Part shown: in pieces, positions 1 to 64,000 of the stretch
Layout: each line of letters opens with the position of its first letter
Numbering within the stretch: position 1 is the stretch's first letter
The notes under the pieces: generated by a model
The model's input: only the letters and a program-made list of their open reading frames with translations
Database searches by the model: none
What the model was told of the DNA's origin: nothing
Sequence record: ON287375.1
Direction: 5' to 3' (one strand)
Length of the DNA: 64,000 bases
Program-made: the position numbers and the translations under genes

Positions 1-2
1 TG

Positions 3-350
3 GTGTTGGTTTTTCTGCTGTTGATTGGTGCTATCTGGTTGGGGTCTATTCTTCTGCGTGAAGCTGAAGATATCAAGGCTGCTTCTAAGAACGTCCAATC
101 TGCTTTCCATGCGGTCGATGTAGAGATCACAAGAAAGCTTAAAAATAACCGAGCCATTCACTTTGCTGATCTTTTAAGGATAGTTGAGAAAGTAAGCAAT
201 TTAATACCTGGAGTTAGAGTAGAGCTGGAGAAGGACTTCGAACGTAAACAAGTCAGCATCGTTATTGAGAGCGATGGTATCAGGGCAACCTATACCTTAC
301 TGGCTACTATCGTAGAGATGCCTTACAGATCTGCTGCTAAAAATATCTAA
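3..350 (+). CDS. Hypothetical membrane-anchored protein (may begin upstream of the window)
   Basis: Open frame with a hydrophobic N-terminal stretch (LVFLLLIGAIWLGSILL); ends at TAA 350. Confidence 0.55.
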   Translation: MLVFLLLIGAIWLGSILLREAEDIKAASKNVQSAFHAVDVEITRKLKNNRAIHFADLLRIVEKVSNLIPGVRVELEKDFERKQVSIVIESDGIRATYTLLATIVEMPYRSAAKNI

Positions 351-641
351 AACGACACATGCAATGGGAATCTCTTATTTGAAAAAGTAATAGATTTCTA
401 TTGTATGTAGTCTTGGATTCTCATCTTACCTGTTTCTCCCCTTGGGGTAGGAATGGGGATACAAGATTTTCTCTTCTTTGGTCTTACTTTAAGGGGTTTG
501 GGGTCAGATTTCATTCTCTTCTTCTTCTCTTACCTTTTAAGGTAATTATACTTATTATATATTAAGTATATATAGAGTAAGTATTAGAGCGAAGAGAAAA
601 CCCTTTTGAGAAAATCAAATTAACTTATAGGAAAAGAAACA

Positions 642-1055
642 ATGATCAACTGGTTAAAGTCTTTATTCAAACCTACTTGTCAAGATGAATGGTTGTCTAA
701 AGAGTACGATAAGTATAACGAACAGTTTGAAGATTTTTATAATAAGCTAGTAGAGCTGTCAAGTACAAGCGAGCCTAAGTACGGTAGAATGGAATTTGAT
801 ATCGGTAGCTTTAAGTGGAGTGGTGGTTGGCTAATTGCTTCCTACTACTTTGATGTTTACCCTATCAAACAAACTCGTCATTCCCGATATATGGGTCGTA
901 TCTATATCGGCAGAGACATTATAGGCGGTAAGTGCAGACTGAACATCCATAGTTGTGATGCCAAGCATAAAGTTAAACAAGAGAAAATCTTCTTCGAAGA
1001 AGTATTGAAGAAAGAACACCTACAAGAAGCTATTCAGTTAATTACCAATCAATAA
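642..1055 (+). CDS. Hypothetical early protein with amphipathic N-terminus (MINWLKSLFK)
   Basis: SD AGGA upstream; followed by a hairpin; no recognisable family. Confidence 0.7.
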   Translation: MINWLKSLFKPTCQDEWLSKEYDKYNEQFEDFYNKLVELSSTSEPKYGRMEFDIGSFKWSGGWLIASYYFDVYPIKQTRHSRYMGRIYIGRDIIGGKCRLNIHSCDAKHKVKQEKIFFEEVLKKEHLQEAIQLITNQ

Positions 1056-1058
1056 ACT

Positions 1059-1089
1059 ACTCTGGTTATCCGTAAAGGGTAACTGGGGT
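1059..1089 (+). terminator. Intergenic stem-loop (terminator-like, no U tract)
   Basis: ACTCTGGTTATCC-gtaaa-GGGTAACTGGGGT pairs with G:U wobble just after the stop codon. Confidence 0.5.
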
Positions 1090-1121
1090 GATAAACCTAT
1101 GTTTAATTAAGGAGTATAGAA

Positions 1122-1499
1122 ATGAAACCAGAAACTATCGAAAGTATTAAGAGTGCAATTAAAGCAGCCATCTCAGAAATCAAAGAGAAAGGATACGACC
1201 AGCGTTTTAAAGAAATGTTGCACTCTGTTCGTTATTCGTTCTCTTCTGAATTAGATATTAATGGCAAAGAGATGATCATCTCAGATACTCGCTATGCTCT
1301 TTGCGGTGATAATATCACAGGTCGATTTATCAGAATTTATGGGAACATTAGCTCAATAGTTCCGATGCTGGCCACTACCATCACATATGACGGGGAAGAT
1401 TTCAAACTCGAAAACCATATTGAAAGATCAACCACACGTTATATCGATTTGCTGTCTGACGATAATGGACAATTAAACATTCTGATGGACTATTTATAA
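1122..1499 (+). CDS. Hypothetical protein
   Basis: Strong SD AAGGAG; 125 aa. Confidence 0.8.
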   Translation: MKPETIESIKSAIKAAISEIKEKGYDQRFKEMLHSVRYSFSSELDINGKEMIISDTRYALCGDNITGRFIRIYGNISSIVPMLATTITYDGEDFKLENHIERSTTRYIDLLSDDNGQLNILMDYL

Positions 1500-1501
1500 T
1501 T

Positions 1502-2098
1502 ATGAATACTTTATCTTATTTAAGCCTTATGGAGCAATCTTTGGTTCGTTACGATATGGCTAACGATATGCTCAAATGGGCACAGTCTATGTCAAAGACT
1601 TCTTTGGCTAAACGTAACTTCCGTCAGCTGAAGAAGTTCCTTCAGAACAAAGGTTATGAATATGAACGCCCTTACCCGTATAAAGGTAAGGAGCGTTGTA
1701 CTGTAAGTTTGTTAGACATTGTTCGTCAGATTGAGAGTGATAATTTCCTGAAACCTCACTGGGGTATAATGGATCAGGATGTCGCTCACATGTATCTCAC
1801 TCCAATAGAACCCCTGAATGGCCAGAAGGTGGGAATGGTTGGTCGTGAAGTTCCAGAGGTTGATGCCCGTATGGAGATTCCTGGTTTACAAAATCTGATA
1901 GATAAACGTTATAGCGCTGATCTACCAGTAACGGAAGTTAAAAGCTGGATGCCGCCTTCTCAAGAAAGTGTTGATGAAGTCAACAGAATTTTGAAAGATG
2001 TTATCGAAGGTAAGAAAGAAGGTAATCCATTAGATCTCTATGGCATTACAACACGTACTCAACCATACTCTATTATGAAGGAACAAAATAATGATTAA
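1502..2098 (+). CDS. Hypothetical protein
   Basis: 198 aa, tightly packed in the operon; overlaps the next gene by 8 nt. Confidence 0.75.
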   Translation: MNTLSYLSLMEQSLVRYDMANDMLKWAQSMSKTSLAKRNFRQLKKFLQNKGYEYERPYPYKGKERCTVSLLDIVRQIESDNFLKPHWGIMDQDVAHMYLTPIEPLNGQKVGMVGREVPEVDARMEIPGLQNLIDKRYSADLPVTEVKSWMPPSQESVDEVNRILKDVIEGKKEGNPLDLYGITTRTQPYSIMKEQNND

Positions 2099-2663
2099 AC
2101 CCATGTACTTTATCGAAATCCGTTTTGGTCAGATCATTAAAGAACGCCTAGCTCGTACTGATCGTACTATTACGTCATTAGCTAATGCCTTGTGTCTGAG
2201 TGAGAGTGCGATCAACGAAGTTTTTAACGGTGAGTGTAGCATTGGTAAATACTTTACATTCGGACAGTTTGATCGTTTCTTCCAAACCAAAATTGGTTAC
2301 TTTGCTAGCGTGTATGAGAATTGCAAGGTAATGATATTGAAAGAGGTTCAAGATATCCCACTTGAACCTGAATACATTCAGGTTCCATTCGACCTCATTC
2401 TGGATGCTTGTCATCTTGTTCATGAGATGTACCGTATTAAAGATCGCTTGGGTAATGGTTGTAACCGAGTGTTTGAAAATAAAGAAACCGGCCAATCAGT
2501 CAGTGTTAGTTTTTACCGTATGAATGATATCAACGGTAATGACGATTTCGCTAAAGTTAAGTATGGTGAATTCGAAATCAACTATAAGGCCGGAATGGTC
2601 CGCCTTTCCAACTATAAACTTATGGCATCTTACTTTGCCTACCATTTAGGAAAATCAGAATGA
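2091..2663 (+). CDS. XRE/HigA-like helix-turn-helix protein with unknown C-terminal domain
   Basis: GQIIKERL...TITSLANALCLSESAINEVFNG...FDRFFQT matches the HigA/VapI antitoxin HTH pattern; SD AAGGA. Confidence 0.65.
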   Translation: MIKPMYFIEIRFGQIIKERLARTDRTITSLANALCLSESAINEVFNGECSIGKYFTFGQFDRFFQTKIGYFASVYENCKVMILKEVQDIPLEPEYIQVPFDLILDACHLVHEMYRIKDRLGNGCNRVFENKETGQSVSVSFYRMNDINGNDDFAKVKYGEFEINYKAGMVRLSNYKLMASYFAYHLGKSE

Positions 2664-3031
2664 AAACCGTAACTATCTCACTTGAATTACTTCAGCGTTT
2701 AGTTGATGCAGCTTATGACTTTCACCCAGCTAACCCAGCGGCAGATGAAGGTCAGGAAATTATCAATAAAGCAACAGCAAGTAAAGCTGAAACCTTCAAT
2801 GATAAATTCTTAGAAGAAGTTATTGTTGGCGAACGTCACCGGCAGTTAGAGATCGTTCGCAATTGGTCTGAACAAAACGGTGTGGTATTAACAGCTAAAC
2901 CTGCTGAAGGGTTTATGGTGGTCCCCACTAAGTTAGCTCGCGACGTCGTAGATCATATCTCTGCAGGTCATGATCATTGCGATGAGTCTTTAGAATTACT
3001 TAACTTGGTTAAGGTAGCGGAAGGTAATTAA
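2660..3031 (+). CDS. Hypothetical protein
   Basis: ATGA overlap with upstream gene; SD AGGA. Confidence 0.75.
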   Translation: MKTVTISLELLQRLVDAAYDFHPANPAADEGQEIINKATASKAETFNDKFLEEVIVGERHRQLEIVRNWSEQNGVVLTAKPAEGFMVVPTKLARDVVDHISAGHDHCDESLELLNLVKVAEGN

Positions 3032-3032
3032 A

Positions 3033-3422
3033 ATGAGTATCACTATTTCTTTATTGATATCACTCTTAATCGGCTTTGGTTGTGGGTGTATAACCAAAGC
3101 TCTTTTGACCAAAAGAAAGGAACGTAAAGAAGAAGTTCAGCGAACAAAAGAACTTCTTAAAGAAACGGAACTTCCACCCAAAGCGTTACTGAACTCAATT
3201 GGCGTTCATCTTTATGCAGTGTGTTCCATCAAACAACTTAGGACATATGACGAGTGCCTTGAGTTTATTGAAGAACAACTCAATTGGTACCTACCTTTAG
3301 CTAAGGAGTTAACCTGGACAACCCACAATGCTGGGTTTAATAAGCTAGAGGTTATCGTCAAGTATAAAGGCGCAACCATGAAAGTGGAAATTGAACTCAC
3401 TAAATCTAAAAGGAATATCTAA
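3033..3422 (+). CDS. Hypothetical protein with N-terminal transmembrane/signal segment
   Basis: MSITISLLISLLIGFGCGCITKALL followed by a basic stretch. Confidence 0.7.
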   Translation: MSITISLLISLLIGFGCGCITKALLTKRKERKEEVQRTKELLKETELPPKALLNSIGVHLYAVCSIKQLRTYDECLEFIEEQLNWYLPLAKELTWTTHNAGFNKLEVIVKYKGATMKVEIELTKSKRNI

Positions 3423-3423
3423 C

Positions 3424-3780
3424 ATGGCTCATTATTTAGAGATCGACCTGGTTCCTAAAGAACTAGTAGGTGAAAAGAAAAGCATCGGTTATTGTGATCT
3501 TGAATCCAAAGACATTCGAGGGGTATTTTCAGAACCCCGCACCACTGATCATAACGATGTTCTTCGTGGGATCTTTAAAGCTGATTGGGACGACTGTGAT
3601 TATTATGTACTCACACCGGCATTGGTAGATGAGATCATTGCTAAATTCAGCAAAATGGATCTTGAAGATCTGTTTATTGAAACCGATAAGCATGATCGCA
3701 TCATGAAAGCAATGCGGGCTGTTCAGGATAACATCGAACCTAACTCAGAAGTCTGTTATGTAATTAGCTGGAGTAAATAG
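3424..3780 (+). CDS. Hypothetical protein
   Basis: Start moved from 3391 to ATG 3424 (SD AAGGA, directly after the upstream stop). Confidence 0.75.
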   Translation: MAHYLEIDLVPKELVGEKKSIGYCDLESKDIRGVFSEPRTTDHNDVLRGIFKADWDDCDYYVLTPALVDEIIAKFSKMDLEDLFIETDKHDRIMKAMRAVQDNIEPNSEVCYVISWSK

Positions 3781-4136
3781 TGAGAACTTTAGAATCTTTC
3801 CGTGACGAGTTGTGTGAACTCACTGCACATGCTCTCGACAACCTGGTTATCCAAAACAAGCCAGAGTTTCAAACCGTTCAGAAACATAATGGCGGTGGTC
3901 CTGATAACCACGCGCCAACTGAAGTGACCTTTACTCGTGAAGGGCCTTTAGAAATTATCACCATTCCTTTCTATGGTAAGGAAGTTAAACTACGCTTTAA
4001 GTTTGGTTATCCTCGTGACACTATCCCACAAGGCGTACTCGATCGTTTCAAAGATAACCGTGATAATAACGTGAAGAATATTGCAATAATGTTTAACCAC
4101 GTTATCCATGAAGTGTTTGAAACACAACCTAAATAA
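3780..4136 (+). CDS. Hypothetical protein
   Basis: GTG start overlapping upstream TAG; SD GGAG. Confidence 0.75.
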   Translation: MRTLESFRDELCELTAHALDNLVIQNKPEFQTVQKHNGGGPDNHAPTEVTFTREGPLEIITIPFYGKEVKLRFKFGYPRDTIPQGVLDRFKDNRDNNVKNIAIMFNHVIHEVFETQPK

Positions 4137-4169
4137 CACCATCTGACTAAACTGTATAAGGAAACGTAA

Positions 4170-4505
4170 GTGGAAACTAAAGCTGGAAACCGTTCTGTAT
4201 CTAAAGGTATTCTGAAAGCTGCTATTCGTGATGGGATGTTGGAAGTTTATAAATCCAACCAACCAGTTGAACCTGAACTGGAAGTGGATACTATCCTGGG
4301 TAAGATGCGCTTTAAAACTCGCCCTACCTCCCCAGATGAAGTCACTATCATTTATCTTAACGGTCACCGCCTTTACAAGATTTTGGTAGATTGCCGTCAG
4401 TCCCGTGATCGTATCGAATTCGCTCAACACATCGAAGAAAAACTCAGTCGTGAGTCCTTCGATCGTCAGTGCGACAAAGTTCTTGCTTATCCAGTTACCA
4501 AATAA
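4170..4505 (+). CDS. Hypothetical protein
   Basis: GTG start with SD AAGGA; followed by a terminator. Confidence 0.75.
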   Translation: METKAGNRSVSKGILKAAIRDGMLEVYKSNQPVEPELEVDTILGKMRFKTRPTSPDEVTIIYLNGHRLYKILVDCRQSRDRIEFAQHIEEKLSRESFDRQCDKVLAYPVTK

Positions 4506-4510
4506 CAACT

Positions 4511-4545
4511 AACCACTGCCCCCAAATGGAGGCAGTGGTTTTTAT
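4511..4545 (+). terminator. Rho-independent terminator
   Basis: AACCACTGCC-loop-GGCAGTGGTT followed by TTTAT. Confidence 0.85.
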
Positions 4546-4556
4546 GTTGCATATGT

Positions 4557-4583
4557 TTTTGAATAGATATTATTCAAGTGAAT
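4557..4583 (+). promoter_or_regulatory. Putative phage early promoter (ATATTAT-core motif)
   Basis: TTTTGAATAGATATTATTCAAGTG; copy of a motif seen 9 times upstream of genes; resembles the phiKZ early TATATTAC consensus. Confidence 0.7.
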
Positions 4584-4613
4584 GTAATAACATTAATTTT
4601 AAAGGAGTTCAAA

Positions 4614-5225
4614 ATGACTTTAATCAATAAAACTTTCGCACAACAGGCCAAAGACCAGGTAATTGAACATCTGGCCAAACAACTGGCTGGTAAAGCTAAC
4701 AGCAATTTCTTTAACCTGAAAGATTCCAATATCGGAGTCAATATCCGCACTACTGCTAACTCTCATACTAAACTGACTAAGTATGAGATTTATGTAGCTA
4801 ACCAGATGGTGGGGTCTGGTACTGTTAGGTTTGATACTAAAATCATTCTTGATAAATCCCTGGCTGATACCTTAGCTGAAAATATCTTTGCTGTACTTCT
4901 CACCTATATCTCCAAAGAGTCCGGTGCCATTGAAGCAGTTGATAACATGCTTCGTGGTGTTACTACTTCTAATGAAGTTGAACATCCTTATGGAATTAAT
5001 ATCAAATTCCACACTGATGACGACCATCAGGTAATGATGCTGACTAAAGGTAAAGAAGTTCTTTATGCTTTAGAAGAAGCAGTGAATCTTGATCAAGGTA
5101 TCGGCACTGATCTGTTCACTCCGATTGAACAACTGAAAGGCCGTATTGGTAAAGTTCTCCGTCACTATTCTGAACGAGAAGACTTTGCTGTAGAATATGA
5201 ATTCGAACCTACTACCCAATTTTAA
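4614..5225 (+). CDS. Hypothetical early protein (probable paralog of 5240-5872)
   Basis: Start moved to ATG 4614 (SD AAGGAG); the track GTG 4578 lies inside the promoter motif. Confidence 0.8.
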   Translation: MTLINKTFAQQAKDQVIEHLAKQLAGKANSNFFNLKDSNIGVNIRTTANSHTKLTKYEIYVANQMVGSGTVRFDTKIILDKSLADTLAENIFAVLLTYISKESGAIEAVDNMLRGVTTSNEVEHPYGINIKFHTDDDHQVMMLTKGKEVLYALEEAVNLDQGIGTDLFTPIEQLKGRIGKVLRHYSEREDFAVEYEFEPTTQF

Positions 5226-5239
5226 TTTAAGGAAATAAA

Positions 5240-5872
5240 ATGATTGTTAATAAAGAGTGCCTGCGTAAGCTGGCAGAGTTGACTATCTCTCGTTTAATTA
5301 TTGATGGAACTCAGATTGCTTGGTCTGGCGATTACCAGATCAATTTGCTGGACGGTAATATTGATATCCTAATTGATGTCAAGTTATCTGAAGTTGGTGA
5401 CTACGGTGTCCGTTTAGCACTTAACCACACCGGGACCACTATCGGAACAATCGTCATTAAAGATTGCCGGATGTTCAGCCGAGATGCACTGAAGGTTGAA
5501 CTTTCTAAGTGGCGTGAACAAACTCAGAAATATCTGATTAATAACTTTGCCAAATGGCTGGTTAATCGTCATATCAAAAATGACCTGAATGTGAAACACT
5601 GGATCTGTGCTGCATCTACCGATGACCTAATCGGTTCAATGTTCCTTTCCGGTCTTCGCTTCAAAGCTAAGGTGAGATCGAATACTGCATGGTTCCAAGT
5701 TGAAGAAAACGATGTGGTACTCTACAGAGTAGAACGTTCCAATTTCCTGAACATGACAACTGAGCAAGGTTGGCAGGGAATGAACATCAACACAGTAACT
5801 GCTGAACTGGGCCGAGTACTTGTGACCTTACTTGCTCAGCGTGAAGGTTTTCTTATTCCGGTCGTTATGTAA
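5240..5872 (+). CDS. Hypothetical early protein (probable paralog of 4614-5225)
   Basis: SD AAGGA; C-terminal VLY.VE...LGRVL...QREGF resembles the upstream protein. Confidence 0.8.
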   Translation: MIVNKECLRKLAELTISRLIIDGTQIAWSGDYQINLLDGNIDILIDVKLSEVGDYGVRLALNHTGTTIGTIVIKDCRMFSRDALKVELSKWREQTQKYLINNFAKWLVNRHIKNDLNVKHWICAASTDDLIGSMFLSGLRFKAKVRSNTAWFQVEENDVVLYRVERSNFLNMTTEQGWQGMNINTVTAELGRVLVTLLAQREGFLIPVVM

Positions 5873-6192
5873 TGGCTATACCTAAGAAACATCTCCCAAG
5901 GGTTACTAAATTCGTCGAGATTGTTTTGGGTATGGTAGTAAGAGAAGAATTGGCTCATTGCTTTTATAAGCGCGGGCCCTTAGATTCCAATTACGTATTG
6001 GTTATCAGTAACAACGTTCTTCTCCCTCCCTATAACGACGATCGTATTGAGTTCTTTGCCCAAGTTAATGATAAGAAGGTTGGTCCTTTCACAATCACTG
6101 GCGAAGACTTAGCTAAACATAATCTTGATCCTAAACTGGTTAAAGAAGTTGTAGATGGGATCATGAAAATTCGCATTAAGGAAATGAAATGA
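5872..6192 (+). CDS. Hypothetical protein
   Basis: TAATG coupling with the upstream gene. Confidence 0.75.
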   Translation: MAIPKKHLPRVTKFVEIVLGMVVREELAHCFYKRGPLDSNYVLVISNNVLLPPYNDDRIEFFAQVNDKKVGPFTITGEDLAKHNLDPKLVKEVVDGIMKIRIKEMK

Positions 6193-6905
6193 AACTAACA
6201 GTTAAAGCTTTGATGAAGATGGAAGATACCTTCATCAACATGGTTCGTGATGTTGCCAATGAAATGATTGAACTCGGACGAAGCGATGACCAGAGCGATG
6301 TTAAACGCCACACCATCAGTTTCGATAAAGCCGGTGAAATTAACATCGATTTCTACATCTCCAACAATCCCCTGCACCGAATGCTGTCGGTTGAAATGGC
6401 AGCTGATGTAAGGGCATGTGTTCACATCCCTTATCGTGGTCCTTACTTATTCACTATCGGTGAGAAAGAAATTGAATCCGGTAAGGTAGAACATGCCGAA
6501 GTAGTTGACTGTGCTAAACGCTTGATGCGTGAATATGCTTTAGGCATGGCATGTTACTGGATGGAAGAAACGGGTGATTTGAAACGAGCCCTTGAATATA
6601 TGGATAACGATGATCCAACCTCCATCAGAGAAATGATGGACGGAATGATTGATATCCATATTAATGATACTGGTTGTTCTATCGCCCTGTTTGAACATAG
6701 CGGCAAGCCAATTGCAACTGACGCTAAATTTGATAGTGTCGGACTAAATGGTGCCAAAAGCAAAGAAGTATACAGACACTTCATTAAAAATCGTCTGAAA
6801 ACATACATGGCCTTTGGTTGTGCCTTTAGCGGTCACTACGATATCTGGTCTGCACCACTCACTAAAACTTTGAAGGAATACAACGATGATCACTCTGCAG
6901 AATAA
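6189..6905 (+). CDS. Hypothetical protein
   Basis: ATGA overlap; SD AAGGA; 238 aa. Confidence 0.8.
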   Translation: MKLTVKALMKMEDTFINMVRDVANEMIELGRSDDQSDVKRHTISFDKAGEINIDFYISNNPLHRMLSVEMAADVRACVHIPYRGPYLFTIGEKEIESGKVEHAEVVDCAKRLMREYALGMACYWMEETGDLKRALEYMDNDDPTSIREMMDGMIDIHINDTGCSIALFEHSGKPIATDAKFDSVGLNGAKSKEVYRHFIKNRLKTYMAFGCAFSGHYDIWSAPLTKTLKEYNDDHSAE

Positions 6906-7347
6906 ACTCGCTATCCTGTTCGCCAATGAAACTGATCGTTCCGATCTGGAAACTGCGAACTTGAGCACCCGCACTAATGCCATCCGTCGCATGTTGCGCG
7001 ACATGATTACCCAGTCTTCTGCATTGGGTTATGACGATTTGGAAGAAGGTGCTGAACTGATTACTGAACAGGAAATGACTTCCGGCGTGCCGGTAACTTT
7101 CGATTTACTACAGGTTGATAATCCATTAGTAATCCGGGCGACAATCCAGCGTTATGGTAATGCGGGTAGCAACTACGTCACTTTGAACATTGAAGTTCTT
7201 CTGTCCGAACGTAAGTCCACCTACCTCCAACAGTATTACGTAACCAATTTGTTCGTCGAATCGGTATCACTTTCTCGCCTGTGGAAACGTATGGATCGTA
7301 TTATGAAGGACATCCCTTCACTGGTCGCACCCCTGCTGGCTAACTAA
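6886..7347 (+). CDS. Hypothetical protein
   Basis: SD AAGGA; strong phage codon usage. Confidence 0.8.
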   Translation: MITLQNKLAILFANETDRSDLETANLSTRTNAIRRMLRDMITQSSALGYDDLEEGAELITEQEMTSGVPVTFDLLQVDNPLVIRATIQRYGNAGSNYVTLNIEVLLSERKSTYLQQYYVTNLFVESVSLSRLWKRMDRIMKDIPSLVAPLLAN

Positions 7348-7353
7348 TAAATC

Positions 7354-7373
7354 TAGGGGAGTTTCCTCCCCTA
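7354..7373 (+). terminator. Short intergenic stem-loop
   Basis: TAGGGGAG-tttc-CTCCCCTA. Confidence 0.55.
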
Positions 7374-7398
7374 ACTTAAATCAATCAGGAATATAGAA

Positions 7399-7725
7399 AT
7401 GAAAATCGCTTCAGAAAAGATTACTCGCACTATCGTTAAACATGCCAATACCTTCGCTCAGTTTGACTCTAAACTGGGTTCTACTATTTCCCTGATGCTG
7501 CGCGATGGTGATACTAATCGTTGCCTGCAATCCAAACTCTACGGTTATAACTCTTCTCAAACCGGGATCATTATCGAAGTTCGTATTGACGGTCTGTTGT
7601 TAGATCGTGTAACTCTGACCCGTAAACATGCACAGGGGGATTTTGAACACAAGTACAAAATCGACTATGCTAAACTGTACCACATTGCAGCCAAAGCTCC
7701 AAAGAAGGCTCCAGTAGACGAATAA
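7399..7725 (+). CDS. Hypothetical protein
   Basis: SD AGGA; 108 aa. Confidence 0.8.
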   Translation: MKIASEKITRTIVKHANTFAQFDSKLGSTISLMLRDGDTNRCLQSKLYGYNSSQTGIIIEVRIDGLLLDRVTLTRKHAQGDFEHKYKIDYAKLYHIAAKAPKKAPVDE

Positions 7726-7734
7726 GGTTGAGAT

Positions 7735-8193
7735 ATGCAACGATATGAATTCGCTATTGAGAAGGGTACGCTAGTGGTACACGATCAGGTGACTAATGGA
7801 TCGTTGCGTATCATTTTCAAACCGTTAGGTAAGCCAGAAATCAATCCTGCTTTAGAAGCCTGGAATGATTTAGAAACTGCACTTAACTCAGGTAAGTTAA
7901 TCCTGGGTTTGTTTGGTGTTAACACAATTACCGAACGTAAGGGCTTTAAGTTAGAAGGTGAGGTCGTGCTGTCATCATCTCACCTTTATGACTGTGAAGT
8001 TCGCAATGGTAATTTACACATGGTGTCTTTCAAACAGAAAGCACTTATCTCAGAATCCACATTGCGATATATGGGTTCTAACAGATTCGGTTTAGTAGCA
8101 TTTAAAGATTGCTTCTTCAAAACCAACCCTGAGACTGGTTACTTTAAAAGAACCACCTCTTACTTTAAAAACGAATTAGTGACTGGAGTCTAA
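7735..8193 (+). CDS. Hypothetical beta-rich protein (paralog of 8195-8698)
   Basis: VHDQVTNGSLRI...INPALEAWNDL...KLILGLFG aligns by eye with the next protein. Confidence 0.8.
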   Translation: MQRYEFAIEKGTLVVHDQVTNGSLRIIFKPLGKPEINPALEAWNDLETALNSGKLILGLFGVNTITERKGFKLEGEVVLSSSHLYDCEVRNGNLHMVSFKQKALISESTLRYMGSNRFGLVAFKDCFFKTNPETGYFKRTTSYFKNELVTGV

Positions 8194-8194
8194 A

Positions 8195-8698
8195 ATGAAA
8201 AATACCCCTATTGGTCGTTGGAATGTAATCCTTGATGGTAAACTGATCAAAGTCATTGATCGCCAAACTGGTGGTGAATTGAATATCCACACTACCCACC
8301 ACGATGACCCAGGCGAGAATGATCTCAATCCGACTATCGAGATCATCAATGAACTCTCTGAACAATTGGCCGAACAGCGCCTGATTCTTCAGCTGATCGG
8401 TAAAGAAAACAACATCTATGTAACCGGAACTAATATGGTTCTGGACGGTAGCCTTTCTCTGCATCGCGTTGATCTTGCTAACCCGCACCTTACTGATGTG
8501 GAGCTTCGTATTGTGGATACTCGCGAAGCTAAACAAGTTCGCATGAACAAAACGACCATGTATGAATTCACTTCACCTAAGCTTGAAGGTGAACTTCATA
8601 TTTCACACTGCCATTACACTGGTGTAGCTAAACCGCGTGTTACTTCTTCCCGCACTGAGTTCTATCTGAACGAATGCCGTAATGGAGATATGTGGTAA
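8195..8698 (+). CDS. Hypothetical beta-rich protein (paralog of 7735-8193)
   Basis: VIDRQTGGELNI...LNPTIEIINEL...RLILQLIG; SD GGAG. Confidence 0.8.
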   Translation: MKNTPIGRWNVILDGKLIKVIDRQTGGELNIHTTHHDDPGENDLNPTIEIINELSEQLAEQRLILQLIGKENNIYVTGTNMVLDGSLSLHRVDLANPHLTDVELRIVDTREAKQVRMNKTTMYEFTSPKLEGELHISHCHYTGVAKPRVTSSRTEFYLNECRNGDMW

Positions 8699-9024
8699 TG
8701 ACTAAAGAACTAGAATTTCTAGTTCACTTTACAAAACCGCTGATCGAATCCATCCACTCCCATGTTGGGGTGGATGGTTATGTGGTTTGTATGCACAAGC
8801 TACCGAACAAAGGCTTGGATCGTAAAGAAAGACTAGAAAGACATTTCTATGATTTCCTTGATTGGAATGGTTACCAAATAGGTTATTGTTACAACATAAT
8901 CGAAGGGTTCCCGGTCCGTGTTTTAAATTCGCTTCGTATTCTTAAAGATGCTGGTTGCATTAGGGGATACGATATAGATGATAAAGGTATCATCGGTTAC
9001 TGTGAGGAAGATGAAGATGACTGA
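8698..9024 (+). CDS. Hypothetical protein
   Basis: TAATG coupling gives ATG 8698; SD GGAG. Confidence 0.7.
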   Translation: MTKELEFLVHFTKPLIESIHSHVGVDGYVVCMHKLPNKGLDRKERLERHFYDFLDWNGYQIGYCYNIIEGFPVRVLNSLRILKDAGCIRGYDIDDKGIIGYCEEDEDD

Positions 9025-10894
9025 TACAGCTAAACGTTTAATTGAAGCAATCCTGAAATTCAAATCTATTTTTACATTCCCCGATCATGGTGGTGAGAAT
9101 GTAAATCTGGAAGCCATCATCAAAAATTTTGGTTTTGTTGAAACCGGGTATTTACAAAATAGTGGTTCTTTAAAATGTGATTACGGTTATCTTATAACCC
9201 TGATTGATAATGCGATCAAGTCCCGTAATGGTTCAATCTTAATTGACATTATTAAAGAAGCCGGTAAGAATGTCAATATATCCCCGCAATACTTAATGGA
9301 GCAGTTCGATGAGCTATTCTCAGATGCGGGACTTCAGTTATTCGAATCAGAAGGTAAACTGTTTGACGTCCCTAGTAAATATCGTACTGGCGAAGGTTGT
9401 TCTTCAGGTGAAGAAGCCATAGAGAAAGCAGTCGGGTGTCTCAAAGATATTCAACTCGGTACTATGACATATGGAACACTCAAACGTAAAGCTAAAATAG
9501 TTTACAATATTTTCCATGTATATGCTCATCTTCAGACTGAAATCCTGACTAAAGCCTTTACCCCATTATGGGTGAATAACTTCAGAGGTAAAGATTTCTC
9601 TACCTTTAAAGAAGCTATCGATAATGCTATTGATGGTATCAGAATACTGGCAGCAGAAACTAAATATGCTCGTGAAGAATCACCGTATATTTATTTCCAA
9701 GGCACTGCTCATCTCACTGGGCCTTGCGCGGTACACTCATCTACTGATCCAGATGAGGAGATCGAGTTACTGAAAACTATTATGCTCGATACTTCGATCA
9801 AAGGAAACGAAGCTTTTACAAAAGCGATTACCTTTATTCATCGTAGTATCTTCCAGAAGGAAATATATACATTCCTTACTGGTGAGTTTGAAGAGAATGA
9901 AACGCACTGGACTGTTGATGCACGTCAACGTTCAGACTTTGTTCATAACTTAGTCGGACGTTATATGGAACAGCACCGTAAACCATACCCGCCTGAGGTT
10001 GAACCAAAGCCACTGACCTCCCGATACAATATGCAAGATCGCGATCTTAAACCAACTCAATCTAAGGAAGAAACCATGTCTACTCAACAAGAAATTTTCA
10101 AAATCCTGTCCGGTACTAGTAGTCTGAAAGAAATCATTGAATTCCTGAAAAACGCTAAATCGGAAGACATTACCCAAGTACAGAAAGTTTGTGGTGATGA
10201 TGTTAGTATCCAATCTGGACTGATTCATTCCATGATGGAACGTTATTTCGGCAAAGGCGATTTTGCTGAAGGTCTGGTCGAACGTCTCAAACAAGCTTCT
10301 CAACCAGGGACCCCTAAAATCCAGATCTCTGGACCTGATGGTGATATGTTATCCCAACTGAAAGAAATGTTTGGTGATGATTGTGTTATTGTTCCTATTT
10401 CTCAGGGCGATAATATTTCAGAAGTTCTCGCTAATGTGATGAAGGAACAACAACCTCAGGTAAAAACCGAGGTCAAATCTGATGAAGTTGAAGCGCGTCG
10501 CGCCAAGTGGGGAAAAGCTTTGGGTGTTACCGATCCAGAGATTCTCGATCTTCTAACGGAAGCTGTTATCAAAGACATTAATAAAGAATCGACCAAGGTG
10601 ATTAAAACACCAATCAAACATTCACGTCATATGTCTTTCAATGTTCTTAATAGTAATCGTGAACCTGAAGTTCGGTATACCGGAGTATGGGATGAATCAG
10701 TATCCCAATTGGTAGTGTGTTTCCAAACTTTAGACCATAAACATCCTAAGCACGCCTTTACTGCCAAATTCCAATCATTCAGTGATGCCGCTACTGCATT
10801 CACTGAAATCTCTAAAGGTGTCGGCGTAATGCCAGTCATGGATGTTATCGAATTTGCAGTTGGTGCGCTTAACGGTGAGATCTTATCTCGCTAA
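9017..10894 (+). CDS. Large hypothetical multidomain protein (~625 aa)
   Basis: Long ORF; start moved to ATG 9017 (SD GAGGA); no motif recognised. Confidence 0.8.
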   Translation: MTDTAKRLIEAILKFKSIFTFPDHGGENVNLEAIIKNFGFVETGYLQNSGSLKCDYGYLITLIDNAIKSRNGSILIDIIKEAGKNVNISPQYLMEQFDELFSDAGLQLFESEGKLFDVPSKYRTGEGCSSGEEAIEKAVGCLKDIQLGTMTYGTLKRKAKIVYNIFHVYAHLQTEILTKAFTPLWVNNFRGKDFSTFKEAIDNAIDGIRILAAETKYAREESPYIYFQGTAHLTGPCAVHSSTDPDEEIELLKTIMLDTSIKGNEAFTKAITFIHRSIFQKEIYTFLTGEFEENETHWTVDARQRSDFVHNLVGRYMEQHRKPYPPEVEPKPLTSRYNMQDRDLKPTQSKEETMSTQQEIFKILSGTSSLKEIIEFLKNAKSEDITQVQKVCGDDVSIQSGLIHSMMERYFGKGDFAEGLVERLKQASQPGTPKIQISGPDGDMLSQLKEMFGDDCVIVPISQGDNISEVLANVMKEQQPQVKTEVKSDEVEARRAKWGKALGVTDPEILDLLTEAVIKDINKESTKVIKTPIKHSRHMSFNVLNSNREPEVRYTGVWDESVSQLVVCFQTLDHKHPKHAFTAKFQSFSDAATAFTEISKGVGVMPVMDVIEFAVGALNGEILSR

Positions 10895-10912
10895 TTAAAA
10901 TAAGTAATAATA

Positions 10913-10940
10913 CTCTAGGTACCCAATTGGGTACCTAGAG
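10913..10940. repeat. Perfect 28-bp palindrome (terminator-like or protein-binding site)
   Basis: CTCTAGGTACCCAATTGGGTACCTAGAG is its own reverse complement. Confidence 0.85.
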
Positions 10941-10979
10941 GTTACACTTCAATGTTATTTTTTTGGGAAGGGTATAAAA

Positions 10980-11005
10980 TTTCAAACAAATATTATCACC
11001 ATGTA
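10980..11005 (+). promoter_or_regulatory. Putative phage early promoter
   Basis: TTTCAAACAAATATTATCACCATGT, same motif family. Confidence 0.65.
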
Positions 11006-11025
11006 TAAAGTGGAGATTTGAATTT

Positions 11026-11466
11026 ATGAGTGTAGATATTGAACCAGTAGTGGATCAAGTATGTGGGGGTGTGAATGTAATCATGCAATCCATCAGGGAT
11101 AAGATATCTGATCAATTCTTAAACCCATGTGCTTATCTAAATACATCTATTAAAAATCTTTACATGGTCATTGGTAAAATGCAGATCAATGAACCTGGGC
11201 TATTAGCCTATTTTACAATAGGTTTCCAAACTCCCAAGCATAAACATGTGACGGATGTGATGGAAGTAGCTTATACAAGTACAGGGATTTTCTATAGATT
11301 CGGTGGGGTTAGTATTCACACTGTAAATATGGATACTAATGAAAGCATGTCCACTCAAGAGCAAGTGAACTGGATTAAAATAATCGTTCAGTCTAATGCT
11401 GAATTATTAACAGTTCTAAAAGCTAATGAGGAATTAAATAATGGGAATAAGAAAAACAGTAAATGA
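11026..11466 (+). CDS. Hypothetical early protein
   Basis: SD GGAG; directly downstream of the promoter motif. Confidence 0.8.
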   Translation: MSVDIEPVVDQVCGGVNVIMQSIRDKISDQFLNPCAYLNTSIKNLYMVIGKMQINEPGLLAYFTIGFQTPKHKHVTDVMEVAYTSTGIFYRFGGVSIHTVNMDTNESMSTQEQVNWIKIIVQSNAELLTVLKANEELNNGNKKNSK

Positions 11467-11818
11467 GATTCTGGAGGACGCAGCATTTCTAAGACAACCA
11501 AAAGCTTATAAAGATGTGTACTTTATAAAGGTACTTAACCCTGGAGATCGTAAAAGTATCTTTGTAAGTTTCAGGTACAAAATAGCTTCTGATATATGTT
11601 TGATCTGCCGTACTGAAATCAATCTGGAATATCCAGAAAAGAACACAAGTATCGCAATCAGCATACTGAAGATAAGAGAACGTGAATCATTCACCTTCTT
11701 CCGCAAACGTCAAGCAATTGTCGGACGATCTATTATCGAGATTCTCCAGAAAACAGTTGCCCCGTTATTAATAGATAAAATCACTAAAGTAAAGGAAATG
11801 AATAATGTCAATCGATAA
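11441..11818 (+). CDS. Hypothetical protein
   Basis: SD GAGGA; 125 aa. Confidence 0.75.
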   Translation: MGIRKTVNEILEDAAFLRQPKAYKDVYFIKVLNPGDRKSIFVSFRYKIASDICLICRTEINLEYPEKNTSIAISILKIRERESFTFFRKRQAIVGRSIIEILQKTVAPLLIDKITKVKEMNNVNR

Positions 11819-12209
11819 AAGCACTTCTGCAGTAAAAGTATTCGCTACCCGTAAGCTGGTAGAGATCATGGAAGAGATCAAAGGTAAACAGATCCCAAAC
11901 ATGTGGAAGTTTGAAGACACAGTCGGCTTCAGTATCAACATTACCGAAGGTGACCTGAACTTTACCGTACAAGCTGCCGCAGCTCCTGTGCAAGAAGCGG
12001 GTGCTGGTAACTTCCTGATTCGCATTCAATCTACCTTTACTGGCAAAGCGGTCATGAAACAAGGTTATCATTTCCCAGCAACACCAGTTGGTCAAATGGT
12101 AGTCATGGACTTCCCGCTGTATGCTGAAGATGAACAAGAACTTACTGATGGTATTGCTCAGATCATCCAAGATGAAGCTGAGAACATTCTGTGTCAGATA
12201 CTGCAATAA
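11805..12209 (+). CDS. Hypothetical protein
   Basis: SD AAGGA; optimised codon usage suggests high expression. Confidence 0.8.
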   Translation: MSIDKSTSAVKVFATRKLVEIMEEIKGKQIPNMWKFEDTVGFSINITEGDLNFTVQAAAAPVQEAGAGNFLIRIQSTFTGKAVMKQGYHFPATPVGQMVVMDFPLYAEDEQELTDGIAQIIQDEAENILCQILQ

Positions 12210-12274
12210 GTTCGCAGGACACGTTGTAAGCAATTGTTTTAAGTAATACTACTGTTTGTATCATGTAGGTAGAA

Positions 12275-12304
12275 AAGTCTCTTAGATTTCGATCTGTGAG
12301 ACTT
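12275..12304 (+). promoter_or_regulatory. UUCG-tetraloop hairpin in the phuZ leader
   Basis: AAGTCTC-tt-AGAT-TTCG-ATCT-gt-GAGACTT; no U tract; 47 nt before the phuZ ATG. Confidence 0.55.
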
Positions 12305-12351
12305 AATCTCCATCTGACAAAAACCAATCTCATTTAAAGGAAAGTAAAATC

Positions 12352-13302
12352 ATGTCTAAAGACTTTAACCTCTATCATTTCGGTGGCACTGGTATCAACA
12401 TTCTGAACCGTTATCTTTCAGAAGGTAAGAACAGTCGTTTCATCGATCAGGTAGTTGCCCTGGATACTTCTGAAGCAAACCCAGTAGTTGACGGAATGTA
12501 TCCACTAGAACGTCTGGAAGGTGTTGAAGGTTCTGGTGGTGATCGTCGTGCTCATGCTGATAAGTATGCCGACTTTGTTAAACAAGTGTTTGCTAAATAC
12601 AAACCAAACAAAATCAACATCCTGACTTATTCACTGTCTGGCGGTACTGGTGCTTCAATGGGTCCTTATGCTCTGCGCTATCTGCTGCAGAAAAAGATCC
12701 CAGTACTAGTTATCTGTATTGGTGACAAGTCTACCTTCAATGAAGAGAAGAACACCGTTGAAGCTCTGGGCTCGATGTACAACCAGATCAAAACTGGTTC
12801 TCCAGTTCTGTTCAACTACATTGAAAACAGCGCAACTGTTTCTCAGGGTCAGGTTAACCAACGTGCAGTTGGTGAAATTGATAATGCATTGATGATGTTC
12901 AACATGGAAAACGAACGCATCGATTATGCAGACATCAAGAACTTCTTCTTCTTTACTGATGTGACACAAGCTGATCCAATCATGAGTCAGGTGACTTTCC
13001 TGGCTGAAGGTGATATCGGTCGCTATGATCGTAAACCGGTTGCGGCTATCAGCCTGTATAACAACATTGACGAAATCCGTGCACCATTCGAAAACATGTT
13101 GTATCGTAAGTCAGGTCTGTTCGGCGAATCGTTCTCTGGTATGTCTGTTCCTGTACACGCAGTACTGGATCATGGTGATACCATTCAGTCACTGAAAACC
13201 CTGATCGAAAATAAAGAAACCAAGAACAATGAACTGGCCGGTCAATTCCGTAATAAAGAAGTTGACCTGTTCGGTAGTTCTGACGATGACGGTATGATGT
13301 AA
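12352..13302 (+). CDS. phuZ: Phage tubulin PhuZ (spindle protein)
   Basis: FGGTGINI nucleotide loop, tubulin signature SLSGGTGASMG, acidic C-terminal tail DLFGSSDDDGMM; jumbo-phage context. Confidence 0.95.
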   Translation: MSKDFNLYHFGGTGINILNRYLSEGKNSRFIDQVVALDTSEANPVVDGMYPLERLEGVEGSGGDRRAHADKYADFVKQVFAKYKPNKINILTYSLSGGTGASMGPYALRYLLQKKIPVLVICIGDKSTFNEEKNTVEALGSMYNQIKTGSPVLFNYIENSATVSQGQVNQRAVGEIDNALMMFNMENERIDYADIKNFFFFTDVTQADPIMSQVTFLAEGDIGRYDRKPVAAISLYNNIDEIRAPFENMLYRKSGLFGESFSGMSVPVHAVLDHGDTIQSLKTLIENKETKNNELAGQFRNKEVDLFGSSDDDGMM

Positions 13303-13311
13303 TAACTGGAG

Positions 13312-13336
13312 GCCCTGGCATGTCCAGGGCTTTTTA
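13312..13336 (+). terminator. Rho-independent terminator after phuZ
   Basis: GCCCTGG-catgt-CCAGGGC-TTTTT. Confidence 0.85.
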
Positions 13337-13344
13337 TATTGCCT

Positions 13345-13632
13345 ATGAAGATCTTATTTAATTTAGCAAATCAACGCGGAGCATTGTCTCAAATATCTAA
13401 AAATGATGTTGGGACGGCACATGCTATTTTATCCAGAATCTGTTTAGATCAAGGACTCCCAGTAGATCATCACCACTTTGATGCTAATCTCTCTTTAGAA
13501 CACGCCATTGTGTTTGAGAACGTAAAGGCTTATGCTGAAGAGAAATTGTTGTTCATCCCCACTCCAGATGTCGCGGTCTTATCTGACCTCGGTAATCTTC
13601 AATTCCAACTCACTTTACATAATCGGGAATAA
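13345..13632 (+). CDS. Hypothetical protein of the phuZ-DNA polymerase block
   Basis: Packed operon; ATG 13345 preferred over TTG 13339. Confidence 0.7.
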   Translation: MKILFNLANQRGALSQISKNDVGTAHAILSRICLDQGLPVDHHHFDANLSLEHAIVFENVKAYAEEKLLFIPTPDVAVLSDLGNLQFQLTLHNRE

Positions 13633-13635
13633 GTC

Positions 13636-14109
13636 ATGTTTAACATCGATAGGCCATCACTAATAACGGCTATCGCAATATCCCTCGAACCCAATCTACG
13701 CAATGTAGAAGATAAACAGCCAGAATACATTAAGTACTTCCATGTTGTACTTGATATGGCTTTGGGTGTTATGAATAGTAAGATCCGTAACATCGATGAT
13801 GCAATTGATGAGCAGTATTCACTTTATCCTGATGATAAGAACTTGCCATGGTTGGCAGAAACAGTTCGTCAGTTGGTTGTGGATATTAAAACTCAGTTCA
13901 TTCAAGCTGGGTTCGATAATCGACTGAAATACAAAATCGTGACTCGCCCAATCGGTCTTCATAAACTCTATGGTATTGGGATGGATTTGGAAGCAACAAT
14001 GGCATCTATGATGTCTAGCTTACCAGACGGAACTGAAGAAGTCGAAGAAACACTGATGGTATCAGAGAACCCAACTTATGAGCAACTTGAAGCAGCCTAC
14101 AACTGGTGA
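13636..14109 (+). CDS. Hypothetical protein of the phuZ-DNA polymerase block
   Basis: 157 aa; packed operon, syntenic with the phiKZ gp40s. Confidence 0.75.
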   Translation: MFNIDRPSLITAIAISLEPNLRNVEDKQPEYIKYFHVVLDMALGVMNSKIRNIDDAIDEQYSLYPDDKNLPWLAETVRQLVVDIKTQFIQAGFDNRLKYKIVTRPIGLHKLYGIGMDLEATMASMMSSLPDGTEEVEETLMVSENPTYEQLEAAYNW

Positions 14110-14647
14110 GTTTATTCTAGTAGGGAGATTCGATATTGAAGTTGAATCTTACCTTGAGTCTAAGCAGCACCTGGCCTCTACTTTAATAAAGGAAGAGGAT
14201 AAGCCAGCTTTAGTTGATGCACTTCGTATTTGGTTAGTTAAAAATGTGGGGTGCTTTAATATCGTTGGCGGTTATCATCCGGTAGTTAACCTGAATCTTT
14301 GGTTTGACCACGATGCACTTACGGAAGAGTTCGATGAACTTTTATTATCATTCCGTGATTGGTTGAATATGATCTATGCTCTGGATACCAAGAAAGTTTA
14401 TAACTTGTTACGTTATATCAGACCTGACACGTTTATCCTTTTCGATGGTGATATCCCAGCAGATTTGATCCCTCCTCCAATCGAAGAACCTATTGATCAT
14501 GAAGTCCAAGAGGTCATCGGTTTCATTGAAGAATTTGAACAAAGACTGAATGAAAAGTTAAGTTCAAACTTTGATGTTGAATGGTTTATAAAAGACACAT
14601 TCCCTAAAACTGAACTTCCCAAAATGTTGGAGAAGTACTTTATATAA
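14078..14647 (+). CDS. Hypothetical protein
   Basis: 189 aa acidic ORF; exact start uncertain. Confidence 0.7.
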   Translation: MSNLKQPTTGEFILVGRFDIEVESYLESKQHLASTLIKEEDKPALVDALRIWLVKNVGCFNIVGGYHPVVNLNLWFDHDALTEEFDELLLSFRDWLNMIYALDTKKVYNLLRYIRPDTFILFDGDIPADLIPPPIEEPIDHEVQEVIGFIEEFEQRLNEKLSSNFDVEWFIKDTFPKTELPKMLEKYFI

Positions 14648-14655
14648 GGAGTCCT

Positions 14656-14958
14656 ATGGTTAGGATGTTATCGGTTAACATCTATCCACTTCTTCGAATA
14701 GTAAAACGATATAATCTAGACCAGGACCTCTTCTTTAGAATAATTCTGAATTTCCTCTCGCATCGTCGGGAGGAAATTCTTAATGTTCAATTGTCCAAAT
14801 GGTTTAGTTCATTTGAGATCTCATTAAAAAGTGAGATGAAGCCTATTATATACGAACTCTTAAGTGAGTTAGACTATTCGGATAATGTGGAAGATTATTT
14901 CATCTTAAATGGTCGGTTCTATATTAAGGAAAACCCAGATGCAACAGAACCTGAATGA
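14656..14958 (+). CDS. Hypothetical protein
   Basis: SD AAGGAG. Confidence 0.75.
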   Translation: MVRMLSVNIYPLLRIVKRYNLDQDLFFRIILNFLSHRREEILNVQLSKWFSSFEISLKSEMKPIIYELLSELDYSDNVEDYFILNGRFYIKENPDATEPE

Positions 14959-15256
14959 ACAGCCTTTGGCAATGTTCTCGCACACCATGACTTTCCCTGG
15001 CGTGCCATTGGAGAACTTGGTATCGTCGATAGCTTTATTATTATCTGCGTACGGTGTTAAACACCAACTACCAACTTCACCGACTTTCACAACTGAAGGT
15101 CTCACCAGTGGCGATAATAATCGTGATCAGCGATTCGTAACTGAATATATGCAGTTTAAGCTGATGCTGGAAGATTTATCCCGTCAATATACAACTGTCC
15201 AGTGTACCGCACAATCTAACGGAGCATCGGTATACTTGAGGTTCAGTTGTTACTAG
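14939..15256 (+). CDS. Hypothetical protein
   Basis: Start moved to ATG 14939 (SD AAGGA). Confidence 0.7.
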   Translation: MQQNLNEQPLAMFSHTMTFPGVPLENLVSSIALLLSAYGVKHQLPTSPTFTTEGLTSGDNNRDQRFVTEYMQFKLMLEDLSRQYTTVQCTAQSNGASVYLRFSCY

Positions 15257-15265
15257 GAGAGCGTA

Positions 15266-15880
15266 ATGTACGTTCATGTAAACAACTTCGATTATGATGA
15301 ATTGCTTAATGGTCTCGTTAAGCATTATCATCTTGACGATGTACCGCTGACTGATGAGATTGTAAGTAAGATCTTTGAAAGCATCAGTGAAAAATATAAA
15401 TTAAACAAACGCAACACTATGTCTGAACTGGAAATCAGTTTGGTGGAAGAATTCTTCCGAGTGGTGAGTTTGTGGTCTGATTTCATGCCTGGTGATGATA
15501 CTGAAACCTTCCTTGAAAGTAAAGGAATGGAAATCAGTGAATCCCTGGCTTTGATTGAAGAAGTGTTCCTGGCCGGTGTCGGCGAAGAAGATGAACTTAA
15601 CCGTTTGTTTGAAATCGCAACTAAGTTTGATGGTTATGATTTCACCGATGAAGAATCCATTGGTGAGTTCAGTGCTAACCTTTCCAATTTAATCGACTCC
15701 TATAACAACATGCAGTGGACGGATGCGGAACTGTTTATTCTTGGTCATATTGACCGAGCATTAATGGATCTTGAAATTCTGACTGATGTTGAAGTAGTTC
15801 CAGTTGCTGGTAAAGTAGTCAAGTATGGGGATACTTTGATAACCTTCCCTATTATCTTGATAAAGGTTTCTAACCCATGA
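15266..15880 (+). CDS. Highly acidic hypothetical protein
   Basis: SD AGGAG; Asp/Glu-rich sequence. Confidence 0.8.
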   Translation: MYVHVNNFDYDELLNGLVKHYHLDDVPLTDEIVSKIFESISEKYKLNKRNTMSELEISLVEEFFRVVSLWSDFMPGDDTETFLESKGMEISESLALIEEVFLAGVGEEDELNRLFEIATKFDGYDFTDEESIGEFSANLSNLIDSYNNMQWTDAELFILGHIDRALMDLEILTDVEVVPVAGKVVKYGDTLITFPIILIKVSNP

Positions 15881-16308
15881 GCGATTTGAACACTCTTCAG
15901 AAAAACGACATCATTAACTTCGATATGATTCGACCTGGTATTTTTGGCGCTCAGTATAAGAGCGCTTTAATTACTGGTATTGTCGATTATAATACAGCCC
16001 GCATTATCGATCCCGATGTGTATGCTAAACACCAGGCATTCTATCCATTCTTCAAAGATTCGGTAGATAACGTAAACAACCCGGAAATTTATAACTATCT
16101 CATTCTGCAATTGGACCCAACCAAAGCTGAACGTATTGTTATCGGTTTCCCATGGATTGACAAAGATTCACTGAAAACAATCCAGTCCCGTTATGCAACG
16201 GTAATCATTCAGAACTTCCAGGAATATCAACGTGCACCATTAGTTGATTTCTTAGAAGGCATGAATGTGACGTACACCCTGGTTATCGAAGATACTAATA
16301 AGAAATAA
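15877..16308 (+). CDS. Conserved hypothetical protein upstream of the DNA polymerase (phiKZ gp49-like position)
   Basis: ATGA overlap; synteny. Confidence 0.75.
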   Translation: MSDLNTLQKNDIINFDMIRPGIFGAQYKSALITGIVDYNTARIIDPDVYAKHQAFYPFFKDSVDNVNNPEIYNYLILQLDPTKAERIVIGFPWIDKDSLKTIQSRYATVIIQNFQEYQRAPLVDFLEGMNVTYTLVIEDTNKK

Positions 16309-16314
16309 TTATCA

Positions 16315-16350
16315 GATTACTGAGCTTACCATAAGGTAGGCTCGGTAATC
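16315..16350 (+). terminator. Stem-loop/terminator
   Basis: GATTACTGAGCTTACC-ataa-GGTAGGCTCGGTAATC, with a poly-T tract shortly after. Confidence 0.7.
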
Positions 16351-16398
16351 TATTTACCCAATACTTTTTTTTTCTTTCTCTAAATGAGGGAATTGAAT

Positions 16399-18477
16399 AT
16401 GTCATCTGCTGGACCATTCCTCTCAGAAGAATATACCAGTGATCGCAACATTTTAAAACATGCGGTTAATCAATACGCTTTAGTTGTAAGTCGAGTACGC
16501 GGTGAGGATGAAGATACTGTACGTCAGAACCTGATGAAGTATTTTAAATCTAACCAGGAAAAGTTCCGCTCTCGTCGTGCAAAAGTTATTATCAAAAATA
16601 AGAACGAAGATCGTGAGTTGAAAGTTATTCCTCTGTCTTCTGTCTTTAAACATGTTCAGGCTAATAACTATCACTTTAGTCCATCAATGGTTGCATACAC
16701 CAACTCAGATAAAGAAGAGTGTGTTAACTCAATTGGGACACGTCTGTTCATTGATAACCGTTCTTACTATAAAGGACTGCGTCAGAAAGCTAAAGCTGAT
16801 AACGATCCAGATCTCTATGGTAAGTACCACGAATTACAAAACGCCTTTAAGATCTTTAACAACGCCCAATCTGGCGCTATGAGTTCCGAAGGTACACCAA
16901 TTAACAACAAGACTGGTCATACTTCATTGACTTCCACTTGTCGTTGCTTGACCTCCACAGCTAACCTTATTAATGAACAGTTCATTGCCGGTAACCGTTT
17001 CTATAATACACCAGAGAACACATTACAGGCAATTGTAGCTCGACTTAAGGTAACTGACTATAAAGCACTGGAAGATGTAATGGAGAAATATAAACTCCAT
17101 TATGCGACTGTTGATGATGTAATGGGTCAAGTAGAGTACTGCTCTCGTCGTTATTGGGAATCAGCCCGTCACACCAGAATCATCCGTGACTTTGTTGAGA
17201 AGTTAAGTGGTTTAGAGCGTTCATCTATTCTGTACACCATGGATTTGGTTCAGTTGTTTAACCATAACCGTGAAGTCGTTTCAGAGTTCTTTGATCGTTG
17301 GGTCGCAATGAATGATCCAGAAGAAGGGAAAACTGCTGATGATTACTTAGCCCCAGACAACGGGGATAAGTGGACATTGTGCATTTCCAAACTTCCAAAT
17401 AAACCACCTAAGGTCGCAGTTAACGCACTGAATGAATCTCATATGAAGGTTGAAACTGAATATGCTGATTTCATGCGTCAATTCTTCCATTCACCAATTC
17501 CACCATCTGGTTTATTTGATGTTGTATCTGCTGTACGTGACTGTGTACTGACTTCTGACACTGACTCCTCGATTTATACCGTGGATGAAATGATCGAAGC
17601 TTATACTCATGACCGTGATAAGGGTGTTAAACTTAACGCAGTACTGACTTACTTCATCCGCATGATTTCTGTTGACCAACACCAACAATTGTCGGCTAAC
17701 CTAAACGTAACCAAGAAAAACTTGCGTATGTTGGGTATGAAGAATGAATACTACTTCGGTGCTTACGTTACTACTTTGATGTCTAAACACTATTATGCCA
17801 GCCAGCTTATGGTTGAAGGTGTTATGAACCATGAACCAGAAATGGAAATCAAAGGGGTTCACCTTAAGTCTTCTAAGATCGCATCGAACATCAAAGACTT
17901 CGCCCAGAAGTTAATGAATGATACTTTAGTCGCTATCGAGAAGAAACAGAAGTTGAATGCAGCAGAAACACTGAAAGAGATTGGGGACCTGGAACGCACA
18001 ATCATTGATGATATTCACGCAGGTGACTGGAAGTGGTTATCTCGTCAAGGTGTTAAATCTGCCGCAGCTTATTCTAAGCCTATGGCATCAGTATACTTCT
18101 ACCATGAACTGTGGGAAAATGTATTCAGCGATAAATATGGTCCAGCTCCAGAGCTTCCATATATCGGTGTTAAGATGTCAGTTGACTTAGGTAGTAAAAC
18201 CAAGGTTAAAGAGTTTATTGAAAAGATCGAAGATCGTGAACTGGCCGATAAGCTTGAGAAGTTTATGGAGAAGACAGGTCGTACTGATTTAGGTAACCTA
18301 GTTGTACCCATGGAACGTCTTCAGTACATGGCGGATATCCCTACGGAAATCAAGCAATGTATCGATTATCGTACCGTTATCAAACAGAACCTTAAATGTG
18401 TTTATGAGGTTCTTAACTCAACTGGTTTGTACTTCATGAATGACTCCATAACTCGTTTAGTATCCGACGAACACTAA
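16399..18477 (+). CDS. Split family-B DNA polymerase, catalytic subunit (phiKZ gp50-like)
   Basis: Motif B KIFNNAQSG, motif C TSDTDS, KNEY and KGVH motifs; start moved to ATG 16399 (SD GAGGG). Confidence 0.9.
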   Translation: MSSAGPFLSEEYTSDRNILKHAVNQYALVVSRVRGEDEDTVRQNLMKYFKSNQEKFRSRRAKVIIKNKNEDRELKVIPLSSVFKHVQANNYHFSPSMVAYTNSDKEECVNSIGTRLFIDNRSYYKGLRQKAKADNDPDLYGKYHELQNAFKIFNNAQSGAMSSEGTPINNKTGHTSLTSTCRCLTSTANLINEQFIAGNRFYNTPENTLQAIVARLKVTDYKALEDVMEKYKLHYATVDDVMGQVEYCSRRYWESARHTRIIRDFVEKLSGLERSSILYTMDLVQLFNHNREVVSEFFDRWVAMNDPEEGKTADDYLAPDNGDKWTLCISKLPNKPPKVAVNALNESHMKVETEYADFMRQFFHSPIPPSGLFDVVSAVRDCVLTSDTDSSIYTVDEMIEAYTHDRDKGVKLNAVLTYFIRMISVDQHQQLSANLNVTKKNLRMLGMKNEYYFGAYVTTLMSKHYYASQLMVEGVMNHEPEMEIKGVHLKSSKIASNIKDFAQKLMNDTLVAIEKKQKLNAAETLKEIGDLERTIIDDIHAGDWKWLSRQGVKSAAAYSKPMASVYFYHELWENVFSDKYGPAPELPYIGVKMSVDLGSKTKVKEFIEKIEDRELADKLEKFMEKTGRTDLGNLVVPMERLQYMADIPTEIKQCIDYRTVIKQNLKCVYEVLNSTGLYFMNDSITRLVSDEH

Positions 18478-18499
18478 TCAATTCTATGTAAAACTATTG

Positions 18500-18529
18500 A
18501 ACCCTACCTCGCACTAAGCGGGTAGGGTT
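18500..18529. terminator. Bidirectional terminator between convergent genes
   Basis: AACCCTACC...GGTAGGGTT. Confidence 0.75.
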
Positions 18530-18545
18530 CGTGATAGATATATAT

Positions 18546-19637
18546 TTATTTCAAACGACTAACTTGTTCGTGAAGCATGCTGAAATGCTTTCTCCAAACA
18601 GGATCTTTGATTTGGTTTTCTTGAGTAGTTACCGATAACTGATAATAAAGAGCAAGATCAGTTCTCAGTTTACCATCCACGGCACCAACAAAGTTACTGT
18701 ATTCCAGATAAGGCTTCACCATACCCAACGAAGCAATGGTCCATACCCAACTCATTTGAACAAAGAACAATGACTTACCTGCTTGAGGGAAGATCATTTT
18801 ATTCTGATCAACTGAGATATTAGTTACGGCATTGACTTGTACAAAGTTAGTGAAAGACTTCATGGGTTGAGATAACAAGTATCTATTCTTGAAGTCAGTA
18901 TAGTCAATCAGGTTTTGGAAATAAGGTTCCAGATTGAATGGGCCTTTCTTTATATCAATCTTACCGGCATTACCATTAAGGTAATTGTAGTTAGCCAGCT
19001 CATTATGATATAAATAGAAGTTCATTAAAGGAAGACCCGCCAAATAACCATGAGGACTGTTACCCCATTCCACTCCACGTTGAAGGTGTCTCCAATACCC
19101 GATTACAAGAGCATACACGTCGATCTGAGCAATGGTGTAAGCTTCAGTACCTAATGTATAATCTTTAGTATCAATCAGCTCTATGGAGTTCCAACGCTGT
19201 TTGGTATCGGTGGTGTAAATAGGATAAATCGGAACGAGTGTATTTATTTCGTTATTGAAGTATCCATTAATTTGTGAGGTAGAGGGTTTATCAAAAGGAA
19301 CAACCAAAAGTGTATTGTGATTCTTTTCAGGATACAAGCTGAACAGGTGGTTCTTACCTCTATTATAGAGGGATGTAAAATTGACTGCGCTCGCATACTG
19401 TTGAATGTGTGAATCAATTACATTAATTAAGTAGTTGCGATCCCATTCTACGTTCACGGAAAACATTAGCAGAAATTGAACTAATGGATTCTCGTTGGGA
19501 AGAACTCTGTTACCAAGGTTGATCCAGTCTTCATACCGGTCATCATTCCTGGCCATAATACGCCTCAGGTTTCCGAGTGTTCCCCACTCCCTGACCGCGT
19601 AGTTCAACCCATTGGGCGAAAGCTTAAAGTAAGACAT
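18546..19637 (-). CDS. Conserved protein divergent from chmA, probably virion-associated (phiKZ gp52-like position)
   Basis: Long ORF; start MSYFKL at 19637 with SD GAGG; function inferred from synteny only. Confidence 0.7.
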   Translation of the reverse strand: MSYFKLSPNGLNYAVREWGTLGNLRRIMARNDDRYEDWINLGNRVLPNENPLVQFLLMFSVNVEWDRNYLINVIDSHIQQYASAVNFTSLYNRGKNHLFSLYPEKNHNTLLVVPFDKPSTSQINGYFNNEINTLVPIYPIYTTDTKQRWNSIELIDTKDYTLGTEAYTIAQIDVYALVIGYWRHLQRGVEWGNSPHGYLAGLPLMNFYLYHNELANYNYLNGNAGKIDIKKGPFNLEPYFQNLIDYTDFKNRYLLSQPMKSFTNFVQVNAVTNISVDQNKMIFPQAGKSLFFVQMSWVWTIASLGMVKPYLEYSNFVGAVDGKLRTDLALYYQLSVTTQENQIKDPVWRKHFSMLHEQVSRLK

Positions 19638-19799
19638 TAATAGAAGCCTCTGGAATATCATCATTAAAAAATTAATGAAGATATTAATTATATGTAAAAA
19701 TAAACTTTCAAGGGTCTTCCTTGAAAGCTAGACGTGAGTCGCATGTCTATTTGAATGTATTCATACGATTTAACGTTGTAATTTTCCACTCTCTAAAAT

Positions 19800-19836
19800 A
19801 TTTGAAGTCTATATTATTAGAGTGTATAAGGAAACA
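19800..19836 (+). promoter_or_regulatory. Putative early promoter of chmA
   Basis: TTTGAAGTCTATATTATTAGAGTGTATAAGGAAACA; 26 nt identical to the copy at 50205-50230. Confidence 0.8.
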
Positions 19837-19901
19837 GATGTTTCTATTATCCCTCACCAAACGTTAACGTTAACCATAAACACTTTATTAAGGAATTCCA
19901 A

Positions 19902-21818
19902 ATGTCTCTCGATAACAACATGAACGCAAACAACGCTAACTCTTCTTCTAACAACAACGCTGGTAAAAACACTATGCAATCTTCAAATGCTCTGTTCGGT
20001 CTGCTGGGTGAAGCGAACCTGTTCTCTTCTACTCACTCTATCGCTGAAGTAAAAGACATCCAGAAATCTCTGGAAGAAACCATCAAGTACCTGCAGAAGA
20101 ACACTGCATCTCAGTCTCAGAAAATCTCTCTGCCGACTCTGGTTCAGTCTATTACTTCTGACATCAGTTCTCAGCTGCCAGGTCTGACCATCTCCACTGT
20201 GATCGACGGCACCCGCTACGTCATGCCAGTTCTGTTCTACAAAACTGGTGTTACTGAAGCTACCGAAGTGATCATGCTGGCTAACGAAAACATGCCTCGC
20301 GGTATCGCTAAAGTACCAGCGTCCTTCATGAACCAGGAACTGATGGAGAAGATCAAATCTACTTCTGCATTCCACGAAGGCCAGCAGATGAAGAACGTTG
20401 TCATCATCGCTCCTTCTGTAGTTAACCTGGAAACCTTCATCAAGAACGCAGTGAAAGCTGAAGACGTTGTTCCAGAAGTTCGTACCAACCTGCTGAAAGA
20501 GTGGAACACTGCTCTGTACAACCTGGTTGTTCTGGAAGTTACCAAACAAGGCGTTCAGTTCCCAACTCCGTTCAAAGACGGTAAACTGTTCGGTAAAGAT
20601 GATGCAGCTGTGGCTCGTATCGAACCTGTAAACCGTGCGACCATCGACGGCAAACCAGTTCCATACAACCTGGCAGTTAAACTGCACACTACCAACAAAA
20701 ACAACACGCAGAACATGAACAGCAACAACACTCGTTCTATCTGCACCACTTACCTGAAAGTGTCTCTGGAAGCAATGTCTCAGGCTCAGTTCCTGCAGGC
20801 TCGTCAGCTGCGTCCAGGCGTTAACGTAGGCCCACTGGTTCCAGTAATCTCTACTGGTATCACTATCCCTGGCGAAACCCTGAACAACAACAACTCCATG
20901 CTGACTGCTCTGCTGGGTCTGTACGCATCTATCGGTGCAAACCAGATGCAGTTCTTCTCTGAAGCATTCCGTGGTAAAGAAGTTGGTCATTCCGGTAACC
21001 TGGGTAACTTCAACAACTACCTGACTCAGATGTTGGGCGGTGCTTACGGCACCAGCCAGATGATCACCGATAAGAACATCACCAACGCTGCACAGGTAAA
21101 CCAGTGGCTGAACAGCTACGTTGCTCCGAACGCAGTATACGTTCTGGATCTGGCATCCTTCACCGAAGACGTTTCTAACTCCGACTTCTGGTGGAACATC
21201 ATCGGTCAGCCTAATGGTTCTACTTACCATAAAGCTCTGATCAACCTGATGGACGTTCTGTCTAACAAAGCTTTCAGCCGCATCATCTCTGAAAATGCTT
21301 CCAAAGGTCAGAACCGTGATCCTCGTAAAGACTGGACTGCAGGTGATGCAATCCTGAAACCTACTCCGATCATGATGCCTGCTGGTATCGCTCGTGGTAA
21401 AGATGGCAAATGGTTCGACCTGGCAGAAGTTGACGGCATGTTCCTGCGTCAGGAAAACTACTACGGTCAAAACGAACCAGCTGTTAACCAATACCTGGGT
21501 CTGATCAACGGCGCAACCGGTACCGATCCAAAAGCTCGTCAGTACGCTATCTACAACCTGCTGAATCAACTGTTCGATACCAACGTAATCATCGAAGGTT
21601 GGAAACGTCGTTTCGTATGGGAAGATGCGTTCTTCAACACCGCAGCACGCGCAATGGCAACTGCTGGTGCAATGACCATGTCTGCAAGCAACAACGTATC
21701 CGCATGGCAGGTACAACACAGCAACGATTACCTGAACTACACTATGTCTGCAGTTCTGCAGCAGGGTATGCAGGTAGGCGCAATGGGTGGCTTCTCTGGC
21801 GCATACACCCACTACTAA
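19902..21818 (+). CDS. chmA: Chimallin, major phage-nucleus shell protein
   Basis: 638 aa; extreme high-expression codon bias; sits between the divergent gp52-like gene and RNAP beta-prime as in phiKZ gp54/201phi2-1 gp105; own promoter and terminator. Confidence 0.9.
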   Translation: MSLDNNMNANNANSSSNNNAGKNTMQSSNALFGLLGEANLFSSTHSIAEVKDIQKSLEETIKYLQKNTASQSQKISLPTLVQSITSDISSQLPGLTISTVIDGTRYVMPVLFYKTGVTEATEVIMLANENMPRGIAKVPASFMNQELMEKIKSTSAFHEGQQMKNVVIIAPSVVNLETFIKNAVKAEDVVPEVRTNLLKEWNTALYNLVVLEVTKQGVQFPTPFKDGKLFGKDDAAVARIEPVNRATIDGKPVPYNLAVKLHTTNKNNTQNMNSNNTRSICTTYLKVSLEAMSQAQFLQARQLRPGVNVGPLVPVISTGITIPGETLNNNNSMLTALLGLYASIGANQMQFFSEAFRGKEVGHSGNLGNFNNYLTQMLGGAYGTSQMITDKNITNAAQVNQWLNSYVAPNAVYVLDLASFTEDVSNSDFWWNIIGQPNGSTYHKALINLMDVLSNKAFSRIISENASKGQNRDPRKDWTAGDAILKPTPIMMPAGIARGKDGKWFDLAEVDGMFLRQENYYGQNEPAVNQYLGLINGATGTDPKARQYAIYNLLNQLFDTNVIIEGWKRRFVWEDAFFNTAARAMATAGAMTMSASNNVSAWQVQHSNDYLNYTMSAVLQQGMQVGAMGGFSGAYTHY

Positions 21819-21857
21819 TAACTAGTAGTAAAAAGCTGAAGTGTAATTAACTAAATC

Positions 21858-21899
21858 AACAGAGAGGGTGGGTGAAAGCCCTCCTCTCTGTTTGTTTTT
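21858..21899 (+). terminator. Rho-independent terminator after chmA
   Basis: AACAGAGAGG..GGGT-gaaa-GCCC..CCTCTCTGTT followed by TGTTTTT. Confidence 0.85.
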
Positions 21900-21916
21900 A
21901 TAGGGGTTTTATTTTT

Positions 21917-23506
21917 ATGTCAAGTATGGCAGATATACTTAACAAATTCGCAGATGAACATATGGTCCCAAGTAAGTTGTTTGATGCAATGATCAAAGCA
22001 ACTGGGATAGTACCGCAGCAAGATGACCAGTCGTTCTATACCCCAATTTATCCAGACTTCATTGACTTCAATGAAAAGCACGACCAATCCATCACCCCAC
22101 CAATCTATCTGAATGACTTCGACTTTAATATAGAAGAAGACCGTCAGGCGATTATTGAATTACTTCGTACAGAGTTCGAAGGTAATAACTTTGACACTGT
22201 AGCTTCTTGTAGTTGTAAGAAGTATCGTAGTAACTCTTATCTGGGTTCTGGTTTCGTTTGTGAGTCCTGTGGTCATGAAGTAGTTAAACCACTAACCAGT
22301 CGTATTGAGACTAAGGTCTGGTTGAAACGTCCAGCAAAAGTATCTGGCTTTATTAGTCCGGCTATGTATGCGGTGTTCTTCAGTAAACTGAATACCAAAT
22401 CTCCAAAGGTCAACCTGGTGGACTATTGGGTTAACCCTGATGTCCGTAATGAGAAACGTTTCAAAGATCCAAACAACAATGCTTTCAAAATCGCATGTAA
22501 GATCGAAGCATTCCGTGAAACCCTGAACATCCCTTATGGATATAACAGTTTCATCGAAAACATCGACCTGATCATCCGTAGTGCGATTGAAGCAGATGTA
22601 AGTAAAGTACTCGATCTGTCTGAACAAGATCGTAACTATTATTCTGAGTTCTGGGATAAGTATCGTACAAAAGCGGTATTCAACTATCTCCCACTCCCAA
22701 ACAAAATCACCACAGTCGTTGAATCCGACCAACGTGACCGTTATGTAAACAAAGAGCAAACTGATCTGGATAAGATCTATTTCACAATCGCCGATACCTA
22801 TCCTGACTATGATATCCGCGTAGATGAAAACGAAGACTTGATGGGTCGTAACCTGAAAGGTCTGGTGGATGCTCTGGCGGAAGTACAGAAGAACATTCTG
22901 TTCGGTAAGAAGGGGATGATTCGATATCACGCAGGTGCTGGTAAATTACCATTTACTGGTCGATCCATTATCACTGGTGAATCTGGAGTGTGTCGTTCTG
23001 ATACAATCATTTTACCATGGATGTACGGGTTAACCTGTCTGGATAAACATCTGACTTCCTGGTTGTATCGTAAAGGATATACTCCGAAGAAGATCAAGGA
23101 AATAATCCGAACTGCGGCTCACGCTAAACTTCCGATTATTGAAGAATTCTATACCTGGATTGAAACCAACCGTTATGCAATGGTAACCGCTGGTCGAAAT
23201 CCATCAATCCAATATCTGTCTGCACGTGGCTTCTTCGTTAAGTTCAACCGTGACCTTGATGATAAATCCATCCGTATTCCGATTACTACTGTAAAAGAAT
23301 TCGGTGCTGACTTTGATGGCGATCAGATGTATGTGATCTTCATTCCTGACATGATGTCTAAGATTGAAGCATATTCCAGCTGGGGCCACCATCAGATGTT
23401 GGATCCAAATAAACCATTTAGAACCAGTCGTTTTGCAACACACACCAAGACAAACCTGCTGAATATTAATTCGCTGTTTCTTGATGTTCCTATTGAGGAG
23501 GATTAA
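21917..23506 (+). CDS. rpoC: Non-virion RNA polymerase beta-prime subunit, N-terminal part (phiKZ gp55-like), uninterrupted
   Basis: Zn finger CSC...CESC, GRSII, RNPSI and catalytic ADFDGD; start moved to ATG 21917 because the track start lies in the terminator. Confidence 0.95.
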   Translation: MSSMADILNKFADEHMVPSKLFDAMIKATGIVPQQDDQSFYTPIYPDFIDFNEKHDQSITPPIYLNDFDFNIEEDRQAIIELLRTEFEGNNFDTVASCSCKKYRSNSYLGSGFVCESCGHEVVKPLTSRIETKVWLKRPAKVSGFISPAMYAVFFSKLNTKSPKVNLVDYWVNPDVRNEKRFKDPNNNAFKIACKIEAFRETLNIPYGYNSFIENIDLIIRSAIEADVSKVLDLSEQDRNYYSEFWDKYRTKAVFNYLPLPNKITTVVESDQRDRYVNKEQTDLDKIYFTIADTYPDYDIRVDENEDLMGRNLKGLVDALAEVQKNILFGKKGMIRYHAGAGKLPFTGRSIITGESGVCRSDTIILPWMYGLTCLDKHLTSWLYRKGYTPKKIKEIIRTAAHAKLPIIEEFYTWIETNRYAMVTAGRNPSIQYLSARGFFVKFNRDLDDKSIRIPITTVKEFGADFDGDQMYVIFIPDMMSKIEAYSSWGHHQMLDPNKPFRTSRFATHTKTNLLNINSLFLDVPIEED

Positions 23507-24174
23507 TGCTAAATGCAACTAGCGCATTTACCCGTGCATGTAGTGGGTCGATGACGGATGCAAGTGCAGGTGCTTTTGATAAGTTCATGAATGGGTTTTA
23601 TGATCGATATCAGAATCTGAGTGGATGGTTAGGTGAAACCCTTAATACGGTAAAGGAAGCCCATAAGAACTTTATGGATTCTCGTATGTGGGAATTCTCT
23701 AACCGAGTTAATGGTAAAGATGGTCAGTATGTTGGTCGCTTTGAAATCGGTTATTTGTCTGAAGCGCAATATCAAAGACAAGCAACTGGGTTCATGAGAG
23801 ATTATATCATGGCCAACCCACTCTTGATGGGTCTGTATCAGGATGGTCGTGTCGATGGTTATGGTGGGGACTTTAGTGACCTGTGTACTGGAGTAGGTCG
23901 CGATAACTTCTATTATAATAAATCCATCGATGGTAAGGTAATGTTTGATGCTGAAGAGAACACATTAAACAGAACGGTGTTTACATCTTCCCGTGATGCT
24001 CTGACTCATCTGACATTCTCCGAACGTGTTGATATCCATCGCACCTGGCAAGCTACTAACCTTCATATCGCAGCGAATCTGTTTGATCCAACTTCTATTA
24101 TTGGTGATAACATTCTGAGCATGGAAGAAGTAGAAGAACGTCGTCGTAAGTTAGAAGAAGAGAGTTCTGAATAA
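23506..24174 (+). CDS. Conserved hypothetical core protein (possibly phiKZ gp59/Imp3-like; unverified)
   Basis: TAATG coupling with the RNAP gene; assignment from synteny only. Confidence 0.7.
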   Translation: MLNATSAFTRACSGSMTDASAGAFDKFMNGFYDRYQNLSGWLGETLNTVKEAHKNFMDSRMWEFSNRVNGKDGQYVGRFEIGYLSEAQYQRQATGFMRDYIMANPLLMGLYQDGRVDGYGGDFSDLCTGVGRDNFYYNKSIDGKVMFDAEENTLNRTVFTSSRDALTHLTFSERVDIHRTWQATNLHIAANLFDPTSIIGDNILSMEEVEERRRKLEEESSE

Positions 24175-24182
24175 CTGAAATA

Positions 24183-24213
24183 GCAATGGGGTGGAAACAC
24201 CCTGTTGCTTTTA
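24183..24213 (+). terminator. Rho-independent terminator
   Basis: GCAATGGGGTG-gaaa-CACCCTGTTGC-TTTTA. Confidence 0.75.
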
Positions 24214-24243
24214 TTCAGGTTCTTATTTTTTTTGTGAGAAAAT

Positions 24244-24699
24244 ATGATTTTTGATACTGAACGTATGGATGAGTGTTTGAAGTCTGAACGCATTACTTGT
24301 CCTCCAGGATTATCAAGAGAACAGAAACGGACTTTTATCATTCAACATGCTACTGATAAAGAGGGTAATGTGGATATTCATAAAGACGGTCTAGTCGTTG
24401 TCAAACGTAAGTCTGATGATCTTAATAACTTTAAAGCCTATAACCTTAAAGGAGGTGACAAAGTTGCTCGCATCAACTTCCAAAATGGATTTGTGGATGA
24501 ACAAACTGGTGCCAATGGTTTGACTAACGAAGCACTCATTGCAATTGCACTGAATCGCTTAGAAGGTCAGAACAAAGGTAAGTTCCAGTCCATCCATAAT
24601 GATAAAGCTATCGAATGTTTACGTGGTGCTTTGGTTGCACTTAAAGCTCGCGTAGATGACAGAATAGCTCGTGGTGTTTCTAACACTGATGCGGAGTAA
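24244..24699 (+). CDS. tad1: Tad1-like immune-signal sponge (anti-Thoeris/anti-CBASS)
   Basis: INFQNG...[15 protein letters not shown]...[12 protein letters not shown]...[17 protein letters not shown] aligns by eye with Tad1 IKFQKG...GVIDSDLLEIVRDRL...GPFSSRENACAL...ALMWMNRRVEDRIERNV. Confidence 0.8.
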
Positions 24700-25167
24700 A
24701 TGATGTCTAACTTTGGTTACTGTGAATTACAGGTTGACCTTAACACCGGGATTAAGATTCAAAAGGCCATCGACTCTGCTGAGGTTGAACAACCTTTAGA
24801 TCTTATTCCTGCCAACAAGCTCCATGCTACAATAATGTACGATGAACGGAATCCTGATATCTTCCCTTCTAAATCTAAGTCGGTTTACAAGGCCAAGATT
24901 AAAGGCGTAAAGACTTTAGGAGAACCTGGTTCTAAGTGGTATGCGGCAGCTTTGGTACTGGAGTCCCCAGCTATCCAAAACCGCTTCAAGCAGCTACTGG
25001 ATGAAGGTTTCCAACATTCTTATGACGACCTTCTGTTACACGTATCATTATGCTACGGTAAAGATACCGATATCCTTGCACCTATATTAGAGAAGATGTT
25101 GGCGGAAGGTAAACTTCCTGAAACAATTACTCTGTGCAATGAGACTTGGGAACACTGTGGTATTTAA
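24700..25167 (+). CDS. acb1: Acb1-like 2H phosphodiesterase (anti-CBASS nuclease)
   Basis: Two HxT/S motifs, KLHATIMY and HSYDDLLLHVSLCY, matching T4 57B KIHSTICY and HDFDDYTPHITLSY; similar length. Confidence 0.85.
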   Translation: MMSNFGYCELQVDLNTGIKIQKAIDSAEVEQPLDLIPANKLHATIMYDERNPDIFPSKSKSVYKAKIKGVKTLGEPGSKWYAAALVLESPAIQNRFKQLLDEGFQHSYDDLLLHVSLCYGKDTDILAPILEKMLAEGKLPETITLCNETWEHCGI

Positions 25168-25239
25168 GCATGGGCGCTGTAAGGATGATTTAGTAGAGGG
25201 ATCTGGTAGGAGAGTGGATTCATATTCACTTGTATTTCA

Positions 25240-25265
25240 TTTCAGACCTATATTACTTAAGTGAT
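25240..25265 (+). promoter_or_regulatory. Putative early promoter
   Basis: TTTCAGACCTATATTACTTAAGTGAT contains the exact phiKZ early consensus TATATTAC. Confidence 0.75.
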
Positions 25266-25311
25266 AAACCTAAACAGTTTAAACTTAATTAACTATAGAG
25301 AGAAACTAATT

Positions 25312-25479
25312 ATGTTCTTTAACAGCCCACATGACTCAGTAGTAATCGGTTCTGCATTCTTCTCCGGTGTTGGTGCTCTGGTATTTGGCACAGCTGCTTA
25401 TTATGGTATCAAAGCGGCAGTGATTCAGTTCATCAATAATCGCGAATCTAACCGTCCAATGGCTACTCGCAATAAATAA
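25312..25479 (+). CDS. Small single-pass membrane protein (55 aa)
   Basis: Start moved to ATG 25312; hydrophobic VVIGSAFFSGVGALVFGTAAYYGI followed by a basic tail; own promoter and terminator. Confidence 0.75.
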   Translation: MFFNSPHDSVVIGSAFFSGVGALVFGTAAYYGIKAAVIQFINNRESNRPMATRNK

Positions 25480-25487
25480 GTCATAAC

Positions 25488-25520
25488 CAGGATCTCCCGT
25501 AATTGGGAGATCCTGTTATT
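25488..25520 (+). terminator. Rho-independent terminator
   Basis: CAGGATCTCCC-gtaatt-GGGAGATCCTG-TTATT. Confidence 0.8.
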
Positions 25521-25582
25521 ATCTGCTTGTTTATTTTTTTTTGTTTTCATATTTTGATTAGCTTTATATAGAGGAAGTCAAA

Positions 25583-25990
25583 ATGTCCAAAGGTGTAGTG
25601 GGAACGATGGATACCGTAGGGTTTATTACCGAACCCACCATCAAGATAGATAGACTTATTGCATACTGGTTTGCTAACCGTATTGACCAATGTCTCATAC
25701 TCCGTAACATTCACTCTTATCAGTACGTCATCGCCAAACACCAAGACGATAAAAAGAATGAAGACAAGTTACTGGAAGATATAAAAAATAACCTTCAGGC
25801 ATATTTACTGGAGTGCTTCGAAGGGTGTTCTGTTGACGCCTGGGCGAAGCGTGATAATCCTGAAGATAAAATGTTTACCTTGGTACTCTCTGGTGTTGTT
25901 TTCCAAGATGGCAAGGAATATGAACTCAGTAACTCCGTTCTGATTAACGGTAGTACTTATGAACTCATTGATAAAGGTAGAGGCGGTTAA
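25583..25990 (+). CDS. Conserved protein, possible T4 gp25-like baseplate wedge component
   Basis: SD GAGGA; C-terminal helix plus three-strand pattern; fold assignment is inference. Confidence 0.5.
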   Translation: MSKGVVGTMDTVGFITEPTIKIDRLIAYWFANRIDQCLILRNIHSYQYVIAKHQDDKKNEDKLLEDIKNNLQAYLLECFEGCSVDAWAKRDNPEDKMFTLVLSGVVFQDGKEYELSNSVLINGSTYELIDKGRGG

Positions 25991-25991
25991 C

Positions 25992-26795
25992 GTGGTAGAT
26001 AAAACTCAGTTTGATAATATCGACAAATCCAAACATGGTAAATTAATTGAATTCATGACAGATGCTTTTAAGTCTGTCGAAATCGCTGGTAAGAATGTAA
26101 TCCAAACTCCAGATGGCGAGTTTATTGAATATGTTCTTATGGAAGAGAAATACTTCATTGATAACTGGTTGGTTCAGTTTGCTATCGGTCATGTCGGTGA
26201 AAAGAACTACTTCAACCATGAAGCCTGGTCTCGTTTGACTAATGCTTTCACTAAGGGCGTTATTGTTCTTAATGAAGATAAACAGCCTGTGGTACTGATC
26301 CGTAAGTTTATTGATATGGATTTGAACTACATGCAGAAACACCATCTGCAAGATGTGGCCGGCCAAGCTTCTGATGCTAAATTCATTCCTAATAAGGAAG
26401 AGGCTGATGAGTTGGTTAATCGTTTTGCTGAAGCAGTTAAAGTCATCACTAGTCAGAATCCAGACTACGATACATTGACCGCTATGATTCCTTTGGAATA
26501 CTACCTACGTAATGGCGTAGATCCAACTGTGGTTAAACAAGTCATCTATATTCGTGACAACTACAAAATCAATGGTGAACCAATCGAACCAGATTGTGAG
26601 ATCATGAAAGAAGTAGAAGCTATTCTGTATAAACATGCACGAATGGAACCTGTCACTGCAAAAGAGAAAGCTTTGGTTACCGAAGTTACTAATGGTGATT
26701 TTATTTTCGACGAGAACCCTAATAAGGTAGAAGATAAAGTTAACCAAACTGCCGAATCTGATCAGGTAGCCGATTTCGATCCATTAGCTGAATAA
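25992..26795 (+). CDS. Conserved hypothetical protein
   Basis: Start moved to GTG 25992 (SD GAGG, directly after the upstream stop). Confidence 0.75.
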   Translation: MVDKTQFDNIDKSKHGKLIEFMTDAFKSVEIAGKNVIQTPDGEFIEYVLMEEKYFIDNWLVQFAIGHVGEKNYFNHEAWSRLTNAFTKGVIVLNEDKQPVVLIRKFIDMDLNYMQKHHLQDVAGQASDAKFIPNKEEADELVNRFAEAVKVITSQNPDYDTLTAMIPLEYYLRNGVDPTVVKQVIYIRDNYKINGEPIEPDCEIMKEVEAILYKHARMEPVTAKEKALVTEVTNGDFIFDENPNKVEDKVNQTAESDQVADFDPLAE

Positions 26796-26821
26796 TAAGC
26801 TTGTGGGTGTAGAGGAAACAT

Positions 26822-27958
26822 ATGAAAGAAAATTTCTTCGGTGTACAGACCACGGACCATCACTGTCTGCACCCACATACTCCAACTCGTCATATCTTGG
26901 GTAACCTTGATCAGTTCTACTATAAGGAACTGAACCTTGACGAAGTTGACTTTAATATATTAACTGGTGACTTCTTCCATGATTTAGCACCAGCTAATGA
27001 TCCAAACATGATGCTCTGTCAGCGCTGGATTAAAAAGCACCTTCAAATATGTCATGATAAGAAAGTTCATGTTCGTATACTTGAAGGGACTTCTTCCCAT
27101 GACTGGGGTCAACCTGAAGTATTTGATATCCTTAAACCTAAGGATACTCCGTACATTAAGTACGTTAACACACTGTCTATTGAGTATATTCCAGAGCTAG
27201 ATATCAACGTTATGTACGTCCCTGATAACTTCGGTCATAAGTCTACTGAACTTATTTACGAAGATGCTCTGAAACTTCTGGCTGGCGCAGGTCTTAAACA
27301 AGTTGACTTTATTCTGTTGCATGGTGGATTTGATTATCAACTTCCTCCAATTGCTAATAAGAATGGATCTTTGTATGATTCAGTCAAATGGTCTGCTTTA
27401 GCCAAGAAAGCCATATTCAGTGGTCATATTCATAAACCAAGTCATAAACTGAATATCTATTGTGGCGGTAGCTTTGACCGTACAGCCTTTGGTGAAATGC
27501 ATCCTAAAGGTGGTTATAAGTTCTGGTGGGGTAAGGATGATTTTAAGGCAGAGTTCTGGGAGAACAAGAATGCCTTGATCTATGACAAAATCCTTATCAA
27601 TCGTGAGATGGGTGCTAAAGAGATCCAAAGGGAACTGAATAACTACTTAGCTAAGAACCCACCTAAGAACACACATATTCGTTTGGTTGGTGGTTTGGCC
27701 TCCGTTACCGGTTCTTTAATTAACGATTATAAAGAACAATACCCTCAGTATCATTTTGATCTGGATAATGTTAAAGAGGATAACATCGAAGTTGATGATA
27801 CCTTGTATACACCAGAAATGTACAAAGGGGTATCTCTGACCAAGTTGAACCTTCAGGATAGTTTGTTTAACTTCATGGAGTCTACCTTACAGCAGAATGA
27901 CGATATTGATCGTGATTTGTTGAAGGAACTCCTATCAGAGGTAATGGAGAATGATTGA
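26822..27958 (+). CDS. sbcD: SbcD/Mre11-like metallophosphoesterase nuclease
   Basis: Motifs TTDHH, TGDFFH, EGTSSHD, LHGG, SGHIH. Confidence 0.9.
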   Translation: MKENFFGVQTTDHHCLHPHTPTRHILGNLDQFYYKELNLDEVDFNILTGDFFHDLAPANDPNMMLCQRWIKKHLQICHDKKVHVRILEGTSSHDWGQPEVFDILKPKDTPYIKYVNTLSIEYIPELDINVMYVPDNFGHKSTELIYEDALKLLAGAGLKQVDFILLHGGFDYQLPPIANKNGSLYDSVKWSALAKKAIFSGHIHKPSHKLNIYCGGSFDRTAFGEMHPKGGYKFWWGKDDFKAEFWENKNALIYDKILINREMGAKEIQRELNNYLAKNPPKNTHIRLVGGLASVTGSLINDYKEQYPQYHFDLDNVKEDNIEVDDTLYTPEMYKGVSLTKLNLQDSLFNFMESTLQQNDDIDRDLLKELLSEVMEND

Positions 27959-28745
27959 AAGAACTAAAGGTACACTTCCTATAAGCGTCGGTACGGCGCT
28001 TGCTATAGAAGTTCTACCTGGGACAGCCATGCATAAGTATGGTGCCCTCCTGGTGAATCTCAGGACGATTATCCGTAATGCTAGACAAGCTTACGATGAT
28101 TACGTTCCGACGGTTAAGGAATTAACCCAAGCAGTCAAGGAAGACATCATCGGGATAGCTGAAGCAATAGTCGCAATGAAGATAAAGACGGTTTTAGAAT
28201 TAAAGTTTTACTACCCTAGCTATCTATCGTTACCAAGATTATTTCCTTTAGCAAAACTTAAAGACGTTGAGAAAGATGGAAATGATAATCAAAAGAAATT
28301 GGCTAGGCTGGATAAAGATGTTGCAACTAACATCTTAAAGGAGTTTGGAGATAGCATCCTTAAAACAGATTCCAAGATTCCTCAGTTTACTCATGACGCT
28401 TTGATTATCACTCACCATCCAGTCGATTTAGTAACGACTGATTCTTACGCCAGACTTAATCTATTAGAGTCTCATACTGGTGCGATCAAGAACTACACAT
28501 TGTTCTACACCAAGTTGACAGGTTCTGATAAATTTACAAACATACCTTTTAATAAACTGACGATACAGATATTTGGAGACAAATCTACAAACTTCTACTC
28601 TCAGTCATTAGGTGTGAAGAATGAAGTTAAGATGTTGGCGGATACTGCACGCTGGAGTACTGCATCAACGCCTTCATTAGTAGCAAGATCAATCCGATCT
28701 CTGGGCAATACACCAGAGAAACAAATTCTACTCAAAATGATTTAA
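27951..28745 (+). CDS. Conserved protein, possible 5'-3' exonuclease/PIN-like fold (phiKZ gp66-like position)
   Basis: Synteny between sbcD and chmC; LLVNLRTIIRN strand-helix; active site not evident. Confidence 0.55.
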   Translation: MIERTKGTLPISVGTALAIEVLPGTAMHKYGALLVNLRTIIRNARQAYDDYVPTVKELTQAVKEDIIGIAEAIVAMKIKTVLELKFYYPSYLSLPRLFPLAKLKDVEKDGNDNQKKLARLDKDVATNILKEFGDSILKTDSKIPQFTHDALIITHHPVDLVTTDSYARLNLLESHTGAIKNYTLFYTKLTGSDKFTNIPFNKLTIQIFGDKSTNFYSQSLGVKNEVKMLADTARWSTASTPSLVARSIRSLGNTPEKQILLKMI

Positions 28746-28759
28746 ATAAGGAACTTATT

Positions 28760-29530
28760 ATGGGCCAGCAACAAAACTTCGTACGTCGTCCACAAACCAT
28801 GTTCAACGACTTCCGTTATCCGATGCCTACCTCTGACAAACCAGTTGAAGGTGCTAAGTATCCAGCTCGTTGGGTTTGGGACTTCGGTCTGAACGGCAAC
28901 ATCTACTTCAAAGTGAATGATGGTATTTGGGGTAAAGATGATCGCAACGCCAAGTCTAAAGAAGTTGAACTGTCAGTATTTGACCGTGGTGCACTGTTGA
29001 ACCTGATGGAGAATGCGATCAATGATCCTAACTTCACCAAGGCTCAGTACCATGTTAAGAAAGTACAGTTTGGTTCTGGTGGTCGTCTGAACGATCATCC
29101 ATCTACTCTGGGTACTTTCACTGTTATCCGTGATCAGCATGGTCGTATCCTGGTTGGTTATTCCAAAGGAACTTACAAAGTAATGTTCCCATTCACCTCT
29201 CCTTATGAATCCACTATCCTGGTTTCCTCTAATGGTGGTGAACCAACTGAAGACCGTGGTCTGATGTCTCGTGTTTATTGCAAAGCTTTCATCGATTTCT
29301 CTCGTAAGTTCATGGATCAGTATGAATGGGATAACTACAAACCTAAAGAGAAGAAAGGTGAGAACAATAACGGCGGCGGTCGTCAAGGCGGCGGTAACTC
29401 TTGGGGTGGCAATAACCAAGGTGGCGGCAACAATAATAGTTGGGGTGGTAATGGCGGTAATAGCAACCAGTCTTCTGGTCAAACTCGCTCAGCCCCAGCT
29501 AATGATTTCGATGATGACATCGACTTTTGA
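28760..29530 (+). CDS. chmC: ChmC/Imp6-like nucleus-associated nucleic-acid-binding protein with Gly/Asn-rich disordered tail
   Basis: Folded N-terminal domain, G/N/Q-rich C-terminal tail, directly upstream of the sigma-like RNAP subunit and PicA. Confidence 0.75.
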   Translation: MGQQQNFVRRPQTMFNDFRYPMPTSDKPVEGAKYPARWVWDFGLNGNIYFKVNDGIWGKDDRNAKSKEVELSVFDRGALLNLMENAINDPNFTKAQYHVKKVQFGSGGRLNDHPSTLGTFTVIRDQHGRILVGYSKGTYKVMFPFTSPYESTILVSSNGGEPTEDRGLMSRVYCKAFIDFSRKFMDQYEWDNYKPKEKKGENNNGGGRQGGGNSWGGNNQGGGNNNSWGGNGGNSNQSSGQTRSAPANDFDDDIDF

Positions 29531-29550
29531 TGCCTAACTAATTCATAATC

Positions 29551-29576
29551 GAGAGTATCCCTTCGGGGATACTCTC
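29551..29576 (+). terminator. Terminator hairpin with UUCG loop
   Basis: GAGAGTATCCC-ttcg-GGGATACTCTC. Confidence 0.8.
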
Positions 29577-29654
29577 TCTATGTTTGTTTTGTTATTTTAA
29601 TTAATAACTCTACGATCCATATCCTGTCAATTCATTTTTGTAATGTCTATAAAT

Positions 29655-29681
29655 GTTGAAACAGATATTATTAGAGTGTAT
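29655..29681 (+). promoter_or_regulatory. Putative early promoter of the gp68-gp70-like operon
   Basis: GTTGAAACAGATATTATTAGAGTGTAT; shares ATATTATTAGAGTGTAT with the chmA promoter. Confidence 0.8.
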
Positions 29682-29715
29682 GAACATAAATGAATTTAGT
29701 TTAGGAGGATGTGCA

Positions 29716-31356
29716 ATGCTACGTTATGATATCCGAATGAGCGGCAAGAAAAACATTGACGCCATTATTGTAAGTTATAAAGGTGAAGAGATTATCTTCC
29801 GTGGTATTCAGAAAGTAAATGGTGGGGATGCCGACCAAGAACTGTTTGAATATCTGAATGAGTTCTTCGAAGGTTGTCAGCAGAAGAAAATCGACAAACT
29901 GTGGGATCTTCTTAAACAAGGTAAGAAGATTCTGGAGCCAGGTTATTTCGATGAAGTCGATTCTGCAGAACTGTCTGAACTCAGAAAGAATAATGGTGAC
30001 TATCGTTATCTGCAAGATAAACTGGAGCCGATCATTCGTGAGATCTATAACACTATCGCACCTAATGAAGTAGCTTATGGTGCAATGGTGACCGGGCGTT
30101 GTAAAGCTCCGAAAGATCTGATGGCAATGTCTTCCCTGGGTGATTATCCAGAAGAAACAACCATCGATAACATGAAGTATGAAGAACTGGTGAAGTTTGC
30201 ATTTGCAGGCCAACTGTCCTTCCCGATCATTAACCAGTTGCTGGATCATGTTTCCGGTATTGCAGGTAAAGACGGTAAAGATGCAATCGCGGGTGGTTTG
30301 ATCTCTCGTATTGAAGCACTAACTGCTATGGATGGTTGGAAGATTCTCGACACATATGTTCGAGCATCTTGCATCCGTCAGGAAGCAAGACGCAATAGTA
30401 TCAGTGTGGTCAGTGATGTTAAGTATATTGACTATATCGTATATAAAGGTTTGTTTAACAAACTGTGTCTGACTTTCCTGCCAAGCAAGATCAATGGCAA
30501 GAACCTTTCTAAAGAACTGAACAGTTTAGTAGAAGGTGAGATTCGTGGTGGATCCGATATTAAGTTCAAAACTTATAAAGATCCAAAGCCAGGTTCTGAT
30601 GATCAATCGATTCCAGAATCTTTCCGAATCACTCAGGCTGTAAACGGTACTGATGAAATTGCGCAGGCTGAGTATTTCACATTCGATTTGTATATCGAAG
30701 AACATACTCAAGATCAATGGGGTAATCCAGTAGTTAACTATCTGAAAAAGCCAAAGGACTTCTTCAGTCATCAATGTTTAGGTCTGGGCGTTAAGAACCA
30801 GTTCCTGGCAGAACGTCTGTTCAATACACTTCCACGTGTTTGGGATTTCCGTTTGAATTCCATCCATATGAAGTTACTGCAACTGGCATTCATCGACGAC
30901 ATTAACTATAACCTGATTCCGGTCCTGAACTATGACCAGCTCATGGCAGCTATCTGTCTGGCTCAAGTGAAACTGTTTGAAATGGGATTTGAGCATCTGG
31001 CATGTCTGTGTTCGATTGTTCGTAATCCTAGTTATCCAGTAGCGTTCTTGGATGATGACTTTAAGTTGTCCACTAAAGATCGTGAAATGCTGACTGAGAT
31101 GTGTGACATTTATGTGGGTCAATCTGTATCCACTACTGAAAACATCTTAGTTAAATCTGTATCTGATTTCCTGGACGAACTCAGTACCTCCGGTTGGGAC
31201 TCCACTATCGAGCCTGGGCTGTTGGGTAATGAGAAATTCGTAAACGCGATGGCTTCTGGTCAAATGTATCAACTTGATCTTGTACCTGAAATGAAACGCG
31301 AACTCCTGGAATTGGTTAAACTGACAAACACTGTAGAAGAGAAGGAAGCTGAATAA
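29716..31356 (+). CDS. Non-virion RNAP sigma-like/specificity subunit (phiKZ gp68-like)
   Basis: Size and synteny; start moved to ATG 29716 (perfect SD AGGAGG) because the track start overlaps the promoter. Confidence 0.8.
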   Translation: MLRYDIRMSGKKNIDAIIVSYKGEEIIFRGIQKVNGGDADQELFEYLNEFFEGCQQKKIDKLWDLLKQGKKILEPGYFDEVDSAELSELRKNNGDYRYLQDKLEPIIREIYNTIAPNEVAYGAMVTGRCKAPKDLMAMSSLGDYPEETTIDNMKYEELVKFAFAGQLSFPIINQLLDHVSGIAGKDGKDAIAGGLISRIEALTAMDGWKILDTYVRASCIRQEARRNSISVVSDVKYIDYIVYKGLFNKLCLTFLPSKINGKNLSKELNSLVEGEIRGGSDIKFKTYKDPKPGSDDQSIPESFRITQAVNGTDEIAQAEYFTFDLYIEEHTQDQWGNPVVNYLKKPKDFFSHQCLGLGVKNQFLAERLFNTLPRVWDFRLNSIHMKLLQLAFIDDINYNLIPVLNYDQLMAAICLAQVKLFEMGFEHLACLCSIVRNPSYPVAFLDDDFKLSTKDREMLTEMCDIYVGQSVSTTENILVKSVSDFLDELSTSGWDSTIEPGLLGNEKFVNAMASGQMYQLDLVPEMKRELLELVKLTNTVEEKEAE

Positions 31357-32903
31357 TGAACATGACTCTGGTAAAAGCACGCGCTGGTCTGACTAACTAC
31401 TATCACCAACAAGTAATCCGAAATGCAGCGATGGATATCGATCCAACTCTGATCGATCAGCTGACTGAAGAAAACCTGATGGGTGGTGTAAATCCAGCAA
31501 CCCTGCAAATGGTTGCGGTTTATTCTGGTGGTCTGAATGCACAGGCAACTGATTTTGCTAATATCATGGGTGGTTGGAATGAATCCAAAGGTTTGATGAT
31601 GCTGGACTTCATCACTCAGGATTCTCCGGTAGCTGTAGAATATATGCACGTTATCGGTTATGTCACCAATAACGGTTCCGACCAAGGTCTGACTACTGAT
31701 GCAGTGTTCACACCGGTAATGAGCTGGAAGACTCATGAAACCATTACAGCTAACTTCCTGGGTGGGGATACTCCAACTACCACTCGTCGGATGATTGGCG
31801 GTCGTACTGATTATCTCTTGAACGATGGTTCTCAGGCTCAGGGTATGGTTTCCATGCGACCGAATGACGTCATCGATTTCTCCATTGAGCGTGCAGGTGC
31901 TCAAGATGTAATGGAACGTATGGAAGACGAAGGTCTGACTGGTGTTATCCCACAGATTGGTGTTGCCGGAACAAGTATCGATCGTGTTGGTGTTATTGCA
32001 TCTAAACGTAATAACCTGAACCCAAGTTCTTATGCCAAAGACATTCTGTCTGCTGGTACTGGTTATCAACGTAACCAACAACTGAGCAGCAATACTGTTG
32101 ATAGCATGGGTGAAAACCTGAGCGTGTTCGATGGGATGTTCAACGATCTGGCAGCCGTATCTTATCAGGCAAGCAATAAAGAACCACAACTTCTGCGTGA
32201 TGACTTCTTCCGTTCTATGATGGATGTAATGGGCCAAGCACAGATGCGTGGGTTTACTGGTTATTCCATCAGTGACTTGCTGTGCGCATTCGAGAACCTG
32301 AACGATGTTCTGGATCTAACATTCATGGATAAAGCCCAGTTCGCGGTAAATGATTTTACCCAGAACACTGAGAGCATGGGTACTTCTCAAATTGAAGAAT
32401 TCGTGTCTCAGGAAATTACCATGAATATCATGGACCTGATGATCAAGTATGGTCTGTCTGCAATCAACTTCCGTGGTTCTAACTGTGACCACTTTGGTGG
32501 GGACGGTGCTCTGAGCAACGTGGTTATTCTTCCTTATAGTCCGGCATCTCTGTCTGAAGATGACTTTGATATTGGTAATAAGGTACAAGCATTTGTCGAT
32601 GAACTGACTAACCAGATCTTCGCTAAACTGAATGGTCTGCGTACTTCTGATTTGACTCCGATTCGTTTTGATGTAAATGCCGAACTGTTTGGTACTTGTA
32701 TCATCAACATGCAACGGGTGACCGATCAGAACATGTCTACTGGGTTTAACCTGCAGGATACTGGAGTTCCTACTGGTATGTGTTCTCGCGTATATCCGAC
32801 TTATGCGTTGAATAACTATTCCCCAGTTATTGGTGATAAAGAACAAGCTCAGCTGGCTGGGTCTAACTTCTATACCAATATCACCAACCACTTCTCTCGC
32901 TAA
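31356..32903 (+). CDS. picA: PicA/Imp1-like phage-nucleus protein-import factor (phiKZ gp69-like)
   Basis: Immediately downstream of the gp68-like gene (TAATG coupling); 515 aa; synteny-based. Confidence 0.75.
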   Translation: MNMTLVKARAGLTNYYHQQVIRNAAMDIDPTLIDQLTEENLMGGVNPATLQMVAVYSGGLNAQATDFANIMGGWNESKGLMMLDFITQDSPVAVEYMHVIGYVTNNGSDQGLTTDAVFTPVMSWKTHETITANFLGGDTPTTTRRMIGGRTDYLLNDGSQAQGMVSMRPNDVIDFSIERAGAQDVMERMEDEGLTGVIPQIGVAGTSIDRVGVIASKRNNLNPSSYAKDILSAGTGYQRNQQLSSNTVDSMGENLSVFDGMFNDLAAVSYQASNKEPQLLRDDFFRSMMDVMGQAQMRGFTGYSISDLLCAFENLNDVLDLTFMDKAQFAVNDFTQNTESMGTSQIEEFVSQEITMNIMDLMIKYGLSAINFRGSNCDHFGGDGALSNVVILPYSPASLSEDDFDIGNKVQAFVDELTNQIFAKLNGLRTSDLTPIRFDVNAELFGTCIINMQRVTDQNMSTGFNLQDTGVPTGMCSRVYPTYALNNYSPVIGDKEQAQLAGSNFYTNITNHFSR

Positions 32904-32928
32904 CAAATTTAAAACTGGAATATAGATA

Positions 32929-34419
32929 ATGAACAAGCTGAATAAACTGTATGAAGCAATGCTGAAATCCTGGGGCTGTGTGTTTGGTGAAGACGCAGCA
33001 CTGATGTTAAACTTTGCTGGTACTGAAGTTCCGGTTAAGGTTGATGACAAGCAGACTTATCTGCCTACATCTGAAAACCTGAATGGCGTGACTATCGGTA
33101 AAGTGTTCTTCCATCCAGCATGCGAATCCATCATGTCTAAGGAAACCGAGATCTTTAAGGTTATCCGTAAACTGACTTCTGCCAAGATCTATGCAGTATT
33201 CCAGCCGATTGCTGATGTACTGTTCTCTGTGGCTGGTAAAAAGTCAGGTAAGACTTTGAATGGCAAAATGCTGGAAATGCTGGAACCTTTCAAAACAGCA
33301 ACCAAAGCAGTTAAACAGGAAGTGATCGATATTATCAAAACGATCTCTATTACTGTTGAAGGTAATGGGTTGGATACTCGACTGATCAACTTCAGTCTGA
33401 TTAAAGGTGGTAAAACGGATGACGATGAGTCCATCTATTATACTGCTACTCCAAGCTTCCCGTTCTATACTGAACTGTGTCGGACCATCGGTCAGAACGA
33501 TCACATGAAGCCAGGTGATCGCCTGAACTTCAATAACCTGAATGTATCCATGCAAGCTATGCGTACAACTCAGGCTCTGTTCGAACTGGCACTGCCGGCA
33601 TGTCTGGATCCATCTCGTAAGAAGTATTCCACTACTTCTCCTGATGCAGCACGTCTGGTTGCTTATCTGCATTCGTATGGTCTGGTTGCATCTGACCTGA
33701 ACAGTCTGATTGGTAAGTTCCGTAAAGAGTTCGACTCCATTGGTATTTATGGTATCGATCTGGAATGGTTGTCTGATCTGGATGAAATCGGTGAAATCAA
33801 GAAACTGATTCCTTCCCTGGATTATAACAACTACAACATGACTTCTGCTCCAGAAGCTCCGGCGTCTAACAGTGGTGCTCGTATCTCTAGCTATAACCCA
33901 ATGGCTGGTGTGCTGAACACTATTAGCGATAATGGAAATGTACCGGCTCCTACTGGTGCTAATACTCCTGCTTCTGCTCCTAAGACTCCAGATGCACTGC
34001 CAGGTGAGAACTATATCGGTTGTGATTATAACCAGACTAGCGGTATTTATGAATTTAAATTCCAACAGTCTAATGGTTATGTTCGTGTTCGTTGTGTGGC
34101 TGAAGATGGTCGTTTCATTTCTGAGAACTTCCAAAACCCAATGCAGCAAAACAACATGGGCATGCCTGGCATGATGGCTCTCCCTAATACCGGTCTTCCA
34201 GGAATGATGCCAATCCCCGGTATGATGAACGGCATGCCAAACACCGGTTTGCCTATGGGTATGCAGATGGGTGGGTTTGTTCGTGATCCGTATACCGGTG
34301 GTTTCGTACCAGCAGGTAACCAGATGCAGAACAACTTCCAACAACCAATGAACACTGGCTTCCAGAATCCAATCGGTGGAATGGAATACGGTGGTACTGT
34401 TGGGATTAACAACTACTAA
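32929..34419 (+). CDS. Conserved core protein (phiKZ gp70-like) with a Met/Gly/Pro/Asn-rich low-complexity C-terminus
   Basis: Synteny; tail MQQNNMGMPGMM...GINNY. Confidence 0.75.
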   Translation: MNKLNKLYEAMLKSWGCVFGEDAALMLNFAGTEVPVKVDDKQTYLPTSENLNGVTIGKVFFHPACESIMSKETEIFKVIRKLTSAKIYAVFQPIADVLFSVAGKKSGKTLNGKMLEMLEPFKTATKAVKQEVIDIIKTISITVEGNGLDTRLINFSLIKGGKTDDDESIYYTATPSFPFYTELCRTIGQNDHMKPGDRLNFNNLNVSMQAMRTTQALFELALPACLDPSRKKYSTTSPDAARLVAYLHSYGLVASDLNSLIGKFRKEFDSIGIYGIDLEWLSDLDEIGEIKKLIPSLDYNNYNMTSAPEAPASNSGARISSYNPMAGVLNTISDNGNVPAPTGANTPASAPKTPDALPGENYIGCDYNQTSGIYEFKFQQSNGYVRVRCVAEDGRFISENFQNPMQQNNMGMPGMMALPNTGLPGMMPIPGMMNGMPNTGLPMGMQMGGFVRDPYTGGFVPAGNQMQNNFQQPMNTGFQNPIGGMEYGGTVGINNY

Positions 34420-34442
34420 TTAGAAAACATTTATGTAAATAA

Positions 34443-34470
34443 CTACCACCTACTCTATAGTAGGTGGTAG
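34443..34470. terminator. Bidirectional terminator
   Basis: CTACCACCTAC-tctata-GTAGGTGGTAG between convergent genes. Confidence 0.8.
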
Positions 34471-34491
34471 CTTTATATATTTGTTTTTCTT

Positions 34492-34839
34492 TTATTCTCT
34501 TCTTACACGAGTTACTTGAATGACAGAATCAATTTGTTCTGCTGTAACGGTGTAGATTCCTTTTAAGTGCATAAAGTCCTGATTAGGATCTTCAATACCA
34601 TTTAGATAACTAATGGTCCAGATCAACTCCTCAGGGATAGATGGATTCTCACCACCCAACTGTCTAAGGAATTTGTGGAAGTTGTAACGATAAGCAAACT
34701 TAATTGAATCCCCGATGAATGGAGAGAAAGAAGCTTGTGCTAACAAAATCTCTTTGCAAGAACGAATGATTGTTTTGTATTCTGGGGTAAAGTAATATGC
34801 ATTACCATAAGGAACGATTAAAGGCATAACGGTTTCCAA
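34492..34839 (-). CDS. Small conserved protein, LysM/T4 gp53-like baseplate candidate
   Basis: IWTISYLNGIEDP resembles the YWxIxxxNxIxDP pattern of gp53/LysM baseplate proteins. Confidence 0.55.
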   Translation of the reverse strand: METVMPLIVPYGNAYYFTPEYKTIIRSCKEILLAQASFSPFIGDSIKFAYRYNFHKFLRQLGGENPSIPEELIWTISYLNGIEDPNQDFMHLKGIYTVTAEQIDSVIQVTRVRRE

Positions 34840-34858
34840 TTAATTTTGAGCCAAAGAT

Positions 34859-34884
34859 AATCAGACAGATATTATCTATATGTA
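34859..34884 (+). promoter_or_regulatory. Putative early promoter of the RNAP beta/beta-prime genes
   Basis: AATCAGACAGATATTATCTATATGT. Confidence 0.7.
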
Positions 34885-34906
34885 ATCAACATAGAGGTAT
34901 TAGTGA

Positions 34907-37015
34907 ATGAGCAATAAACATAACCAAATAAAATCTAATACTGCTGGCCTAGCCATCGGTATGAACCCAAACCGTGCAACTAACTCCTCTGCACGTTTGT
35001 ATATGCTTGGTAAGAACCAAGGTAAGGCTGCCGTTATTTGGGGATCCACTAACCGCAAATATTCCTCTGGCGATGAACAAGAATATGCACGAACTGCTCG
35101 AAAGGTACAAGCTCTCTCTGATGTGGAAGTCGAAGAGGTTCTGTTTGTACGTGACATCATTAACGAAAAAGAACCCAGCATGTGGGGTACTTATTATGTA
35201 ATCGTTAAGGATCTAGAAACTGGCTTCTATGATCTCATCGAGATGCCCAAGTTCAATGCTCAAAATATGGACCTTGGCTTTGAGTATCATTATGATAACG
35301 ACCTGATGCGTCAGTTAACTAAAGGTGCTCGATTCCGTAAAGGTACCGTGTTCGCGACCAGTAGTCGAATCACTGAGTCCAATGAGTGGTGTCCTGGTGT
35401 TGAGACTAAAGTAGCTGCGATGTCTCACTCGTATACCGAGGAGGATGCGGTATTCATCTTTGAACATTATGCCAAGAAGATTGGTGTAACATTCAAACGT
35501 AATCTGGAGTTCCAATGGAACGAAGAAGAATACGTTATGTTGAATCTGTATGGCACACTGGATAATCACCAAGGTGTTCCACTGTCTGGTGAGAAGGTTC
35601 GTAGCGATGGTATTGTAATGGGCTTCCGTCGTAAGGATCCTGATGCAGCAATGGCTGGCTTAACTAAAGCAGCTCTGATGAATCCAGATCCAATTTATGA
35701 CATTCTGTTCTATTCATCTCCAAACTGTATCGTTGCAGATATCAAAGTTGAGACTGAGCGTTATAAGAACCTATCCAATAACAAACGTGCTGAGAAACGT
35801 AGTCAACCTCATACTCGTCTACTGGAAAGACTGGAAGAGGAACAAAACAGTTTCGCAAATAGCATCGTGAGCTGGTATCGTTCTAAGCAGAAACAGTATA
35901 TCGATAAGAAACCACCTCTGACTCGTGAACTGTGGAACTTCATTACCTTTATGGGCGCAGGTCAGATCACTCGTGATTTCACCACTCCAAACTCTAATGG
36001 TAAATATACTAAGATCAAACGTAAGCTGGGTAATATCCAGTTGAAAGATTGGCGTATCCAAGTTTCTCTGCGTGAAGATGTAGAAGGTCAGGTTCGATTC
36101 AAGAATACTGGTATGGATGGTAACAAATCCGTTATCATGAAAATCCTACCATCTGAATGTGCGCCAGTTGATGATCACGGTGTAATGGCCGACATGGTTG
36201 TTGGTAACACTCCTGGTTATCGTCGACAGATCTTTAACTCCTTTATGGAATTAGATATCAACTTTGTCAATATCCATCTTTATCCAGAAATCGTTAAAGC
36301 GTATCAAGCCAAAGACTTCAAGAAAGCCTGGCAGCTTGCACGTGATTTCTATGATACCGTTTCTCCTGATCATGGGGCGATGGCAGATGCGTTTAATGCG
36401 GAAGAACGTATGCAGCATCTGGAATGGATTATGCGGGATGAGAATGAGTTCTCTGCGCTTGGTAATAACACTGGCGATGTTCAAGGTGTTAAAATCATCG
36501 AACGTCTTGCAGACAAATATCCGCACATTCAACCAACTCCAGTAACTTGGATTAATGAATGGGGTGAAAAGAAACGTAGTCGCCATCCAATCGTGATTAG
36601 TTCCGTTTATTATATCATGTTGGATAAATTCGGTGATGACATCTCTTGTCAATCCACTCCGAAGCTGAACATCTTTGGTCTGCCGACATCTCTGTCCAAG
36701 CATGAACGTGCTCGTGATTTCTATCGTGCAACGTTGAACCGAAATGTGGGCGAGACTGAAGGTCGTTTATATATTAACCAAAAAGGTGGCGGTGCAGCAG
36801 TACGAGTACTGGCTTTAGCCAACAGCGCCGAGTTGTTAGAAGAAGCTGTCCGTCGATTAATTCGTTCCGACAACCCATTCGAAATTCCGCGTCTGGTCCT
36901 ACCTGGTGAAGAGAAGAAGAACCACTCTCTCCAGGTAATTGATAACATGCTCTCTGATTTTGGTTTAGGATTTAGGAAAGAAAATGAAAACGATAAAGCT
37001 GCGCGAGTTCGCTAA
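34907..37015 (+). CDS. rpoB: Non-virion RNAP beta subunit, C-terminal part (phiKZ gp71-73-like), uninterrupted
   Basis: beta motifs SSARLYM, YTEEDAV, GMDGNKSVI, YYIMLDK, RNVGETEGR. Confidence 0.9.
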   Translation: MSNKHNQIKSNTAGLAIGMNPNRATNSSARLYMLGKNQGKAAVIWGSTNRKYSSGDEQEYARTARKVQALSDVEVEEVLFVRDIINEKEPSMWGTYYVIVKDLETGFYDLIEMPKFNAQNMDLGFEYHYDNDLMRQLTKGARFRKGTVFATSSRITESNEWCPGVETKVAAMSHSYTEEDAVFIFEHYAKKIGVTFKRNLEFQWNEEEYVMLNLYGTLDNHQGVPLSGEKVRSDGIVMGFRRKDPDAAMAGLTKAALMNPDPIYDILFYSSPNCIVADIKVETERYKNLSNNKRAEKRSQPHTRLLERLEEEQNSFANSIVSWYRSKQKQYIDKKPPLTRELWNFITFMGAGQITRDFTTPNSNGKYTKIKRKLGNIQLKDWRIQVSLREDVEGQVRFKNTGMDGNKSVIMKILPSECAPVDDHGVMADMVVGNTPGYRRQIFNSFMELDINFVNIHLYPEIVKAYQAKDFKKAWQLARDFYDTVSPDHGAMADAFNAEERMQHLEWIMRDENEFSALGNNTGDVQGVKIIERLADKYPHIQPTPVTWINEWGEKKRSRHPIVISSVYYIMLDKFGDDISCQSTPKLNIFGLPTSLSKHERARDFYRATLNRNVGETEGRLYINQKGGGAAVRVLALANSAELLEEAVRRLIRSDNPFEIPRLVLPGEEKKNHSLQVIDNMLSDFGLGFRKENENDKAARVR

Positions 37016-39005
37016 TCTCTCTCTGATCTCCATGCTTCAATTTACCGAACGTCGGTTTAAAGTTGAAGTAATGGATGACCAGGGTGAAAAGATCATAACA
37101 GATAGTTGGATGTTAGCTCTTTCCTGGTTCAGTCTGATTGTTCATCGGCACTTCAATGATGAGCCTTATCATGTTGATGAACTGGCAGTCCTGGTGGCCC
37201 CTAAAGGCCGCCAAGCATTTATCGATGATGATGTACTCAAGGAACCAATTGATCACTTCCTGGGGCGTTTGATGCCTAAGTATGATGATCCAGTTTTCTA
37301 TGATTTCATCAAACAGTTGGTGTTCACTTGGCACAACCAGGTTCATAACTATATGTGCGTGGTTTCTGAAACTGGTGTTGTGTCTGCTCGTGCTATGGAC
37401 GTTGTTCATTGTTATCGTCATCCGCCGGTAGCTGACCTGAAGAAACGTGTTCAGGAAGGTAAAACCAATTTGGCTGATGCAGCTAAAGAGTTCGAAAAGA
37501 TCATGATGGAAGATCCGGCTTTTGATAAGTCTGTCTTCGGTCTCCTGTATCGTACTCGTGCTGTTAACCCAACTCAGTCTTTCCAATTGGTAATTGCTCG
37601 TGGTGACGTGTTTGACTTGAACAACGTGATCCTGCCAAATACAGTAATGACGTCTTATGCAGATGGTATTACTAACCTGGCAGATTCCTTGGGTGACTCC
37701 AAAGGCGCTGGTTTCTCCCTGATCTCTAACGGCTCGGCTTTGCAGGACTCTGAATGGTTCCATAAAAAGATCCACAACGTGTCTCAAGTCGTTCAGGGCG
37801 TTCGTTATCAAACTGACTGTGGTTCTACAACAGGTCCAGTTCTGAAGATCATCTCCAGGGAATTCAAATTGTCTCTGGCTGGTCGTTGGCGGATTAATGA
37901 TGATGGCACAACCACTCTGCTGACTTATGAAGAACTGAAGAAAATCGAAACTGGTGACATCATCCGTATTCGTGATGTTGCATGGTGTAAAGATGCTGAC
38001 CATGATGGCAAGCCTTGTTCCAAATGTTTCGGTAAGATGGAATCTGCACTTCCGTATAATCCATATACTAAGAAGTCTGCAGTTCCAGGTCTGTTCTATG
38101 GCTCTACTTTTGCGGAACCTATTGGTCAGTCGATCTTGAAAACCAAACACCGTATCGGTACTGCAACTGCAAAAGGCTTTGTAGTACAACGTCAGGATGT
38201 GGACTATATCACAACGGATGATTCTGGAGACTTCATCTATTTCAATAAAGGTATCCTCAACGAGGAAGCAGATCCGTATATCATCTTGGATAAAGAAACT
38301 CAGCAGGACTTCTCTGACTTCCAGTTCATGGATAACATTGAAGATCTTGATGTATCTCGTCTGCGTACTTATGAATCTATTAAACTGCGTGTTAACATCG
38401 TTAACCCAATGTTCGATAATCGTAAAGCAGTTCATTATCCGATCGTGATCACTACGGTAGCTTCTCGTGATGCTCGAATGACTAAGCCGTTCATTGAGTA
38501 TCTGCTGAGCAAACCAATGGAAGAAGAAGGTCGTACATTTAAGATTAGTCTTAAAGACTTCAACTTCAAAGAACCAGCATTCGAATTACCACTGGTAAAC
38601 GAAGACCTGGATGCTTATCGTAAACGTGTTGAAACATTCCTGAAGTTCCCGAATATCAATCGTCGTTGGGATGTCAAAGTAACTCCTGAGTTACATGGCG
38701 AAACCATGATTGCATTCTGGAAGGTAGTAGATGAGAAGTATAAAGGTGCGAATAGTATCATGCACTCTATCTTCTTGTGGGCATGTATGGCACGAGATCC
38801 TGAGCATCTCGACTTCGGTATTCCGATCGGTGACGAGCCGCGTAACTTTATCAGTCTGCATGATGCCGTACTGAGTCGTGGTTTGGGCAATACCTTGTTG
38901 TATGGTTGGCAGGGTAGTGCATTGCTGGGTAGTCCAATTAACTTCCTGATCAAGAATCGTCAGGGTGGTGCTTTAGAAGCATTCTGTCACCCTATCGCTC
39001 GTTAA
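36984..39005 (+). CDS. rpoC: Non-virion RNAP beta-prime subunit, C-terminal part (phiKZ gp74-like)
   Basis: DCGST, Zn ligands WC...CSKCFG, EPIGQSILKTKH (beta-prime trigger-loop region). Confidence 0.9.
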   Translation: MKTIKLREFANLSLISMLQFTERRFKVEVMDDQGEKIITDSWMLALSWFSLIVHRHFNDEPYHVDELAVLVAPKGRQAFIDDDVLKEPIDHFLGRLMPKYDDPVFYDFIKQLVFTWHNQVHNYMCVVSETGVVSARAMDVVHCYRHPPVADLKKRVQEGKTNLADAAKEFEKIMMEDPAFDKSVFGLLYRTRAVNPTQSFQLVIARGDVFDLNNVILPNTVMTSYADGITNLADSLGDSKGAGFSLISNGSALQDSEWFHKKIHNVSQVVQGVRYQTDCGSTTGPVLKIISREFKLSLAGRWRINDDGTTTLLTYEELKKIETGDIIRIRDVAWCKDADHDGKPCSKCFGKMESALPYNPYTKKSAVPGLFYGSTFAEPIGQSILKTKHRIGTATAKGFVVQRQDVDYITTDDSGDFIYFNKGILNEEADPYIILDKETQQDFSDFQFMDNIEDLDVSRLRTYESIKLRVNIVNPMFDNRKAVHYPIVITTVASRDARMTKPFIEYLLSKPMEEEGRTFKISLKDFNFKEPAFELPLVNEDLDAYRKRVETFLKFPNINRRWDVKVTPELHGETMIAFWKVVDEKYKGANSIMHSIFLWACMARDPEHLDFGIPIGDEPRNFISLHDAVLSRGLGNTLLYGWQGSALLGSPINFLIKNRQGGALEAFCHPIAR

Positions 39006-39043
39006 TTAAATAGGACAAGGATGTCCTTATAAAGGAGAATATC

Positions 39044-39343
39044 ATGGAAACATTATCATTAAACTTCATGACCGAAACAGCGGTACCTGAAAATATCAAT
39101 CATCTTTCCATCAAAGTGGTTCGTTACACTAATAAAATTTTGGGTGTAGAAGAAACTTTTGAACCTGCGCCAGGTAATGAATTTACTTGGGAAAAACCAC
39201 TACCTGGTTCCGAATACTATTTAGGATTCTTGAATACGGGACGGGGTGGGATTATTGAAATCCGGTATAACAAGGAACAAAGCTTCATGATGATCCGTGG
39301 TCCAGTTAGAACCGACATCACTTTTGAATTGGAAGGCGAATAA
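39044..39343 (+). CDS. Small hypothetical protein (accessory insertion)
   Basis: SD AAGGAG; beta-rich. Confidence 0.8.
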   Translation: METLSLNFMTETAVPENINHLSIKVVRYTNKILGVEETFEPAPGNEFTWEKPLPGSEYYLGFLNTGRGGIIEIRYNKEQSFMMIRGPVRTDITFELEGE

Positions 39344-39645
39344 TGTCAACTGAACCTATCCTGATTGAATTGAAAGTCGGGGAAGAAGTAAAGATCCCTG
39401 ATCGTGGTGCATTTGCATCCTTCCCTAAACTGCGTGTTAGTAAAGTAGTTAAGGGTGATAAAGTACACGTTACTGAGTACTGGCCTGGTACCGGCAGCAT
39501 CCCAAGTAACCTTCATCAGAATACAATCCGTTTACTGAATCTTCAGTGGAACGGTATCACAGTACAGGGTGAATATGACGACAGTTCTAAGCTGCTGAAA
39601 ATCACCAAAGGTAATGTCGATTCGGTGACTGTAGAAATCCGATAA
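39343..39645 (+). CDS. Small hypothetical protein (accessory insertion)
   Basis: TAATG coupling; beta-rich. Confidence 0.8.
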   Translation: MSTEPILIELKVGEEVKIPDRGAFASFPKLRVSKVVKGDKVHVTEYWPGTGSIPSNLHQNTIRLLNLQWNGITVQGEYDDSSKLLKITKGNVDSVTVEIR

Positions 39646-39699
39646 GGTGAAACCTTTATAGTATGATAAACATTTATCGTACACAATGAAGGCATTACC

Positions 39700-39930
39700 A
39701 TGATTACCAAACTGCAAGACATGAAACCTGGGGAATACTTTAAAGTAGACTCTAACGAAGGCGGTTGTAAGAAAGCTCCATGTACCCGTCGTATTCTGGC
39801 TATAGGTGAAACATCTGTAGCTTCCGATCTGAAAGAAGATCAAGGTTTCTATTTCCGTTTGAAAATGGAAAACTATTTAGGGACGATTAAAACACCAAAC
39901 GGTATGGTTGTCCATCAGTTCAGTAAATAA
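39700..39930 (+). CDS. Small hypothetical protein
   Basis: 76 aa; followed by a hairpin. Confidence 0.7.
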   Translation: MITKLQDMKPGEYFKVDSNEGGCKKAPCTRRILAIGETSVASDLKEDQGFYFRLKMENYLGTIKTPNGMVVHQFSK

Positions 39931-39934
39931 ACTG

Positions 39935-39966
39935 TTACTCACCTTCCTTAATTGGAGGGTGGGTAA
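39935..39966 (+). terminator. Terminator-like hairpin
   Basis: TTACTCACCTTCC-ttaatt-GGAGGGTGGGTAA. Confidence 0.7.
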
Positions 39967-39970
39967 TAAT

Positions 39971-39994
39971 TTTTAAGTATATATTATCTATAGG
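39971..39994 (+). promoter_or_regulatory. Putative early promoter (degenerate)
   Basis: TTTTAAGTATATATTATCTATAGG directly after a hairpin. Confidence 0.55.
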
Positions 39995-40002
39995 AGTTAC
40001 GC

Positions 40003-40272
40003 ATGCAAGTCATTAAAATTGTGAATGGTGAAACCACTGTCGTTGGTGATTCCAAGTTTACCCACGGTTATTTGGCAAGTGTCACTTTGGATGACGGTGA
40101 ACGTCGTTCTTATAACAAACCAACTTACCCTGGTGAATATGGTTGGAGTTCCGCTGCAAATGTCAATTACAATTATGACGGTATGTTGTTGACACTGAAA
40201 TTTGTTCCAGAAGACAAAGCCATTAAAGGCCAAGGTTATGGCTGGAAAGAATGCGAGTTTGTCGTATTCTAA
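40003..40272 (+). CDS. Small hypothetical protein
   Basis: SD AGGAG; 89 aa. Confidence 0.8.
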   Translation: MQVIKIVNGETTVVGDSKFTHGYLASVTLDDGERRSYNKPTYPGEYGWSSAANVNYNYDGMLLTLKFVPEDKAIKGQGYGWKECEFVVF

Positions 40273-40429
40273 TATAAAGGTGGGAGGCTTAGGTCTCCCT
40301 TTTAATGTACCAAAAGGAGGAGGTATTTATAAATACTACGAGGTCAATATATTAGAGAAAACCATATTTTGTGCTATAACCCTCACGGGTAAAGGGTTGG
40401 TGCTCTAATAGTTGAAGAAGGGTTGAGTT

Positions 40430-41974
40430 ATGCGTAGAACAGTTGTGATCTATAAAGCGAGCACATATGTTCGTTTGACTGACTTTAAACCTGAACTCGT
40501 GCAGCAAATACTTCGTCCTTTTTGTGCTCGTAACTTTTATAGGGTTCAGAAGGTCCCCATACCCGGTGGTGGACCTAATGCATTCAAAAAGGAAGTGAGT
40601 CATGTATTTGCCAGGTTCAATGAAGACAAGACCGAGTTAAGGTTTAATGCTGAGAAACTTCAAGATCTCATTAAGTTCATGGAAGAACATGGGTATAGTA
40701 AGTCTCGAATCCAGGTAATAGATGAAACAGTTATCGACGCAGCTCCGGCTAACTTGAAACTGAAAGATCCTAATATCAAACCACGAAATGAAATGCAGGA
40801 AGAATATACAGCATTCATGGGTGGACCCAAACCGTTAGTTGTTAATAACATGGGTACTGGGCAGGGTAAAACTTTCTGTGCGATATGGACTGCTGTACAG
40901 TTAGGTAAACGTGTATTGATCACGGTACTGCCAAGATATGTAGATATCTGGATTAAAGCATTTGGGGAATTCTTAGATATCCATCCAACGGATATTTTAG
41001 TGGCTGATACATTTGGCGTTGAGAAGCTACACCAAGTAATGAAAGACGGGTTAATTAATCCATCAATCATTATTCTGCCATTAACTAAAATAGACGTCTA
41101 TATAAAACGTATGAAAGAGGATCCATCTCTTCCTGGATTGGACGAGGTATTCCACGACATGCGTTGTGGTGTGAGAATCATTGACGAAGCACACGAATCG
41201 ATTTATTCGGTTTATATGTCATTGATGTTTGGGAACCATCAGAAGACGATGGCGTTGTCGGCAACCTTGAAAGGTGATGATGACTTCATAAACTCTATCT
41301 ATGGTCAGATCTTCCCAGCTCACTGTTATCTGCGACCTCCTGAATATACCAAGTATATTCATGTTATCGCTTATAGCCACCGGATGGATGTAAACAAATA
41401 CCGAATCAATGCTAAAGGGTTTGGTGGTTATTCTCATGTCAAGTTTGAACAGGGGATAATGAAAAGGAGCTTTGTCTTCGAAGAGTATTACAAAATGCTC
41501 AAAGAGGCATTCGACATTTATTACATGGATACGTATCGAGAAGGGCAAAAGGTCATGTGGTTCTTTGCAACAATCGAAATGTGCGATCTGTTCCTTAAAC
41601 GACTTAAACAGGATTATCCAGATTTAGATGCGATAGTATTTACAGGTGAGCAAAGTAGTAAGAAGGAAACTAAAACCGCGTACAGGGAACACCAGGTAGT
41701 TATTACAACTCCAGGGTCTTGTGGTACCGGTAAAGATATTCCTCAGCTCTATATCGTGTTTAGCCCTATCTCTGTGAGTTCTTCACAGCGTAACGATCAG
41801 ATGGTTGGACGTACTCGACCAATTGATAAATGGTGGCCAGATCTGGATCCAATATTCCTGTACTTCGTTTGTCCAGACATTCCTAAGCAGGTAGACTATC
41901 ACCGTAAACGTAGAACCATCTTTGATAAGAAGATGAAGAAGTTCACGCTGATTGACTCAGGTTCACGTATTTAA
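40430..41974 (+). CDS. SF2 DExH helicase (UvsW/XPB-like, phiKZ gp75-like)
   Basis: Walker A MGTGQGKT, DEAH, motif III SAT, motif V GTGKD, motif VI QMVGRTR. Confidence 0.9.
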   Translation: MRRTVVIYKASTYVRLTDFKPELVQQILRPFCARNFYRVQKVPIPGGGPNAFKKEVSHVFARFNEDKTELRFNAEKLQDLIKFMEEHGYSKSRIQVIDETVIDAAPANLKLKDPNIKPRNEMQEEYTAFMGGPKPLVVNNMGTGQGKTFCAIWTAVQLGKRVLITVLPRYVDIWIKAFGEFLDIHPTDILVADTFGVEKLHQVMKDGLINPSIIILPLTKIDVYIKRMKEDPSLPGLDEVFHDMRCGVRIIDEAHESIYSVYMSLMFGNHQKTMALSATLKGDDDFINSIYGQIFPAHCYLRPPEYTKYIHVIAYSHRMDVNKYRINAKGFGGYSHVKFEQGIMKRSFVFEEYYKMLKEAFDIYYMDTYREGQKVMWFFATIEMCDLFLKRLKQDYPDLDAIVFTGEQSSKKETKTAYREHQVVITTPGSCGTGKDIPQLYIVFSPISVSSSQRNDQMVGRTRPIDKWWPDLDPIFLYFVCPDIPKQVDYHRKRRTIFDKKMKKFTLIDSGSRI

Positions 41975-41982
41975 TAACTAGG

Positions 41983-42007
41983 CTCTGGGGACTTTGAGTC
42001 CCTGGAG
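41983..42007 (+). promoter_or_regulatory. Hairpin overlapping the SD of the next gene
   Basis: CTCTGGGGACT-ttg-AGTCCCTGGAG; the 3' arm contains GGAG 4 nt before ATG 42012. Confidence 0.5.
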
Positions 42008-42011
42008 TCCT

Positions 42012-42437
42012 ATGTTAATAGCAATGGCGGTGAGTATGGAATTAATAAGTATCAATATCAGACTACCTGGTATCACTGATACAGATGTCCTGCAAGTGGT
42101 TGGTGCTGGCATTATGGTTATGTTTGATAGTCATAAGAAGTTGGGAACTGAGTTCGAAGACTTCTTAGTCATGGAAGAAGCAAAGCTAACTATGGGTGAC
42201 CATTGTAGCGATCTGGTTATTGATGACCTTCAGTTTGAAAGAGTTTATCAGGCGGCAAGCAATGCTCTCTCAACTGTCTTAGCGGCACAGAGTGAAGATT
42301 TAAAATCCCTGGCTAACCAAGTCAATGGTGTCGAAGATATCATGATGATGGAGTATCCAGGAATAATTAAGATGTATGTAAGGGAGAATCCAGAAGGTGA
42401 GCAACTTCTTAGATATCGTCTCTTTAACGTTTGCTAA
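42012..42437 (+). CDS. Conserved hypothetical protein
   Basis: Start moved to ATG 42012 (SD GGAG). Confidence 0.7.
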   Translation: MLIAMAVSMELISINIRLPGITDTDVLQVVGAGIMVMFDSHKKLGTEFEDFLVMEEAKLTMGDHCSDLVIDDLQFERVYQAASNALSTVLAAQSEDLKSLANQVNGVEDIMMMEYPGIIKMYVRENPEGEQLLRYRLFNVC

Positions 42438-42792
42438 TCAAAGAGTCAATAGTGCGATTTATACCAATCAAACATTCTTGCAAGAAATCATCGTCTTTAT
42501 ATTAGGCGAGAAGCTTATGCTTGGACCTACTGATCCTTTTGAAATAAGAGGACGTATGTTTGATTATCTCTTGCAGGTGTTAGATCCGTTAGATCGACCT
42601 GTTGTGGAAACCATCATTGCTGAAATTGAGAAACGAGTAGCCGATATATCTTCTGAGTTAGCTTATCGTTCTTTGTTCCTCAGTGGGGAGTGTTTCCTTA
42701 AATATGAATATGAACTTAGACATCGGTTTAGCAAGTTATATGTCTATGCCGATGCTCATGCCTTTAACGATCCCATCGATCAATCAAATTAA
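42397..42792 (+). CDS. Conserved hypothetical protein
   Basis: GTG start, uncertain; packed operon. Confidence 0.65.
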   Translation: MSNFLDIVSLTFANQRVNSAIYTNQTFLQEIIVFILGEKLMLGPTDPFEIRGRMFDYLLQVLDPLDRPVVETIIAEIEKRVADISSELAYRSLFLSGECFLKYEYELRHRFSKLYVYADAHAFNDPIDQSN

Positions 42793-42811
42793 TTTATCTG
42801 GAGATTTACAA

Positions 42812-43372
42812 ATGTTACAAGCTACCAATGCTAGCGGCATCACTGAGAACATGGTTACTTACAAATTCAAGATTAGCGAACTGGCTGATCTGTTTGAAAC
42901 GTTTACTCCTGAGCAATCCCACATCGCTCTGGAAGGCGCACTGAACATTATCTTTGGTCGCCCATCCGGTGTTCTTCAAGCGGTTAAACTGGAAGGTGAA
43001 GAAGCTGAACCAGAACAAACCCCAGAAGAACTGCAACAAGACCACGAAACTCAAATCGTTGGTGAAGTTGCTTATGCCCTGTATTGCCACCAAATGACAG
43101 CTGAAGCTGCAGCTCTGGTTCCAGATGGTTGCGCAACGGCCTGGACGATCCCTGACGACTATGAAAACACTGAAGAGTATCAACGCATGGAAGAAATGTT
43201 CCGTGGCATTGTAGCTCATATCAGCAACGCTATTGCAGCTGACAAGTTTAACCAAGACGTTATCACTCTTCATGGTGAAATGGAATTCTTTAGCCGTATT
43301 GAGTTGTATACTTATAACTACAATACCAACATTGAAATCCTGTCAGTAACTATCGCAGCTATGCTTTCCTAA
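42812..43372 (+). CDS. Acidic conserved hypothetical protein
   Basis: Start moved to ATG 42812 (SD GGAG); optimised codons. Confidence 0.8.
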   Translation: MLQATNASGITENMVTYKFKISELADLFETFTPEQSHIALEGALNIIFGRPSGVLQAVKLEGEEAEPEQTPEELQQDHETQIVGEVAYALYCHQMTAEAAALVPDGCATAWTIPDDYENTEEYQRMEEMFRGIVAHISNAIAADKFNQDVITLHGEMEFFSRIELYTYNYNTNIEILSVTIAAMLS

Positions 43373-43378
43373 TCAACT

Positions 43379-43406
43379 CCTTACCCTTCCTAGTGGAGGG
43401 TAAGGG
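43379..43406 (+). terminator. Terminator-like hairpin
   Basis: CCTTACCCTTCC-tagt-GGAGGGTAAGG. Confidence 0.7.
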
Positions 43407-43438
43407 TTATATGTTTACTTTTTCTACAGGTCATCCTA

Positions 43439-43894
43439 ATGTTCAAATTTAACAAACCAGTCCATAACGAAGCCGAACTCTCTTTCCGTCAACTGGTTAC
43501 TCAACCGTTCTTTAAAGATCTTAAACAAGACTTTATCCACAACTTCAAGAACATGTGTTACCACTCGTCCCTGGGTAACTTGTTCGCTAACCAGTTTATT
43601 AAACCAGACGGCAAAGTAAGACTGGTTAAAGATATCGTTGGTTGCGATCCTATTTGTAAGATCTCCATGTCCTGGGACGAGGAAGATGAAGTCTTTACCC
43701 TTATGGACGGAATTGTCATTGAACTGAAGACAGACCGCTTAAATGCTGATAAAGCTTTCCTGGCAATGTCTGCCGATAAAGAACAGGATAAGTTCGATAT
43801 CGAAATCCATGTTCATTTCAAAACAGGGATTAAGTCAGTATATAAAGTACCTAACGATAAACTTAAAGAAGCTTTGATCATTGCTTTAGGTTAA
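43439..43894 (+). CDS. Hypothetical protein, tandem paralog A
   Basis: MFKFNK...SFRQL...FIHNFKNMCYHS.LGNLF clearly homologous to 44039-44488. Confidence 0.85.
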   Translation: MFKFNKPVHNEAELSFRQLVTQPFFKDLKQDFIHNFKNMCYHSSLGNLFANQFIKPDGKVRLVKDIVGCDPICKISMSWDEEDEVFTLMDGIVIELKTDRLNADKAFLAMSADKEQDKFDIEIHVHFKTGIKSVYKVPNDKLKEALIIALG

Positions 43895-44038
43895 TATTTT
43901 TATTATACTCTATTTCTTATATATTGGGGGTAGGGGGTTAATTCCGAAGGAAAGTTATATAAACTTAAGTGGAACGATAGTGACATCCTCTTATGTTATT
44001 CTCTTTTAAGTAAGCTAATTAAACAAGGAAATATAGAA

Positions 44039-44488
44039 ATGAACAAATTCAATAAAACAGCTATTAACCGTGCAGAGCAATCTTTCCGTGATCTGTTGAA
44101 ACTGGATATCATGAAAGATGTCAAGAAACAATTCATTCATGATTTTAAGAACCTGTGTCATCATTCAGATGTAGGTAACTTGTTTGATCATTACCTGGTA
44201 AGTAAACTGGGTGATGTTAATCTGGTTTATGCTGCAATCAATCAAATCGTTGAATGTGAAGACACTCCATTCATTTCAGAGATCGTAGAAGGTCTGGATG
44301 CAGTAGCTATTGAACTGAATCCTGAACGTGCTAGTGTCCGACGTGCTTACCTGATGATCTCGGCAGATACCGCACAAGTTAAGTCAGTTGTTGAAATTCA
44401 TGTTCATTACTATAGTGTCGGTAAAGTAATTTATCCAGTTAAAACTGATAACCTGCACAACACTCTGATGTTGGCAATCGGTAAATAA
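44039..44488 (+). CDS. Hypothetical protein, tandem paralog B
   Basis: MNKFNK...SFRDL...FIHDFKNLCHHS.VGNLF; SD AAGGA. Confidence 0.85.
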   Translation: MNKFNKTAINRAEQSFRDLLKLDIMKDVKKQFIHDFKNLCHHSDVGNLFDHYLVSKLGDVNLVYAAINQIVECEDTPFISEIVEGLDAVAIELNPERASVRRAYLMISADTAQVKSVVEIHVHYYSVGKVIYPVKTDNLHNTLMLAIGK

Positions 44489-44493
44489 ATATA

Positions 44494-44521
44494 ACCCTAC
44501 CTTCCATTAGGAAGGTAGGGT
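44494..44521. terminator. Bidirectional terminator
   Basis: ACCCTACCTTCC-atta-GGAAGGTAGGGT between convergent genes. Confidence 0.85.
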
Positions 44522-44528
44522 CTATTAC

Positions 44529-45836
44529 TTATCTTAAAATTTGGTCCATTGTCATAGATATTGTACGTAGTTGAGAAACATGCATCGCCTTCATACGAGT
44601 TAACATGAACTGTGTAAAGATGTAAACAGCTTCAGCTGAAACACGGTTTTCGATCTTACCCAGTTTCTCACCACAACAAACATGACAGAGGTTATCTTCA
44701 GGTTGAGTGCAGTACTGAGGAACACGCATTTCCACAGTTTTACCAATCATGTCAGAATCAGACTTAGACAGTTTCTTAGGAACCCCACCATCCATGTAGA
44801 ATCCACCAATCCAACCTTTAAAGTTATGTTTATTCAACTTAATAGTTTCGGTTCTTGGTGTTTTACAATCTTCACCAGCTACTCTGATACGGTTAGTTAA
44901 CAGGATAGCTACCTTAACCTCAGCACCACCTTCACCTGTTGCGTTACCACGGTCAAAGGAAGCAGAAATAGCGGTGTTGATATATTCAGGATAATGATCA
45001 GGATCCCAACCTTCATCCAGTGACTTACGAAGTAAGTTATATTTACCGGTGTTGAAGTCAGGTACCATATCAAAGATAATGAACATCTTCTTACGGGCGT
45101 TATCGATAAACTTACCGTTAATGAAGAAGTCTTTGGATGGACCTGAGTATTGGATCTTGGCATCAAGGGCAATTACTTTATCGATGGCCACAGCAACGGC
45201 TGTAGGATCGTCTAGCTTGCCTTCATCTTCCAGTTGCTTGAGTAGTTCATCTCTGAGTTTTAAAACCTCTGGGTGAACTGTCAGGACATCTATGGATGAT
45301 GCCTTAACGAAGACCTGGTTCATACCTTCCAAGTAATCAAGTTGTTTGGTTACTTTCAGGCAATCATCTACAGATGCTTTACCTTCAGGGACTTCTTGAC
45401 CTGGTTCTGGGTTATCAACCATCAGTCCATCAATAATACCTTGGATGGTCCCGCCAGCGATCTTACCATTAAAGTAACTAGTACGATTCTGGAAAGATTC
45501 AAACAGTACTACGATATTGGTTAAGAAGATCCCTATCGTAGTTTCCATTTTCTCAGTGATGAAACCATGGGCTTCAGCGTCAACTGTAATCTTTTCATTC
45601 TTATTGAAAAGTGGCAGTGTATAATCGCCTCCCTCGATTGTAACTTTCTGACGATTTTCATCAAGGAAGTATATAGTCTTAGTTTCATCATCGCGAATGG
45701 CAGCATACGGTACATCCTCCAACATCTTGCGGTTTGCAGGATCGTCATGGACCAAACTAAAGATAGACATCAAGAATGACTTACGGATGTAAGCACGATT
45801 CCTGAATGCCATGAAGAGATAATCTAATTTATGCAT
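44529..45836 (-). CDS. rpoC: Virion RNAP beta-prime middle subunit (phiKZ gp80-like)
   Basis: Bridge-helix region RGNATGEGG, DCKT, Zn ligands MRVPQYC...CHVCCG, FTQFMLTRMKAMH. Confidence 0.85.
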   Translation of the reverse strand: MHKLDYLFMAFRNRAYIRKSFLMSIFSLVHDDPANRKMLEDVPYAAIRDDETKTIYFLDENRQKVTIEGGDYTLPLFNKNEKITVDAEAHGFITEKMETTIGIFLTNIVVLFESFQNRTSYFNGKIAGGTIQGIIDGLMVDNPEPGQEVPEGKASVDDCLKVTKQLDYLEGMNQVFVKASSIDVLTVHPEVLKLRDELLKQLEDEGKLDDPTAVAVAIDKVIALDAKIQYSGPSKDFFINGKFIDNARKKMFIIFDMVPDFNTGKYNLLRKSLDEGWDPDHYPEYINTAISASFDRGNATGEGGAEVKVAILLTNRIRVAGEDCKTPRTETIKLNKHNFKGWIGGFYMDGGVPKKLSKSDSDMIGKTVEMRVPQYCTQPEDNLCHVCCGEKLGKIENRVSAEAVYIFTQFMLTRMKAMHVSQLRTISMTMDQILR

Positions 45837-46710
45837 CGAGTTTAACCCTATTCAAAATGCTTGTTCCTTTATAAGCTTCTTCGATAGTGTTACAATGTTC
45901 TTCTACCAAAGCACTAAACTGACCAGTGATGTCTTCATCGGTCATGTAGGAAATCAACATCAAGCTTAAAACGTTAGTGAGATAAACAGTAGCATCATCA
46001 TCTACTAAAGCTTTAGCTAATCGGTTAGTGAATAACTTATGGTATCCGTCAAAGTCTTGACCTACCCCACCACCATTAATAATGTGCTCTCCACCCATAG
46101 TTCCTTTCAAGAACTCAGCATTAGCTTTAATGCGTTTCTGTAACCATGGATCAACCCAAGTTTCATCATCCTGCTCGATAACATTAATACCAATCAAGAT
46201 ACCACGAATAACGTTAGTGGAAACTTCTTTGATGTAGTATTCCATGTTCTCCATATCGAACTGAGGTTGAGTCATTCTTACTACACGAATGAAACGTTCT
46301 TTAGGATCAGCTTCTTCATCGTTAAGAGTATCATACAGACCAATAAGGTCGGTCATACCGTCAACCATGAAGATGGTATCCAATACTACGATCAACTCAG
46401 GTAAAGAGTTTGGATCAATCCAGTCTTTATCAATGATGATTCCCATTATCTGCAAGGCATCGATGATCGTATCAATAAAGAGGATACGAATATGTGCCAT
46501 CATGTCTGCCGTACCGATAGATTCATCCACTAGGATATGAGTAATCGTATTATCGATAAAGCTTTCAGGAAAACTGATTGCAATTAAATTATACGCCTGG
46601 TTGTATTGTGTAGCGTGTTCAGGTGTGCAGCGAGCAATAAAGTCCTGCCACATCTCACCAAGATTTTCCACACCTAAATCTACGTTGGTAAGATCGATCA
46701 TTTCTGACAT
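45829..46710 (-). CDS. Conserved hypothetical protein
   Basis: Start moved to ATG 46710; overlaps the RNAP gene start by 8 nt. Confidence 0.75.
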   Translation of the reverse strand: MSEMIDLTNVDLGVENLGEMWQDFIARCTPEHATQYNQAYNLIAISFPESFIDNTITHILVDESIGTADMMAHIRILFIDTIIDALQIMGIIIDKDWIDPNSLPELIVVLDTIFMVDGMTDLIGLYDTLNDEEADPKERFIRVVRMTQPQFDMENMEYYIKEVSTNVIRGILIGINVIEQDDETWVDPWLQKRIKANAEFLKGTMGGEHIINGGGVGQDFDGYHKLFTNRLAKALVDDDATVYLTNVLSLMLISYMTDEDITGQFSALVEEHCNTIEEAYKGTSILNRVKLDA

Positions 46711-46747
46711 AGGTTTACCTATCACTTATATTAAAAGGGTTCATAAC

Positions 46748-47503
46748 ATGTCCAAGAAAAACATTGCTCAAGCTAAAGCTGCTAAACGTACTGCTCGTGC
46801 TAAAGCCAAAGCAAAATCTGTAGCAAAAGCTAAAGCGACACCTCAAGCCATCAAACATCGCCAGCTTCGTGGCGCACTGAATGCTGATGGTCGTATTGCT
46901 GATTTCGATACTGTTTTGGAAAATGCAGTGTTGGATATCAACAAGCGTAAACAAGTTCAGTCCGAGTTTAAGAACTCAACTGATATGATTAAGGGTATTA
47001 AAGAAGCGATTGGTCAGGTATTCAAACTGTACTGCTACGTAACCCTGGGTAAAACTCTGGCTGACTCTGGTGCAATGCAACATGAAGTTCAGATCCCTCT
47101 GGATGACATCTCTCGTGTACTGATGAACTTCGACAGCCGTATTGGTCGCCTGGAGTACATGAACCAGACTCCTGAAGATCAACGTGATGATGTGGCTATC
47201 GAAACTGAAGCATTCGATATCGGTACCAACCTGGCTAATATCTCTGAAGATCTGTACGGTGAAGTTGCACGTATGGAAAAACATAGCCTGATCATGGAAG
47301 AAGCGATTTCCCGTATGTCTCTGGAAATCACCGAAGGTTCTCCAGAAGAACGCCGTATGCGTGCTCTGCAAGCAGTTGCTTACAAATACCTGGCGGAACT
47401 GAAACTGCACGATGCTAAAGTTGAAAAGGAACAACGCGAAGCAGCAGAAGCAGAACAACATCTGTCCGGTGTAGATGAAGCTCCATCTATCCCACAGGTT
47501 TAA
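46748..47503 (+). CDS. Helical protein with Lys/Ala-rich basic N-terminus
   Basis: Start moved to ATG 46748; MSKKNIAQAKAAKRTARAKAKAKSVAKAK. Confidence 0.8.
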   Translation: MSKKNIAQAKAAKRTARAKAKAKSVAKAKATPQAIKHRQLRGALNADGRIADFDTVLENAVLDINKRKQVQSEFKNSTDMIKGIKEAIGQVFKLYCYVTLGKTLADSGAMQHEVQIPLDDISRVLMNFDSRIGRLEYMNQTPEDQRDDVAIETEAFDIGTNLANISEDLYGEVARMEKHSLIMEEAISRMSLEITEGSPEERRMRALQAVAYKYLAELKLHDAKVEKEQREAAEAEQHLSGVDEAPSIPQV

Positions 47504-47535
47504 TTCACTCACTCATCCTTATATAAGGTATTAAC

Positions 47536-49149
47536 ATGTCTGAGAATATTCCTCAAACTGAAATGCAGGAAAACGTGAACAAGGAAGCAGCAATCATTAC
47601 GCTTACCAATGCTCTCGTTGGTCCAGCAGATGACTACGATCCTTCACTCCCACTCTTCGTCGGTACTCTGAAAGAAGAACACGAAGCCATCTACAAAACT
47701 GCAGTGGCCTTCCTGGGCTGGCGTGATGCAGCTGCCGCTGGTGAAGAACGTCAAGCCAACGTTCTGAAAGATCGTTATGAAGAACTTCGTGAAGCTCACT
47801 TTGAAGGTGTGGAAGAAGAACTGCTTGGTAACATGCTTACCAACTACTTCCGTTTCTACTTCAATGGCTTCGATCGTGGTCTGGTCCGTAATGCTACAGT
47901 AGATGTGGTACGTGACCGTAAACTGGTCAACACTGTTCCTCTTAAGAATGGTGGACGCTTAGGTCTGATCTCAGCTATCACTCCTACCGTTAAGAGCGAG
48001 ATGGGTGTGCGTGAACGTATGCGTCGCACATTCCTGAAAGCATCAGGATCTCCAGATAGCTTTAACGTTATCTTGGCTAACTCACTGATCTTCCTGCGTG
48101 TCAAGATCCCTACTCCGCTGGATCTGGTTCGCTTGATCAACGATGTGGCTACTAAGCTTCATATGTACGGTGAACATTATAACCAAACTTCCATTCACTT
48201 GGAACGCGCTGGTATCAGTCAGATTCTGATTGACTTCATGTTGGATCATGTTAGCTACCATAGTGTTAAAGGTATTGATGACCCAATCCAGCTGAAGAAT
48301 TATATCCTGTCTAACGACATTAACCACATGGCTCAAGCTCTGTTGAAAATCACTTCTCCTAAAGGTGTGACTTTCCGCATGAACTGCCTGGCTAATAAAT
48401 GTGGTTGGTCTGCTAACAGTGTTATTGATCCAGCTAATATGCTTCTATATGTTGAAGAAGATCAACCAGAAGAACGTCGCACTCTTCTGTTCAAACTGGT
48501 TAACGAAGGTCTGAAGTTATCTCCTGAAGATCTGGCTAACAACCCTCCTGTCTATAAAGACAAAGAAGGTAACGTGCTGGATAATAAAGTAGAACTCACT
48601 GAAGGTAATGGTCGTCTGATTATTGATGTACCTTATATCTCTGAGTACTTTATGGCTTATGATGAGATGGCTGCTCGTATTAACCCTGAGTTACGTGAGC
48701 TGGCTGTTAAATTCGCTAACCCGAAAGTGTTTGATGAAAAACGTCGTGAGTATCTTGCTCAGATGCGCGGTCATGAATATATCCAATGGTTCCGTGCCAT
48801 GGAGTTCGATCCACCGGCTGAAGCAGAAGGTACCAAAGAAGTTATCTATCGTGAAGAGAACCCGAAAGAGTTCGATGAAGGTCTGATGGATATCTTCAAC
48901 AAAGACGATCAAATGTATTATCGTGCCCTGGAGAAAGTTATCACTATTGCTCCTCGCATGTCCTATACCTTTGTCGGTATTTGTGATGATGAATGCCCTA
49001 ACTGTAAGAAAAAGTCAGAAGGTAAAGATCAGGAAGAACTTCACTCGTTCACCCCAATCGATCCTATTCTGAATTTTTTCGCCCATACCCGAATGATGAT
49101 CTCAATCAGAACCGGTCAGCAGAGTTTACAAGAGGACGGTCTTTCTTAA
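47536..49149 (+). CDS. Putative tail/baseplate-hub assembly chaperone (G-like product) with Cys pairs
   Basis: 537 aa; CLANKC and CDDECPNC; slippery heptamer near the 3' end; function inferred. Confidence 0.65.
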   Translation: MSENIPQTEMQENVNKEAAIITLTNALVGPADDYDPSLPLFVGTLKEEHEAIYKTAVAFLGWRDAAAAGEERQANVLKDRYEELREAHFEGVEEELLGNMLTNYFRFYFNGFDRGLVRNATVDVVRDRKLVNTVPLKNGGRLGLISAITPTVKSEMGVRERMRRTFLKASGSPDSFNVILANSLIFLRVKIPTPLDLVRLINDVATKLHMYGEHYNQTSIHLERAGISQILIDFMLDHVSYHSVKGIDDPIQLKNYILSNDINHMAQALLKITSPKGVTFRMNCLANKCGWSANSVIDPANMLLYVEEDQPEERRTLLFKLVNEGLKLSPEDLANNPPVYKDKEGNVLDNKVELTEGNGRLIIDVPYISEYFMAYDEMAARINPELRELAVKFANPKVFDEKRREYLAQMRGHEYIQWFRAMEFDPPAEAEGTKEVIYREENPKEFDEGLMDIFNKDDQMYYRALEKVITIAPRMSYTFVGICDDECPNCKKKSEGKDQEELHSFTPIDPILNFFAHTRMMISIRTGQQSLQEDGLS

Positions 49150-49589
49150 GTGACTCTGATTTAGACCCTCGTGTTCTGAACCGTTGCAGTGAGTTGTTCA
49201 TTGCAGCAGCCAAAGAAAAAGATCATGTTAAATTAGCCGTCTTGGAAAGACGGCTTTTCATGATTAAATATGGGTATATCTCTGAACAGGAATCGATGAG
49301 TTCCCATTTGCGGTATAACACCAATACCAGGGATTTCTTCCATCCATGGTCCGCAAAGATAATTGGTCATACGTTCGGGGTAAGGGAATATAGTAAATTC
49401 ATGCCTTTCAAAGATTATCTTGAAATGCCTGTGGATTTTATAGAGGACTTCATTGAAGGCTTAGTTGAAGGCGAGCAAGCTGCTATTAAAGCTAAGATGG
49501 ACGCCGTCAAACGTGAAGCTACTCGACAAGGTGGTAATGGTGACCCTCAGAAGGCCGCCATTGCTTTAGCTCAAAAGAGTAAAGGATAA
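49074..49589 (+). CDS. -1 frame extension (T-like segment) probably read by programmed frameshift; the track ORF 49194-49589 is its 3' part
   Basis: The -1 frame is open from after TAA 49023-49025 to 49589 and includes T TTT TTC at 49074-49080; TTG 49194 has no proper SD. Confidence 0.65.
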   Translation, partial: FFRPYPNDDLNQNRSAEFTRGRSFLSDSDLDPRVLNRCSELFIAAAKEKDHVKLAVLERRLFMIKYGYISEQESMSSHLRYNTNTRDFFHPWSAKIIGHTFGVREYSKFMPFKDYLEMPVDFIEDFIEGLVEGEQAAIKAKMDAVKREATRQGGNGDPQKAAIALAQKSKG

Positions 49590-49594
49590 AGATT

Positions 49595-50137
49595 ATGGGT
49601 AACTCCTACGAACCTCCTAAGTTGGAGAAACGTGAAAATACCGTTGTTAAACAAGTTAAAGATGAAGCACAAGCTGACCGTGTACTGGGTGTAAGCTCTG
49701 TTAACATGCAGATGAGTGCCGAAGATCTGTACAAGAAGAACATCACTGAGTTCGCTGATTTCCTGAAAGGTAATATCTCTTCAGGTACCCTCGAAGAACG
49801 TCAGAAGTTCCAACGTACTTTCTTCAACTCTGTGCCGGCTATGTTGCGCCTGTCTGATAATCAAGTTAAGATCATTCTGGATCACTTCTTGCTGACCATC
49901 GCAGAGAACCGCGATGTCTTTGATTATAGTCAGGTGCTGGCTCCGCTGCGTAGCATCGAATCTCAACTGAACAAAGTTGAAGTGGAACGTTATAAGCGTT
50001 TCATGCTGTTCATCACCATGCTGTCTGACAACGCACGTAACCGCCAACGTTTCCTGGCTAACTACGACATGGTTAAGTTCACCAGCATGTTTGATCCGAT
50101 CACTAAACAACGTCTGACTAACTACGTCTACCGTTAA
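49595..50137 (+). CDS. Conserved protein, probably virion structural
   Basis: SD AGGA; optimised codons; morphogenesis context. Confidence 0.7.
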   Translation: MGNSYEPPKLEKRENTVVKQVKDEAQADRVLGVSSVNMQMSAEDLYKKNITEFADFLKGNISSGTLEERQKFQRTFFNSVPAMLRLSDNQVKIILDHFLLTIAENRDVFDYSQVLAPLRSIESQLNKVEVERYKRFMLFITMLSDNARNRQRFLANYDMVKFTSMFDPITKQRLTNYVYR

Positions 50138-50140
50138 TAA

Positions 50141-50179
50141 ACTCCCTACTCCCTCCGCAAGGAAGGGGTAGGGGTTTTT
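50141..50179 (+). terminator. Rho-independent terminator
   Basis: ACTCCCTACTCCCTCC-gcaa-GGAAGGGGTAGGGGT-TTTT. Confidence 0.85.
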
Positions 50180-50193
50180 ATGTTGTCTATATG

Positions 50194-50230
50194 TTTTCAA
50201 GTAGATATTATTAGAGTGTATAAGGAAACA
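50194..50230 (+). promoter_or_regulatory. Putative early promoter nearly identical to the chmA promoter
   Basis: TTTTCAAGTAGATATTATTAGAGTGTATAAGGAAACA. Confidence 0.8.
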
Positions 50231-50272
50231 AATTTATTAAGTAGTAAACCTCACCAATAAAAGGAAGAAAAT

Positions 50273-50830
50273 ATGTTAGTCAATAAAGAAAACATTGTAG
50301 CCTTGGCAGAAGAAATTCTTGAGTCCATCAACAAGGCAGGTCCTGAAGATTATTCCATTGAAGTCAATGATGACATTTCTTTGGTAGTTAAGGTCACCCC
50401 TCCAGGAACATGGTCCTTTAAAACCGCTCTGGAACGCTCTGGTAAAACCTATGTGGTTTATGCCAATGGTAAACGTAAAGGGATCATACTCCATAGCAAA
50501 GGTGTTTCTCTTGATATGGTAATTGAAAGCCTTACTCGTATCGTGGGTAAAGATATCTTGCAAAAGGTCGACGATATCACTTCTCACATTCTGGGTGGTC
50601 CAACTGGTATGGTTCATCCAACCTACGTATCAGGTAGTATCGATATTGAGAAGCGCCGCGAAACCAAACAGGCGATTCAAATGTACCGGGTTCGTGTTAA
50701 TGGGGTGGTGGTAGCTAACATCCCTCATGAAGGCTTTATCGACCGCTCTGAAGATCTGTACAGTGTGGTTAATGCAGTGATTCATCAAGCGGCAATGGAT
50801 GGTGAGTATCACCTGACGGCGTTCGAATAA
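50273..50830 (+). CDS. Hypothetical early protein with probable internal duplication
   Basis: SD AAGGA; YVVYANGKRKG and YRVRVNGVVVA modules. Confidence 0.8.
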   Translation: MLVNKENIVALAEEILESINKAGPEDYSIEVNDDISLVVKVTPPGTWSFKTALERSGKTYVVYANGKRKGIILHSKGVSLDMVIESLTRIVGKDILQKVDDITSHILGGPTGMVHPTYVSGSIDIEKRRETKQAIQMYRVRVNGVVVANIPHEGFIDRSEDLYSVVNAVIHQAAMDGEYHLTAFE

Positions 50831-50838
50831 CAAACATA

Positions 50839-50871
50839 ACCCCTACCCCTCCTCTCTGAGTGGGTAGGGGT
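50839..50871 (+). terminator. Terminator hairpin
   Basis: ACCCCTACCC...GGGTAGGGGT. Confidence 0.75.
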
Positions 50872-50889
50872 ATGCTTTATTCACATTAT

Positions 50890-50915
50890 TTTTCAGACAT
50901 ATATAATTAAAGTGT
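50890..50915 (+). promoter_or_regulatory. Putative early promoter (variant core)
   Basis: TTTTCAGACATATATAATTAAAGTGT. Confidence 0.6.
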
Positions 50916-50985
50916 AATAACAATAATGTTATTACCTGGATGTTAGCGCATCCAGTTCGTTAATTATAAAATGAGGAACCAACTC

Positions 50986-51138
50986 ATGTTTGAAAATTAT
51001 GCTGCGGCTGTTGCTCGCATACAATCACCACATCTGTATTATTATAACTTCGAAGAAGGTCGTCAGACCAACTGGAAAGAAAGAACAGTTCAGCGAGAGA
51101 AAGATCGTCGACTGGTTGAACAGTTTGGCTTGATGTAA
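50986..51138 (+). CDS. 50-aa microprotein absent from the ORF track
   Basis: SD GAGGA; MFENYAAAVARIQSPHLYYYNFEEGRQTNWKERTVQREKDRRLVEQFGLM; flanked by a promoter motif and a terminator. Confidence 0.7.
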   Translation: MFENYAAAVARIQSPHLYYYNFEEGRQTNWKERTVQREKDRRLVEQFGLM

Positions 51139-51144
51139 TAACTA

Positions 51145-51170
51145 CCTCTACCTCCATTTGGAGGTAGAGG
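51145..51170. terminator. Bidirectional terminator
   Basis: CCTCTACCTCC-attt-GGAGGTAGAGG. Confidence 0.85.
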
Positions 51171-51194
51171 GTTAACTTAGTTACTTATTTTTTT

Positions 51195-52934
51195 TTATGC
51201 TGCTTTCTTAGCTTCTTCGATGAATGGAATTACAGACTCTTCGTAGAAACTATTGATCTCAGTTAACTGAGGCATACCATAAATGGTATTGCACAGTGTA
51301 ACTGCGTTAGCAATTGGAGATGATGCATAGTTCACACCAACACGACGGAACTCGAAACGATCCAGACCTTCAATCTCACAAACTTCCAACTTAGTTGTTT
51401 TGTTGGATACGTTAAGTGAAACTGTAATGTGAGGATAAGCACCAGTTACATCGATATCATCCGTATCACCACGACCACGAGAACGCCATGAAGGAAGACC
51501 TGCATAGATTGGCTTGCCTTTATCTTCATTAAGCTCAGCGTGCAGCAGAGCGATCCAGTCACGAAGATCTGGTTTGATCTCTTTCCAGACATCTTCCTTC
51601 TTACGACCTACAGTACCCCAAACATATCCATGTTCCAAAGCAATGAATGATAACTTATCAGAAATCATTGAAGGCTGTGACTGATATGAACGAAGTTCAG
51701 AAGAAGTAATCAGAGAAGGTAATGACAGAGAGTAGTCATTAGTTACACGGTTAAGATCTTCAATTACCCAGTTATCTCGAATGTTATACATTGCGTAGAT
51801 ATAAGGGAAGTTCTTCTGCATGAACTTGTGCCATTCAGTAGAACCTGCTTGAAGATGATCTGCCTCTGGAGTATATAACTTACCTTCCACCCCTTCAGCC
51901 TTAGCTGTGTTCTGCAAAGAGTAAGATTCCTTCTTACCACCAGGAGCACGTTTAATTGCATAGAAAGACATCCCATCAAACCACTGCCATTTAGCAGGCG
52001 CTTGTAAAACAGGAAAACGTTCTTGTGCTTCTAATGGAGATTTAGATCCATCAACCTTAGTTTTAAACTCACGACCTTTAAAATAGAAATAGTCACGATA
52101 AGGTTCTGGTACTTCAGGATCGCTATAAACTTCAGCTAAATTATAACCTTCATTAGTTAAAGCATCTTCGTTGGCCTGCATATCAAAGTTTGCGTTCCAG
52201 CTAACAATGTAATCAGGACCAATACGGTGGAATGCTTGGATGTTATTATAAACAACTTGACCTGGGGTATCATAGAGTTCAAACACAATCTTAACTTTGT
52301 GTTTTTCCATGTACTCTTTTAAATGTTCCTCAGCTGCTTCATTCAGTTTACGATAAATAGTCTCATCGTCATCACCAGGGAAGAAGCTTCGTATCCCAGC
52401 CCAATAGACTGTATCGCCACAGGTAATAGAAGCCATATTAACACAGCCAGTTGAACCATCTTGATTGATGTATGTTTCAACGTCATACGCTGCTACTTTA
52501 TAAGCTTCCTGTGGTTGATGATCTGGATACTTCTTATAGAACCGTTCTTTAAAGATAACCGGAACAGTTTCCTGACAACCAAAGACATAAGGGCTATTCT
52601 TTAGTTCACCAATCTGTGCTTTACGATCTGGTCGACCATATAGACATTTACTGATCTGCATTGCAAGACGAGATTCATTGGAGCTGTGTTTATCACACTT
52701 AGCTATCTCAATGTAGTCTCGTTTATCTTGGAAAGTTTGATACTTCTTCTTGACTATATAAAAGTCACGTTTAAAGTTTTCTATTTTTACTAATCGATCT
52801 TTACGAGTTCCATCTTTATGGATATCGGTAATTTTGGCGGTAAGTAAATCATTACCGTCCATAAATCTGTTGAACGATAAGTAAGCATGTTTACAAACGC
52901 GCCCAACAATTGGATTGTCAGTTTGATCTGTCAT
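51195..52934 (-). CDS. Split family-B DNA polymerase, exonuclease/motif-A subunit (phiKZ gp82-like)
   Basis: ExoI AYDVETY, ExoII SWNANFD, ExoIII YNIRD, polymerase motif A DIDVTGAYPH. Confidence 0.9.
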   Translation of the reverse strand: MTDQTDNPIVGRVCKHAYLSFNRFMDGNDLLTAKITDIHKDGTRKDRLVKIENFKRDFYIVKKKYQTFQDKRDYIEIAKCDKHSSNESRLAMQISKCLYGRPDRKAQIGELKNSPYVFGCQETVPVIFKERFYKKYPDHQPQEAYKVAAYDVETYINQDGSTGCVNMASITCGDTVYWAGIRSFFPGDDDETIYRKLNEAAEEHLKEYMEKHKVKIVFELYDTPGQVVYNNIQAFHRIGPDYIVSWNANFDMQANEDALTNEGYNLAEVYSDPEVPEPYRDYFYFKGREFKTKVDGSKSPLEAQERFPVLQAPAKWQWFDGMSFYAIKRAPGGKKESYSLQNTAKAEGVEGKLYTPEADHLQAGSTEWHKFMQKNFPYIYAMYNIRDNWVIEDLNRVTNDYSLSLPSLITSSELRSYQSQPSMISDKLSFIALEHGYVWGTVGRKKEDVWKEIKPDLRDWIALLHAELNEDKGKPIYAGLPSWRSRGRGDTDDIDVTGAYPHITVSLNVSNKTTKLEVCEIEGLDRFEFRRVGVNYASSPIANAVTLCNTIYGMPQLTEINSFYEESVIPFIEEAKKAA

Positions 52935-53022
52935 TATAAATACCCGAATGTTATGACGTCTTAAGTTGAATTTTCTAAACTATTCAGCTTGCCCTTTTAA
53001 ATTACTCCGGAGTTTTACTCAT

Positions 53023-54366
53023 ATGTTAGGAATCGATTTCCTTCAACCGCCACGGCCGATCACCGTAGCTGGTGTGGAATTTATGGATTACCAGGACCAG
53101 AAGTGCTACCTCGATTTGGTTAGCATCTTCAACAAAACCCTGGTTGATGAAGTTACCGAAAACGGTAACCGTGTTGCCTTTACTGGTGGACGTGATACAC
53201 TCATCGCTATCGAAGAACTTATCTTTAATACCTTTGGTATTAAGACCGATGTTCGTGCTCCTTCTGAAACCGTTGACAACATGGCTGTTGATTCTGGTTG
53301 GTTTAGTCCTAACCACGTATTCAACAACAAAGGTCTTGACGGTGTAATGAATCCTTCTGATAGTAATATCGGTCGTGCATTCCGTCGTCTCCGCACTGAC
53401 GTACTGAGAGGCTGGGTTGATACAGCCAAAGGTAAAGTTGGTGGTGATTACAGTAAGGTTACCTTTACCCTTTATACCAGCAAATATATCGATTCATTCC
53501 TGAAGTCGAATATCCTGAGTCGGTATAACCTCACCATGTCAGAAGGTGTTGCTGCATTCCTGCTTCATGAAGTAGGTCATATCTTTACTTCCTTCCTGTT
53601 TGTAACCCGTAATGTCATTGACACTATTATGCCAGCTATTGCTGCTCGCATGGTCATTGATGGTCGTAAATATGGTAAAGAGCGTTCTGCCATTATCCAC
53701 CAGACTTTGAGTGAGTTGGAATGTACTACTCGTCCAACTGTAGAAGAACTGGATAAAATGGGTGGTCAGGAAATCATCGTGATGTTTGATAAAGCTATCA
53801 ACACTCGTGATATTCGTCGTACTCTGTCACTGGGCGCAACTGACCGTGGTGCTGAAATCTATGCCGATCTGTTTGCAGTACGTTGCGGTGTCCCTAAAGC
53901 ACTGGTAGGTGCCTTGCTGGCTCTGGATTATGGTGATATCCTGAAACGTTTCAGTATTTCCATGACTAGTGTTGCTATCGCTTCTGCTATTGCTGTAATG
54001 CCAGTATTTGCTGTACTGTCAGCAGTCATTGGTGTTCTGTCAGGTTTACTCCATGCCCATGCAATGACTAACCCTAATGAACTTTACGACTCCCCTTATC
54101 GTCGAGTGAAGAACCTGCTACGCGATCAGATCATCGCTCTGAATGGTGCCAAATATATTGATAACCGCACCAAAGCTCAAATGCTGAAAGATGCTAAAGA
54201 GTTGGAAGAAATGATCTCTGAATCCAAACCTTTCTTTGAAGGTACTGCGGTTCAACGTCTGTTGGGTTGGATCTTCTCTGGTAGTGATTTCAAAGCCGCT
54301 GAGTTTGAACACTATACAGATGAACTGGTTGCCCATTCTCTGTCTATCTATAAAGATGCCTTTTAA
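53023..54366 (+). CDS. Virion head protein (phiKZ gp83-like position) with a HExxH zincin motif
   Basis: LLHEVGH plus EIYADLFA; start moved to ATG 53023 (SD GGAG). Confidence 0.7.
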   Translation: MLGIDFLQPPRPITVAGVEFMDYQDQKCYLDLVSIFNKTLVDEVTENGNRVAFTGGRDTLIAIEELIFNTFGIKTDVRAPSETVDNMAVDSGWFSPNHVFNNKGLDGVMNPSDSNIGRAFRRLRTDVLRGWVDTAKGKVGGDYSKVTFTLYTSKYIDSFLKSNILSRYNLTMSEGVAAFLLHEVGHIFTSFLFVTRNVIDTIMPAIAARMVIDGRKYGKERSAIIHQTLSELECTTRPTVEELDKMGGQEIIVMFDKAINTRDIRRTLSLGATDRGAEIYADLFAVRCGVPKALVGALLALDYGDILKRFSISMTSVAIASAIAVMPVFAVLSAVIGVLSGLLHAHAMTNPNELYDSPYRRVKNLLRDQIIALNGAKYIDNRTKAQMLKDAKELEEMISESKPFFEGTAVQRLLGWIFSGSDFKAAEFEHYTDELVAHSLSIYKDAF

Positions 54367-54375
54367 GGATTTATC

Positions 54376-54810
54376 ATGAGTCACTTAGCTCACATTGTAA
54401 AACTGAAACAGAACCTGATCGCTGAGGGTGTAACTAACCCTGAGACTCAAATCGCTATCGCTCGTACTGCCTATGTTAAAGCTCTGATTACTGTTAACAC
54501 TTCCAATAAACTGGATGAAGAACAGTGCATCGACTTTAACCGTTATGTGTTGAGCTACTGGAATGAAACTACACCTGTTAACGGTCTGATCGTCATGAAG
54601 GCTATTGGTGACTTCTTCCGTAATCTGGATAACTTCCTGCAACACACTTTCACTGACTGTGTGCTAAAGATTCAGATCGTTCCTTATGTAGAGAACCCAG
54701 CTGATTTGGAATACACTGAACTGGAAACTTATAAGTCTCTGGTCCAGCAGTTGGTTGATGAAGCTAACTATAAGCTTCCTCAGTTCATGGAAACCGATCA
54801 GATCGTTTAA
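54376..54810 (+). CDS. Probable virion protein
   Basis: SD AAGGA; structural operon. Confidence 0.7.
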   Translation: MSHLAHIVKLKQNLIAEGVTNPETQIAIARTAYVKALITVNTSNKLDEEQCIDFNRYVLSYWNETTPVNGLIVMKAIGDFFRNLDNFLQHTFTDCVLKIQIVPYVENPADLEYTELETYKSLVQQLVDEANYKLPQFMETDQIV

Positions 54811-54824
54811 TATAAGGAATCATC

Positions 54825-56405
54825 ATGTCTGAAGTTAAACAAGTTAAAGATGATGATTCTGTAGAGCTGGGGTCTGTACTCCAGCTTGCTCCTCATACTC
54901 CTACTAACAAAGTAGATACCATTACTCGTGGTAAGGATGGGGAAGAATACATCTCACTGGACGACGTTTATAGCACAACTGGTCAGGAGTCCTTCCAACA
55001 GGTTGTGGATAACTGCCGTGCATATATCAAAAGCAAACGTTTGAGTAAAGGTGCGTTTACTGCTCTGCGCATTGATGGTGTGGAAGGTTTGGTTCCTGGC
55101 TACGATCGCATCAATGCTGTTAAAGGTGCTGAATCATTCCTGGAAACCCTGAAGAAAGGTTTCATCACTATTATCAAAGCAGTTAAACGTTTCTGCATTG
55201 CAGTAGTGGATTGGATCGTTCTGCGTGTTCGTACTTTGCTTGGTTTCGAGAAAACTGAGAAAGAACTCGCTATCGTTGCTGAGTACTCTGATTCTGTTAA
55301 AGTTAAGTTGGCTAAGCTTCTAGCTATGATGGCTAATGAAGATGGCGTCAAACTTGATGCACCAGAACTCTTTGCTGCTCTCCCAGGTAACTTATCCGCT
55401 CAAGATGCATTCACTATCATTCAACACAAAAACAGAACTACTTTACAACAAGCAGAAGCTTTGACTAATGTAGATAAAGATCTGGAACGTGCTGAAGAAG
55501 TTATCTTGTCTGCTGGCCAGCGCGCTCGTGGTTCTGCAAGTCGTTATCAGCAGGCTACTCGTAAACTGGAACAAGCTTTCAAGAACAAAGATACTTTCAG
55601 TGAAGCAGATATTCTTGAATATCGTCATGCGCTTGACCGTGAGATTCTGGAAGAACTTGATGCCAAACCACTGGCTGATATGGTATCCGATATCGTTAAG
55701 AAAGTCTGGGGTCTGGATCTGGGTGACATTGGTATTGAAACCAACTTCAAAGCCGTCATGGAACAAAACCGTGCTGCCATTGAAGCAACTACCAAAGTAC
55801 GCCTGAATGAAGAGTTTTATCAAGACTACCGTAACGTAGCTAGCAAGCTTGGCAAAATCCTGCTGAACTCTTCTAAGAAACGCTATGATGCAAATCAACT
55901 GGCCAACCTTAAATCACTGATCGAAGTTAAGGATGCAGAGCTGGTACAAGCCGTTGAAGCATTTGCTCCTGGTTCTGGTGTTCTTACCGCAAGCTACTCA
56001 GCTTACTCTGGTTTGATCACTCGTTACATCAGTCAGTTGGAATATCTGATTACCATCGTTTCTCAGGTTCGTCGTTCTATTGCCGGTATCGTTAACTGGG
56101 CTAACAAAGTTGATAAACTGATGCTTGCTTATATCAGTCGCGATGTTAAGAACATTTTGGATACTGAAGCTTTGGTTCTCCCTCCAGAAGCTATTGATGA
56201 AGTCCGTGCTGAAAATGGTGGTGAACGTAAACGTTCTACTCTGGATGTGGATTATGATGCATTGTTTATTAACAAGCATCCTAAACTGTCCGGTATCCTT
56301 GAAGCATGGCGTGGTCAAGTTATGAACTTCCGTAAGAAGAACATCGGGATCATCAACAGCATCAATGAAGAACTGAAAAAGATCGGCATTGCTAAAGGTA
56401 TTTAA
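54825..56405 (+). CDS. Probable processed inner-head protein (phiKZ gp84-like position)
   Basis: Acidic propeptide-like N-terminus with GQE-SF, GVE-G and GAE-SF sites. Confidence 0.7.
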   Translation: MSEVKQVKDDDSVELGSVLQLAPHTPTNKVDTITRGKDGEEYISLDDVYSTTGQESFQQVVDNCRAYIKSKRLSKGAFTALRIDGVEGLVPGYDRINAVKGAESFLETLKKGFITIIKAVKRFCIAVVDWIVLRVRTLLGFEKTEKELAIVAEYSDSVKVKLAKLLAMMANEDGVKLDAPELFAALPGNLSAQDAFTIIQHKNRTTLQQAEALTNVDKDLERAEEVILSAGQRARGSASRYQQATRKLEQAFKNKDTFSEADILEYRHALDREILEELDAKPLADMVSDIVKKVWGLDLGDIGIETNFKAVMEQNRAAIEATTKVRLNEEFYQDYRNVASKLGKILLNSSKKRYDANQLANLKSLIEVKDAELVQAVEAFAPGSGVLTASYSAYSGLITRYISQLEYLITIVSQVRRSIAGIVNWANKVDKLMLAYISRDVKNILDTEALVLPPEAIDEVRAENGGERKRSTLDVDYDALFINKHPKLSGILEAWRGQVMNFRKKNIGIINSINEELKKIGIAKGI

Positions 56406-56406
56406 A

Positions 56407-57060
56407 ATGCAGAAAGAAGAAATCATTGCGCTTCTTGACCAACTGTATCTCGATCAAGAGAAATATAATAAGTTCACCGACTATGTTAGTGACTTTGTTT
56501 CTCAACCTCGTTGTAAGAAAGGGATCATCTCCTTTATTGAAGATGTCTTTAACTTACCAGAGATCGCTGGCAAGAATCAACTAGCCATCCAGTTACTGTC
56601 TTCCAAGACAACTGGTAACTCTCTGAAGGCTGCTGACTTCATTCTCAGTCATCCTATAACCAAAGGGTACAACAAAGCTCTGATCGATGCTCGTCTGATG
56701 ATCATGACTAAAGTTGCCGACTATATCCTGGATATGTCTAAACGTATTCAAGAAACCACCCTTGAAGACAGACCAGAACGTCAGGTTTATCTGCGGCGTG
56801 CAGTAGCTCGTTTGATTACAGCAACTAGTTACTCTCTGCAGACTCCTATTACGGCAGAACAGTGGGCTAATGTTGAACCATACAAATGGACAAACTATCT
56901 CACTACAACGCTGGAAGAACTGACCGATGGCATTAAGAATGAGAAACGTATCGTTGAATGGTCCGATACCACTTATGCTGGTATGGAACTTGACAACTTG
57001 AATGTTATTCGTTCTCTGTGTTCCTATCTGGAATATCTGGAAAGCTTCTTAGTGTTCTAA
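56407..57060 (+). CDS. Hypothetical/virion protein
   Basis: Start moved to ATG 56407, directly after the upstream stop. Confidence 0.7.
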   Translation: MQKEEIIALLDQLYLDQEKYNKFTDYVSDFVSQPRCKKGIISFIEDVFNLPEIAGKNQLAIQLLSSKTTGNSLKAADFILSHPITKGYNKALIDARLMIMTKVADYILDMSKRIQETTLEDRPERQVYLRRAVARLITATSYSLQTPITAEQWANVEPYKWTNYLTTTLEELTDGIKNEKRIVEWSDTTYAGMELDNLNVIRSLCSYLEYLESFLVF

Positions 57061-57070
57061 ACAAACATAC

Positions 57071-57101
57071 TCCCTACCCTTCCTTACGGAGGGGTAGGGG
57101 G
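57071..57101. terminator. Bidirectional terminator
   Basis: TCCCTACCCTTCC-ttac-GGAGGGGTAGGGG. Confidence 0.8.
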
Positions 57102-57107
57102 ATATGA

Positions 57108-60095
57108 TTAGTTCATGTTTTCTGGCATGTGACGTTTGAACTGAATATCGATATCTTCTTTAATAGACAGATAACGGTCAGCAGTTTGGTCAATCACTTT
57201 ACGTACAGAGAAACCGTTCGTAGTATCAACGTTAGTAATGATATCGATTGCCGAAGTACCTGCAGAAGAGGTAACTTTAACATCAATAACATCACTACCA
57301 CCTGCAGTCTTAAGTTCCGTGATAGCTTCACTGACACTGACAGTATCATTACGAAGAATCGTGTTAAGAATGTGGTGAGTTGCAATAACCAGGTTATCTT
57401 TGAGGTTCTGATTACGCAGACCTTCTCTGGTAAGAGAATAGGTAACGGTGAACGACAGATCGGTTTTGAGCATGCGCTCAATAGCTTCGTTGATAATACA
57501 ACGAGTGTAACCCATAGTAGAACGAGGTTTGAACACCAGTCTGGTTTCATCAAGAGTAATCTTGTTGAATTGATCCAACTGAGCAATAACTTCATCAACG
57601 AAGAAGTCATCGATACGATCCATATAGTCAGTATCGTATTCGTCTTGAGAAACCATGTAGTTAAAGTCGAACCCGATGAAGTCAAAGTAGTACAACATCT
57701 TGCGAGGTTCTAACAATACAGGTTCACCCAAGTCATTATAGACTGTCTGACCTTTAGTGAATTTCCAAACAGGCTTACCATCTGGAGTGAATCGTTGTTC
57801 ACCTTTCTTATGGGTGATGATTGGCAGATTAGTCTTAGGATCAATAACCAATTGTTGCATTGGTTTACCATTGACAATCACCGTCTCATACTTATACTCG
57901 GTTTCTTCATAGACTGCAGGAACGTTAGCAGTATATTTCTTATACTGAGCAAGACCAGTAATAGGACGAATACGAGTGTAAAGAGATTTAAGCTGACGAC
58001 CAAACTCAAGAACATAATCAGTTTCGATCATGGCGATAGTCGTTGACTTAAACAGTGTCTGGTCAATCTTCATATCAGAAGCTGACTTCAGCTCTAAGTT
58101 CTTACCGCTGTAAGTAAAGATGAAGTTAGCAACAGTATCCAAGTCAACATAAGTTTTCTCTTGTTGACGACCGAACTGATTGAAGCCACCCAAATCGATC
58201 TGATCGTTAGAATCGACATCAAAACGAGTAGGCATGGTGAATCTGAAGATACGCTCACCTTCCTCAGTCTTACCTAGGTATTCTGCACGAGCCGTAGCAG
58301 GTGAAGTTGTACCGGTAGGAGTCAGACTAAGCTGGACACCTAACTGGTTGTCAGGGATCTTCTTATAAGCTTCACTGGACTGAGTTCTGATTTCAATCTG
58401 ATAATCTTTATCAGTTGCTTTGACAGTAACCGCACCAACACCAACTTGTACACCCAAATTAACGTTCTCAAACCGGAAGGTCTGATATTTGATCGTAGGT
58501 TTAGACAGACGATAAATACGACAAGCAACACGATCCTGAGTTGTATCGATTACATATGCAAATGGGTTATAGCACATTGTCTTGTTAGCAAGTGCGTCGA
58601 TCTTACCTTGGTTAGACAAACCCATTAATGTATTATAGTCGGTCTTAGTGACTAAGAATGGAGTTTGTTGAGTAATGTCGAATACGGAACGTGCTAACAG
58701 AGTAACGCGCTTACCATTATCAATACCCCAACCAGTCCCGATCATACTTTCCAGAGAAGTTGTCAATGAACCAACGTGAGTACCGATAGAACTGTTAAAG
58801 CGAGCAACAGTATCATCCTGATACAGTTTATCATCTTGCAGCGGTAAGTTCTTGGTAACGCGATACAGACGGCTTGTGACCTGGTCAATTGACTTAACAG
58901 AAGAGTAACCATTCTCCAGCAAGAACTGTGACACATCAGAGTTACTTACTGGGATCAAACGACGACGGTGTCCATAGATCATCTGTTCCTTCAATTGAGG
59001 GAACGGCATAGAGTTACGACCACCAGTAATTGGTTCAAGTGAATCGATCAATACGTCGTTGATAGAACGGAAAGGAGCTTCGTATTGGTTCAGCTTACCT
59101 TTGTCATTATTATAGTTATAATACTCAGCACTGTGGTATTGAGCTTTCAACGTAGTCAAGTCACGATAGTACTGACCTTTCGTTGTATAAACTAAAATAG
59201 TGATACGACCGATACCAGTTCCATTCTGAACATAGACAGAAGGAAGAGATGCCACGAAACTACCAGTACCTAAATCGGTGGTACCATTAGTGTCTTGCAG
59301 ATCGATCGTTAAGGTTGGCTGTGCTGGATCGTAAATGTCATTGTTAAAGACAACGGCCATTTCATTACGGATGTTGGTACCTTCAGGTGTAATGAAAGCA
59401 CGTACCGCATAAAGACTGTCAGCAAACTGAACCTGTTCACGGAAACCAGAAGACTGGTTAACTGGACGGTTTGGTAATTCAGTGATCTCTAACTGACGCA
59501 GTGGGAGATGAATCGAGAGATATTGACGACGATCAATATTCAAGTAATCCACATCCGGGGTATTGGAACTCAGAGGGTTAAGTGGGGATTGTCTTGCAAC
59601 ATCATAAACAACCTGATAACCGCCATGGTCCATTACACGAATCTCAACTGGATTTTCCAGTAAGAAAGGAATATCTGCAATCATGAAACGAGTATCGCCA
59701 GGAATAACTAATTTACGATAAGAGTTATCCAGGTTAGCACTCACGTCATTATAACGAACAGAATAACGATCAAGAGATTCATCACTGATAATAAAACGAA
59801 TAGCAGTACTGGATGGATCGGCAAATACACCATACCAGTCTTCATCTGCCATTACCTGAGCTAAGTCAGAAATGTTACGTGCATGTACCGCATATCCACG
59901 AGCTTCAGTATCACCCAGTCGAGAAATGAAACCGAAGTTAGTTCCTACTACCAAGTCAACCATATAGCTGAATGGATGTCCAGAACCATTAAGAGTACCA
60001 AACCCTTGCTCAAAGTTAGCTTCAATATCATTAAAGACAGTGGAGATAACACGAGCAGGGTTATTGGCGATGCGATTTAACTCATCGAAATCCAT
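57108..60095 (-). CDS. Large virion protein, putative baseplate wedge (phiKZ gp87-like position)
   Basis: 995 aa; beta-rich; synteny. Confidence 0.65.
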   Translation of the reverse strand: MDFDELNRIANNPARVISTVFNDIEANFEQGFGTLNGSGHPFSYMVDLVVGTNFGFISRLGDTEARGYAVHARNISDLAQVMADEDWYGVFADPSSTAIRFIISDESLDRYSVRYNDVSANLDNSYRKLVIPGDTRFMIADIPFLLENPVEIRVMDHGGYQVVYDVARQSPLNPLSSNTPDVDYLNIDRRQYLSIHLPLRQLEITELPNRPVNQSSGFREQVQFADSLYAVRAFITPEGTNIRNEMAVVFNNDIYDPAQPTLTIDLQDTNGTTDLGTGSFVASLPSVYVQNGTGIGRITILVYTTKGQYYRDLTTLKAQYHSAEYYNYNNDKGKLNQYEAPFRSINDVLIDSLEPITGGRNSMPFPQLKEQMIYGHRRRLIPVSNSDVSQFLLENGYSSVKSIDQVTSRLYRVTKNLPLQDDKLYQDDTVARFNSSIGTHVGSLTTSLESMIGTGWGIDNGKRVTLLARSVFDITQQTPFLVTKTDYNTLMGLSNQGKIDALANKTMCYNPFAYVIDTTQDRVACRIYRLSKPTIKYQTFRFENVNLGVQVGVGAVTVKATDKDYQIEIRTQSSEAYKKIPDNQLGVQLSLTPTGTTSPATARAEYLGKTEEGERIFRFTMPTRFDVDSNDQIDLGGFNQFGRQQEKTYVDLDTVANFIFTYSGKNLELKSASDMKIDQTLFKSTTIAMIETDYVLEFGRQLKSLYTRIRPITGLAQYKKYTANVPAVYEETEYKYETVIVNGKPMQQLVIDPKTNLPIITHKKGEQRFTPDGKPVWKFTKGQTVYNDLGEPVLLEPRKMLYYFDFIGFDFNYMVSQDEYDTDYMDRIDDFFVDEVIAQLDQFNKITLDETRLVFKPRSTMGYTRCIINEAIERMLKTDLSFTVTYSLTREGLRNQNLKDNLVIATHHILNTILRNDTVSVSEAITELKTAGGSDVIDVKVTSSAGTSAIDIITNVDTTNGFSVRKVIDQTADRYLSIKEDIDIQFKRHMPENMN

Positions 60096-60103
60096 AATCT
60101 ACC

Positions 60104-61189
60104 TTATGCTGTTTTAGGGACCCACCAGGTCAGTTTAATACCAGTACGCAGAGAAGTCCTACCACCCTCACCTTTTACTTCACCTTGACGTGGAAGTAAT
60201 AAAGGATAAGCTCCATAGTTGTAAGGAATGTACTCTTTGGCATTTAACTCACGATAATACGTATTACGCATTTCTGGTCTGAGTCTTGGGTTGTACATAA
60301 ATGAATGTTCATTGAATGACTGGATTAAACCCCATTCATCGAATCTCATCCCTACCGATGCAAATTGAATTGTGAAATCATCTTGACCCTCACCACGAAG
60401 AGTGTTCGTTGTGTTATCGATATCAGCAATAGAACCAGCAGGGTAAGTTACAGGGATGGATTGAACAGTAGCAAAGATATGTTCCAGATATTCTGTATCT
60501 TTGTTCATTATCAAGTGATAGATGCGACAGTCATAATCTATGCGGTTGGCCAGTAAGTACCAATCGCGAGGAGAGACCTGTCTATCTCCAGAAACAACTT
60601 CAGAAATGTAATCTTCCCAGATTTGGAATAGACCTTGTATAACTGAAGGTTTAGGGTTGAAGTAAGTTTGGTTAATAGTGAAAGCACTGTTATCTTCAAG
60701 CTTACTAGAAACACGTTGATAAACCTGCTGACGTAAGCCGGGATCTGAAGTGTCAATTTGAAGTTGCAAGTCCCCAAATCCAGTAGAGGTTTTTAGGTAC
60801 TCAGTTAAACACGTAATGAATGGCATTTTGTTATCTAGAGCAACATTGGGATTACTCGCAGCCCAACGTTCATCTAGCATTCCACGAATGTAACCCGACA
60901 TGCTATATTGTCCAGCGCCATACAGGCTAACTAACTTTTCAGACCGACTGATATTATCATCGGTTAAGTTAAGCTGTGGTCGAGTAACAAGGGCCAATCC
61001 TATGGTGTTATCGGCCAAAGGCATCATTGCCGGGCCTTTACCAAGTATCCTTAGTCCTCTTAAGGAATTGATAAGTGGTGAAGTATAACCAGGTGAAGTA
61101 CCCATCAAAAGGCTAGCGTCAAAGATCTCTCTGCGCTTTTCTAGGTTCTCCCCTGAATAATTTGTAAAATTATTTTCATCTTGATCCAT
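60104..61189 (-). CDS. Virion structural protein, putative tail-tube/baseplate-like (phiKZ gp88-like position)
   Basis: 361 aa; synteny; co-oriented with the baseplate gene. Confidence 0.6.
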   Translation of the reverse strand: MDQDENNFTNYSGENLEKRREIFDASLLMGTSPGYTSPLINSLRGLRILGKGPAMMPLADNTIGLALVTRPQLNLTDDNISRSEKLVSLYGAGQYSMSGYIRGMLDERWAASNPNVALDNKMPFITCLTEYLKTSTGFGDLQLQIDTSDPGLRQQVYQRVSSKLEDNSAFTINQTYFNPKPSVIQGLFQIWEDYISEVVSGDRQVSPRDWYLLANRIDYDCRIYHLIMNKDTEYLEHIFATVQSIPVTYPAGSIADIDNTTNTLRGEGQDDFTIQFASVGMRFDEWGLIQSFNEHSFMYNPRLRPEMRNTYYRELNAKEYIPYNYGAYPLLLPRQGEVKGEGGRTSLRTGIKLTWWVPKTA

Positions 61190-61214
61190 ATATAAACCTC
61201 GAACGGAGCATGTA

Positions 61215-62303
61215 ATGATTCCTCAAATTCTTACCTTTGGGCCGATGATCGCCCAGCTCGCCAAAAGCTTTGGCGCTAATAAGGATAAGGCAGACGTAGC
61301 TAAAACGGTATTGGAAGGTGCTGCTGCGACATATGATGTCCTAAAAACAGGCAGTATTTCCCAGTCAGCTGGCAAAACCCTTATCGCGCCAATGGTCGCT
61401 ATTGAAGACACTCTGATCCACCAGGAGTACATGAGTGATCTGATGCAAGTCATCAATATCCGCGATATTAAAGATACCTTAACTCACCTGTCTATGCAGG
61501 GTGAAGTCAATGGCATCAAGATTAGCCAGTTGGTTGATTCAATCAATCCACGTCGTGCTGGTCTGTTGTCCTTGGCTGGTGCTGAAGCTTTCGGTGCTCC
61601 TGCGACTAAATCAGGTAAAAATGGTAATCAGGTTGTAGAAGGTCGTGTTACCGTTAATGGTAAACAAATGGCTGATCTGACTGAATACCAACCTCTGGCT
61701 GTTGGTCGTACTGTTGAAGCATCTGTATTCATCGATGGTCACAACGTTACCTTCCCGCTGAACTTCCGTCAAATTCCAGTACCAGTCTCTGCAAATGATC
61801 TTCAAACGATCTTTGAAGCTGCTCGTCCTGAAGACGGTATGTATGCCCGCTTTATGATGTGGCGTGCTGGTGAGATCACTGGTCCTGAGTTCCTGATGGG
61901 TACTGATGAGATCAAACGTGAGTTCAACATCCGTAAAGATGACCTGTCTGGTTATTACGCAGAAGCTAACGCTCGTGCTGAGAAGAACCGCATTGCTTCT
62001 CTGCGTACTGGTGTGATGTCGGTTAACACTGAAGCTAACACCATTGTCATGTCTGCAGATACTGCTCGCAACATTGAGCTGGAACTGGGCGTGGGCTTTG
62101 ATAGTAAAGGTATTGCTAAGATCCGTAAATCTGTTCTGGCAAATACCATCGTTGTTGTTGATGACGGCATGGGTATCTTTACCTTCTATTCTTCTGCGAC
62201 TTCTCGTCCTGAAGTTTATACTCGTCGTGAAATTACCGTGACTGCTAAGAAAGACACTTCTCTTGACTTAGCGTCTCTCATGAAAATGTTTGGTGGGCGT
62301 TAA
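61215..62303 (+). CDS. Inner-head protein (phiKZ gp89-like position)
   Basis: SD GGAG; LAGAE-AF putative maturation site; synteny. Confidence 0.7.
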   Translation: MIPQILTFGPMIAQLAKSFGANKDKADVAKTVLEGAAATYDVLKTGSISQSAGKTLIAPMVAIEDTLIHQEYMSDLMQVINIRDIKDTLTHLSMQGEVNGIKISQLVDSINPRRAGLLSLAGAEAFGAPATKSGKNGNQVVEGRVTVNGKQMADLTEYQPLAVGRTVEASVFIDGHNVTFPLNFRQIPVPVSANDLQTIFEAARPEDGMYARFMMWRAGEITGPEFLMGTDEIKREFNIRKDDLSGYYAEANARAEKNRIASLRTGVMSVNTEANTIVMSADTARNIELELGVGFDSKGIAKIRKSVLANTIVVVDDGMGIFTFYSSATSRPEVYTRREITVTAKKDTSLDLASLMKMFGGR

Positions 62304-62306
62304 TAA

Positions 62307-63191
62307 ATGATCATTATCTCAGAAACTCCTAAACTGGACGTACTGATTGCTATCGATACTGAGATAGCTACAGTCGCTGGTCTCCGTGACACTATCGATC
62401 TCTTGAAAGATGGTGATCCTGAAAACATGAAACTGGCAGAAGAAGCTGTTCAGAAGAACGCTGTTCTGCGTGGCATTGAAAACGATCTGAAACGCACCTT
62501 GTCGCCATCAGTCACTTTGATGTCTGGTATTGAGGATGCACTGGATCAATTGAACCTGTGGCTTCCTAAGCTGCGTGAGCGCGTAGTTAAGTCGCCTACC
62601 AAGATCTATGATAAAGAAACCATTACCTTCCGTGAGAAAGGTGTGTTGGATACGATCTCCAGTATTAACTTCTGGAACCGTTATGCGACTATGGCTATCG
62701 ATATCATCATTGATCAAGCTACCAAACAACAGGATGTATCTAAGCTGCTGACCAAAGTCGATCTGCAGTTCTTCAATGACACTCCTAAGTACTTCAGTCA
62801 CCTGACTGTTAAGTTCTCCGATTCTATTAAGAATCTGGAAGCTATGATTGATAACCTGTCTGATGAAACTTACGATGAAGTATCTGAAAAGATCATCGAA
62901 GCTTCTACCGGTATCGACACCGTATCTGTGCAGCGTAACCTGGCTCCTCACCAGCTGAACCCACTGCACTGGTACAAAATGCGCCGTATGCGTAAAGACA
63001 TCAACAAGATCCAATCTAACGTTGAAAGCATCAACATGCTGGCTATGAAGATAGCTCGTCTGAACAACCGTCGCAATGGTTCTGACAACCCATCACTGGA
63101 TCGTCAGATCGAAACCTATCAGGACGCTATTATTAAGAAACGCGCCCAGAACATCGCAATCGAGGCTAAGTACAATGGCGACAGAGTTTAA
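62307..63191 (+). CDS. Inner-head protein (phiKZ gp90-like position)
   Basis: Helical; SGIE-D putative site; synteny. Confidence 0.65.
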   Translation: MIIISETPKLDVLIAIDTEIATVAGLRDTIDLLKDGDPENMKLAEEAVQKNAVLRGIENDLKRTLSPSVTLMSGIEDALDQLNLWLPKLRERVVKSPTKIYDKETITFREKGVLDTISSINFWNRYATMAIDIIIDQATKQQDVSKLLTKVDLQFFNDTPKYFSHLTVKFSDSIKNLEAMIDNLSDETYDEVSEKIIEASTGIDTVSVQRNLAPHQLNPLHWYKMRRMRKDINKIQSNVESINMLAMKIARLNNRRNGSDNPSLDRQIETYQDAIIKKRAQNIAIEAKYNGDRV

Positions 63192-63705
63192 ACATCTTAA
63201 ATTCGGTTTAGTGCCTTCTTCCTTCGATACTGCAACACTTGAAAACTCAGAGACTATCATCAAAGCGTTCCTAGCGCAGTTTGCTGGTTATAAGCTTATG
63301 GATGATGCAAGTGCTCATGCTGAGATCTTTATCACCACTCGTCGTTATATTGGTGCCGACTTCCGTAACTGGTTGATCGTTAACTTCCGTAATGGTGGTG
63401 GTGCTCGTAAAGAACTGTGTCGCAAAATCGTTGGCTGGATTGATGGACGTCTTTCCGAACGTACCGTACTGAACCAGCTGGGTATCGACATTAACAGCCT
63501 GAAAGGTGTCTCGCTCCGTAATGAGCCTATTAAGACATCTGTAATCTATAATGAGTATGATAGTGCGCGTGATCAATTCAAAGTTGAGAACGTAGACTTC
63601 TCCATTATTGAGAATCGTCACTTCTATGACTTCATGGCTTTGATCGGTCCTGAGCTTGCAGCTAAATTCTGTTTAAGCATGGATGGGATCTACTATGACC
63701 GATAA
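63175..63705 (+). CDS. Conserved virion-region protein
   Basis: Start moved to ATG 63175 (SD GAGG). Confidence 0.7.
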   Translation: MATEFKHLKFGLVPSSFDTATLENSETIIKAFLAQFAGYKLMDDASAHAEIFITTRRYIGADFRNWLIVNFRNGGGARKELCRKIVGWIDGRLSERTVLNQLGIDINSLKGVSLRNEPIKTSVIYNEYDSARDQFKVENVDFSIIENRHFYDFMALIGPELAAKFCLSMDGIYYDR

Positions 63706-64000
63706 CTCAGTTATTAACGATCTGAAGATGGCTGAAATTAGTCTGGCCAAAGTGCCAGACATCAACCAATTGGCTACTGATGCGAAAGCAGTCATGGATA
63801 ATTTCAGAACTAATATTAACGTTAAAGAGCAAGTTGAAAATGCTCTGAATACTGTTAACCAACGTTCTGATTATCAACTCGATCTGGGTACTGTACAAGC
63901 TGTTGATGAAATCATTAACAAGTATTCCAATGTGGTTGTTAAAGATGGTCAGCCTATCGTTAGCGGTACAGAAGCTTTCGGGTTAACCCTAATGCCTTCT
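63695..64000 (+). CDS. Partial inner-body-type head protein, truncated by the window end
   Basis: Open frame from ATG 63695 (alternative 63728) to the end; contains VSGTE-AF; not in the ORF track. Confidence 0.7.
   Translation, partial: MTDNSVINDLKMAEISLAKVPDINQLATDAKAVMDNFRTNINVKEQVENALNTVNQRSDYQLDLGTVQAVDEIINKYSNVVVKDGQPIVSGTEAFGLTLMPS

Follow-up and report, generated by a model that had tools for sequence, protein, structure and literature searches.

A Tad1-family and Acb1-family gene pair in the conserved core block of Serratia phage Yubaba and its relatives: a probable counter-signaling operon of nucleus-forming jumbo phages

Results

Two abutting genes in a variable slot of the chimallivirus core block

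The window, by which we mean the whole 64-kb stretch of DNA that was analyzed, is identical (100% identity) to the genome of Serratia phage vB_SmaM-Yubaba. Two ORFs annotated as hypothetical lie on its + strand: gene 1 (24244-24699; YUBABA_02250), encoding a 151 aa candidate Tad1-family sponge, and gene 2 (24700-25167; YUBABA_02260), encoding a 155 aa candidate Acb1-family 2H phosphodiesterase. The initial annotation had described two genes occupying 24244-25167 and joined by TAA-ATG with zero gap, and the sequence read-out bears this out: the junction at 24694-24705 reads GAG TAA ATG ATG, leaving 0 nt between the gene 1 stop codon and the first gene 2 ATG (24700) and 3 nt before the second (24703). 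GenBank places the start of gene 2 at the second ATG, giving a protein of 154 aa, and this codon corresponds to an invariant Met in an alignment of 45 sequences.

The chmA/RNAP/SbcD surroundings that had been noted for the pair were all located: ChmA at 19902-21818, whose homologues bear the RefSeq name 'nuclear shell protein', RNAP beta' with its 3' end at 23506, and SbcD at 26822-27958. The conserved chimallivirus block runs in the order DNA polymerase, ChmA, RNAP beta', a 222-aa protein, a slot, p135, p278 and SbcD. The pair sits in this slot, which is a variable position within the otherwise conserved block, and its GC content is that of the flanks.

A terminator-like hairpin is present upstream on the + strand at 24182-24209 (12-bp stem, dG -21.2 kcal/mol, z -5.1, followed by TTTTATT), in agreement with the terminator previously placed near 24183. 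It closes the upstream unit, which the 222-aa gene shares with RNAP beta', and is separated from gene 1 by 34 nt, in which no promoter for the pair was identified; a T-run is found at the equivalent position in N1M2 and OBP. Downstream of gene 2 lies a small + strand ORF (25312-25479; GenBank CDS YUBABA_02270) encoding 55 aa with a predicted membrane helix. Homologues of this ORF are found in OBP, L006, L007, L009 and RisingSun, its position downstream of the Acb1-like gene is conserved in relatives, and the Survivor record calls its homologue 'membrane protein'. Between gene 2 and this ORF the hairpin search revealed no terminator (z 0.1), and the next strong terminator-like hairpin (25488-25515, + strand; 12-bp stem, dG -23.1 kcal/mol, z -6.0) is the probable end of the transcription unit, so the unit of the pair may hold three genes, including the small membrane ORF, and not two.

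A promoter had also been proposed at 25240. The site is only a 9/12 match to a sigma-70-like sequence, and the region contains 4 such matches compared with 7.1 in shuffled sequences. Because phiKZ-like phages rely on polymerases of their own for transcription, the sigma-70 scan is in any case uninformative. When TATATTAC was tried as a recurring promoter, it was found as a single copy in the 64-kb window versus 2.8 expected, and it was rejected. The shorter TATATTA shows a weak intergenic enrichment: 7 of the 11 copies on the + strand lie between genes, one of them upstream of chmA, so that a phage-type promoter at 25240 is possible. The motif is missing upstream of gene 1.

Gene 1 encodes a Tad1-family protein

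Gene 1 is silent in the Pfam scan, where no model was reached even at E 10, including the Acb2/Tad1 hairpin PF24729, and in the NCBIfam and PADLOC scans. Its family assignment therefore rests on sequence and profile searches against PDB and on the predicted fold. In a phmmer search of PDB sequences it matches CbTad1 at E 8e-6, and the profile of the gene 1 clade matches CmTad1 (1e-20), CbTad1 (7e-18) and phiKZ gp184 (1.3e-12), with Acb2 not matched in the same search. There is also a match to phrog_2428 at 1.4e-20. The AF2 model (pLDDT 84.8) places strands within residues 42-79 and two helices further on (95-109 and 117-143), as in Tad1, where an antiparallel beta sheet forms the N-terminal part and two long helices the C-terminal part. 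In Foldseek comparison with PDB the best 20 matches are all Tad1 (E 3e-7 to 8e-5; target TM 0.69-0.76), and the next match falls to E 0.15. On this sequence, profile and predicted-fold evidence, gene 1 encodes a Tad1-family protein.

The Tad1 motif pattern originally read from gene 1 (FQ.G, G.F, N and RV.DRI.R) is present as NFQNG at residues 78-82, GKF at 112-114, N119 and RVDDRIAR at 136-143, and these motifs line up with their CbTad1 counterparts. The residues that are invariant across the family (F79, Q80, N91, G92, E96 and R105) are intact in Yubaba and in all two-gene relatives. Pocket residue roles were mapped onto gene 1 from published Tad1 mutational data. Three of the four residues that form the gcADPR/dinucleotide pocket of CbTad1 (F82, N92, R109 and R113) are kept, as N119, R136 and R140. 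The position of F82 is occupied by Q109 in gene 1, by F in the Aeromonas phages and by Y in phiKZ gp184, and given this pocket change the ligand range of gene 1 may differ. At the cyclic-trinucleotide site and hexamer interface of CbTad1, R90, T97 and W105 are replaced in gene 1 by I117, E124 and A132. The R90/T97 site is missing in all of the chimallivirus Tad1-like proteins compared, phiKZ gp184 included. The R90/T97/W105 set is found in only part of the Tad1 family and is not diagnostic of it.

The Tad1 core, residues 43-151 (24370-24699, + strand), consists of four beta strands and the two-helix hairpin, and is preceded by an N-terminal module, residues 1-42 (24244-24369, + strand), of two short helices that lie outside canonical Tad1 and are modeled with pLDDT 63-73. 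The module matches phrog_17259 at E 7e-4, and this unit of ~37 aa is also found as stand-alone proteins of 48-49 aa, as tandem copies and, in L006, L007 and L009, as a separate small ORF. The best match to the module alone, P0166, a 764-aa repeat protein, looks spurious. A candidate internal GTG start is present at 24370, with AGAGGG upstream at 24360-24365; homologues of 107 aa begin exactly at this codon, and N1M2, OBP and SXP01 have an SD-like GAGG and an ATG at the same codon. Judging from these signals, translation from the internal SD and start codon may bypass the N-terminal extension.

Gene 2 encodes a candidate Acb1-family phosphodiesterase

Gene 2 matches the Pfam Acb1 model PF23474 over residues 7-123 with E 1.5e-13 and 51.1 bits (cutoff 27). 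No 2H family besides Acb1 was reported in the Pfam scan, and the NCBIfam and PADLOC scans gave no match. The best Foldseek match in PDB to its AF2 model (pLDDT 93.8) is the BCSR5 'Acb1' phosphodiesterase 9q2y (E 4e-9, TM 0.77/0.74), FBB1 Acb1 (7t26) is matched at E 7e-7 with a target TM of 0.73, and the best named matches in BFVD are 'Anti-CBASS protein Acb1'. LigT, CPDase and Usb1 are weaker fold matches, with E values no better than 5e-4 and TM 0.4-0.58. Comparison with Tad1 and Acb1 structures, which the initial annotation had proposed as a check, thus matched both families.

Both 2H motifs reported earlier for gene 2, HAT and HVS, are found on the + strand: H42-A-T44 (24823-24831) aligns with HTT of FBB1 Acb1, and H114-V-S116 (25039-25047) aligns with HIT. 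H42, T44, H114 and S116 are invariant in the alignment of 45 relatives; the catalytic role of the HxT/S motifs is taken from published Acb1 work. The N-terminal aromatic residue Y7, W80, Y108 and the C-terminal E148-x-W150 show little or no variation within the clade and could correspond to the base-stacking residues and lid of Acb1 (FBB1 Y12, W74, F107, W147 and E141); the pairwise alignment with 7t26 spans residues 32-120 only. Identity to the solved Acb1 structures is 17-18%. The Pfam, motif and predicted-fold evidence supports gene 2 as an Acb1-family 2H phosphodiesterase candidate.

The pair is retained, fused or reduced among relatives

A scan of IMG/VR with the Acb1 alignment gave 8 loci, and the gene-neighborhood survey, another of the checks proposed at the outset, therefore relied on GenBank phages. 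It showed the pair in the same slot in several genera and fused in some relatives. The same slot and the same order are seen in OBP, N1M2, SXP01 and the Aeromonas chimalliviruses; the intergenic gap is 0 nt in N1M2, 1 nt in D3, 3 nt in SXP01, 8 nt in PS1 and 9 nt in OBP, and in AerS_266 and ZPAH34 the Tad1-like and Acb1-like genes overlap by 1 nt. AH04, Kc263 and four jumbo-phage contigs from metagenomes each encode a single fusion protein of 241-255 aa, whose N-terminal ~90 aa share homology with the Tad1-like core (98.6% probability and E 1.4e-15 in hhalign). The fused relatives lack the Q80/G82 loop, N119 and R136; on the strength of these predicted pocket losses, the Tad1-derived part of the fusions cannot be a sponge of the canonical kind, and the partner may have a different role.

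OBP and Yubaba share 72% identity in ChmA, 60% in the Tad1-like protein and 65% in the Acb1-like protein, and the corresponding values for the Aeromonas phages are 42-49%, 38-43% and 42-47%. Identities that fall in step with ChmA, together with the flank-like GC content, indicate that the pair was inherited vertically rather than recently acquired. The Acb1-like gene is present alone, without a Tad1-like gene, in pEt-SU and Survivor. In distant chimalliviruses the slot is empty (EL) or occupied by unrelated small ORFs (Miami, Aphrodite1 and RisingSun). Shewanella phage Thanatos-1 and Burkholderia phage FLC9 possess a Tad1-like gene with no Acb1-like neighbor, and so the pairing looks specific to the Yubaba-type chimallivirus branch. 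The possibility that phiKZ gp185 is a hidden Acb1 was unsupported by Pfam and by the clade HMM.

Discussion

What might explain the close and persistent association of a Tad1-like gene with an Acb1-like gene? We consider it probable that the pair is a tightly coupled counter-defense operon directed against diffusible nucleotide immune signals; adjacency conserved across several genera, together with natural fusions, supports a functional unit. By analogy with characterized Tad1 proteins, the gene 1 protein would bind glycocyclic ADP-ribose, the Thoeris signal, in a dimer-interface pocket comprising N119, R136 and R140, and possibly also some cyclic dinucleotides in the same pocket. Cyclic trinucleotides are probably outside its binding range, because the residues of the site and of hexamer formation have been replaced. 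The reading put forward in the initial annotation, that a sponge and an eraser in one unit could cover immunity which the nucleus does not block, is supported. The gene 2 enzyme, by analogy with Acb1, would open cyclic di- and trinucleotides of CBASS by hydrolyzing the 3'-5' bond that lies 3' of adenosine, in a metal-free reaction using H42/T44 and H114/S116. The sponge would contribute fast, stoichiometric capture and would hold ligands that the nuclease cannot cut, and the nuclease would contribute catalytic clearance, cA3 included. Since gene 1 has no trinucleotide site (I117/E124 in place of R90/T97), coverage of cA3 (CBASS type III and type III CRISPR-NucC) would have to come from the Acb1-like enzyme. 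The pair would then target the class of defense that the protein shell around the DNA cannot block.

Public records give homologues of gene 2 the names 'RNA ligase', 'phosphoesterase' and 'RNA 2',3'-cyclic phosphodiesterase', phrog_755 is labeled RNA ligase, and the 2H fold is common to LigT, CPDase and Usb1, among phosphoesterases that have many substrates. It could be argued from this that gene 2 encodes an RNA-end-processing enzyme, either a 2',3'-cyclic phosphodiesterase or a LigT-like 2'-5' RNA ligase, and that its adjacency to gene 1 is without meaning for defense. We regard this as quite unlikely: the Pfam Acb1 score is well over the cutoff with other 2H families unreported, the fold matches to Acb1 structures (E 4e-9 to 7e-7, TM 0.73-0.78) are far stronger than those to LigT, CPDase and Usb1, a length of 155 aa suits Acb1 and not LigT (about 175-185 aa), and a Tad1-family gene adjoins or is fused to the gene 2 homologue in every genus examined. 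That two unrelated accessory genes have simply settled in one permissive slot is highly improbable. Although the distant chimalliviruses EL, Miami, Aphrodite1 and RisingSun do differ in what separates the 222-aa gene from p135, order and tight spacing are kept from the Serratia, Klebsiella and Pseudomonas phages to the Aeromonas phages, at 42-49% ChmA identity, and independent fusion proteins exist.

The fusions also bear on how the two proteins might cooperate. A pocket-stripped Tad1 domain is still retained in AH04, Kc263 and the four metagenomic proteins, and the 0-9 nt spacing elsewhere suggests a fixed stoichiometry, both of which would fit a Tad1-like protein that serves the nuclease chiefly as a partner or scaffold, dimerizing it, localizing it or handing substrate over to it, and not an independent sponge. 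However, pocket residues N119, R136 and R140 and the family-wide invariant residues are intact in Yubaba and all two-gene relatives, a conservation that points to selection for ligand binding. Acb1 as published is monomeric and works without a partner, and pEt-SU and Survivor keep Acb1 alone; such a role is unlikely. A broader proposal is that the two proteins form one physical machine, in which the sponge passes signals to the nuclease, or recruits or oligomerizes it, that fusion with a degenerate Tad1 is the evolutionary end point, and that the slot beside the shell gene is a general counter-defense hot spot, so that the ORFs occupying it in Miami, Aphrodite1 and RisingSun would represent new inhibitors of signaling defense. 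Taken as a whole, this seems to us rather unlikely. Alternatively, gene 1 might encode a virion-packaged, injected Tad1 like phiKZ gp184, its N-terminal extension serving as a capsid anchor or propeptide, which would act before phage gene expression. Injection is compatible with a sponge role and alters its timing and delivery. The Burkholderia jumbo phage FLC9 encodes a 338-aa protein that ends in a Tad1 domain, and gene 1 has its extra N-terminal module, but this extension is only ~40 aa and is dissimilar to the gp184 N-terminus, the module also occurs free-standing and as a separate ORF, close relatives of 107-126 aa are without it, the OBP record marks neighbors of OBP_060, and not OBP_060 itself, as virion proteins, and the internal SD and start codon may bypass the extension altogether. 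We therefore find injection improbable.

The counter-defense operon that we favor can be set against characterized systems. [quoted passage not shown] Gene 1 resembles CbTad1, CmTad1, SBSphiJ7 Tad1 and phiKZ gp184 in its predicted sheet and two-helix hairpin and in its FQxG, NG, N and RxxDRxxRG motifs. It shares with CbTad1 the equivalents of pocket residues N92, R109 and R113, differing in having Q109 where CbTad1 has F82, and like gp184 it is without the R90/T97 trinucleotide site and W105. Unlike gp184, which has a capsid anchor of ~150 aa and occurs singly, without an Acb1 gene in the surrounding 15 kb, gene 1 has an unrelated 40-aa N-terminal module and lies beside chmA, coupled to an Acb1 gene. 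Gene 2 shares with Acb1 (T4 gene 57B; Erwinia phage FBB1, PDB 7T26/7T27; Burkholderia phage BCSR5, PDB 9Q2G/9Q2Y) a compact predicted 2H fold of ~150 aa and the HxT/HxS tetrad, although its second motif is HxS and not HxT. Acb1 cleaves cGAMP, cAAA and cAAG and leaves 3'2'-cGAMP and cGG uncut, and Tad1 binds 3'2'-cGAMP. T4 combines a sponge, Acb2, with the Acb1 nuclease, and Yubaba, if its proteins follow the ligand ranges of their families, would likewise unite a sponge and a nuclease of complementary range in one phage. The candidate sponge of Yubaba, however, belongs to the Tad1 family and not to Acb2, and its gene makes up a single translationally coupled unit with the Acb1-like gene at a fixed position in the core genome. 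Fusing or clustering anti-signaling modules is a recognized theme, and sponge-sponge fusions (Tad2-Acb4 and the Sequestin fusions) have been published; the AH04/Kc263-type fusions differ from these in joining a degenerate sponge domain to a nuclease.

Our literature search found no paper describing Tad1-Acb1 adjacency or a sponge-nuclease fusion, in keeping with the original impression that the pairing was undescribed. Its novelty had nevertheless been overrated, in that a chimallivirus Tad1, phiKZ gp184, is published, T4 is known to unite a sponge with Acb1, and the labels anti-CBASS and anti-Thoeris are already attached to homologues in UniProt and in one GenBank record. The paper on AerS_266 is silent on the annotation that the AerS_266 GenBank record carries. 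The conserved Tad1-Acb1 operon and the sponge-nuclease fusions appear to be undescribed, neither gene family being new, and, judged by the literature searched, the AH04/Kc263-type proteins would be the first sponge-nuclease fusions.

Nucleus-forming jumbo phages are shielded from DNA-targeting defenses and exposed to Thoeris, CBASS and type III CRISPR with NucC, all of which work by way of diffusible nucleotide signals. The pair provides a simple two-gene system for understanding how a sponge and a nuclease divide ligand space, and the natural fusions with a pocket-stripped Tad1 raise the testable question of what the retained domain does. For phage therapy against Serratia, Klebsiella and Aeromonas, whether the unit is present, fused or absent may predict host range on strains with Thoeris or CBASS. 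The presence of this unit at a fixed place in a branch of the Chimalliviridae that includes the Yubaba/OBP/N1M2 group, SXP01 and the Aeromonas jumbo phages suggests that counter-signaling has long been a part of their lifestyle.

Results

The window is identical (100%) to Serratia phage vB_SmaM-Yubaba (ON287375.1; genus Petsuvirus, genome 256 kb), in which a 638-aa protein encoded at 19902-21818 is homologous to the RefSeq 'nuclear shell protein' (chimallin). Two plus-strand ORFs, of 151 aa at 24244-24699 (gene 1) and 155 aa at 24700-25167 (gene 2), lie exactly where the initial annotation had placed a Tad1-like sponge joined by TAA-ATG to an Acb1-like nuclease. The junction reads TAA ATG ATG, and the gap is 0 or 3 nt depending on the start of gene 2, which GenBank sets at the second ATG (24703), where the methionine is invariant among relatives. 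Whichever start is used, the two genes are tightly coupled.

The terminator proposed at 24183 corresponds to a strong terminator-like hairpin with a T-run (24182-24209; dG -21.2 kcal/mol, z -5.1) ending 34 nt 5' of gene 1. The next comparable hairpin (25488-25515; dG -23.1, z -6.0) is 3' of a small ORF downstream of gene 2 (25312-25479), which encodes 55 aa with one hydrophobic helix of membrane type. A scan from gene 2 to this ORF found no terminator-like hairpin, and the position of the ORF is kept in OBP, N1M2, AH04, Kc263, Survivor, the Aeromonas phages and RisingSun. The ORF may therefore be transcribed together with the pair. The promoter proposed at 25240 was not established, the sigma-70-like match being weak and such matches rarer in the region than in shuffles; TATATTAC occurs once against 2.8 copies expected. 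For the pair itself, no candidate promoter emerged. TATATTA is intergenic in seven of its 11 plus-strand copies, including those at 19810 (5' of chmA) and 25249, a hint that the motif could act as a phage promoter. All five copies of GGGTAGGG in the window are intergenic (for example 25207-25212), as are nine of 12 copies of GGTAGG, and CCCTAC is enriched too; all three are probably arms of hairpin terminators.

Gene 1 is not matched by any model of Pfam, NCBIfam or PADLOC. In a phmmer search of PDB sequences it matches Tad1 proteins only (CbTad1 and CmTad1 at E about 8e-6, phiKZ gp184 at 6e-4), across residues 72-149, and a profile of its close homologues reaches CmTad1 at 1e-20, CbTad1 at 7e-18 and gp184 at 1.3e-12, with no match to Acb2. 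In the alignment-based AlphaFold model (pLDDT 84.8), two short low-confidence helices (5-35) precede four strands (42-79), which are followed by a pair of long helices (95-143). Compared with PDB folds, the model has Tad1 chains in each of the first 20 places (TM on the target up to 0.76), and the first match after them has an E of 0.15. Judged by sequence and predicted fold, gene 1 encodes a Tad1-family protein, as initially proposed.

Residues mutated by Li et al. were mapped onto an alignment of the chimallivirus homologues. Their mutation tests assign CbTad1 N92, R109, R113 and F82 to the gcADPR/dinucleotide pocket, R90 and T97 to the trinucleotide site and W105 to the hexamer interface. 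The Tad1 motif pattern first read in gene 1 is real, in that the equivalents of N92, R109 and R113 are kept in Yubaba (N119, R136 and R140) and in other chimalliviruses; F82 is Q109 in Yubaba, F in the Aeromonas phages (C in D3) and Y in phiKZ. R90, T97 and W105 (I117, E124 and A132 in Yubaba) are lost in all, phiKZ gp184 included. A gcADPR/dinucleotide sponge is plausible on these residues, and cA3 binding by the canonical site would not be expected.

Residues 1 to ~40 of gene 1 (24244-24369) form a separate mini-domain with the consensus xDxERMxxALxSExIxxPxGLSxEExRxFIxxHA. Homologous sequences place it elsewhere as stand-alone proteins of 48-49 aa, in tandem duplication and, just 5' of Tad1-Acb1 fusions in metagenomic jumbo-phage contigs (L006:7565-7762, L007:7577-7768, L009:7568-7768), as a small ORF of its own, the distribution of a mobile module. 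An SD-like AGAGGG precedes by 5 nt the GTG at 24370 (window 24360-24372), which is codon 43 of gene 1 and the exact start of the Tad1 core. GAGG or GGAG with an ATG is found at the equivalent codon in N1M2 (L017), OBP (L002) and SXP01 (L018), and 107-aa homologues of gene 1 start at this residue. Such a box and start codon at the core boundary, with homologues beginning there, suggest that a shorter core-only Tad1 may also be made by internal initiation, beside the 151-aa form.

Gene 2 scores 51.1 bits against Pfam PF23474 (Acb1; cutoff 27). The nearest PDB fold to its model (pLDDT 93.8) is the 'Acb1' phosphodiesterase of Burkholderia phage BCSR5 (E 4e-9, TM 0.77); FBB1 Acb1 matches at E 7e-7 and TM 0.73, and the matches to LigT, plant CPDase and Usb1 are no better than E 5e-4. 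In a comparison with predicted viral structures, the highest-ranking named matches are 'Anti-CBASS protein Acb1' of pEt-SU, fHe-Yen9-04, RisingSun and Miami. H42-A-T44 and H114-V-S116 align with the FBB1 Acb1 catalytic motifs, whose catalytic role was described by Hobbs et al., and are invariant among 45 relatives. Sequence and modeled fold identify gene 2 as an Acb1-family 2H phosphodiesterase, and both 2H motifs of the initial annotation hold.

The 'RNA ligase' labels on gene 2 homologues in GenBank and PHROGs reflect 2H superfamily membership and are not evidence of a ligase. Other jumbo-phage homologues, found by tblastn with gene 2 in CBB, XbC2, pEt-SU, pEa_SNUABM_12/47/50 and ZPAH34, are labelled 'structural protein' or 'putative structural protein', labels in the records which hint that virions may carry some Acb1-like enzymes.

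The pair does lie inside the chmA/RNAP/SbcD core block. The order DNA polymerase, minus-strand virion gene, ChmA, RNAP beta', 222-aa protein, slot, small membrane ORF, p135, p278, SbcD and three further genes is kept in Yubaba, OBP, pEt-SU, AH04, Kc263, Survivor, SXP01 and the Aeromonas phages, and also in EL, Miami, Aphrodite1 and RisingSun; the slot is its variable part. A neighbourhood survey found the pair in the same slot, order and tight spacing in jumbo phages from Serratia to Aeromonas. The Tad1-like gene is followed by the Acb1-like gene, with anything from a 1-nt overlap to a 9-nt gap, in Yubaba, Sureiya, N1M2, OBP, SXP01, Aeromonas PS1, D3, AerS_266 and ZPAH34, and tblastn coordinates place the pair in PS2, D6, D9, LAh10, pAEv1810, AVP1, ACP1, CF8 and AhC3_1. 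AH04, Kc263 and four metagenomic jumbo-phage contigs have one fusion protein of 241-255 aa, pEt-SU and Survivor have Acb1 only, and the slot of EL is empty (L023 14707-14807). Unrelated small ORFs occupy it in Miami (L024 14682-16857, plus a transposase), Aphrodite1 (L025 13688-14366) and RisingSun (L026 13320-14225) and are, by position, candidates for other counter-defence genes. RisingSun and Miami carry Acb1 elsewhere in the genome; in phiKZ, Tad1 (gp184) stands alone at a site distant from chmA, and no Acb1 lies near it.

The fusions (AH04 gp67, L012:4740-5465; Kc263, L013:4728-5465; L006-L009 near 7700-8468) consist of a truncated Tad1-like domain and a complete Acb1 domain and bear no annotation other than phosphoesterase or RNA cyclic phosphodiesterase. 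Homology to the Tad1-like core (hhalign probability 98.6%, E 1.4e-15) covers their N-terminal ~90 residues, which lack the FQxG loop, N119 and R136.

In the Aeromonas phages, EL, Miami and Aphrodite1 (L003:2951-5234, L015:1730-3913, L020:2008-3919, L019:1-2694, L023:11002-14050, L024:10977-14011, L025:11006-13006), the RNAP beta' gene beside chmA is in two pieces, one large and one of ~60 aa. The pieces are 0.3-1.4 kb apart, with an HNH endonuclease between them in PS1 and EL, an arrangement that points to an intron or intein-like insertion; Yubaba, OBP and RisingSun have the gene unbroken.

Discussion

How new is a sponge coupled to a nuclease in a chimallivirus? Both gene families are known, genes 1 and 2 are new members, and the arrangement varies a known theme. 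A chimallivirus Tad1, the packaged and injected phiKZ gp184, is already published, and according to a 2026 review no other anti-defence protein has been described from jumbo phages. Chimallivirus Acb1 homologues already carry an automatic UniProt name. T4 likewise combines a nuclease with a sponge (Acb1 and Acb2), and sponge-sponge fusions are known. The literature searched did not yield any account of Tad1 and Acb1 as a conserved coupled pair with a fixed position in the chimallivirus core block, or of the fusion variants of that pair. To that extent the pairing is undescribed, as had been supposed; against this stand the T4 precedent and the GenBank record of AerS_266, which labels adjacent genes 'Anti-Thoeris, immune evasion protein' and 'Anti-CBASS, nuclease', genes not mentioned in the AerS_266 paper. 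The pair is useful and testable, with a novelty well below its initial rating.

Conserved order, tight spacing and fusion make a functional link between the two genes the simplest reading of these genomes. What is established is that both proteins belong to their families, that the catalytic motifs are intact and the sponge pocket largely so, and that the two genes are coupled and inherited together; by analogy with the families, the pair is likely to be an anti-signalling unit. Other readings, not all mutually exclusive with this one, seem far less probable. The degenerate Tad1 part of the fusions suggests that gene 1 could be a scaffold or partner, a role to which we give little weight, and about as little to its packaging in the virion like gp184; an RNA-end-processing role for gene 2 is slightly less probable still. 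In Burkholderia phage FLC9, the Tad1 domain is the C-terminus of the 338-aa gp131 (L022:2233-3249), which resembles phiKZ gp184 (L016:13470-14162, 230 aa), a protein anchored in the capsid by its N-terminal part. Jumbo phages may repeatedly use long N-terminal extensions on Tad1 as a means of delivery.

The identity of both proteins falls in step with that of ChmA, and the GC content of the pair is that of its flanks, the signature in sequence of an old, vertically inherited trait of this chimallivirus branch and not of a recent import. As an anti-signalling unit, the gene 1 sponge would remove gcADPR, the Thoeris signal, and perhaps also dinucleotides that Acb1 cannot cut, such as 3'2'-cGAMP, and the gene 2 nuclease would catalytically destroy adenosine-containing CBASS di- and trinucleotides. 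Activation of NucC can come from CBASS type III or from the Serratia type III CRISPR system, by which the nucleus-forming phage PCH45 is restricted. Since the sponge lacks the trinucleotide site, protection from cA3-activated NucC, if any, would rest on Acb1.
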